From contig OZ038378.1 in the NCBI GenBank assembly GCA_964036045.1, positions 16,678,001-16,742,000 on the forward strand: DNA of 64,000 nucleotides, in the 5' to 3' direction. Source of the stretch: Eutreptiella sp. 'Long Island Sound 2002' (lineage: Eukaryota; Protista; Euglenida). The notes under the pieces were generated by a model. It searched no databases. It saw nothing but the letters and a program-made list of their open reading frames with translations, and was not told the origin of the DNA. A program made the translations under genes and the position numbers. Shown piece by piece: positions 1-64,000 of this stretch; positions within the stretch are counted from its first letter, which is position 1, and every line of letters starts with the position of its first letter.

Positions 1-210
1 TGGAATACACCGTGACACGGTACAAAAACCCTTCGGCCGGTAAACAGGTCCATGCCAAATGGTGCAATGGTGCAGGCCTGGTGTATGCCACGCCTAATGG
101 CCTCGGACTTTCTGGCGTCAGAAGATCACATTGATGAAGCGACGCATTGTGTTTGAACTCGCCGCGCATTTGATCTTCGGTGTGTGCCATCCAGTGCGCG
201 GCATCCACCA

Positions 211-222
211 TCTCTTCAACAG
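211..222 (+). promoter_or_regulatory. Possible splice or spliced-leader trans-splice acceptor upstream of the start codon
   Basis: Pyrimidine tract TCTCTTCAACAG ends at 222, 16 nt before the ATG at 239. Inference only. Confidence 0.3.
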
Positions 223-238
223 AGGCCTGCTTCGTCAC

Positions 239-481
239 ATGAAAATCTTTCTTTCTGTCGTCTTGGTCTTGCTGCTTGCGAACCCCACAAGGTCTGCCTC
301 CATATTTGATGGCACCATCAAAGTGGGGGTGCCGCTTGCTGGAGGCAAGTGGGCCAATTTCTCCCAGGAGTTCATGATGGCCTTTCATATGGTGAATGCG
401 CACGTGCGGGACACCGGAGGCATCCCCATCGGAGGCAAGCGGTACGTGTTCGATTTCGTCACGTACAACTTGGGGGACGAG
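239..481 (+). CDS. Exon 1 of a signal-peptide PBP1-domain (LivJ/ANF-receptor-like) protein
   Basis: ATG at 239 opens MKIFLSVVLVLLLANPTRSA (hydrophobic signal peptide), then TIKVGVPLAGG...VFDFVTYNLGDE, resembling the PBP1 N-terminal strand-helix. Ends GAG|GTTTG donor at 482, phase 0. Confidence 0.8.
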
Positions 482-1130
482 GTTTGCCGCTCGCGCCCAG
501 CGTGGAACTCTGGTTAGTAGCAGTGGCGCCCGCGTCACACATTGGCGGCTCTGCTCCCTGGGCATAGCACGCCCACATCTGATGTGATTGGATGTGACTT
601 AATTGGGCACATGTATAGGACCCACCCATCCGGTTGTTTCTGCTATTGGTTTGGAGGAGTTATATTGGTAATCGACGTCGTTAAGCCATTTTCGTCACAT
701 TGTCATTAGCGTCCGCGCACTTAGATACGATGGCGGGGGCTTATCCAGCAGGTTGCCGCAAGCAGAGCTCTCCATGGACCCTCTCCATGGCCTGGTTTAA
801 GCAGGGGGCTTTGGGCTGCTCCTCCCGTCTGAACCCTGGGGGGGGGGGGATTATGGCAGATTTGGGGATCATATCGCCTCTGTGAAGGATGTAGTGAGAA
901 TTCTGGCTGGGGATTTGTTTGGCCACTCCTCCAGTGGTAGGGTACAAAAAAAAAACCCAGATCAGGACAAAAATCCCCCAGGGGTGTTATCGTTGATGGG
1001 CGGGGGCTGGAAGAGATGGGTTTCAAGCCCTCTTGGCATACTGCGTTCAACTGCGCTCTCCAAGCGCCTCCACCCGGTGCCGCATGATACAGCGGTGCCA
1101 CAGTGCTGCTGTGTCGCTGCCCTTGTTCAG

Positions 1131-1495
1131 GTGAGTGATATGAAACAGGAGGCCCCCAAGGCCATGCAGTACTTCATCAACCAGAGCATCGACTACTACA
1201 TGGGCCCGTACTCCACCGACCTGACCGGCATCGCCGCCTCATTCCTGCGGCAGGGCAACAAGACCCGCCTCATGTTCGCCAACGCCGGGTCCACGTATTG
1301 GTTGTACCAGTGCGTGCAGGACCCGCTGCCGGCCGACTGCCAGAAGGCCGGCGACCGCCGCAACCCCGGCCTCTACGGCACAATGACCGCCAGCAATGAA
1401 CAGTGGTATGCGGTCGTCGACCACGCGTTCGTTCAAAAGCCAAGAGCATAGCGGTCATCACTCAGAAGGACGTGGCGTTCGCAGTGGCCTGTCAG
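1131..1495 (+). CDS. Exon 2 of the PBP1-domain protein, with a 1-nt frameshift near 1438
   Basis: Acceptor CCTTGTTCAG|GTG. Encodes IDYYMGPYSTDLTGIAASFL (PBP1 'vd.llGPysS' motif). The frame switches at CAAAAGCCAAG to AKSIAVITQKDVAFAVACQ, then donor CAG|GTATC at 1496. The exon is 365 nt; 366 nt are needed to meet phase-0 exon 3. Confidence 0.8.
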
Positions 1496-2024
1496 GTATC
1501 AGGCCGTACTGCACGCACCCTAAGCCACCTCAGTTATGGGGGCTCTGCTGACCCCCCGCCCCTCATTGGAATATTGCGCACTACCGAAGTGTAACGCTTG
1601 GTGATCCGGAATCGCACCAAACCATCCGCACCAGAACGAAGTGGTCAAGCGTACTTCCTTTGTACACAAAACTTACCTTCGTGCCGAGAGGACGGATCGG
1701 CTGTCCATGCTTTGCCTTTATGGCTCACCCCGCCTTATGGTATTGACCGGATTATTTCCCCACCTTTATGGGGTGCCCCCCCCCCCCCCCCCCACGGCCA
1801 GCGGAAGCACACCTTTGGCTTCCACGCCATGGTTGTAACGACGCGCAGCCCTGCGCGCGTTTCCGAGGTTCCGCAGGTTCGGCCCCTCCCGCACAGATGG
1901 AGCAGCCCTGCCCAACGACCAGAATGCCGAGCCATCCTCCGCTGCTGTCCACATGGTATTGGCTTCGGGGGGGGGGGGGGGGGGCAGGGGGCAAGTGGGA
2001 AGGGGCGGAGGGGGGCGGGGGGCA

Positions 2025-2225
2025 GGTGCCCCGTGGACTCCTAAGGCTGCATGCTTCCATGGCGTCCGCCATTCGGGCTCGGAGTGGACCCCTGGGGCTT
2101 GCACGTCCCTGGGGACTCTGCCATTAAGGCATGGACCCCTGGGGCTCCCATGCCCCTGGGGAGTCCGCCATTAAGGCGAGGTGTGGCCCCCTGGAGTTTC
2201 CATGCTCCCGAGGAGTCCACCACCA
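2025..2225. repeat. Degenerate short tandem repeat in intron 2
   Basis: Recurring CCCCTGGGG and (T/C)GCCATTAAGGC motifs. Confidence 0.5.
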
Positions 2226-3528
2226 GGTCTGAGTGCCGACCTGGGTGTTGTAGTACTAAGGGTGGGGTCATGGGCCAGCGGTGCACTGGTGAGGTTGTAG
2301 AAGCAGCGCTGCACTGCAGCAGCATCGGGCTGCTGCAGGGTGCTGAAGGCCACAGTAGCTGCTCAGGGCTGTGCAATTGGCAGCAGCAGGGAGCTGCTTG
2401 CTACGGTAGCTATAGGGGGCAGTGCACCGGTTCAGCAGTAGGGAGCTGTACACTGAGGAAGCAGTGGGGAGCGCACTGGGGCTGCAGAAGAGGGCTGTGG
2501 ACTGGCGCAGCAGCAAGGGCTGCGGGGGGGTTCAGTAGAGCCCCCCAATACTGGTCCGAGGCGGGGGTGCGGGGGTGCGGGGGTTGTAAAAATTGCGAGA
2601 GGTGGGGAAGAAGAATCCGCGACCCTGGTGAGGGAGAGTAGGACAGTTGTCCCACATGTGCTGCTACTGCCCCCGTGGCGTCCACCCGTTGCTGTGCATG
2701 GCAGACTTCACACAAAGTCCTTCCCAAGACTGTGAAGCATGCGAATTCGCGTGGAGGGTGCTCTCCCCTGCTGATGTGGGAAATGTAGCACACGGCCAGG
2801 GGGTTCCGGACCGAGGTGTTCCTCCACAAAACACGAGTAAGTGCGGTGCACTGGAAGTGTTGACTGGATTGGTGTGCAAACTGGGACTCGTTGCACCGCC
2901 AACAGTACCACCTGCAGAACACCAATGGCAAAAGGCCTGGAAGTGCTGCGCACCACTGATGTGTAACATGAAGTGGCAACGCCCGGTGCGGCGTGGCAAA
3001 ACGGTGCAGTAGGGACCAGGGGGAAGACCGAGCTCAGCCTGGCAAGATGACGAATGTCCATCACGGGACACCGCAGTGTAGGGGAGGGGGAGGAGCAGGG
3101 GTGTCGCCGTGGTGTAGAGGCGAGAGGAGGGATGTCCATCAGACGCTGAGGTGCAGATGATTCGAAGATGAGACACAATGTCGTGCTGGAGAGGAGGGGA
3201 AGAGAGCCCTTTGTCGGACTCCCGCCCCCCCTCCTCAGAACGTAGCACAAGTGCCAGACGGACATAGCCCAAGGGCTGGTCTGGGTCCATCAACGTTTGG
3301 GAGGTTGTGGGCGTACGCATTCCACTTCAGGACCGACGTAGCCCCTCCCCCACGCGATGCCTCCATGCACCCGCCAAAATGGGACCCCGACGGTGTTGCT
3401 CAGACAACCCGGCGGGGGCTTGAATAGCCCTTGGCTCCTTCTGGCCTTTCAATGTTTTCGGGGGCCTGCGATGGAGGGTCAAGTGGTCCAATGTGCCTCG
3501 CGCTTCAAAATGTATACCACCCTGTCAG

Positions 3529-3959
3529 GATGCGGTGGTTGCCCGTGCGCAGCAGCTGAACCTGCGCATCGCAGCGCTGCCGAACACCACCTCAGACTCT
3601 CCCCCTGACGACGGTCTGGAGAGCGGCTATGCAGAGATCAAACGAGGGAACCCCGACTTCGTAATGGCGTGCATTTACTCCGCGAAGTGCCCGCGTCTGA
3701 TCAGTCTGTCCCGGACCGAATACCTGCCGGCGGGCATGTCCGTGTCAACGTGCATCGGGACCGCCGCCACCAACGCCAACCCTGACGCCTCGTACCTCGG
3801 GGCTAGGCAGATGTGGCACGAGGCAGCCCGCGGGCCGGACTACAGCCCCAAGTGGGCGGCTGCTGAGTGCCTCAACGCTCCGGGCAACCCATGCCCCATG
3901 TTCCCACAGACTGCTTTCCGGAAGTCCCCGGCGCCGGCGCAGTTCCTGGAGCAGTTCAG
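3529..3959 (+). CDS. Exon 3 of the PBP1-domain protein
   Basis: Acceptor CCTGTCAG|GAT. Encodes DAVVARAQQLNLRI...EIKRGNPDFVMACIY...AQFLEQF with GC3-rich codons. Donor CAG|GTGCG at 3960, phase 2. Confidence 0.8.
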
Positions 3960-3967
3960 GTGCGCGC

Positions 3968-4007
<40 letters not shown>

Positions 4008-4153
4008 ACGCCTACCCTTCTGGTGCTCCCAAGCACTGCTGCCTACAGAAAGGCGCCTGGCCGCCCACGCTCATGGCTTCTCTTTGACTGCCGAACGGCC
4101 TGATGAGAATTGAGCACTCACCGCCTTCGTAAGTGCCTGTTTGTCGCGGCATA

Positions 4154-4246
4154 CGTGTGTGTGTGTGTGTGTGTGTGCGTGTGCGTGTGCGTGCGCGTGC
4201 GCGTGCGCGTGCGCGTGCGCGTGCGGTGTGCGGTGTGCGGTGTGCG

Positions 4247-4340
<94 letters not shown>

Positions 4341-4480
4341 GCGCGTGCGTGTGTGTGTGTGTGTGTGTGTGCGGCGTGCGGCGTGCGGTGTGCGGCGTGC
4401 GTGCGTGCGTGCGTGTGTGCATGTGTGCGTGTGTGTGTGTGTGTGTGCGTGCGGCGTGCGGCGTGCGGTGTGCGCTGTGC

Positions 4481-4544
<64 letters not shown>

Positions 4545-4545
4545 T

Positions 4546-4616
<71 letters not shown>
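4154..4616. repeat. Compound (TG)n/(GC)n microsatellite; a shorter (TG)n lies at 3971-4006
   Basis: Directly visible. Explains the HTHT/CVCV ORFs. Confidence 0.97.
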
Positions 4617-4617
<1 letters not shown>

Positions 4618-4621
4618 CAAT

Positions 4622-5566
4622 ATGTATGGTCACACAATGCTTCAGTGCATGCGCAGAGCGCCGGTCTTAGCAATCGAAAACCACACCGCCATCGGTGAGC
4701 TGAAAACAGAAATGGGAGCCCTCAAGAAAGCAATCTCCGAAGTGCAGGATGCGCAGAAAGACTTACCGGAAATCAGGCGCAGACTGGAAGGTATCAAGAC
4801 CTGGCAACACTCTGCTGACACGCGCATCACTCAAGCTGCGTCGATGGCGAGGGACGCACAGTCCACGGCCGCGGCAGCCACACCGAGTTCCCGATTCGAA
4901 GCGTACCTCCGGGACGAGTTCCAGCCAGCCTTACAGAGAATTCTAGATGTCGAAAACACCGCTGCAGCGGCCATGCCCGTGGCCACGTTTAACGATTGGT
5001 TGGAGAGATTCAAAGCACAACAGGATCCGTGGAATCCCATTTCTGTCACAGGCCCGTCTGCGGCACCACATGGCACATCTGCACAACCCCCGGCGACCCC
5101 GTCTCCGAAGAAACAATCCTCTTCCCTCCTACCATCCCAGGGACAGCAAACGACGGCCCCAGCCAGTCCCACGCCCGCCACGGGGGAAGTGTCCATGCAC
5201 ACCAGCTCCGGCTTTAAACGCCCGCTGGGGGACAGTGATGATGACAGTCAAAACCACCGCAGAACCAGAGCCCGATCCGGAACCCCCTCCCAAAGCAGCG
5301 CACCGAGCTGGGTCACCCTCCCTCCCCTGCCGGCTGATGTGTGGAAAAACGAGGTCCTGGAACTGCTTTTCTTTGAGTGGAATAAGGAGAAAGATCAGTG
5401 CCTCATCACCTGGCTGGAACGCCACAGCACCGAAGAAATGACCACGTCAATAATGGCGGTAGAGGGAGAGGCACTCAACAGCGACAAAAAGGCGGCCATC
5501 ACTACGGTGCTCAGGGCGACAAAGGCAAACCCACAGATTTTTAGCGACATCTCGAGTGCTGCTTAG
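4622..5566 (+). CDS. ORF1 of the Penelope-like element: coiled-coil plus Ser/Pro-rich linker, 314 aa
   Basis: ATG at 4622 follows the microsatellite. Heptad-like GELKTEMGALKKAISEVQDAQKDLPEIRRRLEGI. Ends at TAG 5564-5566, in frame with ORF2. Confidence 0.65.
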   Translation: MYGHTMLQCMRRAPVLAIENHTAIGELKTEMGALKKAISEVQDAQKDLPEIRRRLEGIKTWQHSADTRITQAASMARDAQSTAAAATPSSRFEAYLRDEFQPALQRILDVENTAAAAMPVATFNDWLERFKAQQDPWNPISVTGPSAAPHGTSAQPPATPSPKKQSSSLLPSQGQQTTAPASPTPATGEVSMHTSSGFKRPLGDSDDDSQNHRRTRARSGTPSQSSAPSWVTLPPLPADVWKNEVLELLFFEWNKEKDQCLITWLERHSTEEMTTSIMAVEGEALNSDKKAAITTVLRATKANPQIFSDISSAA

Positions 5567-8500
5567 TGTGGTCAGGCGCTGTGTCCAGGCCCCAAGAGTA
5601 CAGAGGGACAACAGTTCATAGGGCACCTGTCTGACAGTGATTCGGTTTCTTCGTCTGCTGACTCACAGGGCACAGGTGGTGATGCGGCGCCGACGGGCCC
5701 ATTGTCCTTCCTCCGGACACTGCTCTCTTTTAACTATATACAGCAAAAAGTGGGCCTGGCTAATGTGATTTTGGCCGCCACTGTCCGCTTTGCGAGCCTG
5801 CTGACACAAGGCCATTACCATCTCCTCCACTATAGACACGCCACAGACCGGCACACCAACATACAGCACAGGCACCACCTGTTTGATCTTCTGCACAACC
5901 AAGCGGCTGAGGGGGTACTGACCTTCCACAGAGGCACCGAGCAACTTTTGAATATGCCCGCGGCACGGAAACCCCCAGTGCATAACAGTGAATCAGTTAT
6001 TCCGATGCCCCCGTTGCATATCCAAAGACGGCTCACACACTCCGTGGATGGGGTCTCTGTGTGGCACCACCCCGCATGCCGTGCCACAGTGCAACACCAT
6101 CACGCAGACGCCAGGCCCCCCCCTGAACCCCCGCCGGACCCCCACCCAGTTGCCCGAGGAAAACATCACATAGCGCACTGGGGAGATTTGGGAACCAACC
6201 TGTTCGCGCTATTCCGCACCACAGACAAGCTATGGGTGTGGTGCCCTCCAGGGGACCGTATTCGAGACTTGGATGATCTGCGCTGTTTTGGCAGCATCCA
6301 GGGATTCGAACTTCGGTGCACGGCTTCGGCTTTCCTGTCCCTTTCCCCCGCTCAACACCTGCGCCTCTCCTTGCTATTTGACGAATACGGTAAGTGTCAC
6401 ATGCGGTATGTCCATCCACCCCATAGCACACACATCTTCTGGGGCCTACAGTTCCAGATGAAGTCCGCCCTCCAAGGCGTGAACCTGGGCAGGTGGGCAG
6501 ATCTGATGCAAGCAAGCATTCCATACTGGCCCTACACCTCCCTCCCCGCCCTACGTGTACTCCGCCGAAAGTCACACGTAGGTGAGTGGTACGTGCATGT
6601 TCCTTCCCCGGCCTTTCTTGTGTATGTCTGCGTGAACTTAAGAACGGGTGCGGTGTACATTGGACAAACGTCCCAGGCCCCGGTCCAACGGTTACGGAAA
6701 CATTACTGTGATGCACGGGCAGGCACAGACAGCGCCTCCTTCCATGCACAGCTGTTGCTCACAGACATCAGCAACTGGGTCACCGTCCCGGTCCAGTACT
6801 GCGACACACTGTTCCAAGCGGGTTAGCGGAACGCCAGTGGTGGGCAGACCTACACAAGTGGGCCCTGAATGACATACCACCGGGGATCAGCGAAACAGAC
6901 ACACCCAACAAGCAACGCGCCTACATCAACAGTAAAATGTTACACACACTACAGGAACTGCGTCAGGCACGCGCTCTGAGGGACGCGCAGAGAGTGAAAG
7001 CGCTACAAGCAGTACTCCGGGACACCGCAGAACAAATAGGGCTTCCGTTCCACGTTTCCGGGACCGTTGTAGTACCAAATCTGAGCACGACACAGAAAAC
7101 GGTGATCACGAATATTCTACGAAACGTCTTACGCGACAGCGCCCTGAAAGCTTATGAGCGCCAGGCCCTAAGGCACACGGTGCGTATTGTCCGCTCCAAC
7201 CCCCACACCGTACGGTCGGTCTTCCAGTCCAAAGCAATGGCACAGTCCAGAATGATGAAAAAGCCCCCCTGCCGCTGTGCGGAGTTTGCGAGTCAGGCAG
7301 AGCAATACGGGGTTGTACTTGATGTTGACGGGCACGTGGCGCTGGTACCGGTTGCAATGAATGTGGGGGGCCACGGTGGGCTGAGGCCGAATGACCCCAT
7401 CCCCATCGCAGGAAGCGAGGCACGAAAAAAGGCGATCTCAGGAATCACTACCTTCTGCACACACCTGAATGTACTTGTGCCTCCGCTGGACACCCTGTTA
7501 CCCCCCTCGCTGTTTCCGGAATTGGGAACACTCCTGCGCCAGTTGCGGCGCCTATCAAAATTCCTGGCATCCTACCAGTACACCAGAATTGTGGATAAAG
7601 GGTCGGGGGAACTGTGGGGTTTCTGCTCAGCTTGGGTCTGGGAAAAGGTTACTGAGTTTATGATCAACGAAAAGTTCGAGGACACAGGGTGGACCCAGGA
7701 CCAGTGGACGCGCGCCATTGGAGACGCGGTGTCTGATATGCAATTAGAGCGGAACAAACACGGTAAGCTGTGCGTCCTCTATGTCCTGGCGAAGGCGAAG
7801 TCACGACGCACGGGAAAATGGGTTTTCAGGGGCATCTCCGCCTCCCCAGCCCCCGTCCTCCAACAGCGCCAGTTGCGGAAGGGTGCTCGTGCTTTCACCT
7901 GTATGCTCCGCATGTGGCAAGCAGAAATCAGGCACAACTTCCAACACACAGACACCCAGTCAGTGTCCGGCTGGCTGCACTTCGTGGCACAAAAGGGGGC
8001 ACGCGCAATCACGGAAGTGGACTGCAAAAAGCAGTTTGACAACATACACCCGAGGGATGTAACACGAGCTTTTGAGAAAGCGACAAAGTGGCTGACAAAG
8101 AAACGGCGCTGGAGGCAGCAGCAGCTGCACTGGTGGATCCACAGGGACACACCAAAATTGGACAGATCAGGCGTGGCGACCAGTGAAAAATTTTGGGTAC
8201 TGACACACAACCATCTGTCTGCCATGCTGAACTTTGAGCTGTTGCACAACAACGTCCTGCAAGCGGTGGGTCAGTTGTGGAGTAGGAAGGTCAGCATCCC
8301 GATGGGAGGACCATTTTCGGCACAAAGTGCAGACTTGCACACGTTGTGGGGGGTGAAGAAGAATGGTAAGAGGATGAAGGACTGGGGGAACATGAACCTG
8401 TCTGAGGACGGCTACATTTTCTGGACCAGGGGCACGATGTGGTTCAGTCTGGCACAGTTCAGAGACAATGTCCTACTGGCGACCAACCTATCCCCCGGCA

Positions 8501-9165
8501 CGCGTACCACACTTGTACAGGAGGTCTGTGACCTGCTGGCGAGCATCTGGAACCTCGAAGTGCTGTGCGACTGCGTGGACGGAGGGGCTCAGTCATGTGA
8601 GGGAGACTGCCTGAGCCAGAGCCGGCGCGCACTGGGGGTTCACATGACGGTGGGAGGGGGCCACTGTTGCGCAGTCACGCACCCCTCTGCACTCACAGAC
8701 ACCTGGGGACTGCGGTACGGGGCACCCCTCATCAGTCCAACACGCGCGCGCAGGGAGTATTTGCCGTGTATACTTATCAGCAGCCTCACCGGTACCCTCC
8801 CCTGGCAACAAACATGGGCTGCCCAAATTCTGTCGGCACTGGCCTGGGCCCAGTTAGCAATGCTCTCCGGCTACAAGCGCATGACGGTGATGCGAGCGCT
8901 GCACAAAGCAGTGCGCCGTGTGTATGCCGCCTCCCCGTGGTGGTCGGAAAACACTATGCGCGCCGTGTACAGCGTTGGTCACGACCTCCCATGCTCCCGT
9001 GCGACTGCCACAGCCAAACTGGTGCACTGGCTCACAAACAAAGCCGTCTGGGAAGGGGACAGATACACAGATAGGGAAATCCCAGAGGATCTCCAACCAG
9101 AAGGATACACGCCAGCCTGGTGCATGGACATCGCGCTCCTGCGAAAAATGGCCACGGTGCAATAA
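5567..9165 (+). CDS. ORF2: GIY-YIG endonuclease plus reverse transcriptase, one 1-nt frameshift near 6823
   Basis: Frame is open 5567-6823. Adding one T at GCGGGTTAGCGG gives FQAGLAERQWWADLHKWALND (GIY-YIG C-terminal E..W...L...LN), continuing into the 742-aa RT ORF 6937..9165. Confidence 0.8.
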
Positions 9166-9368
9166 ACCCGATGCTGTACGCCCTGCCCCGGATTGCCTCA
9201 CCACCACGACCCCAAACCCCTGTCTGCGAGGCCCCTGGATGTCCAGTCTGTCGGGTAAACACCTCGGTACAGTCACACATTTCCCTGATAACACGCAGAG
9301 AGGTGGGGGAGCACAACATGCCTGTCCAAATTTTTCTGAATACCATTTTTGCACCCAAACTGGTAAGA

Positions 9369-9440
9369 GGCATGGACGGTCTAGTGGTATGCGCCATGGC
9401 TGGCGCTCGTCGTGGTCGGGGGTTCGAACCCCGGTTCGTC
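9369..9440 (+). other. tRNA-like module with A box and B box, not a canonical tRNA
   Basis: GGTCTAGTGGTATG (A-box-like), GCGCC/GGCGC hairpin, GGGGGTTCGAACCCC (B box/T-arm). The cloverleaf is imperfect and is followed by (GTCC)n. Confidence 0.5.
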
Positions 9441-9471
9441 CGTCCGTCCGTCCAGGGGCCCGTCGGTGAGG

Positions 9472-10119
<648 letters not shown>

Positions 10120-12613
10120 GTGATGCAGAACTGAATTGGGGATAGGAAAGGTCCACTGTCCGGAACTGCACTTGCTCATTCTCTACCAACAGACCGAAAG
10201 ACGTCTAGGACAGCTCTGCTGTTCCTGAGGAGTTTTCTTTCAACCGCTTTTCTTGCTTCGTTCTTGTCTCGCGGTTCCCAACGTGTGTGTGTGTGTGTGT
10301 GTCCGCAAGGACCAGTAGCAGAAGACCGTGCACCAACCACACCGGTGCGTCTTCTGTGGCGGCGCGCAAGAGGAGCAGTCCCACAGGCATTTCTTTTTAA
10401 TCTCACCCAAGACCTGGCTTGCGCCACCCTTTGTGGTGGTATCCGCGCCCTTGCCCCACAGCTCCACCCTGGAGACAGGGCCATCTGGATGGGGGCATGG
10501 GCGCGCCCAGCGGTGTCTTGGGCCGCAGATTTTCTCTGTCCTCCTCCTCCTCCTCCTCCAATCTGTCTCTCTCGTATCAATTCCCATGCCTGGGAGCACA
10601 TTCGTACACCCATCCACTTGAGTATCTGTCCGGGGTCGCAAACGCAAAAAGGTGTCGCTCCCAACGGAAGGGCGGGAGTTTGACTTTTCGCTCCCATTTG
10701 GGTGCATGCTGGCGCTAGCCAAGAGGGACTGTGCCCCGAAAAGGGGATGAACCTCTGCCAGTGGGGCAGCAAAAGGCATAAGATTCATAGCATTTCAATG
10801 AAGGGTGTCATGGATCTCAATATCGGCAGGTTTGAATGCGCAGATCAAAATTCAAAAGCGCCAACTTTTGGCGCCATGACATTTGCAGTAAGAAGTTGTT
10901 GTAAGAATCGCAGATACTGGGCGCATGTTTCTACCCTGTTTGGTGCTAATTTGCGTCTTTTGAGACGTGTGGGCCTATATTCTCAGCACGTTTGCTGATG
11001 CCGCTGCCGTCGCTTCTCCACTATGTTGACATGGTCGGCAGACGCCCTGAAAGGTAAATTCATGCCCTATGAAACTGGCCGCACTGTGTCATCATCAAAC
11101 AATGCTAATCCCGGACGATGCCAAATTTGTATTTGCTGCATTCATGCGCCACGTCTTCAAACAGGGAGACGGCCTCTGCCAGCAGAGCTGCCGTCGGGTG
11201 GAGTCCCTCTGGCTGCGCCCTCTGTCCGCCCATGATCGGCGGATGTATAAATACCCTGGTGGCAGGTCACAAGAGTGACCTGCCTGTGACCTGGTGCTCC
11301 TGCTGCGCACCGACCACCCCTGTGACCCCTTCCTCGCACTGGACTCCGATATGAGCGGGCTCTCCCTGCCAATCTCCTCCGGGCACGGCCATCTTGCAGG
11401 AAGACCATCTCAGCCCCCAAGGCCCACCTCCTGCTCCCCCACTGCCGCTGGTCTTTAGCCTGGGTTGAATGGCACTGGTCTTGGCCCGACACCTGACGGG
11501 ATCAGCGTTGGGGTGCCATCGTGGTCAATCAACGTTGATGCGAAACCGTCCTGTGGGGCATTTTGCGTTACAGTCCTCGCCCAGGCCAGTGCACGCTCTG
11601 TAATTGTCACATGCAAGACCCGCACGTGCGTTATGTGTGCCCCTTGCATCCTCTTCCATCCGCTATCAGTGCCCTTTGCGTGCTATTGGCATGCCCTGTG
11701 TGTACCCTGTGTATGCCCAGGGTGGGTGCCTGGGGTGCGTGCCCGGCACGTGCCTTGTGGTGCACGTCTTTTTTCCGGCTTTTGGGTCATTATAATCCTT
11801 CATGCGTTTTTTTTCAACCATCCGGTGACCTGAGCCCTATACTCTCGCCGCCATATTTTTCGTAGGATCCTCAACAATGGCGCCAGGCCATCAATTCAAG
11901 CCACCATTGCCTGCGCTGGGGCCGAGATGCTGTTCCGCGCCCTTGTACGGGCCAATTCTCTGGACCCTGATTTGGTTGAGGCGCAGGTCAAGGCTGCGGA
12001 CGAGATCACATTCTTTGGCCGCATCCGCTTCACTCCGTACGGGCAGCTGGACCGCCCCCCAAACATCGTCCAGTACGATCAGAGCAACCAACTACAAATT
12101 GTGTTCCCAGACGACGCCAAGACCATGGAATATGTGTACCCCGCTCCAAGTTTCAGTTATCGGGACTGCTTGGAGGTACTAAGAATCAGAGGGCTCGGGT
12201 GTCTGCAGGCAGGGCGCTGGGTTGAATGTTGTGAAGGGTTTGGAACGGTTGTGGAGGGTTGTGGAGGGTTGTGGGGGGTGATGGTGCTGGAACCAAATGA
12301 AGTGGCTGGGTTGACTTACCCATGGGAAGATCGACGGAGCACGGGCCCTAGACCTAGAACCCAGGCCCCCTCTGATCCCTGATGGCCCTTGTGCACACAG
12401 GGCTGTTCTTGAAGTGCCAGTGCCTGTTCTGCGGTGCTCAGGGCCGCGTTTGAACTGCAATTGTCCGTGCTCCAGTGCACAGGGCTGCGCACAGGGCTGC
12501 ATTTGAACAGCAATCTCCTGCACTCCATTGTACAGGGCCAGGTTTGAACTGCCAGCGCCTGTGCGCTGGTGCACCCCGCCACCCCGTGTACTACTCTGGC
12601 TCCCCTGCCCTAG
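10120..12613. repeat. 2494-bp host segment X, copy A (direct repeat of 19267-21760)
   Basis: All ORF-track translations recur identically at +9147. The match ends at CTGCCCTAG. Confidence 0.95.
11866..12175 (+). CDS. Exon 4 (copy A) of the PBP1-domain protein
   Basis: Acceptor TTTTTCGTAG|G complements the phase-2 end of exon 3 (AG+G = Arg). Encodes ILNNGARPSIQATIACAGAEMLFRALVRANSLD...FFGRIRFTPYGQ...VQYDQ...IVFP...YVYPAPSFSYRDCLE, matching the PBP1 C-terminal pattern 'G.i.Fd..Gq...vvQ...vyP'. Donor GAG|GTACT. Confidence 0.85.
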
Positions 12614-13030
12614 TGCTGTCGGAAATGCATTGTACGACGCGTCGGGGCGTCGTACAAGGCGTCGGGGCCCGACGCGTCGGGAGCGTACGACGCGTCGTAC
12701 AGTGTCGTACAAGGCGTCGGGGCCCGACGCGTCGGGGATGTACGACGCGTCGTACAGTGTCGTACAAGGTGTCGTACAGCACCAACACCGTACGACACAG
12801 TACGACACAGTACGACACAGTACGACACAGTACGACACAGTACGACACAGTACGACACAGTACGTCATAGTACGACACAGTACCGACACAGTACGTCACC
12901 CACAGACGTATACATATGTAGACATAAACACATGGTAAATGGAAAAGAAAACAGATTGGTCAGAACGGGGGGAAAAATGGGTCCAAATGCGTCTCCATTT
13001 TGGTCAAAACAGTCCAAAAGGAAAAGGGGA
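12614..13030. repeat. Left compound terminal inverted repeat of the KDZ element
   Basis: TACGACGCGTCG blocks, a (TACGACACAG)n array, then a spacer whose reverse complement resembles TTTTGGACCTGTTTTGACC...TGACCAAT of the right end. Confidence 0.8.
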
Positions 13031-13035
13031 AACCT

Positions 13036-13560
13036 CAAATATTGGCACTTCGCGTCTACAACATGCCGACAGTGTCTACAATTAGCAGGCCGCGTCTACC
13101 TGTGGTGCACAGTGTCTACAGACCCCAGACCGCCCTCCCCCTGTGTGCGGGTAAACGATGGCAGCGGACCGTTTTGGGGGAAGGGGGCCTTCGGCCCCCT
13201 TCCCAAATATTGGCACTTCGCGTCTACAACATGCCGACAGTGTCTACAATTAGCAGGCCGCGTCTACCTGTGGCGCACAGTGTCTACAGACCCCAGACCA
13301 CCCTCCCCCTCTAGGCGGGTAAACGATGGCAGCGGACCGTTTTGGGGGAAGGGGGCCTTCGGCCCCCTTCCCAAATATTGGCACTTCGCGTCTACAACAT
13401 GCCGACAGTGTCTACAATTAGCAGGCCGCGTCTACCTGTGGTGCACAGTGTCTACAGACCCCAGACCGCCCTCCCCCTCTAGGCGGGTAAACGATGGCAG
13501 CGGACCGTTTTGGGGGAAGGGGGCCTTCGGCCCCCTTCCCAATTATGCCGACAATGTGTA
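13036..13560. repeat. Three 168-bp tandem subterminal repeats plus a partial fourth
   Basis: Unit starts (CAAATATTGG) at 13036, 13204 and 13372, partial at 13540. Each has four GTCTAC motifs and a 12-bp hairpin GGGAAGGGGGCC-TTC-GGCCCCCTTCCC. Confidence 0.95.
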
Positions 13561-13782
13561 CAGTCCCACTGTCGTAGTTTCTGCCATTGGTGTCCCTATT
13601 TGATGTTCCACGACTTTTTCAATTTTAGTCGTGAACCTTGCTATAGGTCGCAGTGTCCCAAGTGCACTACCTGTTTGCCGCTGCTGATACAAACCGAAAA
13701 GAAAAATTGTGTCTAATGTTTGCCATTGCCACCAGTGTCCCAATTCTTGGACTTGTATGCCCCTTGTGGTGTACCAAGTGTT

Positions 13783-16700
13783 TTAAATATTGCATTCAAA
13801 TGTGTGCCATAGGCCTGTGTGTCCCAATTTCTGCAGCTGTTGACCACACCGCGTGCACTTGGAATTTTGTAGTTGTAAGTAGGAGGCTTGCCCTGTTGTA
13901 GAATACCTAATTTTTTTGCACTTCCTCACGCTGTGCATTTGAAAGTGGAGACCCTTGGGACAGTCACAAAAGATTGCGTCCTCGCCCCGCAATGCATCAT
14001 TGAAGCATAGAACACAGTGAAAAACCACCTGTAGGTGACTGTGAGTAAGCCCAACAAAAGACAGAGGTTGCCTGTGGACAGAGAGTTGAAATGAAAAACA
14101 GCTTCAGGGCCTCGTAGCAACCGGTGGCTCAACCTGCAACTTGTCATGCCACTGTTGCCGGCTAATTTCGCATGTCACCAAGGGCGCAGGCACCAGCCCA
14201 TCTCCAGTCAAAGCCAGCCACAGGACACACAAAGTTTTTTGAGTACCCTTCTGCAGGAAGTAAAGGAAACAGAGGTTGAAGGTTTGCAGGTACACCAACA
14301 AGGCCTGGAATGCCAACATTGCTGGCATGTTGGGTCTGTTGGAGAACAAACTGTTCCACAGTTTGCGAACGCAAAGCGGCAATTTGCCCTTGACCTGGGT
14401 CAATGTACGCGCGAGAACAAATGCATACAAATGCGGAGCCATCCCACAGGGGGAATTCGACAATGCCTGAAAAGCGGCAGACTCCCTCCGGATATCCCAA
14501 GCACCACCAATAGGGACAGGTATGTTTCTGGTAACGAACACCTGGCGCTCCAAGAAGGAAAACGGGATGTGCAGTTTCAACAACACAACTGCGCGGGCAG
14601 ACTCTGGGAGAGGCTCTGCATGAAATACAGCTCGTGCTTGTGGCCTCCTGCCCAGTACAGGCAAAGCATTTGGGGGATCGGCGTGCACAGCAGGGGAGAG
14701 AGCTCCAATGGGAGGAACAGGGGCGTGAGATTGAGATGGAGGAGCAGCGGCGTGAGTTGCAGGGGAAGGTAGAACCGGGCCGCCAGCAGGCACATCAACA
14801 GTAGACGTCACAGGGCGCGGCACTGATGCAGGGCCAGGTTCCAAATCTGTGCAGTGTTGCCGCAACAAAGAGGGAGGGACATCACTTTCCTCAACCTTGA
14901 CAGGGAGTGCAGAAGCATATCCGGAACCAAGAATAGGTGGTGTACTGGGCACAGGTGCCGTGGCAGCTTGGTCATCCTCATCATCGGAGATGACCACAAC
15001 GTCACCCTTATACAACTGAGACCCTGTGCGGCGCAATTTAGGCGGGGACGTTGAGGAGGGACCTCGTGACCGAACACGACCACTGCGTGAAGGCGAAACA
15101 GGCTCAGCCATGGAGCAAGCAATTGATGTGTGTAAAGGAGGCAATTGGGTGGTAGAGGTAGACACGGGTGGAGAACAAGGGACAGCAGCAGGTTGTGCCA
15201 AAGGTGGCGGAAGATCTGCCACGTTTGGAAGTGTGGTTGCAATTTGCGTTGTTGCAGGGGTGCGTGTGGGAAACTTGGCTTGCAGCGGTGGTGTGATTGT
15301 TAGGTGCGACGTCCGCGGGCTCAGAGCAACTTGCTCTGTGGAGGGTGTGTGTTCCAACGGTCTGAAAGGGTTGTATGTGGCAGGGGCATACTGCAAGTGG
15401 GACAATTCTCGAAGATGAAACTTGGATTGCTCTGCCAACCAATCTGCAAAATCGCGCGCCTTGGGGTTGGGAAAAGGGCCTACAACCCACGTCGTGGGTT
15501 GTTGGTGCTGCATGGAGACCTGATAATTTACGGGTTGGCATGCAGTTATGGCAGCAACGCAGCGGCCGCCCAAAATGAATCGGTTGTGGCCCTCAGCCAC
15601 ATTCACCAAAAAGAACAGGAAATTCGCTCCTTTGCGCCTATTTACAGCGTACCTGTGACGGCCCATTTGGCTGTTATTCTGCTCGCAAACACTGCTATTA
15701 ATACAGCACAGTTCTGGAGCATTGGACATGTTGTTCTTTTGGCAGGACGCAACGTGACATGTGCCATGGAATCTGTCTAGGAGATATCTCAGGGAACACA
15801 GGACGTTGTGTTTGCGAGAGGACTGCTCAAGCTGGCAACTAGTATCATACACAACATCTTCAAAAAACACTTTGGAGACGGCATGTCTCTCCCGCAAATC
15901 GTACAAAGTTTGCAAGACGAAATGCACACCTTCAGGAGCAATCATTTCCCGCAAATCAACAATCACTGAGCATGCACGATGGCACATGAGTACCCCACCA
16001 GTTGTACCTGGCACCACAACTACCTTTTTGGTACAACCCAGTTCCCCTGTCACCGTGTGGATGCTCTTTTGACCCGGTTTTGGCTTTGGTCTTCGCTTGG
16101 CAGTGGCAGTGTCTGCTGTGCTTTTCCCTTTACCTGTGCCCTGCGCCACCTGCACTGCCTGTTCCAGAAGACTAGCCTGAAAACTGTCCTCTTCATTGCC
16201 CTCTTGAACCTCCAAATTTTCAAAGGTTTGCGGCAATTTTCCAATGGAGTCCTCTTCTGAAACATACTCCTCATCAGGGTCCGTGTTACATGGTGAAGTG
16301 GGAGGGGTACCTGCGTGACATTGTGCAGAAGGTGCAGATTTTTTCTCTTCAGAATGCTGCAAACAAAACTGCGACTTGCCAATGGGATCCTTTGGGCATT
16401 GCAAGGACATGTTGAGGCCTGTCAAAGGATTTCGAGCCTTTTTGCCACGGCCAAAAGCACACACCTTTCTCGTGATTTTCTGTAGACCATCCACAAGTAG
16501 CACCTTTTCATAAGTGGCCAAGATGTCAAAAACTTCTGCATCACTCTTCCCAGCAAAACCAGGCAGACCCTGAACATGCTGGCGCCCTGCTTCTGTACAA
16601 CGGTGCCCTTTACTGGGCATACCTTCCTGCATGAAAAACGCTTCAACCTCACACACAACCTCATCAACACTTCTGAATAGCATCAAACCCTCACCACGGA

Positions 16701-17739
16701 CCTCTCTGAAGTATCGCAGGCCCCAATCCAAAAACACACCTTGCTGAAGAATGGACCTGTGAATCCCCACCAACCTTCCCTCAGACTGAAAACTGGTAAA
16801 TTGAGTCACCAAACGCTGGTGCAATTCATTGAGGTATCGCTGTTCAACACAGTATTGTTTTCTGTGCCCCCATATCAACCAACGTCTCGTCACTGTGAGA
16901 AGGCAACAAGTTTGGTCGATCTCAACACTGTTGTATGAATACAGGGCCAAACACACTGGACAAACACCCGTGTACAACATTAACACGTTTCCATGCAGAT
17001 CAACCACCCTCCTGGGCGGATAATCTCCTCCAATCGTCAGCTTATGCGGTGAATCACACCGCATGCAGTGCAGCGTCCAAGGAAGTAAATAAACGGGTAC
17101 AGCTCCAGGTATAATGTCTTGGCAGGCAATCAACTCACCACTCATGGAACATTTCTCTACTCGGACCAGGGCATTGATGATGATTTCAATGGAGGCCCTC
17201 TTTGTCACCGGCAGGATTCCTACAGTGGTGGTATACACTGAAACCATGGAGAGAAAGTGGTGCAAACGTGGTGAAGACAGTGGTTCTACTTTGGGGGAAC
17301 ACAACACAAACACCCATCAAGCCTTTTTTGTGATACACGTGCTTGACACCAATGCCATGGAATTGCAGACTGCAGTACAATGCATACCTGGTGAATGGGC
17401 ATTGAAGTCTGCCAAAATCCTGGTTGTGGCATCTGCATATCCCAGGAATTGGAAAAGGTGACGGTAATGGGGAAGATATTTACACAACCATCCATACACG
17501 CTGTCCCACACAGCCTTTTTATCAGACATGGTGCATGAGTGCCTGTGTAGCAGAGAAAAGGCTTTGGCCCCAACAGTGACACAGGCGTGTAACACCTTTT
17601 GAACCACCGCTTGGCTGGGGCGAGTAAGCACCATTGCCTTTTGTTGCAAGCCTGCATTAAATGAGCGAATGAGTGTAGCAGGGGGCATACGGTGGCATTG
17701 CTGTTGGAAAAGAACTTGAGAATGAGGGAAGCAATACAC
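13783..17739 (-). CDS. KDZ transposase, probably multi-exon: CxC5-like, CxC6-like, KDZ catalytic domain, P/S/T-rich linker, PHD-like finger
   Basis: Motifs CMRC...CPVCLALYSY, HRC...LLVDG...VCAF...C...FCLQH, VVYDTSCQL, LLDRFHGTCH...C, NSSVCEQNNS. Three same-frame ORFs (17317..17739, 14104..17313, 13783..14028) are separated by single TGA codons, each inside a candidate GT-AG intron (17387-17220; 14133-14029). Confidence 0.8.
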
Positions 17740-18559
17740 AAGACATTAGCAACCGCGTAGCCACCCTGATAATGTCCAATCGTTCCAATCGTTCCAAACG
17801 TTCCGTTCAGATGACCTTCAGCAACACAGACACAGCACAGAAAAATTTCTTGTTTGCAACATCCCTAACCTGTTGAAGTCCAGAAATGTGTGGAACCCGA
17901 GGGCAGGGGGCAAGAAGGCGGGGGTTGCCCAGGCGGGAGGGCAGGAGAGGAACTTACAGGTTTTTATTTTTAAATCCCACCCTGCTCTCTCGGACCCCTT
18001 GGGTGCCTGGGCGTCCTCTCCTCCCCCCCCAGTAGGGCAAGAAGGTGAAACCTGCCTGCCCAGGCACCCAGCCATCAAACAGCACCTGTTTAACTAAGAA
18101 AGGATGGTTCGCCAAAAATATAAAAATAAAATTTGCAAAGTGGTGCTGTTAGTGGCCCCCTGTGTTTAACTGACGTTTGTTTGTTTCTGGTCAGGGGCTG
18201 GTTGCTTCGGGGAAGGGGTCGAGAGCAGGGGGGAGGGGTTTAAGGGGTATGTGCACCTGTGAGTGACTGATAGGGTCCCCCCTGATGGGGGGACCCGTAG
18301 TAACACACATGAAATGATGTCCTGCACACCTGAATAGCTGTCCTACATCCACCAGAAACATGAAAAACCCACTACCCTGGTAACCAAAGTGATGCAAGAA
18401 TTTGACCGCGGAACCAGGGGTTGGCTCTTGCGCAAGGTGGTTCTTGGACACTAATCAAGCATCGTCCTGTAACAGCGAAGCAAGGGGCAGAATGGGGTAA
18501 AATGCATGGGCAGATCAGGGTAACCCTGCAGCCAACGTTCCTGAAAGGGAAAAAACCAA

Positions 18560-18667
18560 CAGGAGGTGTTAAGGAACTAACAAACTCTTTTGGACCTGTT
18601 TTGACCCATTTCGACCACAAAAAGTCATTTGAACCAATTTTGACCCCTTTTGACCAATATACATATA

Positions 18668-18701
<34 letters not shown>

Positions 18702-18714
18702 TATGTACATATAC

Positions 18715-18760
<46 letters not shown>

Positions 18761-19266
18761 ATCTATATATATATATATATATATATACATACATACATAC
18801 ATACATATATATACATATATATGTCGTACGACACTGTACAGTGTCGTACAGCGTCGTACAGTGTCGTACAGTGTCGTACCAGCGTCGTACGACACAGTAC
18901 GACGCGTCGTACTGCGTCGTACTGTGTCGTATTGTGTCGTACTGTGTCGTACTGTGTCGTACTATGTCGTACTGTGTCGTACTGTGTCGTACTGTGTCGT
19001 ACTGTGTCGTACTGTGTCGTACTGTGTCGTACTGTGTCGTACTGTGTCGTACTGTGTCGTACTGTGTCGTACTGTGTTGTACTGTGTCGTACAGTGTCGT
19101 ACTGTGTCGTACTGTGTCGTACAAGGTGTCGGGGCCCGACGCGTCGGGGATGTACGACGCGTCGTACAGTGTCGTACAAGGTGTCGGGGCCCGACGCGTC
19201 GGGGATGTACGACGCGTCGGGAGGTGTCGGGGCCCGACGCGTCGTAAAATCCCTACTTCGACAGTA
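18560..19266. repeat. Right compound terminal inverted repeat of the KDZ element
   Basis: Spacer, (TA)/(TG) microsatellite, (GTCGTACTGT)n array and GGGGCCCGACGCGTCG blocks. Confidence 0.8.
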
Positions 19267-21760
19267 GTGATGCAGAACTGAATTGGGGATAGGAAAGGTC
19301 CACTGTCCGGAACTGCACTTGCTCATTCTCTACCAACAGACCGAAAGACGTCTAGGACAGCTCTGCTGTTCCTGAGGAGTTTTCTTTCAACCGCTTTTCT
19401 TGCTTCGTTCTTGTCTCGCGGTTCCCAACGTGTGTGTGTGTGTGTGTGTCCGCAAGGACCAGTAGCAGAAGACCGTGCACCAACCACACCGGTGCGTCTT
19501 CTGTGGCGGCGCGCAAGAGGAGCAGTCCCACAGGCATTTCTTTTTAATCTCACCCAAGACCTGGCTTGCGCCACCCTTTGTGGTGGTATCCGCGCCCTTG
19601 CCCCACAGCTCCACCCTGGAGACAGGGCCATCTGGATGGGGGCATGGGCGCGCCCAGCGGTGTCTTGGGCCGCAGATTTTCTCTGTCCTCCTCCTCCTCC
19701 TCCTCCAATCTGTCTCTCTCGTATCAATTCCCATGCCTGGGAGCACATTCGTACACCCATCCACTTGAGTATCTGTCCGGGGTCGCAAACGCAAAAAGGT
19801 GTCGCTCCCAACGGAAGGGCGGGAGTTTGACTTTTCGCTCCCATTTGGGTGCATGCTGGCGCTAGCCAAGAGGGACTGTGCCCCGAAAAGGGGATGAACC
19901 TCTGCCAGTGGGGCAGCAAAAGGCATAAGATTCATAGCATTTCAATGAAGGGTGTCATGGATCTCAATATCGGCAGGTTTGAATGCGCAGATCAAAATTC
20001 AAAAGCGCCAACTTTTGGCGCCATGACATTTGCAGTAAGAAGTTGTTGTAAGAATCGCAGATACTGGGCGCATGTTTCTACCCTGTTTGGTGCTAATTTG
20101 CGTCTTTTGAGACGTGTGGGCCTATATTCTCAGCACGTTTGCTGATGCCGCTGCCGTCGCTTCTCCACTATGTTGACATGGTCGGCAGACGCCCTGAAAG
20201 GTAAATTCATGCCCTATGAAACTGGCCGCACTGTGTCATCATCAAACAATGCTAATCCCGGACGATGCCAAATTTGTATTTGCTGCATTCATGCGCCACG
20301 TCTTCAAACAGGGAGACGGCCTCTGCCAGCAGAGCTGCCGTCGGGTGGAGTCCCTCTGGCTGCGCCCTCTGTCCGCCCATGATCGGCGGATGTATAAATA
20401 CCCTGGTGGCAGGTCACAAGAGTGACCTGCCTGTGACCTGGTGCTCCTGCTGCGCACCGACCACCCCTGTGACCCCTTCCTCGCACTGGACTCCGATATG
20501 AGCGGGCTCTCCCTGCCAATCTCCTCCGGGCACGGCCATCTTGCAGGAAGACCATCTCAGCCCCCAAGGCCCACCTCCTGCTCCCCCACTGCCGCTGGTC
20601 TTTAGCCTGGGTTGAATGGCACTGGTCTTGGCCCGACACCTGACGGGATCAGCGTTGGGGTGCCATCGTGGTCAATCAACGTTGATGCGAAACCGTCCTG
20701 TGGGGCATTTTGCGTTACAGTCCTCGCCCAGGCCAGTGCACGCTCTGTAATTGTCACATGCAAGACCCGCACGTGCGTTATGTGTGCCCCTTGCATCCTC
20801 TTCCATCCGCTATCAGTGCCCTTTGCGTGCTATTGGCATGCCCTGTGTGTACCCTGTGTATGCCCAGGGTGGGTGCCTGGGGTGCGTGCCCGGCACGTGC
20901 CTTGTGGTGCACGTCTTTTTTCCGGCTTTTGGGTCATTATAATCCTTCATGCGTTTTTTTTCAACCATCCGGTGACCTGAGCCCTATACTCTCGCCGCCA
21001 TATTTTTCGTAGGATCCTCAACAATGGCGCCAGGCCATCAATTCAAGCCACCATTGCCTGCGCTGGGGCCGAGATGCTGTTCCGCGCCCTTGTACGGGCC
21101 AATTCTCTGGACCCTGATTTGGTTGAGGCGCAGGTCAAGGCTGCGGACGAGATCACATTCTTTGGCCGCATCCGCTTCACTCCGTACGGGCAGCTGGACC
21201 GCCCCCCAAACATCGTCCAGTACGATCAGAGCAACCAACTACAAATTGTGTTCCCAGACGACGCCAAGACCATGGAATATGTGTACCCCGCTCCAAGTTT
21301 CAGTTATCGGGACTGCTTGGAGGTACTAAGAATCAGAGGGCTCGGGTGTCTGCAGGCAGGGCGCTGGGTTGAATGTTGTGAAGGGTTTGGAACGGTTGTG
21401 GAGGGTTGTGGAGGGTTGTGGGGGGTGATGGTGCTGGAACCAAATGAAGTGGCTGGGTTGACTTACCCATGGGAAGATCGACGGAGCACGGGCCCTAGAC
21501 CTAGAACCCAGGCCCCCTCTGATCCCTGATGGCCCTTGTGCACACAGGGCTGTTCTTGAAGTGCCAGTGCCTGTTCTGCGGTGCTCAGGGCCGCGTTTGA
21601 ACTGCAATTGTCCGTGCTCCAGTGCACAGGGCTGCGCACAGGGCTGCATTTGAACAGCAATCTCCTGCACTCCATTGTACAGGGCCAGGTTTGAACTGCC
21701 AGCGCCTGTGCGCTGGTGCACCCCGCCACCCCGTGTACTACTCTGGCTCCCCTGCCCTAG
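19267..21760. repeat. 2494-bp host segment X, copy B, continuing into unique flank
   Basis: Starts GTGATGCAGAAC and ends CTGCCCTAG, then continues GACCTTGCTG rather than into transposon sequence. Confidence 0.95.
21013..21322 (+). CDS. Exon 4 (copy B), duplicate with the same splice sites
   Basis: Same sequence as 11866-12175 at offset +9147. ORF translations 11927..12382 and 21074..21529 are identical. Confidence 0.85.
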
Positions 21761-22400
21761 GACCTTGCTGTCTGATGGAGTGCTTTGGTTGCCACGTGTT
21801 GGGGCCCTTGAGGCTCTACTGTCCCCTTCTGATGTGATGCTGGCAGTTCAAGGGCAGCTTTCTTCCACAGAGGGGGCTGCAATTCAAGTACAACCCGGTG
21901 CGTCAAAGCATAGGCTCTCGTAGCTCAGATACAGCCCTGTGAACCCAGGCATGCGGGTCTGCCCCTCAAGTACAGCCCTGCACACTCGAACATCAGGCTT
22001 TGCGTCGCTAATGCGGCCCTGTGCGCGGCAGCACAAGCGCTTGCAGTTCCAATGTGGCCCAGGGCACGAGAGCGCATCAGCTTGCAGCTGCAATATGGTC
22101 CTGTGCACTGCAATAGAGGGGCTTGCAGTTCACATGCAGTCCAGTACACCGCAGCAAAGGAGCTTGGAGTTCTAAGACTGCACCAAAGCAAAGGGGCTTC
22201 TAGATCAAAAGCAGACTTGTGCACTAGAGCACAGGAGCCTGAAATTCCAATGCGGCCATTTTGATGCATCACAGTGCACCGGAGTGCAAGAGCCTACAGT
22301 TCCAATTCCAGCCTGGTGCCCAGTCCACCTAAGCACAAGGGCTTGCAGTCCCAATCCGACCCTGTGCACCTGAGCACTGGTGCTGGCAACCCAATTACCG
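21540..22400. repeat. Degenerate CAGTGCACAGGGCTGC-type repeat; related sequence at 12390-12570 and possibly 2260-2530
   Basis: Recurring GTGCAC, CAGGGCTGC and TTGAACTGC motifs. Confidence 0.55.
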
Positions 22401-22849
22401 AGCAAATGTGAAATTTATTGAAAATTAATTATTTCGGCCGCATGGGTCACAAACAGCCTGATACAAAAAAATTAATCAGCAAAATTAATTAATTAAGTGC
22501 GCAGAAGCACAGATTCATTGCATACAAAAAGCAATTAATTGCCAAAATTAATCCATTGGGCGGGTCATTTGTGTGGGTGGGCGGGGGGGTCACTGGAGCC
22601 CCCCAACATAGGGATGTGTGTGTGTGTGTGTGTGTGTGTGTGGAAAAGGAGGGTCCCATGACTGAGCAGTACTAAGGCGGTGGATAAGCAAGGGACAGGC
22701 ATTTCTTGCCCCTTCCCTGCATACATCTTACCCCATTCTGCACCTTGCTTCACTTCTGGAGAAGGTTCATTGATTGGTAATGGTTGGTGGGGTGGCAAGG
22801 TCTCTATAGGTCCCCCTGCCTCTGTCACCATCAGGGATATGGATACTGA

Positions 22850-25800
22850 CTGAGGCCCACATGTGGGCCTCGTAGATGAGAGGTCCTGTTTAGCCGCTTT
22901 GTATTCCATCCCTGCTTTGGGGACCCCCAAGACGGCAGGGATTATGTAGCCATTTCCCCCATACGTGAGCCCCAATGACGGTGAGGGTTATGGAGCCACT
23001 TTGATCCTGTTGGTTGCTTGTTGTCCATATCGCACAGGTTATGTGGGCAAGTTTGACTTGATGTCCGCCTTGGGGATCCCCAAGACGGCAAGGGTTCTAG
23101 AGCCATTTTGCCCACACGTGGGCCCCCTTGCGGGATTGGTTATCCGAGCCACTTAGCCGTTTTCGGGACATTCAAGACCGCATTTTGCCCAAATGCAATT
23201 CCCCAAGATAGCGGGGGGTATGTATGCACATTTAATTTCGTCCCTGCTTTGGGAATCCCCAAGGAGGTAGGGGTTAGGGGGGAACGTTAGTGCGCCGGGC
23301 GCGCGCCGGGCATCTTTTTGGACCCGTGCCCCTCTAGTGGCCTTTTAGGGGGTGCACTAAGGGGGCGCACTTAGCACAGTGCAGCTATTTGGGCGCTTGG
23401 CTGTACTAGAGACCCACACTTTGAGATACTAGGAGCATCATGGTGACCCCTAGCGTAGGTTTTGACTTCTGACTTTGTTCCCTTTGTTGGGGACCCCCGA
23501 GAATGCAGGGGTGACGTAGCATTTCCGCCCTCTTTTGGGCCCCAACCTTCCGGTGCTATTGAGGAAACCGGGACAATGAATGTATTGACACCCACACTTG
23601 TGGGACCAATGTTGTTTGTTAATTCCACTACAAATGACAGTTGGAGTGGTTGAAATCACAGATCCTGCTTTATTTTGCAACGTGCTTTGTAGGGAAGGTG
23701 TGCAGTGCAATGTGGTCTACTTGGGGGGCTTCTCCATGGGAGGGTAAATCTGGGGCTGAAGTCGGGATAGTTAATAGAAAAGTAGCGTGCCGGGCAAACA
23801 TTCCCCCTATGTAAGCACTTTTGATTCCATCCCCGCTTCGGGGACCCCCCAGACGGCAGGGGTTATGTAGCCATCTTGCCCACATGTGGGCCCCCCCCAG
23901 ACGGCACAGGTTGTGTAGCCACTTTTGACTCCGTCCCACTTTTGGGGACCCCCAAGATGGTAGGGGTTATGTAGCCATTTTGCCAACAATTGGGCCCCCA
24001 AGACGGTAGGGTTTATGTAGCCACTTTTGATTCTGTACCCGCCTTTGGAGACCCCCCAAGACAACAGGCATTATGTAGCCATTTTGCCAACTTGCGGGCC
24101 CCAGAGACGGCAGGGGTTCTATCGCAAATTTTTATGTCGTCCCGTATTTTGGGACCCCCAAGACAACAGGGCTTATGTAGCCATTTTGCCCAGGTGTAGC
24201 CCCCAAAGGAGGCAAGGGTTTTGTAAGCAATTTGATTCTATTGCTGCTTTCGGGACCCCCCAGACGGTAGGGCCCATGCAGCCCTCTTGCCCATATGTGG
24301 GCCCCGTAGACGGCAAGGGTTGTTCAACCATTTAGATTTTGAGCCCCCATCGTTGCCATTTGGCATCTTTCCCACATGTTGGCCCTAGAGATGGCTTATG
24401 TAGCCCTTTTGCCCACATGTGGACCCTCAAGCCTTCAAGCTTTTTGCAGCCACTTTGATTCCCTCTTCGTTTGGGGGACTCCCAAGACGACGCGGGTTAT
24501 GTATCTCATTTGCCCACATGTGGGCCTCGTGGACGGCAGGGGTTCTTTCGCCTCTTTGGCTTTTGTCCTTGCTTTGGGGAGCCCCAACAAGACATGGTTT
24601 CTGTTGCCATTTAACCCAAACTTTGGTCCCCCAAGCCGGTAGGGGTTATGTCGCCACTCTTGATACTGTTCCCTCTCTAGGGACCGCCAAGACGGTGGGC
24701 GTCGTGCTGCCATGTTGCCGTATTTCCTCCGTGCGGGCCCCATAGACAGATAGGGGATATTCAACTTTTTTGGATTATGTTGCCCCTTTTGAGAACCCAA
24801 GAAGGCATGGGTTATGGAGCTATTCAGCCCATATGTGGGCCCCCAAGATGCATTTGGTTATGCGGCCATTTTTGATTCCGCACCCACTTCGGGGACACCC
24901 AAGACGGTACGGGTTATGTAGCCATATTGCCCACATGTGGGCCCCCAAGGTGGCATTGGTTATGTCCCTACTTTTGATTGTGTCTCACCTTTGGTGACCC
25001 CAAGACACCAAAACTTATGGAGCCATTTTGCCCACTTGTGGCGCCCCAAGTCAGCAAGGATTGATGACCCATCTTACATTCCATCCCCGCTTTGGTTGTT
25101 TATGATTCCGTCGCTACTTTGCCGACTCCCAAGGACGGCATGGATTATCATACCATTTGCCCATGTGTGGGCCCCGCATCGGCATGATTTTTGTAGCCAC
25201 TTTGGATTCCGTTCTCTTTTTGGCGACCTTCATGACGGTCGGCGTTACATAGCCACTTTTGATTTTGTTCCCCCTTTGCGGACCCCAAGAAGGCAAGGGT
25301 TATGCCATTTTGCCCTCATTTGGCCATTTTGCCCTCATGTGGGCCTTCAAGATGGCATGCGTCATGTAGCCGGTTTTCATTTCGTCTCTGCATCGGGGAC
25401 CCCGAAGATGGCAAGGGTTATGTAGCCACATTTGATTCCGTCCCCTTTGAGGACCACCAAGACGGCAAGGTTTTTTGAACCACTTTTAAACTTGTGAGTG
25501 TTTCGCGGTAACCCATATGGTAGCCATAATGAGGCCTCTTTTGATTCCGTCCCCTCATAGCAGATCCCTAAGAATGCAGGCGTTGCATAGCCAATTTGCC
25601 CACATGTGGTCTCCCAAGATGAGAGGGGTTATGTAGCCATTTTGGCTTCCGTGATTCCTTTACAGACCTTCAAGACGGCAGGAGTTATGCAGCCATTTTG
25701 CCCACATTTGGGCCCCCACACGGCAGAGGTTGTCTAGCCACTTTGTATTCCATCTCCGCTTTGTAGACCGCCAAGACACCATTGTGCCCACATTTGAGGC

Positions 25801-26260
25801 CCCACGAAGGCAGGGGTTGTGCGGCCATGTTTGACCCCCCTTCTTGCTTTGTGTCACCCCATATGGCAAAGGATATGTAGCAACTCCTAATTTTGTGGTC
25901 ACTTTGGGGATCATCAAGATGCCATCGGCTACAGAGGGTCTTTGGATTTCGTTCTTGCTTGTGGGACCCCCAAGGCGGCAAGGGTTATGTCGACATATTC
26001 TGCACATTTGGGGCACCAAGACGGCTAGAATTCCGTACCCAGTGCTGACTCCGTCCTCGCTTTGGAGACCCCCAAGACGGTAGGGGTTATGGTCGCCATT
26101 TTTGCCAAATGTGGGCATCCAAGACAGCACGGGTTATGTCGCCACTTTTGAGTCGGTCCCTACTTAGGGGACCCCCTCAAAGGCATGGCTTATGTAGCCC
26201 ATTTGCCCACATGTAGGTGTTGTAGACGGAGAGGGTTATAACGCAGCCTTTGATTCCCTC
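22850..26260. repeat. Degenerate satellite of about 100-bp dimeric units (GACCCCCAAGACGGCARGGGTTATGTAGCCA...)
   Basis: Many diverged copies, alternately ending TTTGCCCACATGTGGGCC or CTTTTGATTCCGTCCC. Confidence 0.85.
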
Positions 26261-29200
26261 CCTGCTTCTTTGATCAATTCCAACATGTTTCTCGTTGCTT
26301 CAATCACGCTTGATGATGCACAAAGTGGCCAATTACAAAGCATTCTGGGGGGTCATCGAGGCTCACTATGGCTGCTTGCAGCCTTTAGGCCCCGGCGTGG
26401 TATCCTAGCGCCACCCCACTACAGTATTGCTCGCTGCGGCTACGAGTGGGCCCACACCTATTAGTTGTGTCACTTACGCTGAAAAAGAGACAACCCATGT
26501 GCAGCAAAGCTTTGTCTTGGCTTTTGTCCCACCTACTGACCAACGCTCCTGCTTTGTATTCTAGATCGAAAGCTTCGAGGAGGATGCATCCGTGTGACGC
26601 TCACCCAGGTCCTTGCTTACCACACTTTGCCAACCCCACACCCGACTCTTGGGCTTTTGCTCACAATGTGCCAGTGGGCGGGCCACCTCGTCTTTGGTGC
26701 GGTGTACTCTAAGGCACAACCAGTAAAAGTGGGTGAGTGAAATGTGTGTGATGTGTGGATTCGCTCGGCCGAGGCGAAAACCCGGCACACCTCGTGTGCA
26801 CTGCCGTGCACAAAAAGCCAGCGCAGCCGGCGATTTGTTGGGTAAGAGAGGAGGGAACGTGGGCGCCTTATTAAGAGAGGTTGCCTCATTAATAGAGCAG
26901 ACAGTAGGGTGATGCTGACTATGGTGTTAGGACCATCCATAAAGGGACCCGGCGCACCCGGTGGAAAACCACACTCTCTAGCCGGCACTTCCGGTGGCCC
27001 GTGTGCCACAATATCATATTTACAATGGGTTGCGCAAGGAAGAGGGTGAGTCCGCTGGCGCACACGGCAGCAGCAAGACGGCAACAACAGGGGTTTGTTG
27101 TGGGTCTATGCAGGAAAGTTGGAACGTGCACCAAGCTCACGTAGCCTGTACGCTGCCACACACAAAACGCCGGCATAGCTGGTGCCCGCGGGGAAAGTTA
27201 GGAGGGGAACAGGTGGTAGGGTGATGGTGAGTAAAGGGGAAGGACCAGAGGATATGGTGTGTGGAAGGGTGATTGTGATGTGATAGGGGGGGGGGAGGTC
27301 TTATGGGCTAGGGCCCGGGGGCGGTGGAGGGGGGGGGGGGGCACCAACCGCCATGGGCACGCAGGAGCGAAGCGCATCATGGCTCGCAAAGTGCTATCAA
27401 GTAAGCAAAGGTGTAGAGAGGTGACGGCCCATGAAAAAGGCATGTGCACTATCCGCATCGTGGCGAAGATAGTGAAAGTGGCTTTCAACGATCATTGCCG
27501 ATTTAGTGCTCCAGTTCGTTGAGGCAGATGTGTATGACAGAGTATTAGGGGAGGTGGGGAAGGTGGTGAACAAATTAGTCGCCGGCAATGGGACGCGCGG
27601 GGGGGGGGGTACCTCCCCTGGGCATCCCTATTTTTACTCGTGCACACACGCTCAAATGTACCAAAAGGGGGCACGCCGTCCGGATTGTGCGCTCCCAACA
27701 CAAGTTCCCGTTTGCGTTGGTACCGCACATAGCTCGCGTCTTCTTGGTTGACGCGTAGGATCATTGATGGGGGGGGGGTCAAGAAGTGTTGAATGGACAG
27801 TCATTCCCATCGCTTTTTTGGTGTGGGACCCATTCCGGCCCTACGGCCCTCCGCAAGGACAACGGGCCAACAAAGGGTCGCGGTGTTTTGTGTTTACCTT
27901 TTGAGGGTTGCTGCAGAGTCAAGGCAGACGGTAGTGCGGATGGCGGTTAAAAGAGGTGCATGCCTGGGGTTACAACTCTATCAGATGTGCCGTACATGCC
28001 ATGAGGAGTCAAAAAAAGGGTTGTGTAAGAGGACACGGTGGGGGAAGGGGGGGGGTTGACCATCCGGCAATGGATCCCGTCGGTGGTGAGAGACTACTTT
28101 AATGGTGCAAGTAAATGCCCATTTGCGTGCAATTCGATCATTCGATCGATGTTAATCTAGGACTTGCGGTGGACAAAGGCCGCGAGGGGCTCGTCAAGGA
28201 ACAGAAGCACTAGTGCTGGGGCGAAATTACGGAGCTCCGCCCTCTTCTTGGGTCATGACAACCAAGACTGCACGACCAGTGCCCGTGATGGACCGCATGC
28301 GTAGGCAAGCCGTATTGGGTGCATTTGCATCCGGGGGCAAAGGCCTAAGTTTGAAATTCCATTAATAGCGTGGGATTCGTCATAGACTAGGCATTGACGG
28401 TCGACAACATCCCACAAGGGGCCGGCACCATGTATGACTTTGACCCCCCAAAACCTATATGGCAGTGAAACGGCTAAATTGGTAGTATTTGTGTGCCGAG
28501 TCAAGGCTAATGGGGAATTTTGTACCGGTACGTCTGTGCTTCGCGTATGACCTACAACCTGCACCGGCAAATTTGTGCATTTGCATGTCTCTTCTAAACG
28601 TAATTTATTGTGCTCAATGGTGGACGGGGGGGGGGGGGTTGTCGGTGGGTGTGGGTCACAATGCAAGCGTACAAGGTGTACTTGGCGAAGGTGCCCGCCA
28701 CCCACCTTGTTCTCTTCAAAGCCCACATGCAATTTGATCTACCCTCGCCCATAGTGAATGAGAGGCAAGTCGTGAATGATGTGAAATCATGTTTTTAGCG
28801 TGGACGAAGACATAGGCGGACAAGGTGTTTGTTACAGGAACCACTCAATAACATTTCCGAGCTGTGAGTTATCTATGCAAAAAAAATACCCAGTGTGTTG
28901 AGATAACACACCCTTTGCACCAAAGACGAAAATTCGGGGTCTCTGCTACCACTATAAGGGCATCTGACGGATAGGGCGGTTCCGTCGGGCCACAACATAT
29001 TTTCCGGCGGATCCGGTGGGTCTCAAAAACCATCCCAAAAAACCTACCCCCGGTTGTGTGCCTCGCGGTGTGTGACGGCCTTGACCACGCATTTCCAAGA
29101 GACATCGGGAGGGCCGTGTGGTAGCTTTGGTGATCTCCGAAATAGGAATAGATGCCCATGAGGCGCCGTCTCAATGCACTAAGAGCGAAACGGTAAGGAG

Positions 29201-29299
29201 TAGGGGGGGAGGGCCAATGCAACGCATAGGCGGTAGTGGGCAAGTGCCAAACAACGGGCTGATGACAGGGGACTGGGCTCTGTGGACTGTGGGAGATAG

Positions 29300-30450
29300 A
29301 TGGCAAAATGATGGAATTTGACCGCCATGTCCTTTGTTGCCGTCTTCACGGCGTCCAATCGTTGCACGGGCATGTGCATGCCAGCCTCTTGTCGCAAGAA
29401 CAGTTCGTTCCATGCATCGTCCATGATGAACTCGATGGTGCCTGATGCTCGGCACACGTTGGGTGTATGCCGTGAAAGCGGGCACATAGGTTCATGCCCA
29501 AGACCGTATGCAACGTGTTGTTGATGGTTGTTTGTAACCGCGGGACATCTTTCACCCAAGCTTGCATGATGGAATTCTTGGCCATGCCCTGAATCAACCT
29601 CTTCACAAAGGCTCCGTCTATGGATGGTATGTAGTTGTCGGGTGTAGCAAGATACCATTTGAGTCCGTCTGGTGAGGCAAGACCGCCCGACTGTGCCGGC
29701 CTAAATTAAAATTCAACGCACATAGTGTCACTTAGCTGGAGGTCGTTTGCCCCGCAAGGGTTCTATTAGCCAAACCCGTGGCGGTGTCCGCCGAGTTGGT
29801 ACTTGGCATCAACAAAAGAGCTTTGAAGCCATTTCGCTTGAGAGCCTGTGACTTATTGTCGAACCTAGCAGAGGCCGTGGAGCTGCTGGTCGGAGATTGG
29901 GCCAGCTAAAAGACAACGGGCAATTGTTGGGATCAGCTGCATATGCACACGGGAAACAAGTTCCTATGCCATGAGCTCCACGGGGCCTAAGTTGGCACAG
30001 AAAGAATTATTTTCAGCTTTTATGAAATGAATAGCTTGGTGCTCGTTGTCCGAGGCATAACAATAGACACCAAGATATTCTAAACTCGGCATGAGCATTG
30101 CCATTTATTTGTCTGGAGGAGATGGCAGCCCGAAAAATTGAATGTATGATACTATGCCTTTTGCTCTGGAATGCGTGCAGTTCGGTTTCTTCGACGTTAA
30201 TGTCTTGCCTGAGGGAACGTGCAAGCCGGTTGAATGCCTTGAAAATCGTCTTGATTATTGTGATGGAGGGCGCGAAGCCGACTCTCGCCAACAAAGGTAT
30301 GTATGCTTTTTTCAAGTCCCCAAAAACGTTGGTATTGGGGGCTTTGGCACCACACTCGTCGGATCCACAACTCATACACATGCGGCGCTTTTTGTTTGAT
30401 CCATCACGTTCTCGGTCCGTGCACGTAGCGATTTCCGGGCAAGGGTCCAT
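29300..30450 (-). pseudogene. Degraded non-LTR RT remnant, possibly CRE/SLACS-like
   Basis: Fragmentary motifs in RT order across frames: APWSSWHRNLF, KYQLGG, LNFNLGRHSRAVL, RLIQG, IEFIMDDAW. Many stops and shifts. Confidence 0.4.
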
Positions 30451-30689
30451 GAGGTGGCCCGGTTCTCCACAAAGGTGGCATGTTTTCTCCGACGGTGCTT
30501 TTCTATTTTTGGCTGCAGTGGCGGCAAAGCACTCGCTTGTCGTGTGGCCAATGTCCCAACTATCATGCTAGGTGCAATACTTTTTGCCACGTGGTTTTGG
30601 AGCCATGGTGGTCTTGAAGTGAAAAAATAGAGAATTGGGTGGCGATTAGTTTGGTGGCGGTGTTAGCGGCTCTTAGTGTTGTTGTATGA

Positions 30690-31420
30690 CTATGAGTATG
30701 TTCTTCGGTGTGTTGTTGTTCTGCGGTGTGTTGTTGTTGGTGCGCAGATAGGTAACACCAACGCACAAACTACAAACAACCACAAAAAGACGTAACAAAC
30801 GCAAAGCACAAATCACCACATCCCCACAAATACACATACAGCCAACACAACATCTAGCAACGCAAGGCAGTACAAATGAGCGCAAAATAATTCAAAGAAA
30901 TCACAATCACAACACAACAAGCAACAACCAACAACAACAAAACGCCAACACTAACAGACACACAGAAACAAAAAACCACGATCAACAAACAAACCCGCAA
31001 CGATCAACAAGAATTACCACAACGCAAGGTAACACACGGCCATCACAACCATGGGCACACACACAATACAGCCCAGAATCTAGACCAAAAGATGCACGTC
31101 AAGACAAGCAACCAAAGACTGTATCAAACACTAACAATCCCACAACAACCACCATACAGCACACAAACAACAACTGGCTTACAAATCTCACAGATCTACA
31201 CCGCAAAAGTGCGATACTAACAGGAACACCACTGAATGCACCGCAGTCTCAAACAGAGATGGACAAAAAGAGCCAAACCACACAACCAGCCAGAAGGCAA
31301 ATGACAAACAACACACGGTATGACAAACCAAGCCATCTTTACAGACGCAAATAGACCAAACAAGCAAACGAACAAAATAGACAAGAATAGCAACAAAGGC
31401 AATAAAAATGCAATTTGCTT
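30690..31420. repeat. CAA/ACA-rich low-complexity tract
   Basis: Directly visible A/C-biased sequence. Confidence 0.8.
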
Positions 31421-32329
31421 GTCATTTGTTTTGTTGTCTTTTTGGCGTTCATCGGCTGCTTTTTGCGTCTTAGGTGCTTTACTTTTGATCGAGTGCTGTG
31501 TCTTTATTATCAGGTTGTTTGTCATGGTGTTCCAAGAGTTCCAAACACAGTCTTGTATGCTTCGTCAGGCGGGGGATGGGGCGCGGCGTCACTAGTAAGC
31601 AAAGCAATAGCAATGAAGACCACACAGACGAATCACGAAACAAAGAGTCGGCAACGCATCGGTCTTTCCACATATAAGGTAAAGTGCCCTAATCGAGGCC
31701 GCTGCTCTAACTCAGGGCCACTTTGGGCTTATGTTGTCTTTTGTGCAAAATCCTTTGACACTCGCTACCAATGGCCCTTGCCATGTCCCAATTGTCTCTC
31801 CTAGCAAGGAAACGCATCAAACGCAAGGAACTGACTCGGAAGTGAGGCAGATCCTTCATTTGAAAAACTACCAAATGTCTTGTGATTTGGGGCAATGTTC
31901 TACCTCAACAATGTAGGCTGTGACCAAAAATCTAGAAAAAATTGAAAGCGCTGGCTGAAAATCGTCGATGCATGGGTAGCCTCGAAAGGGGCGAGGGGTG
32001 TAGAGCGCAGCTTTTTAGGCCATATATATTTAGTTTTTTCTCAACAGTCCTTCCACCGAGAACGGTTTTGCAAACGGTACTCTGAGGCCCGCGCCGGCAT
32101 ATGTTACCTAAAAAAAACTGGCCCCCCGCATCTGCAGAAATCGGCCAAAAAAAGCCAAATTGAAGGTGGCCCTTGATAGGGTTAAGACATAAACCTGCAT
32201 GTGGGAGCCAGTGTGTGTTTGCATGGCTAATCTGTAGCCTTGTTTTTCTATTCATACCATTGTTGAGCACCGGGGCAATCGGGCGAGGGCAGAGGTGTGC
32301 GCGATGCTCTGCAGGGCCTATCAGGACCA

Positions 32330-35110
32330 TTTATTTTTATGCTTGCAGAAGAGCGACGTCCAGGATGCTACCTCGCCGTATTTAGTTCAGAGGGATGTGT
32401 AAACCGCTGTTAGGTTCAACTCCAGCGAAGCTGTGAACAGACGGTAGTGGTAACTTTTCTGACCCAGGTTCGGGACCAAAGAGGAAACCACAAAGGGCTA
32501 GTTCGCGGCTGCCCCGGCTGCCAAGGTTTACTCCCGGGAGTTTGCGCATCATATACAGAAAGTTGTCGTTGTACCGTGTACAAGGTCTTCACTAAGACCC
32601 TCATGGCGAGTCACTCGAACCACATGAATAGGTCCCCGGAGAGGAGTTGATTGGGAAGGTTGTGGAAGAAGAGTAGCTTGTTCACCCGGACAAGGAACTG
32701 CCGGAACATAGGCTGTCCAGCATCCATGTTGGCCCAAAATTTAGCGCGATTGGACAAAAACCTCCCTATTGCAAAATCGGGTTTGTCACAATCCTTTGCT
32801 TTGTGAGGTCTCGCACAATTGTGTGGCGTGAGTCAAACATCCCTACAACCATGAAGCAATACCTATGCTCCACCCTCCGAGTGGTATCTAAAAGCCACCC
32901 CAAGGCCGGTGATTTCTGCCAGTCCCACCGGCCCCGCGTATCTACTGCAACCCTCCGCGACCTGGTCCTCAACCCCTCTCACTGCAGCTGTCAACACATG
33001 CGTACACTCTACTTGATCCCACCACTGGAAGGCCACTGCTTCACCCGATCTTTCGACTGGCTTTCTACCTAGTTCCCCGACCAAGGGAACACATGCGTCT
33101 TACACCAAAATCTGAGAACAGCCTCCTGCCGTCATGGCGCAATGTCTATAAGGATGCTAGCGGGCAACTGTACAGGGCTCTAGACGATGTGCAGAGGCTA
33201 TCGGCGAGTGAACGACGCCATGTTGCATCTCAAGTCCTCAATACTCTGCGTGGGGAATATATGTCACCGACACAACACACCCCGTGTACCAACACTGTCG
33301 CGGCGGTGCAATCACAGCAACGGCGTCTCCCCAAAGAGTGGGTATGTGGGGTCTTTGACAAGGGTATAGTGGGGGTATGGGGTGGCTGTAAACAACTCTT
33401 CTAGCCCCAAACGCTTTATGCCCTTGGTAGAGTATGATACGAAGCTTGAGTTCAGTGTACAACGGTCCTCATTTATTTCGCATGTTGCCAGACGATATTT
33501 CATTGGAGGCCAACGTGCACCTATTGCTCCATTCGATCCTGCCCTCTCCCTTAGAGCGACTCATGCTTTGCGCGCTGCCCATGAGATGCATTTCCACAAC
33601 TCCCTCTGCCCTGTAACGGCCAAATGCAATGCCCTGATCTCCCGGTGTATCCAGAAAACGGAACGTGCCTTGCGGGCGTACGCCCAACGCCAGCAGTCCA
33701 CATCCACTGGTATATCCACGGTACGCCAGCTAACCCAGCGCCTCAAAGGCCCGCAGCGCCATGCCCACCCACGCCCACGCCTAACCGACACCAGGGGCAC
33801 CGGTAAAAAATGCATGAAACCATTACCCTGCCCGGACTGTTAGTTGCTTGTCAAATGGAAGCCTGATCAACAAACCCAGCTACCATTGATTAAGGGGACA
33901 GAAGTGTTCTCTTGTGTGTTACATCCCCGTAAACTTGACCGAGCCCTCACCTTGTTCTGGAAAGAGGTGGTTTCTGTGCTTGCCCCGAGGGAAATTATAT
34001 CAATGTCAAGCCTCCTCCATTGTGTGCGTGACTGGACCAAAAATTGTGATGCGTCCTCCGATTGGGTATGGGTGGAGTATGACACACGCAAGATGTTCCC
34101 TGAAATTCCCCGCCACGAAATACGCAATGCCTTGACCAAACCACACGACCGAGTACATGCCAAGCGATCCACACGGGGACCCATAAACTTTTTTCTTGAG
34201 CCGAGATGCTAACAGGAAATTGGACAACATGTCCAGGAACCAACAAGCCCATTTTACACGAATCACATTCCATGATGTTTTGCATGTGGTGTTGTACGAC
34301 CTACAGTTGAACGACCCTTTTCTCTGTCTCACATCGGTGCTCTCACAAAATACCGGCATTCCAATAGGCGGACCGATGTCTGCCCAAATGGCGTCCCCCA
34401 CGCTTATTTATCGAGAGGTTGTGTGGCCCCTGCCGTGGGGGTTGCAGCACACCCTGTGGGTCCACAATTGGTGGTTGTGCACAAAACCGATGTGGAGTTT
34501 GGTCCTAAAGAATTGTGTCTCTATTTCCGGTCCGCGCATGAGGCCCTAATGGCAACCACGGAATTGGAAGGAGTGATTGATTTCGATGGGGAAGTTCTAC
34601 CGGTGGAACGATTTTTGCGTACTTCTTTGGTACCTAATACCAATGTGTTCAATCATTCTTCGTCCTGCGGAAGTGCTTTCTCCCCTCAACAAATGGCGTA
34701 CCATGTCCCCACGCAGTTTAGCTTTGTGTTCAAAAACTTGAAACACAATCCAAGGTTACGAGCAGACTTACGTGCCTAAGCGACCAAGAAACTAGGGACA
34801 AGTTAGTGCAAACAAAACGTGCTGGCAGCCAAGGTCGAATCGAAGCAGAAAGGGGTTTGGTGAATTCTTCATCATGGCTTACAAATACGGGGTAATAGGT
34901 TGGAACTCCAACGTATTGAGCGAAAGCTGCCAAGCCGTGCCAAAACAAAATTACACCGGGGGGATACCGCTCGGAATCGAGCACAACCTTTCCCATAGAT
35001 AGCATGAGATATGGACGCACACGGATTAGGACGCGCGCGGCTGTGCTGCAAAGCCGTATTCGACAGTCATTTGTTGCAAACATGTTATTTAGCATTGTGA
35101 AGCAACCAAA
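32330..35110 (+). mobile_element. Second, degenerate Penelope-like element with the same permuted layout
   Basis: PGCYLAVF (possible GIY-YIG strand), HCSCQH...EGHCF, VFDKG, VEYDTRKMFPEI, GIPIGGPMSAQMAS. Frameshifted and diverged from the 4617-9470 element. Confidence 0.7.
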
Positions 35111-35654
35111 CTAAGCTCCATTCGGCTGCATAAATCTTCAAATGAAATCGCTTGTGAATGGTACAATCTCTCTGAATTTGAAATTGAGTGTTGTGTGTTG
35201 CAATGTGATACAGTATGCAAAACGGAAGTTTTTGGAACCTGGTTCGTTGTGCATCTCCAAACTATAGTTGATAACAGATAACAGACTTTGGGTTTCATTG
35301 CTTAGAAGGGACCCCAATATGAGGCCAAGAGCACGCTCCAAGGATGTAGATGGCTTTCCGTTTGCAAAATTTGGACCCTTTTCCACTCGTTCTCCAAAAT
35401 CTCATGGACATCCCAAAAAGTGACTTGATTCATCTTGTTCATGCCCTATAACATTGGCATTCGATCATTGCATGCCTTTGCTCGCCTAAGCCCAACCGTA
35501 GAGTCCAAGCCTGCATTTCGTCCAATTTACATACGGAAACAAGAACACTATGTTGTTGTACAACAATTGAACAACAGGTAATTGGCAGGGGGAGAGGTAT
35601 TTTTCACCTCCGTGTTGGGGTTATGTTAACACATCCACTCTTGTTGTGTGATGG

Positions 35655-36005
35655 TATGTTGTGTTGTGTTGTGCTGTGTTGTATTGTGTTGTGTTGTGTT
35701 GTGTTGTGTTGTGTTGTGTTGTGTTGTGTTGTGTTGTGTTGTGTTGTGTTGTGTTGTGTTGTGTTGTGTTGTGTTGTGTTGTGTTGTGTTGTATTGTGTT
35801 GTGTTGTGTTGTGTTGTGTTGTGTTGTGTTGTGTTGTGTTGTGTTGTGTTGTGTTGTGTTGTGTTGTGTTGTGTTGTGTTGTGTTGTGTTGTGTTGTGTT
35901 GTGTTGTGTTGTGTTGTGTTGTGTTGTGTTGTGTTGTGTTGTGTTTTTCCTTTTGTTTTCTTTTGTGTTGTGTGGTGTTGTGTTGTGTTGCGTTCTTGTG
36001 TTGTG
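35655..36005. repeat. (GTGTT)n pentanucleotide microsatellite
   Basis: Directly visible. Confidence 0.97.
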
Positions 36006-36049
36006 TTCGGTACGGTTCCGGCCCGACCTTCGTGTGTGTCCTACCCTAC

Positions 36050-36355
36050 AAGGGGGGGGGTGTCCGAGGCCATTTCAGCGTGCCCCAGGACCCCCCCCCC
36101 CCCCGTGGGGGTAGGCCATTGTTGGGAGGCTGAGTTTTGGGACCCGGCGCCGAAAGGGCCAATTTTTTTTTGCCCTTGGCTATAGAGTGGTGGTTAAATT
36201 TTTTTTCTGCGTTGGTGGGTCGGTGGGTTGGAGCCACCCCCCCCTCCCCCCCGTGGGGGTAGGCCATTTCTGGATGGGTAGGTCCGCCGGAAATTTTGGG
36301 TGGGTGGGTCTTCCAATCAATCCCCCTCCCCGCCCCCCCCCGCCCCCGTGGTTAA
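36050..36355. mobile_element. Short poly-G/poly-C-bounded insertion, MITE-like
   Basis: Starts with a G-run, ends with a C-run, and has an internal duplicated CCCCGTGGGGGTAGGCCATT. Confidence 0.4.
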
Positions 36356-36379
36356 GCCTAGGCCTAGTTGGGTTAGGTT

Positions 36380-39300
36380 TAGGATTGTAACCTGACTGCC
36401 GTGGGCATGCGGTATCCCTTTAATGTTTTCCACAAGACATCCAAAGAGGTAGAATTAGCTGCCTTGTTAAAAACGATAGATAGAGTGATAGAGTGATAGA
36501 GTCGGCCCTTGGAATTCAGCATGCGAGCGACCACATCGTAGATGTGTTCGCCGCAGGAGTGGATCATGAGGCCACCATGCTAGCGAGAGTGCAGCAAAGA
36601 ATATTCGTGCAAAGAGGAAGTGCGGTGTTGGCAGTGAATCAAGCAAATTGGTCGACAATTTTGATGGTAATTTTGGACTTTTTTAAAAGTTTGCCAAATT
36701 TTTCCTTTTACCAATCCGGGGCGGAGGGGGGGGGTTGGGGGGTGTTGGCACAATAGTAGATGTATCGCCCGGAGGCGCAAGTGTTTTATGTATGGGGGGA
36801 ACAATGAGCTGATGTAATAATTGTGTTTTCCTCACTAGTGGCCTTGGCAACCTGCATATAGGAGCTGGCTTTTGAAGCCAAGCCAATTGCGGCAGCGGTA
36901 GGGGTTGTTTTTGGACATGATTTTGGTATTTTGGTAAAATGTGGAGAGCAATTCCTACAAGGGCATCACACACTTGAGATTCGGCATCCTCCATTGAAGC
37001 AAATTGCCAAGCAGAAAAGACTCTAGTTTAGTGCCTAGGTGGGGTGGCTTGACTGATTAGTCCCATAAGTGCACATGAGTCTTTTACTCGGGGTGTAATC
37101 CTTGTTTGGTGGCTAGTTTAGTTTTGTACTTCCGAAACCACTGAGTGATGGAGGTGCTTTGGCTTTTGCTAAAGGTCGTACCTTTTTCGCTTTGCTGTTG
37201 AAGGTGACACAGTGCTTTCTTGCATTGGACACCGTCCCCCAACAGGGGAGCCGGCGCCCTTCCGCGAATGCTTCCGCAGTCCCTTCCCACGCCGGTCCGA
37301 ACATTAGGCACTTTCGGTAGAGTAGTTTTATGGGAAATGGTGGCTACTTGTGACGAATAGCGTGTTACTAATTGACAAGATTGGTAGGTGATACATGTTC
37401 CAAATATAATGATTGCGTCCACTGCATCCACTGGGATGTATCTTTGCATGGAACTGTCCCTACTCAGTCTGCGACAAGTGCTAGAAAAGTGTGTAGACTG
37501 GTGGGGCACCTGAATAGTTGGGGGACCCTAGGCACGCGCATTGTGCATGTGGGGCATTGTGCATGTGGGGCACCAGTGATCCCAAGTTTTGTCTGCGGCT
37601 ATTCTGCCTGCAGTTACTATTTAGAGTCCAAATGTACACACCAATCTCGACGAGACCAACATCAAGTCCATTATGGTTTCACAGGGCAAGAGTGCAAAGC
37701 GGAAGTGGGTGAACGATATGCCCGCTTTGTGTTTTATTCCAAAAATATCAATTGGCTTTTTTCCCCTCGACGAGACTATTGAGCTAGTCACGGGGGCCAG
37801 TCCTGGTCGGGACTCGACTCCAAAGGGGGGGGGGGGGGGGGCTCTTAGGACCCCAAAATTGTCCTATGGAACAATGTGCTTTGTCAGCGCCAGAGGCACC
37901 GGAGAGTTTGTTTTGGGCATACGGCAGGGGGAGATTTTTTTGTTCGACCCTATGTGTCTGTACCCAAAATACTGAGAATTTAAGAAGGATTTTGACCCTG
38001 ACCCGGCCTCCGGGTCGGACCTTGGCCTATGGGAGCCTGTTTGAGCGTTTTTTTTTGTTAAGGTCCCCCGCTTTGAAGCGGCGGGGACCCCCGAGGTGGC
38101 AGGGGTTATGTAGCCACCTTGCCCACTTGTGTGCCACCTCTAATTTTGTCCCCCTGCTCTGAAGCGGTGGGGATCCCCGAGGCAGCAGGGGTTATGTAGC
38201 CACCTTACCCACGTGCTCACCCCAAGAGTACCCGCAAGAGGGCACGCAACGAGTGGAAGGATGATTCCGATGCTTGAGGCTCCTCCCCTCCCTTCGCTTC
38301 TGTATATATATGTCTGTGGTTTGTGACAAGGGGAAGGGACACAATTTCACGGCCAGTGGATACCGGGATAACCCGTTTTGCATGCACCGTTACTAAGAGC
38401 ACTTCACCGACCATGCGTTGGTAACCGGGTTCCACATGGGGGTGGAGAGAGCTGACCCAAGGCAGCCTAAGATTTCATAGCCTTTTGGCGAACTCAAGGC
38501 AACATTCATTACTGCTCTGAAAGTGCTGCAGTGGAGCAAAACAATCATGCGCTATGACCGGACACCGTGCGTCTTGTTACCTTTGTCTGTTTGCGCGCTT
38601 GGACGGGGCCTCACGGAAAAGGTGCTAGGTTTGGGTCAACGAAGGGGGGGTCCCCCCTCTCTACAGCCTCCCAAACTGTCGAACACCCCTCGGGGTCACA
38701 CATTGGCGCGGCCCCCGTGGTGCCAATTCCATTTTGACCATTGACCTATTTGTGTGCAATCCAGGTAACCGCCCGTTGCAAGCACCTCCCATCACACAGT
38801 GGCATATTCGGTGCAGCTTTTGTTGAGCTCTTCTCGGTGCCCAACTGTACGGGGGGGGGGGGGTGTTCAGAGACGCATATGATTAGGGTACGTGACTGTC
38901 TTGCGAGGGACATGAGTGCAGTGCAAAGTGCTGTAGGGCAAGGCGATTTAAGATCAAATGTGTACGGGGTGAGGCGTTTTGAGACCATGACACATGCCAC
39001 TTTCTTCGTGGTACAACAAGATAGACGTTGAAATTTTCCGTTGTATCTGTGTGGGGCGCCAACCGAAAGGCAACTGGGGTTCGTGAGTAATTTCTTGGAG
39101 GAGTTCGATGTCCCATGCAGTGTGGACGTCTACGGGAAGGAAGGCCTCCGGCGCCGGCTCGTTGAGCATATGAGCTTTGAAAAGAATTTCCGCACGTTGG
39201 GGCCTAGGGTTGGCAAGCATGTGTCGTTTTTTTGAAAATTTGTGGCGACAAAGGCTCAATCTTGCACACAGAGTGCTCTCGCTAGAGCCAATAGAGGTAG

Positions 39301-39400
39301 GTGTGTTTGTGCGGCGGGGGGGGGGGTAGTCGGTGTCGTCTTGGAGTTTGGGGAAAAGGATTTCAATCTCAGTTAGCCCAATTGACTGCAGGACTTCACT
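36380..39400 (-). pseudogene. Degraded LINE (AP endonuclease plus RT) broken by later insertions
   Basis: WDIELLQE (APE N-terminus, about 39100), IMDLMLVS...DH (APE C-terminus, about 37600), IVFNKAANSTSLDVLWKTLKGYRMP (RT D..KAfDs.....lw..L..yg.p, about 36450). Confidence 0.6.
38085..38225. repeat. Short block of the GACCCCC...GGGGTTATGTAGCCA satellite family
   Basis: Two units similar to 22850-26260. Confidence 0.7.
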
Positions 39401-41699
39401 CAAGTCATAACCTAGTACAAGCGGGTGAGCTTAGTCGCTTGGCGGACAAACTAGCGAGGTTCTTCTTGTGTGGTGTGCTTGGGTTTCAGTAAGGAGAGGC
39501 CCACGGGCACACTTGCAACTGATCAGGACACAAATGGTAGACTATCACACGGACTTTGTTCACATTGGTAAAGGACGGTTGTGGACCCTACAAGAAAAAC
39601 TACGGGTTGCCGTCATGACCGTGTGGTAGAGGAAATCAACACGATTCAACTTGTTGCAGGAGATTGAAGTATCATACAAGTAAATAGCATCATGGGGCCC
39701 ACTCACTGGTCTCTGTCTCATTTGTCAGAAGCACACAGTGGGTGACGGGATTATGCCTTGGGTAGTGAGACAAAGGGCCACGGTGGGCATTTTTCGGGCT
39801 GCATCGGTGTGTTGTTCCCTTTAAGCATTCGGGATTAGCGCTGGCTATTAATTAGCTTCACGACGGCTTAAGGACATACACCGCGTACCTAGATTGCATG
39901 TGTGCATACGAGTACGCGTGGGCCTCATGTAGATTGAGTACCCGCCGCCGTGAAAATGAAAAAGGGGAGGGAGCTCTATCTGTGTGGCAGCTGCCATCCG
40001 TGCCTTCCTACAATCTTGTTTTCAAAAGATTGGCGCATGCAGTGACCCGGGGCTCCACACTCGAAGAGCGCCTTCTATGCTCGGATAGGCAAAGGGAGCC
40101 CGGATTCTCGATGACATTGGCCTTGCATGTGATCAGCATAAGGTTGCATGAAGGCATACCTGGGATTCACGGGCGTGTGGTATTCATTCTCGTCAAAGGG
40201 GCGGTGTGCACGCGTTGGACACAAGACTAAGAGGTAGCGCAACTCATATTCATGTTCGATCTCCATTGCTTGTGGTGTTGTACACATTTTTTCTCAAGGC
40301 TGGTGAGAGCCATCATCCCGGAGGCACCGATGCTCCATCAACCATGTTGTGGTCAGTCTTTGCAATGCCGTGTTTGCAGCAAGCTTTTAGCTTCGCAACG
40401 ATGCTAAAGTATGCGTAGCGATATAGAGTGTACACAAAACAGCTTACCCTGCGACGGGCAAAATATTCCTTATAGTGTCACTCAAGAGGGTTACCGCGGC
40501 GCATACGGACCACATGTCTAGGTGGTTAATGTGTGGTGATACTCCACCACCTGGAGAATAGTGGTACCCCCCGCATCACCCCCCTCTGCAGTTAGAAGAA
40601 GCACAGCTCCCGCTTGTGATCATGATGATGTTCTTTGGAGCAGACGAAAAGAAACGAGAGAACACGTTTCGAGTGAAGGGCTTTTTGCGGAGTCTTGCTG
40701 TGCTTGGGCCCGTTCCACCATCCGCAGCTCAACAACCACGAAGTAGAAATTGCGGACAGACAAACACCGAAGCCAATGCTAATAAAGAGCGGGGCGGCAA
40801 GACACAAAGAAAGTTACTGCAGAAGGGGTGGTGTGGGGTGGTGGGGCACAAAGGCCAAAGGAGTATGCTGGTTGATACTTCCGGGCATACATAGTGTTTA
40901 TCTGTTAATGACGGAATCCACCACCTATTGGTATTGTCTATCGGGGGGGTAAAGGCGCCGAGGGTACACTAGTGGCCCAAACATCTGGAGGAAAGAGTTT
41001 TGATAAGTGAGAGTGGTAAGGCCGTCCCCCTTCTGACAACCGTTGCCTCTGCCCGTTGGCGCCCCTCCCACACTAGCGCTGGCATTGCTTCACGATGGCA
41101 TGCTTCACAGGTTTTAACGGGGGGTCATAAAGGCTAACTAAGTGCGCCTACGTGCCGGTATAAGGCCACCGGGGGGGGGGGGGGGGCTGTTTGCTGACAA
41201 TGGGTTGACGTCCCAGCGGCAAGATGCAATTTACAGAATTGCTCGGATTCCACCGGCCTGTTTGGCTGTCTACCAGCCACACCGGAAGTATGAATGAACC
41301 CCGATGACTATTTGTGCTAGCCCGAATGTTTGTGGCCTGCGCCCTAATGTTCTCGAGCAAGTTTGGGTTTGGGCGAAGCAAGATAATGAGAGGTTGAAGT
41401 CCGGGTACTCTCGCACAGTCTCAGATTCTCAGCGTACCAGTTCACTCGCTGGACAAGTGTCTCTAGCGCTGCTGGTGTTCTTGCTGCTAGTACTTTTTTG
41501 GTTGCCAATCAAGAATTCGTTCGAACCTCTTGGTCTCGTCGCGGGGCTAGTGGTACACGGAAACTTAAGCCCACTCATGCTCAATGACAATTCTCGCCAC
41601 TAGTTATGAAGCTTCCACGTGCCGGGTTGGAGGAAATCAAGAATATGAGTTAACAGGGTAATGATGGTGCCGCCATTATCAAAGGAGTAACCCAAATAT

Positions 41700-42900
41700 A
41701 GGTTCTTTTTGGTAGTTGTCTGCCATCCGGTTTGTGCCTCAAGTGCGGAGATGAGTTTATTTTATTTATTGTTGTCTACATGGCTCAATTTGTTCATCCA
41801 ACCTTCCACTTGATTGGAACCCAGTTGAGGGTGATAGCGACAGAAATTATGAAGTTTGACGTCATGGCTGATGGGGGCTTTTGCAAATGGTTCATCCATC
41901 CAAATCTAATCCCCGACCCTAGCTCCAAAGCTGACCCTCTTTCCAGCAACATTTGCTATTTGCTGGTGCGGATCATTGTCTTGCATCTGTCATCGTGGAG
42001 GAATTCACGCACTTCACATCCTCCGATATCAAAGTTGTAAGCCAATACCACGCCATCAGCGTTGTTGTACTTACCATGGTGTATGTACATCGCACAATCA
42101 AGAGCAGGGGTTTGAGATTTTGGTGAAATTTTCAAACAGGCGGAACAACCAAGCTATAACCTATATATGCCATTCGCGTTCAGTCTCTGAACTCGGACTT
42201 CAAAAGAGAGCACCGTGGATGATTCTTTCCGTGCGCTAGCATATATTGGTGCACATGATGGTACATGTGCTGCGGGAGAGGAAAAATTGGAGGCTGTTCC
42301 AAAAGTGATTCGAGGGGTGCAAGGGCCATGGAAAAGAGGCAATCTTTCATCATTGAACAAATTCTAACCAAAGCCTTGGCTTGGGCCCGTCCCAAATTGC
42401 ACGGTACATTTGAGATATCCAATGAGACAAGAACCGAGTTTTTGTATGGGAGCGTGCAACGGCGCCTCAAAGTATCGGGGCGTTTCCCATGGGCGAACTT
42501 TTTTCAACATGTCGCAACAGTACGGTCTGTCTCTTTCCGCCGAATTTTTGAGATGTTCACGGGTCTCATAGACTTGGAATAGCTCGTCCTTTTTGAGGTC
42601 TGCACTGCCGAATTTTGATAGGAAATCGTGGGGCGTGCATTGATGACAGATGACCATTCGTTTGAGTTGGTCACTTTTACTATTTGAGAGGGACCATTTG
42701 AAGCGGCGGTATTTGTCCTGCGGCGACCCCCCCCCCCCCCCAAGGGGAAGTGTGCCATGGCAGACACCCAGCCAATGTCCTCTTGGCCTGGTGCAAACGT
42801 CGTATTCGAGAAAGTCTAGAAGGCTGTAACATTTGTCATGAGCTCTTTTGAACTTCTTGTGGGGGTTTGTTGGCCGCCATGCCAAGCATACCTCCATCTT
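41700..42900 (-). pseudogene. Degraded non-LTR RT remnant
   Basis: LVSLDISNVPCNLGR resembles RT 'lDisNAFNs..R' and the remnant at about 29700. Confidence 0.4.
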
Positions 42901-42929
42901 GTAATGTTCTCCGAGATGTCTCCATGGAC

Positions 42930-43930
42930 ATTCCCAAAAAGAGCGTGTTATGTAGCCATTTTGCCCACATGTGACCTTCCAAGCTTGTACGGGTCTTGTA
43001 GCCGTACTTGATTACGTCCTTGTGTTGGGGACCGCCGAGAAGGAAGGCGTTGTGTACCCAGTTTGCGCAAATGTGGGCATTTAAAGCGGCACGCACGTGG
43101 GCAATCAACACGGCATATGTGTTGTAGCCAGCTTGGATTCCAACCCGTGTAGGAAAGCCCCAAGACAACACGGGTTAGGTTACGAACCCCGTTTGCCCAC
43201 ATGTGGGCCTTGTAGACGGCAGGGGTTATTCCCGCCCATTTTGATGTTCACCCTACTTTGAGTCACCCCAGGTTGCACAGACAGCCTACGATGGGGATCA
43301 TCAATTTCCCATGGGTTATGAATTCGTTTCCCCCACATGTTGGTCCCTTAGGCTCCTTCAGATCGCAGGGGACTTTGTTAGTATTTTGGCCACACATGTG
43401 CATCCATGATGGCAAGGGTGATGTAGGCCCTTTGGGTTATCTCCTCGCTTCTCGGACCCCAAAGACGGCAAGGGTTGATGAGCCATTTCGCCGGGACGTG
43501 TCCCCACAAGACCTCAGTGGTTGTAGAGCCACTTTGGATTATGTTCCCCCTTTGCGAGCCCCGAGAAAATCCGGGTTTTCTTGGCATTTTTTTAACATGT
43601 GGCCCACCAGCATGTTATGAGATGTGGAATGGCTTTTGATTTCGCTCCTGCTTTGGGGACCCCCAAGACGACACAGAATTTGTACCCCATTTACCCACTT
43701 GTGGCCCCATGGATGGCGGGAAACATTTACCCATTTTGCATTTCGTCCCCGCTTTGGGACCCCCAAGACAGTTCAGCTTGTGCAGCCGTTTCGCTGATAT
43801 GTCGGAACCGGAGACGGCAAGGGTAGTCGCCGGTTTTGATTCCAACCTTGCTTTGGAGACCCCAACAAGGAATCACAGGGATATGACCTCCTGCCGTGTC
43901 ATGACCAAGTATATCTTTCCCCAAATGTAG
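42930..43930. repeat. Block of the about 100-bp dimeric satellite family
   Basis: CCAAGACGGCAAGGG / TATGTAGCCATTTTGCCCACATGT motifs recur. Confidence 0.75.
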
Positions 43931-46900
43931 GGCGGCGACGCTAGGCACCTTTGGAGGGGCGAATGTTGGCGTTTAGGAGAATCTGGGGGTGGCAGGTCTG
44001 CAAGTTCTCGATCTTGCTGTGGCTGGTTGAGGCATTGTGGGTGAGTCAAGGTACCCGCCGCTACTTTTGGACGGCATGGTGTGGTGGAAGGTGAAGAACC
44101 CACTAGGCTAGATTTCTTCGCCACACTGCATGTGCCCCCGCTTGCCCGTTTTTGGACTTGGAAATGATGTTCACATTATCGATGGTTTGAGTGTCACCCT
44201 CACTATGGGGAACTCGCACTTGGTAGACTTAATCCAAACGGAAGTCATCCTCGAAGGCATCCGGGCTCTTTGGGGACGGCTTGCTTCATATGCCGCCAGC
44301 ATCCGATTTCTTGCCATTGAAAAGGGCGTTGTAGGGTCACATATTTTTTTTGCTGCAAGACATGGAATGTTACAATTGCAAGTCGCATTTTTGTCGTGGA
44401 ATTCCTTTTTTCGTCATAAATTTAGAAACCGCTTGATAGCGGCACTAGGGATTTGGACTTATGCGTATAACACGGCCATGTCACAACGCGTAATTGTGGA
44501 CTATGCTGTTTTTCAAGAAAAGAAGATGTTTTGCACCTTTGGTACAATGTTTTCCAAGCTTGTGTAAGCTGATAGCGAGTAATCTTGCGCAGCTAGCGCT
44601 CAAAGGGTCCCAATCGACCGTGGTGTTGAGCAGTGGCAAGTTCGAGATCTCGCCCATGGCTCACCATGTGGCAAAGAAATTTATGTGTGATGGATAATGT
44701 GCTGCCGAATTCACTTTGCCAAGTTTAATCGCCGTTTTCAATATTTGCATGGTTGCTTTCCTTCATCATAATCGCATTTGACTTTAGTATGCTCTTGCAC
44801 CGGAGGGTCCTATGTTACAATTACCATGTAATGTGTGACACAATGTTTCACCTCATGTTGCGATCTTGCTTGGGAATGTGTGGTGTCCCCATTGATGTGT
44901 ACATAGTCGTGCATTCAAGGACGAGGAAGATGCAGAGATACGCTCCCTTGGAGGAACCAGCCGTGTTACGTTGGTCACAGCTTCAGTAATTTACACGCGG
45001 GCTGCCGGTCCTTGGCCCTTCGTGTGGAGGAGCGTCCATGTGGCCCTTGGTTGGACCAACAGCCGTTAGGGTGGGAAGGGAAGATGGAGGGGGAGCACGG
45101 GCGCTTATGGCTCTCATCACTCCCTCACTCCTCCCCTTGCATGATACCCTCTAGTTCCAAGCGGATTTCCCCGGAGCACATGCGTTGCGCCAAGATGTTG
45201 CTCTTGTCTCGGGCCACTTGGGCCACATCCAACCCGGCCGTGGGAGGGGCTTGTGGCTGCTGGTAGAGGATTTGTTGCGTTAGGCGGTCCAATTGAGGCC
45301 ACCCTCGGATGTTCTTGCCCAAAGTTGCATACTGAACGTGCACGCCGCTTTGCAGAAGGTCAGGTGCAACGTCCACCTTCGTCGGCAAGTGCACAGTCAC
45401 TCGGTGCAGTCAGTGTGCCACCTCGCGCCATTGTGCATGTGTTATCGTATTAATATGCACAAGCATGGCTCGGAGCGCTTGTTGCACGGGGGTCACGGTT
45501 GAAGGGTTGCCCCCGGTGTTCACGTGCAATCTGCTAGTCGTGCTGTAGCTAACCCGGACCTAGTCCCTCTCGCACATGGGGCCCCCACTCATGGTGATAC
45601 CTAGGTGACCGGCCAGTGCGGCCCGTTGGTTCTCCTCCTGCGGCCGAGTTGAGCCCGTCAGGTGGACCCCCTTCCAAAAAATATCTTCTAAGTCCTCAAA
45701 TGGCCAAATGAACTTAGCTTTGGCAAAATATGTAAGAGTGGACATTAATCTTTGCTTTTGCACTTCAATGTTTTGGACCATAAAGCTTCCGTAACACCTC
45801 GGCTAGATTTGACATAGAGTGTGCGAGCTGAAATTGGGTCACAATTGTCTCGAAGGCATCCCGCGGCCCGGTTTCATAGCACCACATTCCAACTACATCA
45901 TATATGAGGATTGCATGCAGAAGGGTGGTCAATCTCAACCTCAAACAGTCAAGTGAACAAGGATTGAGAGAAGCACATGGACAATTAGTACTAAACCAAG
46001 CAAAAACCAGGATTCCAATCGAAACGTAATATGAGGTATGCAAACAGGGGCGCGGCATGTAATGCAATGACACTTATGATAAGGACCGAAGGATGATAGA
46101 GGCAATGCTACACTTTTTCTTCATCATTGGTGGCATGCTCATAGCTGAGATGCACAAGGCTACACAAATTTACCACTGATTTTGTAAACAATGTCAGCTA
46201 CTTTCCACTTGGCTCACACCGCCTTGCACCCCCTTCTTCCCTTATCACCCCTGGTATAGGTGATGCCCCAATCTCAAAGTGCGCATGTGTGTGTGTGGGG
46301 GGGGGGGGGGGGGGGGGCTACTCCCTCATGGTGGCGTTGGGCTGCGGCCCGTGCTTGCCTCAACACCAATGGTTCCCCCCCCCCCCCCCCCCTGCAGCGT
46401 TGTTTTTTCTTTGGATGCCGTGTCTCCCGTCTTGCATGCTGCGCCCCTCATGGCTTTTGGGGGCAAGACTCCTCCGAATTGTATGCCATGTTCGGACTTG
46501 GGCTTGATGCACGTTTCCCCGCAATACTCTCCCTATGCATGTCCACCTACTGTGGTTGGTTCTTTGAGTGTAGGGGGGGCTCCCGACTTCAACCCCCTTA
46601 CTTCTTCATCCCCGTCCCCTCCTTCACGCTTTGGGTGCGGGCCAGTGTAGGCAACACCCCCCCGCATTTGGTGCTCCGTGTCCTCCACTGCGCAGGGGGC
46701 TGGGAGTGTGGTAAGCCCCTCTTGCTCCCTTCTCCTTTCCCTTGCGTGGACGCTTGCTTGTGCCGTCCTTCCCACATCCTTCCCTTTCCTTAGCTCGCTT
46801 GACACTCTCCGCAAATCCTATGCCCCTTATGCTACATCCTTTTCGCCATCACCCACGCCCTCTCCCTCCGCACCTCTTCCCTGCCACTATGTAGGGCCTT

Positions 46901-47987
46901 GCGTTCTTCTAGATCCCTTGTGCACTGTGTCGGGGGTGCTGCCTTTGCGCTCCACTACTCCCCCTTTCATCTAGTCCCTCTCCCTGCCCCTCTCGGTGTA
47001 CATTGGGGCCCCCATTCGACGCGTTCTCCTTGCCTCTTTCTTCAACCCCCTAGCCTCTTGGCTGCATTGCTCGGTGTGACCCTTGGCCCCTCTAAGCCCC
47101 AATTCTATGTGACACTATTCTTGGCCCTCCTCAGTGTTCTATTGCACGCCCCCATCCTCCTTGCCCCCTGCCTTTGGCACCTCTCATGTTTTTCCTAGTT
47201 GTTGTGCGCTTGTAGCTCAAAGATGGCCTACAGTTGTGGCCATGGTGCGATAGGAGGCCGCGGTGCTGATTCATCCTATCCACAGCTCACTAGCTGCTGC
47301 CCGATTCCTCCCCTCTTCCTCCTCATGGGCACCCCTTGCCTGCGGCGATGTGGGCGGGCTTGTATGGAACGAGACCTAACCCCCCCTTATATTTCCCCTT
47401 TCGCCTTTTGGTCCATGTCCACCTCCCTTATGTCCCCCCGCTTTTCCCAAGAGACCCATCTCCCCGCGCCGCAATTGCGCGGGGCTAGAAGCATTACGTA
47501 CCACCTCCGGTGCCATAGCAATCGGGTCACGTTGCAAATGTGGAGGCGGCGATCGTTGTTATTGCCCTAGTGACCTAGATTAAACCCAATATATTTAATA
47601 TCTGGCCAAAAACTAACACGTTAATCTCAAGTTTCAATTTTTTGGGGGGGGTTAGGGGGTTTGCCGTGAAAATTATGACCCCCATGGGTTGCCTTACGGG
47701 CTTGGGTGTCATTTCCCCCCGAGGGTTGGTGGGGGGGTCCTACCCATGTGGTTGTTTCAAAATGTTAAAATGGCTCTCGGCTTTAATTTTTGTTTTCAAT
47801 TTTTGGATTAATATTTGAAAAGTTGAAAATTAAAGAGTCGCCAGCATTAATATCCATTTCACAAATATTAACCCTATTCTCCAAATATTAACCCTCCATA
47901 AAAATGCACAACAACAAGCCAAACATGCTAGGGGGCATGCATAATTGTTGTGCCTTACCAAAATGGATATCCCCCCTTCCCCTTTTT

Positions 47988-47989
<2 letters not shown>

Positions 47990-48078
<89 letters not shown>

Positions 48079-48410
48079 GATATTGGCACCCCCACACACC
48101 CGAACTCTGCCACACGCATCCCTTCTTGCTCCTTCCTCTCTCCTCCCGTTGCCCTTGCGCTTAAGGTTTGGGAGGGCCCTTTCTTTCCACAGGTTATTTT
48201 TTTGAAGAAAAGATTGAAAATTGTTGAAGATCGTTGAAAATTGAGCAAGGAGAAAAAGGTTGTAGGTATGTGTGTGTGTGTGTGTGTGCACGCATGTGTG
48301 TCCATTGTGGCTAGTTTCTAGGTTGTAGAATGCCCCAAAGGAGATAAAGGGGCTAGTTCAGGTTTCATTGGCAATGCCACCCCCCCCCCCCCCTTGGTAT
48401 TCTGGTGTGC
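47990..48410. repeat. Left arm of an about 400-bp inverted repeat (partner 50075-50460)
   Basis: GTGTCCATTGTGGCTAGTTTCTAGGTTGTAGAATGCCCC at about 48300 is the exact reverse complement of sequence at about 50150-50185. Similarity extends across both arms. Confidence 0.9.
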
Positions 48411-49600
48411 GATGTTTGGGGCTATGGGGTCTAGGGTTATGGTTCCTAGGGCTGTGGTGTGTGGGTGTGTGGGTTCGTGGGGCTGTGGTGTGTCGACCTA
48501 TGGTACGTCTTGGTGTGGTTTCTAGGGCTGTGGTGTGTGGGCGTGTCATGTTTGGGGCTGTGTTGTGTGGGGGAGTGGTTCTACGATTCTGGTGTGCGGG
48601 GCTGAGGTTTCTGGGGTTGTGGTCTGTGGGGCTGTAGTGTGGGGTTGTGGTGGGTACGGCTGTGGTATATGGGTGTGTGGTAGACATGTGTGGAGCTTGG
48701 TGTCAGGTGCTGTGGTGTGTGGGGCTGTTGCATGGGGTGGGGGGGGCGCTGTGGGGGTGCATTGCAGCCCTGTGGTGGGTTGTGGTGCATTGTGGGTGAA
48801 CAAAATCAGTGCACGAGGGACTGGGGGGGCATAATTAATTTTTGGGACGACTTTTTAATTTCTGGTAAGTTAATATTATCGGTTAATTTCTAATATTTGG
48901 AACGCCGGTCCAAAAATTAAATATTAATCTCAGGAAATTAACACCAGCGGTCTAAAACTTAAATGGAAACAATGGGGGCAATGTGGGGCTTTGGTGTGTG
49001 CGCTTGTGGTGTGTGGGCCTTTGGGGTGTCTGGCTAGGGTGTGTGGGGTTGTGGGGTGTGGCGATGTAGTGTACAGGGTTCGGGTGTGTGGGGCCGTGGC
49101 CTGTGGGGCTGTGGTGTGTGGGGCTGTGGCGTGTGGGCTGTGGGGTGTGGCCCTGTGGGGTGTAGGGCTGTGGTGTGTTGGGCTGCAGGGTGTGGGGCTG
49201 TGGCATGTTAGGGGCTGTGGTGCTTGGGCCTGTGGGGTGTTGAGCTGCGTGGTGTGGGGCTGTGGGATGTAAGGCGGTGCGTTTGGGGCTGTGGTGTGCA
49301 AGGCTGTGGCTCATGGTGCTGTGTGTGCGGTTTTGCTGTGTGGGGCAGTGGGGCATCGGGTTGTGGGGTGGGGTGCTGTCGTGTGTTGGTTTGTAGGGTG
49401 TGGGGCTGTGGCGTGCCGTGCTGTGACAATTTGGATTGTGGTGCTTGGGGCTGTGGGGTGTGGGGCTGTGGGTTGTTGGGCTGTGGGGTCATGGTATGTC
49501 GGGCACGGTGCCCTTTGGGGCGGCGGTGCTTGGGGCTGTGGGGGGTGCCGCTGTGGGGGTTTGGGGTTTGTGGTGTGGGGCTATGGGATGTTGGGGGTGT
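48410..49600. repeat. G/T-rich GGGGCTGTGG(TGT) degenerate satellite in two blocks split by an AT-rich block
   Basis: Directly visible. A C-rich inverted copy lies at 49960-50090. Confidence 0.9.
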
Positions 49601-50074
49601 GCAGTCCGAAAAAAAAACACAAAAAACCAAAAGTTAATTTTTGACCCCCGGAACTAATTTCTGGAAGTTAATATTATCCAGCCAAAAATTAATTAATATG
49701 TTGATTATTAATCGACGCGAGGGTTAACATTAATCTCAAAAAATTAACGAAAGCGACGCAAAAATTACCGTGAAAAAAAGTGCATAACGCACAACCACAC
49801 ACACCGCGGGGCATGCGTACTTGTTGGGCCTCACCATTTCAGGTACCCGGGGGGGCGGGAGACTTCCGGAGGGGGGCTTTAGGGGTGTGGGGGGGTTGCA
49901 TACTACGGGGCTTAGACACAAATTTGATGGTGCTTTTCGGGGGGGGGGGGGGGGGGGCACAGCCCCACACCCCACAGCCCCAAACATCACACCTCACACA
50001 CCACAGCCCTAAAACCCACACCCCCACACCCCACAACCCCACACTCCACACCTCCACACACCACAGCCCACCCC

Positions 50075-50460
50075 AACACACCACAATACCAAGAGGAGGG
50101 AGGGTGGCATTGCTCATGAAACCTGAACTAGCCCCTTTATCTCCTTTGGGGCATTCTACAACCTAGAAACTAGCCACAATGGACACACATGCGTGCACAC
50201 ACACACACACACACACACATACCTGCAACCTTTTTCTCCTTGCTCAATTTTCAACGATCTTGAACAATTTTCAATCTTTTCTTCAAAAAAATAACTTGTG
50301 GAAAGAAAGGGCCCTCCCAAACCTTAAGCGCAAGGGCAACGGGAGGAGAGAGGAAGGAGCAAGGAGGGATGTGTGTGGGAGGGGTTGGGTGTGTGGGGGG
50401 GTGCCGACCTCATTGTGTGTGTGTGTGTGTATGTGTGTGTGTGTGTGTGTGTGCGTGCGT
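50075..50460. repeat. Right arm of the inverted repeat
   Basis: Reverse complement of 47990-48410 with scattered substitutions. Confidence 0.9.
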
Positions 50461-50800
50461 GTTTCTTCCCATTCCATAAAAGAAAAGGTGCATTGATGTT
50501 GTATACTTTGTATGTAGTGCCCACTATGGGCCATCTAGAGGCGCCAATGAAGCGGTGCACTAGGGGGTGGTAATCCCGAATGGCTAGCTCACCGGACACC
50601 CTAGGTGTTGCCCACTAGATCCCCTTGCGGGCATCAATAGACTGCAACACCTCCAAAAAAACCATGTGTTAATATTCACATTAATTTCTCCAGATTAATA
50701 TTAATTTAATTTCTCAGTCGGCGCTAATATTAACCGAAATCGAGATATTAATCTCGAGAAATTGATGCAAAAATTAACAAACAACGAATGGGCCACATAC

Positions 50801-51535
50801 CTTCAAGTTATCGGCCCATATCGTTGCTAGTGCCGCCATGACCTTGTCCCCGCACACGGCCATCCCTATCACCCACAAGTACGTGGGTGTGCGGCCCCGT
50901 GCGCCGTGGTTATGGAGCCCAATGGAGAGTTGGGTCCAACTACCTCCGGCGCACGGGTACGCATCCTCACGCACAATGAAGGTGAGGGGCCTTGTCGAAT
51001 CGATGGTGTCCACTAGCGATGGGCGTGATTGAACGTACCGGGCCCATGAGGGTAGCGGCCAAGAGCGCCCACTCGCGGGGGGATCGGGGACGGACACGGG
51101 TGGCCGTACGTCAAGGGGGGTGACCAACTCCTTCCACGTGTCCGTGAACGTATCCCGAGTGGGGATCGGTCGGGGGAACGGGAGGCCCGTTGCGGCCGTG
51201 TAGGCTGACCCTCGGCGGCTCATGTACTCCGACACGTGCCGGAAGCCAAGCTTGGGGACGTTTAAGTCCATAAGGAGGCCGATGAGGTCCGGGGCCGGGA
51301 AGAGGGAGGAGGCATATTGCTTCACCGCCTCCTTTTGCTTGTCGCGAATAAGGGAGGGGTAGCCAACCTCTGTGGCCTCGGACCATCGGGCCCGGGCCAA
51401 GGGAGATGAAGCCACCCACTCACCAAGGAGTCGGGAGACCAAAGGGTCCCGCAAACTCTTGGGTCCACTCAAACGCACGAGCGTAATGTTAAGCTCGGTA
51501 AGGGTGTCCCGAGAGAAAGGCATAACAAGGGCTAT
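50801..51535 (-). pseudogene. Orphan transposase-like exon
   Basis: LTFIVREDAYPCAGGSWTQLSIGLHNHGARGRTPTYLWVIGMAVCGDK resembles the first-catalytic-Asp region of EnSpm/Transposase_21-type proteins. Ends at a strong donor AAG|GTATGT. Confidence 0.5.
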
Positions 51536-51824
51536 ACAAGGGAACATGGTGGTGTGGATGGGGGGGGAATGCGGGCAACCGGAAGGGGGGTGTCCAAGAC
51601 ACCCACCAACACAACATTGGAACCTCTCTACTATACCATTGTGCAACAATATACCACGTAACACCCCTTATGGGTCCTCATATGTGCATGGAAAAATGGG
51701 TACAACCGACCCAATCAAAAAAATTGAGCTTTAACCTCTTAATATTTGCGAGATTGATTTATCAACGGGTTCATATATTAAATTTTAAAATTAACCATAT
51801 TGACTTTAATCTAGGTCACCGGGG

Positions 51825-52300
51825 TGCGGTTGTGGCTGTGCTTGTGGCTCCATTTGCAACCCCGATGAAGTGGGAACCCCTTGCTGTTTTGTTTTCCATT
51901 GCCGCACACGCTAATCCTGACCAAGAACTTCTTGCCCAAAAGATGCACATTGCCTTGGCGAAACTTGATTGCGGCACCAATGATCCATGCGTCCTTCCTT
52001 TTTCCAGAAGATAGCGAACCCAATGCCTCCAATCATTGCTGTTCCACGTCCCTACCGCCACACTATGCCCCGGCCGCCTTCAGGTGCCCCTGGGGGGACA
52101 ATGTTTTTCACACAGTGCTTGAGCACTACTTTCAGGTTTGCGGTGGCACACCACTGAAAAGCCATGCTCAACGCCTTGCAACAACGGGAACTCAAACCTT
52201 TGGCGCAAGCAAGCTGCAAGGATAACCTGCATACCGCCGCCCCATGCGTTGGCACAAGCCTTGGTTTTGTAGCTCAAAGTGAATTGCCGTCACCATATCA
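51825..52300 (-). pseudogene. Possible RT fragment
   Basis: VRISVCGNGKQNSKGFPLHRGCKW loosely resembles RT 'v.vNG..s..f...rG.rQG'. Confidence 0.3.
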
Positions 52301-54199
52301 CCTGGGTGCCGCCATTTAACATTCTATCGGTTGACTACCAACAACCTTGCTTTTGGTCGTTGCTTGTTCTTCCAAAACCATGACGCACCACGTCACTACC
52401 ACTAGCACCACCACCACCACCTGCAGCATTGATGCCATTGGCAATATGGAAGGCGCCTTCCAGCCTTTGCGGCAAGCTGGCACATGCAATGAAATATGTA
52501 TCAAACTTGATCACCAAAGTGCGTGTGTCATGCTCGCGGTGATTTAGCATCACCTTGCATCTCAATTCCGTCACCTTGTCACCGCATGGATGGTTTGGGA
52601 TACTTTTGGATAAGTGCCTCATATTCCCAACCTAGCTCTCTTCCCAACCTAGCTTGTTTGCGCCAAAAAAAATAATTTTTTAGTAACACTTAAGACCAAC
52701 CATGTGCGCCATGGAAGCGCGTTGTCCGCAAGCACATAGCACAAAGCGGAATGATGAAATCCTTCTCTTCATCCCTACACAACTGCACAAGTTGAGATTC
52801 CGTGGATTCATGGGTTTGCCGCGACATGGTAGCTCTCAAATCTATGCCCAAAACAGAAGATGGCAATATTGTTCATCCCCTATCTCATGTTCGCTAGACT
52901 AGCCCATTGGTCCCAAACCAACTTCGGATGGAAACGACTCTTGGTGCATCATAGCTTTTTAAAATTTCGTCCGATGATTTTGTTCTAGCCTAGCCTTGAT
53001 CTAGCCTTGATGTAGCCTCGTTTTGCAACGGAGTACGAGTGGGGTGTGCGGCGAAAATGGACCATGCCTTGGCACCGGAAAAACGCACAACGTTTCTGGT
53101 TTGCATGGAATTGGGGGTGTAGAGGAGTGAATTTTGGTGTCCCGGGTCTTGGTTGTTACCGTCAACCATCAAATGCAATGAGTGTGTGCTGTCAAGAAGC
53201 GTATGAAACGGGTAACGGGTGGAAGGTTGCCTACAGACCTTCCCGTTGCGGCCCCCACTGAACCTCAAGCACACTACCCACATAATGATACACCGCCTTA
53301 CCTGCCCGATAGTACACAAAACTATACGACACCATGGAGGATATCTAAGCCGTACAGTGTGACCTACAAGACACCCTAACACATGGCTATTCACTGCAGG
53401 CCCACGGCATTACACAGTGCCATTATACGGGGTGGGCTGCCTCCGGTCCTCCCGTCTTAGCCTACGCCCTGTGGCCAGCACGGAGAGACCAAGTGTCGAT
53501 GAGCGAAGCCCACGGACCCACACACAGGCATTCGTGCAGGTGCCCCCTTGATGCCCGTGAGCAGTGCTCGTTACCCCGGAGTCCCGAGGCCCTAAACCAT
53601 CCTCCTCCTCCGTACCGGACACTAAAAATTTATTGCACTAGCGTAGTGCCCTCATCTGCAACCCATGGCCGCGCCTCGTCGTGCTTGTCACCCCCTTCCC
53701 GCTCCATCACCGCAGATAGTCCATGCCCATTGCCGCTGTAGGCGGGAGCCGGCCACTGTCGAGATGGAGTCATTGGCGCCCGGACAGGCGCGGCTCACCA
53801 CCGTAAAATCCTAGTTTGGGCATTTGGAATGTCCCTCATGCACGTTGTTGTCTCTTCCTTGGTTCCCGTTATGTGCCGCTAAGTGAGGTGCTCACAGGGC
53901 TTTGCATCTAGGGGGTGTTGGCAAAAGTGGTAGCCCTCCTATTGGTGGCTTGGTTCATTGCATTTAAAATTAATGGCCCTTTCATCCTTTGTAAGGCGTA
54001 GAATACCTATTGGTTCTGCACCAAATATACTACCTCGTCTTGCACCCCCCCCCCCCCCCCCGGACCACGTACCTTGCACTCACTCGCAAACCTTCCGCCC
54101 AGATGTGGCCCGGGATGAACTCACGCTGGGGCAAGCTAGAGTACTCATCTTATTTTTTGTTTAGGCATAGCGCACATTTGCTGGTAGGGTCTTACTCAT

Positions 54200-56200
54200 C
54201 TATTACATCTTTTACCATTGTCGGCTCAACATTTGACCCCTCATCCCCTCAGCGCTTGATAAAAAGCAATTTCAGCCGTGCACTTGCGGGGTTGCATCTC
54301 ACATCTATTTCATATTTTTTGAGCTCGTTCGGTTCTTGATCTGTTCCATGAAGTGCTCTGAGTCCTCTGTCACCAATTTTGTTCTGGCGCAAATTCAAGC
54401 TCAGAGAATCCAGCATAGGTACCAACACTCTTCGTATTCCTAGGTTGCTATACAACATGTTATAACAACAGACCGCAGAATCACTATCGAGAGGCATAGT
54501 GAACCAATGGTTTTCCGTGCCTAGTTCACCCGTTCCCAAGGTATCCAAAGTCGCCGCTATGTGGCGATGGAATCAGCTGCACTGTCACCAGGACTACAGA
54601 AGCGGAGGTCCATGGAAAGCACACGCAAAGACCGCGACTCTGCGAGCCGGCATAGAGCTTGTGCACCATTGAGGTCAAGGGGTTGCAGCTTCAAATAGAA
54701 GGAACTCAGTACAGGTGCATCCCGCAACTCGGAGAGCAACTGCACTGTGCGTTATGACAAATCAAAATTATACTGCAATTCCAAATGCATGCACGTTCCG
54801 CATGCGGTGATGAACAACGCTCTGTTTGTGCAAACATCACGGTTGTGTTGGGTCTGTGATTGTCAACATGCCAGAACTTGCGCCGGCACGCAAAACCGTT
54901 ACACGCCACCGCACCCTCACACATTGCTCCTTTTGTCTACTGGTGTCCCGTTCGCTGCCACATCCCTCCCTCGACAGCATGTCCTCTTTCCTGTAGGAGC
55001 TTGGTCGCGACCCTCACCAATGGCCCTCGCGGCTCACCCAAGGGGTTGTCTAGGTCCCTCCCCGGGAGGGCGCAAGGAAGAAAGCTCCTCTCGTATGAAA
55101 GCTCATCTCGGGGGACCTTTTACCGTGGTCTGCCGTCCCTGCTTAGCACGTCCCCAAATTAGTGAGTGGGCGTGCCCCGGCCGCGCGCCGTCCATGGCCA
55201 GTTGACACGGTGGGCGATTTCTAATACTTACCAAGTGGCCCTCCACCACTCCTCCTTTCATCTAGTAACACTCGACGCCCCCACTCAACGCACATGGGGG
55301 TTCCCATTAGTTGTGCTCACTTTGCCTCTTTCTCCAGCCCCCTATCCCCTTTGCCGCATCGCTCGATGTGGCCCCCGACCCCTCTAAGCCCCCGTTCTCG
55401 CGGACCGTGGTGTGGGCCCTCCTCGGTGTTTTGTTGCACGCCCCGTCCACCTCCACGTCGCCTCACATGTCAGATCCATGCAAAGCACGGGCTAATCAAA
55501 ATCCAAAGAAGTTTCTAAACGTTGTGTAGCATGTCTATCCGAAATTGGCCAATCATTTGATAGCGGTGGCAGAAACATCCAGTCCGAAAACCCTTCCAAT
55601 GTTTTTGCATCCCCAAGGATTTCATAATCACACTGCCGAAATGCATCGGAAAAGCACTTCTGAGTTCCCGAGTGCCACTTCCGATCATCATTCGCAAGCA
55701 TCCTAACCACATTTTAGGAGCATTGCTGCCCAAAATGTATGGCTAATTGCTCGGAATTCCAAGGAGTTGTCCCACAAATACCGCTTCCCCTATCCCATGA
55801 CGATCCCATGGGTTTTCACAAAACAAATCACACTTTCACCCATGATATTGTCCCCGATACATGTCTGCCTACTGTAAGTCATATGCGAAATTTGTTTATA
55901 ATGTTGCCCTTCAGTGAAATCGGGTCCTTCAAGGTAGCAACATCAACGGCCCCATGTTGTGGTATGAAATTTGACACCAAGTCAAGGCGAAGGTGACACA
56001 CGGATGCCAAGGACTTGAACTCCAAAAGATGTTGAGCACCCAAATTGCCAACGGAGTTGTTGGACATCAACAAGTCAACGAATTGAAGTTGCTGTCCATT
56101 CTTCAATTAATCCACCAAGCACTCAACTTCATCAGACCCAAGGTGCAGTCCGATCACTTTAAACTTGAAGGTTCGCCAGCAGATGGCATCACGCACCGAT
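54200..56200 (-). pseudogene. Leucine-rich-repeat (RNI-like) pseudogene, interrupted by an insertion at about 54950-55470
   Basis: LDSLSLNLRQNKIGDRGLRAL, LRVLSMDLRFCSPGDSAA, LQFVDLLMSNNSVGNLGAQHL and CHLRLDLVSNFIPQHGA, in different frames with stops. Confidence 0.75.
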
Positions 56201-57339
56201 ATATAGCCACTTCCAAGGCTCGCTTGTATGGCACGTCAGCAGCAAACATCATTTCGACGGCTATGAGTCACAACCTACTTGCTTTCTATTGTCGGGTTGT
56301 GGCCCACACCCTTCGCCTTCTTCCAATTACAGGTCTTCGAAGGGAGGATAGATCTCATCGGCATGCCCCTTTCTCTGAATTCTAATGTTATCTGCGCTCC
56401 CGCAAGATTGTTTCACTGTTTTGTCCAACTACATACTCTAACATACACACCATCATGCCCTTCCGCCCCCAAACTCTTCAATAGCGACGGCAAAATGTTC
56501 GGTTCCTTTTTTTGTTTTTGCCTAACCACCAACCCTCCCCTGAACTAGAACATCAATGTGTGCAAGGGTGGTGGCGCGGCTAAACTCTGGGATGCTAGAA
56601 GGAAAGAATGACGTGCGGAGTGTTGTGGTTAGACAAGCGCATGGACAACAACCCGGTTTTGATGCAAACTGAAATGAATTTTATTCCATTCATGTTGTTT
56701 TCCATAGCTTTCTAATGTTTCGTGTTGTTGCCGGTTGTCATTATACAAGGATTCACGACACACACCATGTAGGACCATGCAACTCTCAAGTTGTGCCCCA
56801 TAGACCGGCAGAGTGTTTACTTTGCCCCTTTTCCTGCCCCGTGTTGTTTTCCAAGGTGCCACAATGAATTGGCACATATCAACAACTACTTCTATTTTTC
56901 CTTTGCACACAATGTCTAACACCGGGCCCGACGGCACCACACACCCACAAGAGCTGCGACATGAGTAGAGGGGCCCCGCACCTCTGGAGCCTCCGGCGTA
57001 ATGGAGCACCGGTGCGGTTGTGCGCGGTCCTTGTTCCACTCGGGGGAGGCCCCTCCAACCGTTTGTCCTTGTTATCGTGCCGACACATGCATGGCCCAGC
57101 AACAAGTTAATAAGTAACCTATGCCCCATGCACATGCTTCTCTCAGGGTGACAATGCTGGAAGGTATTTTTAATCTGTCGCAAATGTTTCCTTTTCTTCC
57201 TCTTTGCCCCCCCCCCCCCCTTTTGAGTGCTGCAGCTTGGCAACGAGCAATCCGACCCTATCCCCCCCGTGTGGTTGTTACAGTGGGAGGTCCCCAAGCT
57301 ACAGCCCCCGGGAGATGCCCTCCCTCCCTTGAGATAGCA

Positions 57340-58100
57340 ACGGGGAGAAACCCCTATACCAGTTCTTTTCCCCGCAACCACGCATTTATGGCCTTGAGGT
57401 GCCTAGATAGTAGTGTTTGACAATCTGGGAAGCACCGCATTCCACGAGGCAATGAATTTGCGATTTAAAGTACGGGTTTCTGTGGCCCGTGGGGCCGGGA
57501 TAAAACTGTTTCAGCCTTGCAAGCACCACATTCCACACGGCAATGAATTCGTGACTGAAAGTACGGATTTCTCTAGCCTTGGGGGGCCTAGATAGCTGTG
57601 TTTGATAGCCTGGGAAGCACAACAATGCACAAAGCAATGAATTTGCTATTCCATGTACGACTTTCTATTGGCGGCCTAGATAGTAGTGCTTCACAGCATG
57701 GGAAGCAGCGGTTTTCGGAGGCCAATGGATTGGCGATTGAAAGTACGGGTTTTCTTCGCCTTGGAGGGCTTTAGATAGCAGTCTTTGAATGCTTGCGGAG
57801 TACCACGTTCCACAATGAATTTGCGACTAAAAGTACAGGTTTCTATCGCCTTGGGGGCCCTAGATAGCAGCGTTTGACGGCCTAGGCAGCCCCGGGTTGC
57901 AAAAAGCCAATGAATTTACGAGGAATTAGCCATTGAAAGAACGTGTTTCTTGGATGGCCTAGATATCAGTGTTTGAATGCTTGGGACACATCGCATTATA
58001 GGAGTCCATCAATGGGCATTTGGAAGTACCGGTTTCTATGGCCTTGGGCTGCCTAGGTAGCAATGTTTGAATTGTCTAGAGTGGCATGGAACTCTGCACT
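57340..58100. repeat. Degenerate tandem repeat of about 95 bp, about 7-8 units
   Basis: CCTAGATAG..GTGTTTGA...AATGAATTTGCGA...AAGTAC recurs at about 57402, 57586, 57675, 57770, 57860, 57958 and 58053. Confidence 0.85.
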
Positions 58101-61100
58101 ATGGGACAAGTTGGCGGCATCAACCACGGTGAAGGTGTACTTTACAATATAATGAGTGGCTCGTCTTCTTTGTGCTTCCCCCCCCCCCGCCAACACGTTT
58201 CGCCTTTTTGAGTGGCGGCTCATCACGTGCGCGACCAAAAGCCATTCCCTTTTGGTTTTCCGAGGTGGTTGTCGCACCGGAACTAGATGCGGGGTGACTT
58301 GGGTCACAAAACAATGTGCGTGAGTGGGAGCTGTTCTTGTTGGCTCCCGATTTCGAGTAGACTGAATGCTCAAATTGAAAGGGCAAAAAGCATCTTGAGG
58401 GAAAATAAGCTGACCCGCCGCCCCCTTTCAATGGGGTTGGTGCAGTTTTTTGGCAGCCTTGCTTAGCTTCTTTGCTGTTGGAGCATACTCTTTACAAAAG
58501 TTCTCCTGCTGTTTACGGAGTGACGTCAGATACCCCTAGACGAGCGGGTAGGACCAGTAAGTGAGGAGGATCTTGCGGCTCATGAGGATTGGTTGTTTGT
58601 GGCCAAGTAACCAAGTACTTCAATCAAAACAAAATGGTGTTGCCGACCCTGACCTTTGAATAACCCATGCTAGTTGAATGGTTCAAGGACTCTCAGCACT
58701 ATAGCTCACCTTGGAAGCGGGGTCCGGGAATGAGCCTCTGTTCCTCACTATGCCGTTTGTGACAAAGCTGTTTTAGGAGTATTGTGTGCTTGTCGCTAAT
58801 GCCTTTTGTCCACATCCGTCAAGCGGCGTACTTTCGCCCACATGTTGCCAAAGTGTGCGCCTTCACATGCCTTATCTCAGGGATGTGGTCGATGGGGAGG
58901 CAGTTGAGAACTATATGGCTGCTCGGGTCCAGGGCAAGATTACCATTTTGGACGTGGTCCTTGTAGGGGAGTACGTGCAATACGTGCATACCCCAAAGGG
59001 CTTTTTTTTGACGTCAACGCCCCCTCCAACCCCCCAAACTATGAACTGTGCGGCTCTTTGTGGGGAACATCTGGTGTGTGAGCACGCCTGGCAGTGTGGT
59101 TTGACCCCGCAAGGAGTAGGCTTGGCGGGACGTGGGGGTTGCACCGAGGGTGGACGGGATACGGTGGACGCTAGAACATGACCTGCGCTGTCAAAAATAC
59201 TGTCCAAAAATTGGAGCAGGAGACACACTGCCCCGGTTGCCAGAGTGCTGGCGATGGTAGTGGCTGCCAGCAGTAGGGTGGGTTTTCGTTTTGGCTCATC
59301 TCCGGCCGTCTGAGTGAGCATGCCTGCACGTGGGAATAGCCGAAGGTGTCGCCGCACGACCGAAGGGATGGGTAGTGGTGCGGTCTGTGGGTGCCCTAGC
59401 AACAGCAAAGTCTGTTGTTGGGGTGGGGGGCGTAGTGGCAACGACGAGGTGCCAAAATGTTCTCGCAACGCGGGGTCTCGGGGCAATTTGGAGCTTGCAA
59501 AGTGCACCAGATACCCTTAGGGTCCAATGCTCCCCTCAGCAACACCGTATTGTTTCAATTACCCATCAGTGTATGTTGTGCCCCCTCCCTATACCACAGC
59601 ATGTTGTGCCACCGATGGCATCACAATGACGTGCATTCTTTCCATAGCCATGGTCACCTGCAAATGTGTACCCTCCGTGGCAACTTGGCACGTGCCCTAC
59701 TAAGCATTAAATGCTGCAACCTCGCTGCTAACCCTTTGATGATATCAACTAGAGAGCCTCTGCAAAAGTCTTTAATATGTTACTTTTCGGAGTCTGCTCA
59801 TGTAACTACGGCTTGTCTTGCAATAGTATCTGTCACTTTCTGTCGGTAGTTTTTTGCCTGTTAGAGGTGCACATGAACTGTTCCCTTTGTGGCAGTACCG
59901 TGAATCTTTCTCCTTGAGTTTCATAGTGTGTGTGAATATCAAGATCGGTGCGCAGCACGTGTATGACATTTTGCTTAGTTATCAATAGCGTTGTAACAAA
60001 GTGTGGTGGTGAGGGACAGGTGGTTTTGGCGTGACATGTAATTTCTAATGGACATGCCACCCTATTGGAGGATGGCTAGCCTTGTAATTGTGTATATACT
60101 TGGCGCGTCAGTGAAGCGAAGGAATTGTGGGGCTTGCTATACCCAGCACTGTGAGGCGCGCCGACCGTTGGCTTCACCATCGTGCAAGCACTGTCTTCCG
60201 AAATATCCCTTGCAAAGGGTGCCACGGTGTTTCGTACAAGTGTGCAGTGGACATCTTAATGGAAGAATTGCAAGGGCAGTCCAGAGCTTTTGCAACATTT
60301 TTTTGCAATGGGTGTGGGCAGAACGGAACGATCCTCTCCGGATGACACTTCAACATCTTTGGCTGCACATAGGACTCAGCGCGGTACACTATGCAGTACC
60401 GCGCAAGGATTGTAAACGCCTGCCACACTATTCCAAGCTGCTGATGCCTTTTGAAATGACGCATCCATAGAACCAACGATTTTTTTTACTCCGTTTCTCA
60501 CACATCTTGCTTGACTTGGCTTGGAGGGACAAATGCACTGCCCATGTTGATTCTTTTTCATTTTCGTGTTGTTATGGTTTTCCTGCGTTAGGCTTCCTAC
60601 GGTGTGCAGGGGGTTTGGCAGGTGGTTTTGCAGCATCATTCTACTTTGGCGCGGGTATGGCTGCCGTTTTTCCCATGGGCTTCATACACGGATCTCCACA
60701 TGCTGCAAAATGTGTTTCACATCCTGTGGACGGGGGGGGAGGGGGTGTCTTGCGGCTACGCTCTTTGCCGGCTTGCTGCCTCGAATGGAGCCGCGCATTG
60801 TTTGCAGACACAAGGCTACGCCCGCATTGGGCGTACCTACCAAAATGCAGCGACCGGCTTGGACTAAAACTGGCCGTCCACTTTTGACAAACTTATAGTT
60901 GCTGGTCACTTGATGCCTTGATCTTAGTAACTGATGTTTCACGGATGCAGAGGAGCTCGGTTGTAGGTGCATCATTAATGCAAACAGCAAAGAGGCCTAT
61001 CACTCTGCGGTAGGCAGCTGCCGCTTCAAGATTAAAAAACTCAAAATCGGAAACTTAAGGGCAAGGGAGGCCTCAACCACCACGCCTCTTGGCGTAAAGG

Positions 61101-63554
61101 GCACCCCATCACGTTTATTGCCAGAATTCTTTCTTCAAGGTTGCTAGGTAAGACCAGAGACACTTTTGACAGTCTTTCTATCCATTTTGCACAATTTTGC
61201 ACCCAAGGACAGCCCTACTTTGGGAAGCTGTACTTACATATGACAATGGAGCTAGGTCCTTGTGCTAAACACCTTTTGCTCCATTCGCCGGAAGAAAAAC
61301 AATACGTGTCTGCATGAGGGCCATGCTGATGGTACCCAAATGGGTGCATCTGGGTGGATCACCAACAACTCACAATTATGTGCTGGACACGGATTTAATC
61401 ACGGATCGTTGGGGACACGGACCTCTAGCTCATATTCGTCTTTATCCGTCTCAGCCGGAGGAGGTTCCAAAGATAAGGGGCCAATGTCCACGAATGGGGT
61501 CTTGGGATCCAAGAAATTATCTGGTTGTGTGCCGTGTTGCCACACAACCTTGGCGCCTCTACAGCTAAGCATCCGCCTCATACTCCTGAACTTTGGTTTC
61601 CAACGAGCCCTCTTCATCCTCACACGCGTCTCCCACACCCGCTGCGGCGAGACTCTCTGGGTCATTAATAAGATCCGAATATTCTACAACAACATTCTGA
61701 TAATATGTTCATCAGCACCTCAAACCTGGTGCACTGGTGCACCTCGGCGAGAATGATAGGATTCTGCGCCGGATTATCCTTTGCCCTCGGACCCTTTTGA
61801 GCCCTTGGGATAGCCTGTGCTCTTGTTGTTAACACCATTCCCATTGGTCTAGTGCTGATTTTGACATTACTAGTAGCCTCTTCCAGCACATTGCCTAGCA
61901 CCTCGAGTACCACCGTTAGTGGGAAGCAAATTGGAATTCCCATTTCTGAAATTTTATGACGAGTGTCCCTCACAGTGTTGCCCTTGGCTTCCTCTTCCCG
62001 AGGACGCATGCTAGCATTCACCATTTTTCGCTTTCCCGGATGCTTTCTCACTTGTCCATGCTTGCTGGTTTTCGTGGATTTGTTTGGTAGCACGTTTTTG
62101 GGGTGCATGTTAGGCTTGTTGTGCCCCTCTTTCCCCAAGGGGGGGGGGACTCCGTAGCTCCTAGCACGCCAACTACCCCACCCCCGCCCTAAGGGGCCTC
62201 CGGCCAACACGTAGGTGCTAAAGGTGTCGCCCTCAGGCGTCCATGGGCACCAACGGCGCCCGATGCTCCATGAACACCAAAGGAGCCTTAAGGAAAATTT
62301 TGTCCACTTTGCACCCCAACACTATCCTTAAACCTAACCTTGACTCTAGCGCCCATCCCCCCACCCTCAGCGTACTCCGGACCCTACACCTAACCCTAAT
62401 CAAGACTGAATATTGGGACCGAGCTGGTGGGGGAGGGAACATTAGATATGAATGGTGAGGGACACCAATGAGTTACACATTGAAGGCCGTTGACAGGGTG
62501 GAATCAGCTTGCAAGTGATCCCCTTCACCACAAGGCCCACTTTCAAGGCTTTTGTGGACTTGTGAGGGGCCAAAATGCCCCACAATGGGCTCAAAATAGG
62601 CTCATTTCACCCGTTTGTGCACCCCAAATGGTCTATGATGAGTTTTGGAAAAATGCGTTTTTGACCCATTTTTGACCCATTTTTGGTCCCAAAGCAGCGC
62701 ATCTTCAAGGCATTTGGGGATTTTCGGAGGACCAAAATGGGCCACCCCAAGCTCAAAACAGTCCAAAAACACTTGTTTCAGCATCACACATGGTCTAGGA
62801 TCATTTTTGAGAAAAGTCATTTTTCTGCCCCTATTGGACCCTATTGACCCATTTGGGCACCCACCTGTTTGGGCTTGAGCTTGCAGCTTGCCGCAGCCTA
62901 CTGGGCTTGGGTACGGGGGTCTAGGCGTCCATTTGGGCAATTTTGAGGGGTGGAAACCACAAAACGAGGGGGGTTGCGGGTGGATTAGGTGCCCTCGGAA
63001 TCGCGTTTTGAGCCATGTAGCCAAAGATATGGCCTATTCTTGGTTTGTGGCTGTCGCCAGCCAATCTGCACAAAGTTTGGGGCTTGTGGGGGCCTTTTTG
63101 GGCCATTTCCGGGACATATGGTGGAGTCAGAGGACCGCAAATGGCTCGTTGACACAAGAAAGTCAAGCCGCACATGGAGTGCACCCACCCTTTCCCTTTC
63201 CTTGGCCGTTTTGAATGGGTTCTAGGGCTCTTTTGGCCCAAAAATGGCTGTTTTTGGCCCTAAATTGCAGTTTTTGAAACTGAGGTCCGCCACTTGCGAC
63301 ACCCATTCCCGGCCGCCACCGTTGAGTTTCTGGCTCAAACTTTGTGTGGTTGTCCCTCACACCCATAGGTATCATCCACCAAAATTTCAGCCGAATGTGA
63401 AGCACCACGACGGATGTCTGATTTTTCCCCATTTCGCGCGTGCTGCTTGCTGCTTGTTGCTGCTTGCTGCTTGTTGCTGCTGCTAAACCTGGTAGGTCCA
63501 CCCTAGACCCTAAAAAGGGTTATAAAACCAAGACTGGTTCCACCAGCTCGGTGA

Positions 63555-63627
63555 CCCTAACCCTAACCCTGGCCCTAACCCTGGCCCTAACCCTAGCCCT
63601 AACCCTAGCCTTAGCTCTCACCCTAGG
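63555..63627. repeat. Interstitial telomere-like (CCCTAA/CCCTGG/CCCTAG)n
   Basis: About 12 hexamer units, directly visible. Confidence 0.8.
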
Positions 63628-64000
63628 CTATGGTCACAGTGAGTGTAGGGGTCCAAAATCGAGAGCAATGATATGGCAAAAGTTTTGGGGCATCTTGTTC
63701 CGCCCAATCAGCAGCCCTGGCATGGCCAAACTGGCTAGCTGCAAAGGTTAGGGTTACATTCATGGTGATGGTATGGTTAGAGGGAGGGCAAGGGAGCTTG
63801 TCCCCCCCCCCCCCCTTCCCGCCCCCCAACACCCCAAATCGCCCACCTAAACCCCCCCCAACTGACCCTCCCGGAGCCCCCCCCCCCCCAGCACCTCCTA
63901 GACCCCCCCCCCCCTATTCGCCCTTCCTTGAACCCGCTCGACGCCGGACCGTCGTGGGCGACGCCTCCGCCTTCCTGCGTAGCCTAGGGATCAGTGTCAA

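Follow-up and report, generated by a model that had tools for sequence, protein, structure and literature searches.

A probably young and mobile KDZ-superfamily transposon with a conserved intron in the nuclear genome of a euglenid

The window analysed here, a stretch of 64,000 nucleotides of a euglenid nuclear genome, carries on its minus strand, from 12612 to 19269, a DNA transposon that is autonomous, of the cut-and-paste kind, and belongs to the KDZ (Kyakuja-Dileera-Zisupton) superfamily. Its single gene has at least two exons and encodes a DDE transposase, about 1,140 aa long. The account that best explains the data, a KDZ transposon with a genuine first intron, a non-coding third "exon" and no PHD finger, is in our view quite probable as a whole. 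The element is of a known kind and not a new one, and sister KDZ families are found in the same genome. An earlier note on this DNA had described an intron-containing, Kyakuja-type KDZ transposase with a C-terminal PHD-like finger; every coordinate and sequence feature that it recorded was found in its place, and its interpretations fared differently, as detailed below. The element and its gene are laid out as follows:

12612..19269, minus strand: complete autonomous transposon copy of family A, 6,658 bp
17389..17688, minus strand: exon 1, by translation, intact in three copies
17220..17387, minus strand: intron 1, 168 nt, phase 1, CCAG/GTATGC...CTGTAG/GA, by paralogue comparison
14134..17219, minus strand: exon 2, 1028 codons, open in three copies, by homology and AF2
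16489..16491, minus strand: D243 codon, first Asp of the predicted catalytic triad (VLLVDGLQK, strand beta-1), D in 31/35 relatives
15844..15846, minus strand: D458 codon, second Asp of the predicted catalytic triad (VYDTSC), D in 62/64 relatives
15682..15684, minus strand: codon of E512, predicted catalytic Glu (NSSVCEQ, helix), E in 63/66 relatives

Exon 2 holds an open stretch of 1028 codons (17217-14134, minus strand) ending in HDKLQ, which encodes an N-terminal Cys cluster, a helical region, an RNase H-like DDE core with a disordered insert, a Pro/Ser/Thr-rich linker (about aa 620-870) and a conserved C-terminal domain (about aa 870-1023). The N-terminal four-Cys cluster and the C-terminal domain of about 150 aa are common to family A and to a sister family, B, whose protein is 29% identical over aa 2-1023. 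Between the second Asp and the Glu lies a conserved Cys/His cluster: C461, H484, H488 and C492 (69/69). An AF2 model of the core, built on an 88-row alignment (pLDDT 80, pTM 0.75), places D243 on a strand (120-126 of the model) and E512 on a helix (391-400). Its best structural neighbours in a wide structural search are nearly all DDE transposases and integrases, among them ISCth4 of the IS256 family (Z 10.7 over 212 residues), Tn5 (Z 9.1 over 229 residues), retroviral integrases (Z 8-9) and piggyBac (Z 7.8); a Foldseek search of the PDB returned nothing significant, with integrases in the top rows. The likeness to ISCth4 and Tn5 is one of fold only, since these bacterial proteins share about 10% identity with the core and lack the Cys/His cluster, the long linkers and the C-terminal domain. 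As modelled, the core is an RNase H-like transposase fold with a predicted acidic triad D243/D458/E512.

In regard to the superfamily, the predicted gene was searched exon by exon, not as one joined protein. The Pfam KDZ profile (PF18758) reached 13.6 bits on the transposase against a gathering score of 26.6 (E 0.056, profile positions 80-171), and this sub-threshold match was the only one in the Pfam and NCBIfam scans of each exon, exon 3 giving none; families B and C gave no Pfam KDZ match. No CxC1-6 HMM matched at E<=1, although Cys clusters are present: an HC-x2-C...C-x2-C cluster is conserved in families A and B and in the paralogue L034, and it aligns only weakly (E 6.5) within the CxC5 domain of the protein P0029. 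An exhaustive phmmer search, on the other hand, collected 84 relatives, with matches in the catalytic region down to 5.6e-23, and 32 of the 43 relatives that cover this region carry a KDZ domain (E<=1e-3), with CxC5 in two and Chromo in four. Two of them, P0036 and P0058, score 46.9 and 36.1 bits with the KDZ profile. The nearest ESM Atlas clusters are of the KDZ/CxC5/CxC6 kind (score 0.94, 201 shared features). No external relative is more than 35% identical, the parts covered being mostly fragments, and a word-index protein search with the transposase found only itself. By transitive homology, then, the transposase is a very divergent DDE member of the KDZ superfamily, the membership being transitive because the direct Pfam score lies under the gathering threshold. 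The KDZ assignment of the earlier note is in this way borne out, with the conserved triad and the DDE-type AF2 fold, through relatives; the HMMs of CxC5, CxC6 and PHD gave no match.

The limits of the element are sharp. Homology with two other full copies, on contigs C5 and C24, begins and stops exactly at 12612 and 19269, beyond which the flanks are unrelated, and the termini read 5'-CACTACTGTCGAAG...CCGACAGCACT-3' on the minus strand. In total, the genome holds three near-identical autonomous copies on different contigs (C1, C5 and C24). Target duplications are readable in two copies only, CTCCCAGC in C5 and CACAATGAC in C24, and differ in length (8 and 9 bp, respectively); the window copy has none, since its 5' flank consists of a 2.49-kb duplicate. 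Among the three copies exon 2 diverges by 0.16-0.5%, and it contains no stops in any of them; the 6 synonymous and 13 non-synonymous changes make a pattern that looks neutral. Moreover, the terminal 70-mers have 309 (5') and 473 (3') candidate loci genome-wide, the best 40 of the 309 and the best 40 of the 473 all being 100% identical, and in one pair the two lie on the same strand with 1.9 kb between them. Since the three copies are near-identical and the scored ends are 100% identical, family A appears young, its gene looks intact, and it is probably still mobile, in line with the intact and recently active element proposed before.

These same observations bear on whether we face an active transposon at all, or a small host-gene family that arose by domestication or segmental duplication. 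With only three full-length copies, and with the window copy devoid of a target duplication and located in a local 2.49-kb duplication, the latter has something to recommend it. It would have to accommodate, however, the location of the copies on three contigs, with the same sharp termini and with flanks that are unrelated, direct duplications of 8-9 bp in two copies, hundreds of candidate terminal loci with the scored 40 per end 100% identical, and a neutral substitution pattern in exon 2, and we regard it as exceedingly improbable.

The non-coding parts of the element are organized as follows:

19232..19269, minus strand: 5' terminal imperfect inverted repeat, with CTGTCG and TACGACGCGTCGGG in common with the 3' end
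18823..19219, minus strand: 5' subterminal arrays carrying GTACGAC heptamers, candidate binding sites of the transposase (TRF)
19106-19219, minus strand: 5' 55-bp unit, 2.1 copies (TRF)
18836-19122, minus strand: 5' 10-bp unit with GTACGAC, 28 copies (TRF)
17823..18295, minus strand: 473-bp module just upstream of the gene, a high-copy dispersed repeat with a TATA-like TTTAAAAATAAAAA stretch
13601..13893, minus strand: diverged tandem array of an 83-bp satellite-like repeat, about 3.6 units (nhmmer)
13036..13546, minus strand: 168-bp tandem array, 3 units in the window copy (TRF, copy comparison)
12612..12899, minus strand: 3' subterminal arrays and 3' terminus (TRF, heptamer map)
12785-12899, minus strand: 3' 10-bp unit, 11 copies (TRF)
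12649-12774, minus strand: 3' 55-bp unit, 2.3 copies (TRF)

The inverted repeat emerged when the 130 nt at the 5' end were aligned with the reverse-complemented 130 nt at the 3' end. All 50 GTACGAC/GTCGTAC heptamers fall in the first ~500 and last ~400 bp of the element, and their orientation is opposite between the 5' and 3' ends. The transposase would be predicted to bind these arrays at both ends, after which cleavage at the imperfect inverted termini and insertion through an 8-9-bp staggered cut would follow. The 473-bp module, 83% identical to the sequence at the equivalent position in family B, has 1,967 candidate loci in the genome, the best 40 of which are 93-100% identical and include the three family A copies. 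The 168-bp array extends to about 6 units in C5 and about 12 in C24, and occurs also in family B at 80-89% identity.

Among known systems, Zisupton of fishes and Dileera of rust fungi resemble family A in their KDZ-type DDE core (by transitive homology), their terminal inverted repeats and their one large transposase, which has Cys clusters in its N-terminal part. Their 8-bp target duplication, against 7 bp in Kyakuja (PMC12730594), is that of C5, while C24 has 9 bp; the 8-9-bp duplications of family A, seen in two copies only, would fit Zisupton or Dileera. Differences are found in the sub-threshold Pfam KDZ score, the lack of a CxC HMM match, the euglenid host, the short and imperfect inverted repeats and the long subterminal heptamer arrays. 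Kyakuja of Agaricomycotina (e.g., Laccaria) belongs to the same superfamily, and terminal inverted repeats are weak or absent in both; its termini are 5'-CA..TG-3' with no TIR (PMC12730594), whereas family A ends in CAC...ACT (CACTAC...GCACT), has Atlas neighbours of the CxC5/CxC6 type instead of the CxC2-type fungal clusters, and lacks a TET/JBP gene. The label "Kyakuja-type" given earlier is not supported and conflicts with the duplication length and the termini. The same genome has the sister families B (a 1102-aa frame at 20 or more loci) and C (a 665-aa frame at dozens of loci), whose ends are likewise arrays of a short word, with different terminal words. Family B shares the domain order from the start of exon 2 to the C-terminal domain, the position of the intron-1 acceptor, the 473-bp module and the 168-bp array. 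Unlike family A, it has no exon-3-like sequence, and family A differs from both sisters in having only three autonomous copies.

Two introns had been proposed for the gene, of which the first is supported and the second is not. The minus-strand frame 17739-17388 ends in ...AHSP plus the G of a split Gly codon, and the interval 17387-17220, with GT...AG borders and an in-frame TGA inside, is followed by exon 2 resuming as (G)ILPVTKR. The start formerly placed at 17739 is a GTG, not an ATG; the frame has its first ATG at 17688 and another, better conserved, at 17529. Conservation of exon 1 is restricted to its last 37 codons (17499-17389), with 16 of 37 residues identical to an exon-1-like block of L034, a paralogue that is 33-43% identical, and a whole-genome search with exon 1 matched the three family A copies and L034. 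In this paralogue, an identical donor (CCAG/GTATGCA) follows a homologous ...HPG and a phase-1 acceptor lies at the homologous codon, the intron between them being 643 nt long and unrelated in sequence. Family B has CACAG/GT at the same acceptor codon and in the same phase, with its frame closed 4 codons upstream; tblastn, a motif regex and a donor scan did not find its exon 1. Intron 1 is thus supported as a true spliceosomal-type GT-AG intron, conserved in position and phase, because of the comparison with L034 and family B and not on statistical grounds.

The situation at the end of the coding sequence is different:

14029..14133, minus strand: proposed intron 2, 105 nt, phase 0, CAG/GTTGAG...CTACAG/GTG, unproven
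14104..14106, minus strand: TGA closing the frame when interval 2 stays unspliced, with the tail ...HDKLQVEPPVATRP*; preferred end of the coding sequence
13783..14028, minus strand: proposed exon 3, with a C4HC3-like pattern; PHD finger not supported

The interval 14133-14029 has GT...AG borders as well, with the TGA at 14106-14104 inside. When the donor could be any GT in the 60 nt preceding the stop and the acceptor any AG located 40-400 nt further on, 57.5% of 1000 trials with dinucleotide-shuffled downstream sequence gave an extension of at least 81 codons, so the interval is at chance level; the real sequence offers 72 GT-AG combinations, 8 of which give at least 73 codons. No supporting paralogue for the position or phase of intron 2 was found in families B and C or in a fragment on C18. 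In the latter, homology continues about 40 nt past the proposed donor, where the GT is absent, and one possible alignment lets the unspliced frame end on the same codon. From these comparisons intron 2 is not supported; the coding sequence would most likely end at the TGA 14104-14106 or shortly after, and "exon 3" would be 3' non-coding sequence running into the 83-bp satellite array.

An nhmmer profile of the L027 array (TRF), together with blastn and tblastn, served to delineate this array. Matches lie at 13893-13845, 13834-13763, 13755-13679 and 13663-13601 (E 9e-5 to 2.5e-13) and none in exon 2, so that the array reaches over the 110 nt at the end of "exon 3", with its stop codon and final CxxC. 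Units elsewhere read ...NSWCTSRGQQ... with stops, the final CxxC of exon 3 lying in one such unit. A derivation of exon 3 from the 168-bp array of the element was also considered and rejected, as there is no similarity. The exon is present in two of the three family A copies and missing in C24, in which a segment with no tRNA (ARAGORN) and no Rfam family takes the place of the sequence beginning 4 nt past the interval 2 acceptor. It is absent from families B and C and from the C18 fragment, and a whole-genome search with it recovered only its own two copies and satellite units.

Could interval 2 nevertheless be spliced, with exon 3 translated as a young, family-specific tail, partly recruited from the satellite and without PHD function? 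The donor, a good polypyrimidine tract with its AG acceptor, and a frame open for 81 codons are identical in two copies; this frame is the best of three for exon-2-like codon usage, a weak point in its favour; and in family B, too, the shared C-terminal domain is followed by a short tail, 28 aa long and unrelated. Such a tail is rather unlikely in our judgement, given that exon 3 is not conserved in any of the places just listed, that splicing to 14072, an alternative acceptor whose pyrimidine tract is stronger, would yield another short tail, and that the C18 homology runs past the donor, with the unspliced stop shared in one possible alignment.

The earlier note went further, with both intervals spliced and the last exon forming a PHD-like C4HC3 finger, a histone reader that would guide target choice. 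The 81-codon frame (14028-13786) reads C-x2-C-x12-C-x-C-x8-H-x4-C-x20-C-x2-C, with the eight Cys/His ligands in the order of PHD and RING-CH (C4HC3) fingers. In canonical PHD fingers the spacing is C-x2-C-x8-21-C-x2-4-C-x4-5-H-x2-C-x12-46-C-x2-C, from which exon 3 departs in its C-x-C, x8-H and H-x4-C; its C-x-C is nearer to RING-CH than to PHD. Besides the ligand order, this proposal can point to GT-AG borders in compatible phase, the open frame with the best codon-usage score and the chromatin domains of some KDZ relatives (Chromo in 4/43). Against it, exon 3 matches neither PHD nor RING families of Pfam at E<=1, nor a PHD or RING chain at E<=10 among 177,635 PDB sequences, and, as said, it is confined to two copies, has its last ligand pair inside a satellite unit and depends on a GT-AG interval at chance level. 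Structure prediction, which favoured the transposase part of the former reading, gave no confident fold for this exon (AF2 pLDDT 40.1, no residue above 50), a weak negative as it comes from a single-sequence model. We deem the histone-reader proposal very unlikely: the Cys/His pattern would be fortuitous and not a PHD finger, and once the finger is unsupported no basis remains for reader-guided targeting. Equally hard to credit is that exon 3 may be a very young coding exon in which a new zinc-binding C-terminal module, partly made of the 83-bp satellite, alters targeting; if true, it would represent the birth de novo of a domain in a transposase, caught in the act.

The element adds to a euglenid a well-delimited and apparently active autonomous transposon of KDZ type, whose ends are defined, whose intron is conserved and of which there are three intact master copies, along with probable non-autonomous relatives in the hundreds. 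It could serve the annotation of this repeat-rich genome and possibly as a native transposon tool. No paper mentioning both Euglena and Zisupton was found in the literature searched. As for the host, the Euglena spliced-leader sequence (PMC6242988, PMC5654406) followed by GT has 1,358 exact matches in the genome, against 0 for a control.

The features described in the earlier note (open frames, GT-AG borders and a Cys/His pattern) are present on the minus strand of 13783-17739, and the resulting gene model was searched exon by exon:

17739 to 17388, minus strand: exon 1 frame, ending in ...NAHSP plus one G at 17388 (first ATG at 17688, a further ATG at 17529)
17387-17220, minus strand: interval 1, starting with GTATGC and finishing with CTGTAG
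17219-14134, minus strand: exon 2, resuming with G-ILPVTKR, 1028 open codons up to ...HDKLQ
14133-14029, minus strand: interval 2, starting with GTTGAG and finishing with CTACAG
14028-13786, minus strand: exon 3 frame, 81 open codons with the pattern C-x2-C-x12-C-x-C-x8-H-x4-C-x20-C-x2-C

The sole Pfam result for this model was a sub-threshold KDZ match at amino acids 410-500, counted along exon 2 (13.6 bits, E 0.056). A word-index protein search gave no match beyond the protein itself, so an exhaustive search was run with amino acids 1-620, which recovered 84 relatives, the best ones at 2.7e-36 (amino acids 37-292) and 5.6e-23 (385-579). Among the 43 relatives covering the catalytic part, 32 carry KDZ (Pfam, E≤1e-3), two CxC5 and four Chromo. 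Since the match to KDZ itself stays below threshold and the KDZ domain is found in the relatives, membership is transitive but solid. Of the profile checks proposed in the earlier note, the one for KDZ gave this sub-threshold match and the one for PHD gave nothing at E≤1. The nearest ESM Atlas clusters (score 0.94, 201 shared features) are KDZ/CxC5/CxC6 proteins from rotifers and basidiomycetes. An 88-row alignment revealed conservation of D243 (VLLVDGLQKxxRKVC, 31/35), D458 (VYDTSC, 62/64) and E512 (CEQ, 63/66), as well as of D481, H484, H488 and C492 in LLDRFHGTCHVASC. The AlphaFold2 (AF2) model of amino acids 120-620 obtained with this alignment (pLDDT 80.3, pTM 0.75) includes among its low-confidence stretches an acidic/basic insert at about amino acids 295-385. 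Foldseek gave weak integrase matches for it, and an exhaustive structural search found the ISCth4 transposase (Z 10.7 over 212 residues), Tn5 (Z 9.1) and retroviral integrases (Z 8-9), with piggyBac, TnsB, the P element, Hermes and RAG1 also at the top. As modelled, the transposase is an RNase H-like DDE enzyme, whose catalytic mechanism we infer. The KDZ-bearing relatives, the conserved triad and the DDE structural neighbours all uphold the earlier reading of a KDZ transposase, here inside a complete transposon.

A DNA search of the 2.28-Gb assembly found three full copies of this transposon (family A), namely the window copy (contig C1, 12612-19269, minus strand) and those on contigs C5 and C24. 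When 20 kb around each copy were aligned, homology sharply began and ended at window positions 19269 and 12612, with termini 5'-CACTACTGTCGAAG...CCGACAGCACT-3' and mutually unrelated flanks. The C5 and C24 copies are flanked by direct duplications of 8 bp (CTCCCAGC) and 9 bp (CACAATGAC), respectively. The window copy shows no target duplication, since the sequence on its 5' side (19270-21758) duplicates 10123-12611 at 99.8% identity; the latter adjoins a partial 5' element end (9472-10122) through an identical junction, and such an end-X-element-X layout is as expected for aberrant (sister-chromatid type) transposition. Imperfect inverted repeats form the ends, and next to them lie arrays of a 55-bp unit (two copies) and a 10-bp unit (28 copies at the 5' end, 11 at the 3' end). 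The heptamer GTACGAC/GTCGTAC has 50 copies, all confined to the outer 400-500 bp and oppositely oriented at the 5' and 3' ends; the intervening 5.7 kb contains none. Internally, an (AT)n tract is followed by a 473-bp module, the gene, 83-bp satellite-like units and a 168-bp array:

17823-18295: 473-bp module, directly upstream of the transposase gene
13893-13601: about 3.6 diverged 83-bp satellite-like units, from a satellite-unit profile
13036-13546: 168-bp tandem array

Exon 2 of the window copy differs by 0.16% from that of C5 and by about 0.5% from that of C24, with 6 synonymous versus 13 non-synonymous changes between copies, a pattern that looks neutral. Family A is young, as its low divergence and sharp shared ends indicate in agreement with the recent activity proposed earlier, and the gene, previously called possibly intact, looks so in all three copies, none of which has a stop in exon 2. 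Moreover, the terminal 70-mers gave 309 and 473 first-look candidates genome-wide, with 100% identity for each of the 40 scored per end, and one same-strand pair is separated by 1.9 kb (G000:C2:175328993-175330898), so that non-autonomous relatives probably number hundreds. This large population probably depends on the three autonomous copies.

The assignment to Kyakuja is not supported. Kyakuja elements have a 7-bp target duplication, CA..TG ends and no TIR (PMC12730594), and the 8-9-bp duplications of family A argue against that type; in Zisupton and Dileera the duplication is 8 bp (PMC12730594), as in the C5 copy, compared with 9 bp in C24. Among the papers searched, none names Euglena together with Zisupton. 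Family A adds one element to an already known KDZ kind.

At least two additional families inhabit this genome. Family B (1102-aa open frame, at least 20 loci) shares 29% identity with exon 2 between amino acids 2 and 1023, a stretch that takes in the C-terminal domain (about 150 aa), and family C (665-aa frame) is found at dozens of loci. The 473-bp module occupies the same place in family B with 83% identity, versus 29% between the transposases, and the 168-bp array (joined loci L023 and L024, positions 10118-11059, in family B) is also shared at 80-89%, far above protein identity; family A copies hold 3 (window), about 6 and about 12 of its units. As a dispersed repeat, the module yields 1,967 first-look candidates genome-wide; the best 40, among them family A's own three copies, are 93-100% identical. 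It might serve as a promoter module common to both families or represent a small element in its own right. One family C copy (L022:3566-3619, G000:C15 near 14536565-14536618) has two homologous blocks in a single frame, separated by about 55 nt that do not align and contain an in-frame stop (3608-3610); this gap may be a very short intron. An isolated, frameshifted fragment of the C-terminal domain on C18 (L050:4463-4812, G000:C18 near 8031462-8031811), 59% identical, sits beside part of the 168-bp repeat in inverted orientation; it is an old, rearranged remnant of an element more closely related to family A.

These paralogues bear on the proposed introns. A degenerate one on C23 (L034), 33% identical to exon 2, has 643 bp upstream of the exon-2 homology a block that matches the exon 1 end at 16/37 positions (VFTFLAQHLPNYRQLF...DFTAAHP), closing with the same donor, CCAG|GTATGCA; its exon-2 homology starts after TTGAG|GG in the phase of family A. 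In family B, CACAG|GT falls at the codon and phase of the intron 1 acceptor, the frame closes four codons further upstream, and G-x-LP-x-x-KR is conserved ahead of any Met. Such correspondences in donor, acceptor and phase indicate that interval 1 is a real intron joining HSPG to ILPVTK, as first proposed. As conservation in exon 1 is limited to the last 37 codons, with a Met just upstream of them in both the family A gene and L034, translation may begin at the 17529 ATG instead of the one at 17688.

Interval 2 fared differently. When any GT within the final 60 nt was allowed to pair with any AG located 40-400 nt beyond it, an extension of at least 81 codons arose in 57.5% of dinucleotide shuffles, a chance-level outcome, and the real sequence offers 72 GT-AG combinations. 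Exon 3 occurs in no paralogue, family B finishing 28 aa beyond the shared C-terminal domain, and in the C18 fragment homology persists for about 40 nt beyond the donor position, where there is no GT. The C24 copy agrees with the others until 4 nt beyond the acceptor, where unrelated sequence of 1,043 bp (L008:3193-4236, G000:C24 about 5423385-5424428) takes the place of 14024-13590 (436 bp), so that exon 3 is present in two copies alone. Exon 3 does have a decent pyrimidine tract and the frame with the best codon-usage score on its side; splicing of interval 2, as the earlier note had it, is nevertheless doubtful.

The PHD-like finger proposed for exon 3 is far less probable still. Neither PHD nor RING was found for it in Pfam (E≤1), NCBIfam or PDB sequences (E≤10), and its Cys/His spacing is non-canonical for PHD. 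The satellite-unit profile matches 13893-13845, 13834-13763, 13755-13679 and 13663-13601, and nothing in exon 2, making the terminal 110 nt of exon 3, stop and final C-x2-C included, satellite-derived; the remaining genomic matches to exon 3 are stop-bearing units of this satellite. Its AF2 prediction reached pLDDT 40 with 0 residues above 50, which is weak evidence because the run used a single sequence. With the finger, the suggested histone-reader targeting also goes unconfirmed. Arrays of the 83-bp satellite occur at many loci, e.g., L027:570-1725 (G000:C10 near 8389434-8390589), L029 and L030, with weak matches also found downstream of the family B gene.

ARAGORN and Rfam found nothing in the C24 replacement segment, which includes a spliced-leader-RNA-like gene, ACACTTTCTGGGTGTCTATTTTTTTTTCG|GTAT, lying between two repeats of a few hundred bp each. 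It departs from the published Euglena leader (PMC6242988, PMC5654406) by one mismatch and one extra T. The Euglena leader followed by GT, which was taken to mark a Euglena host, has 1,358 exact matches in the genome versus 0 for the reversed control.
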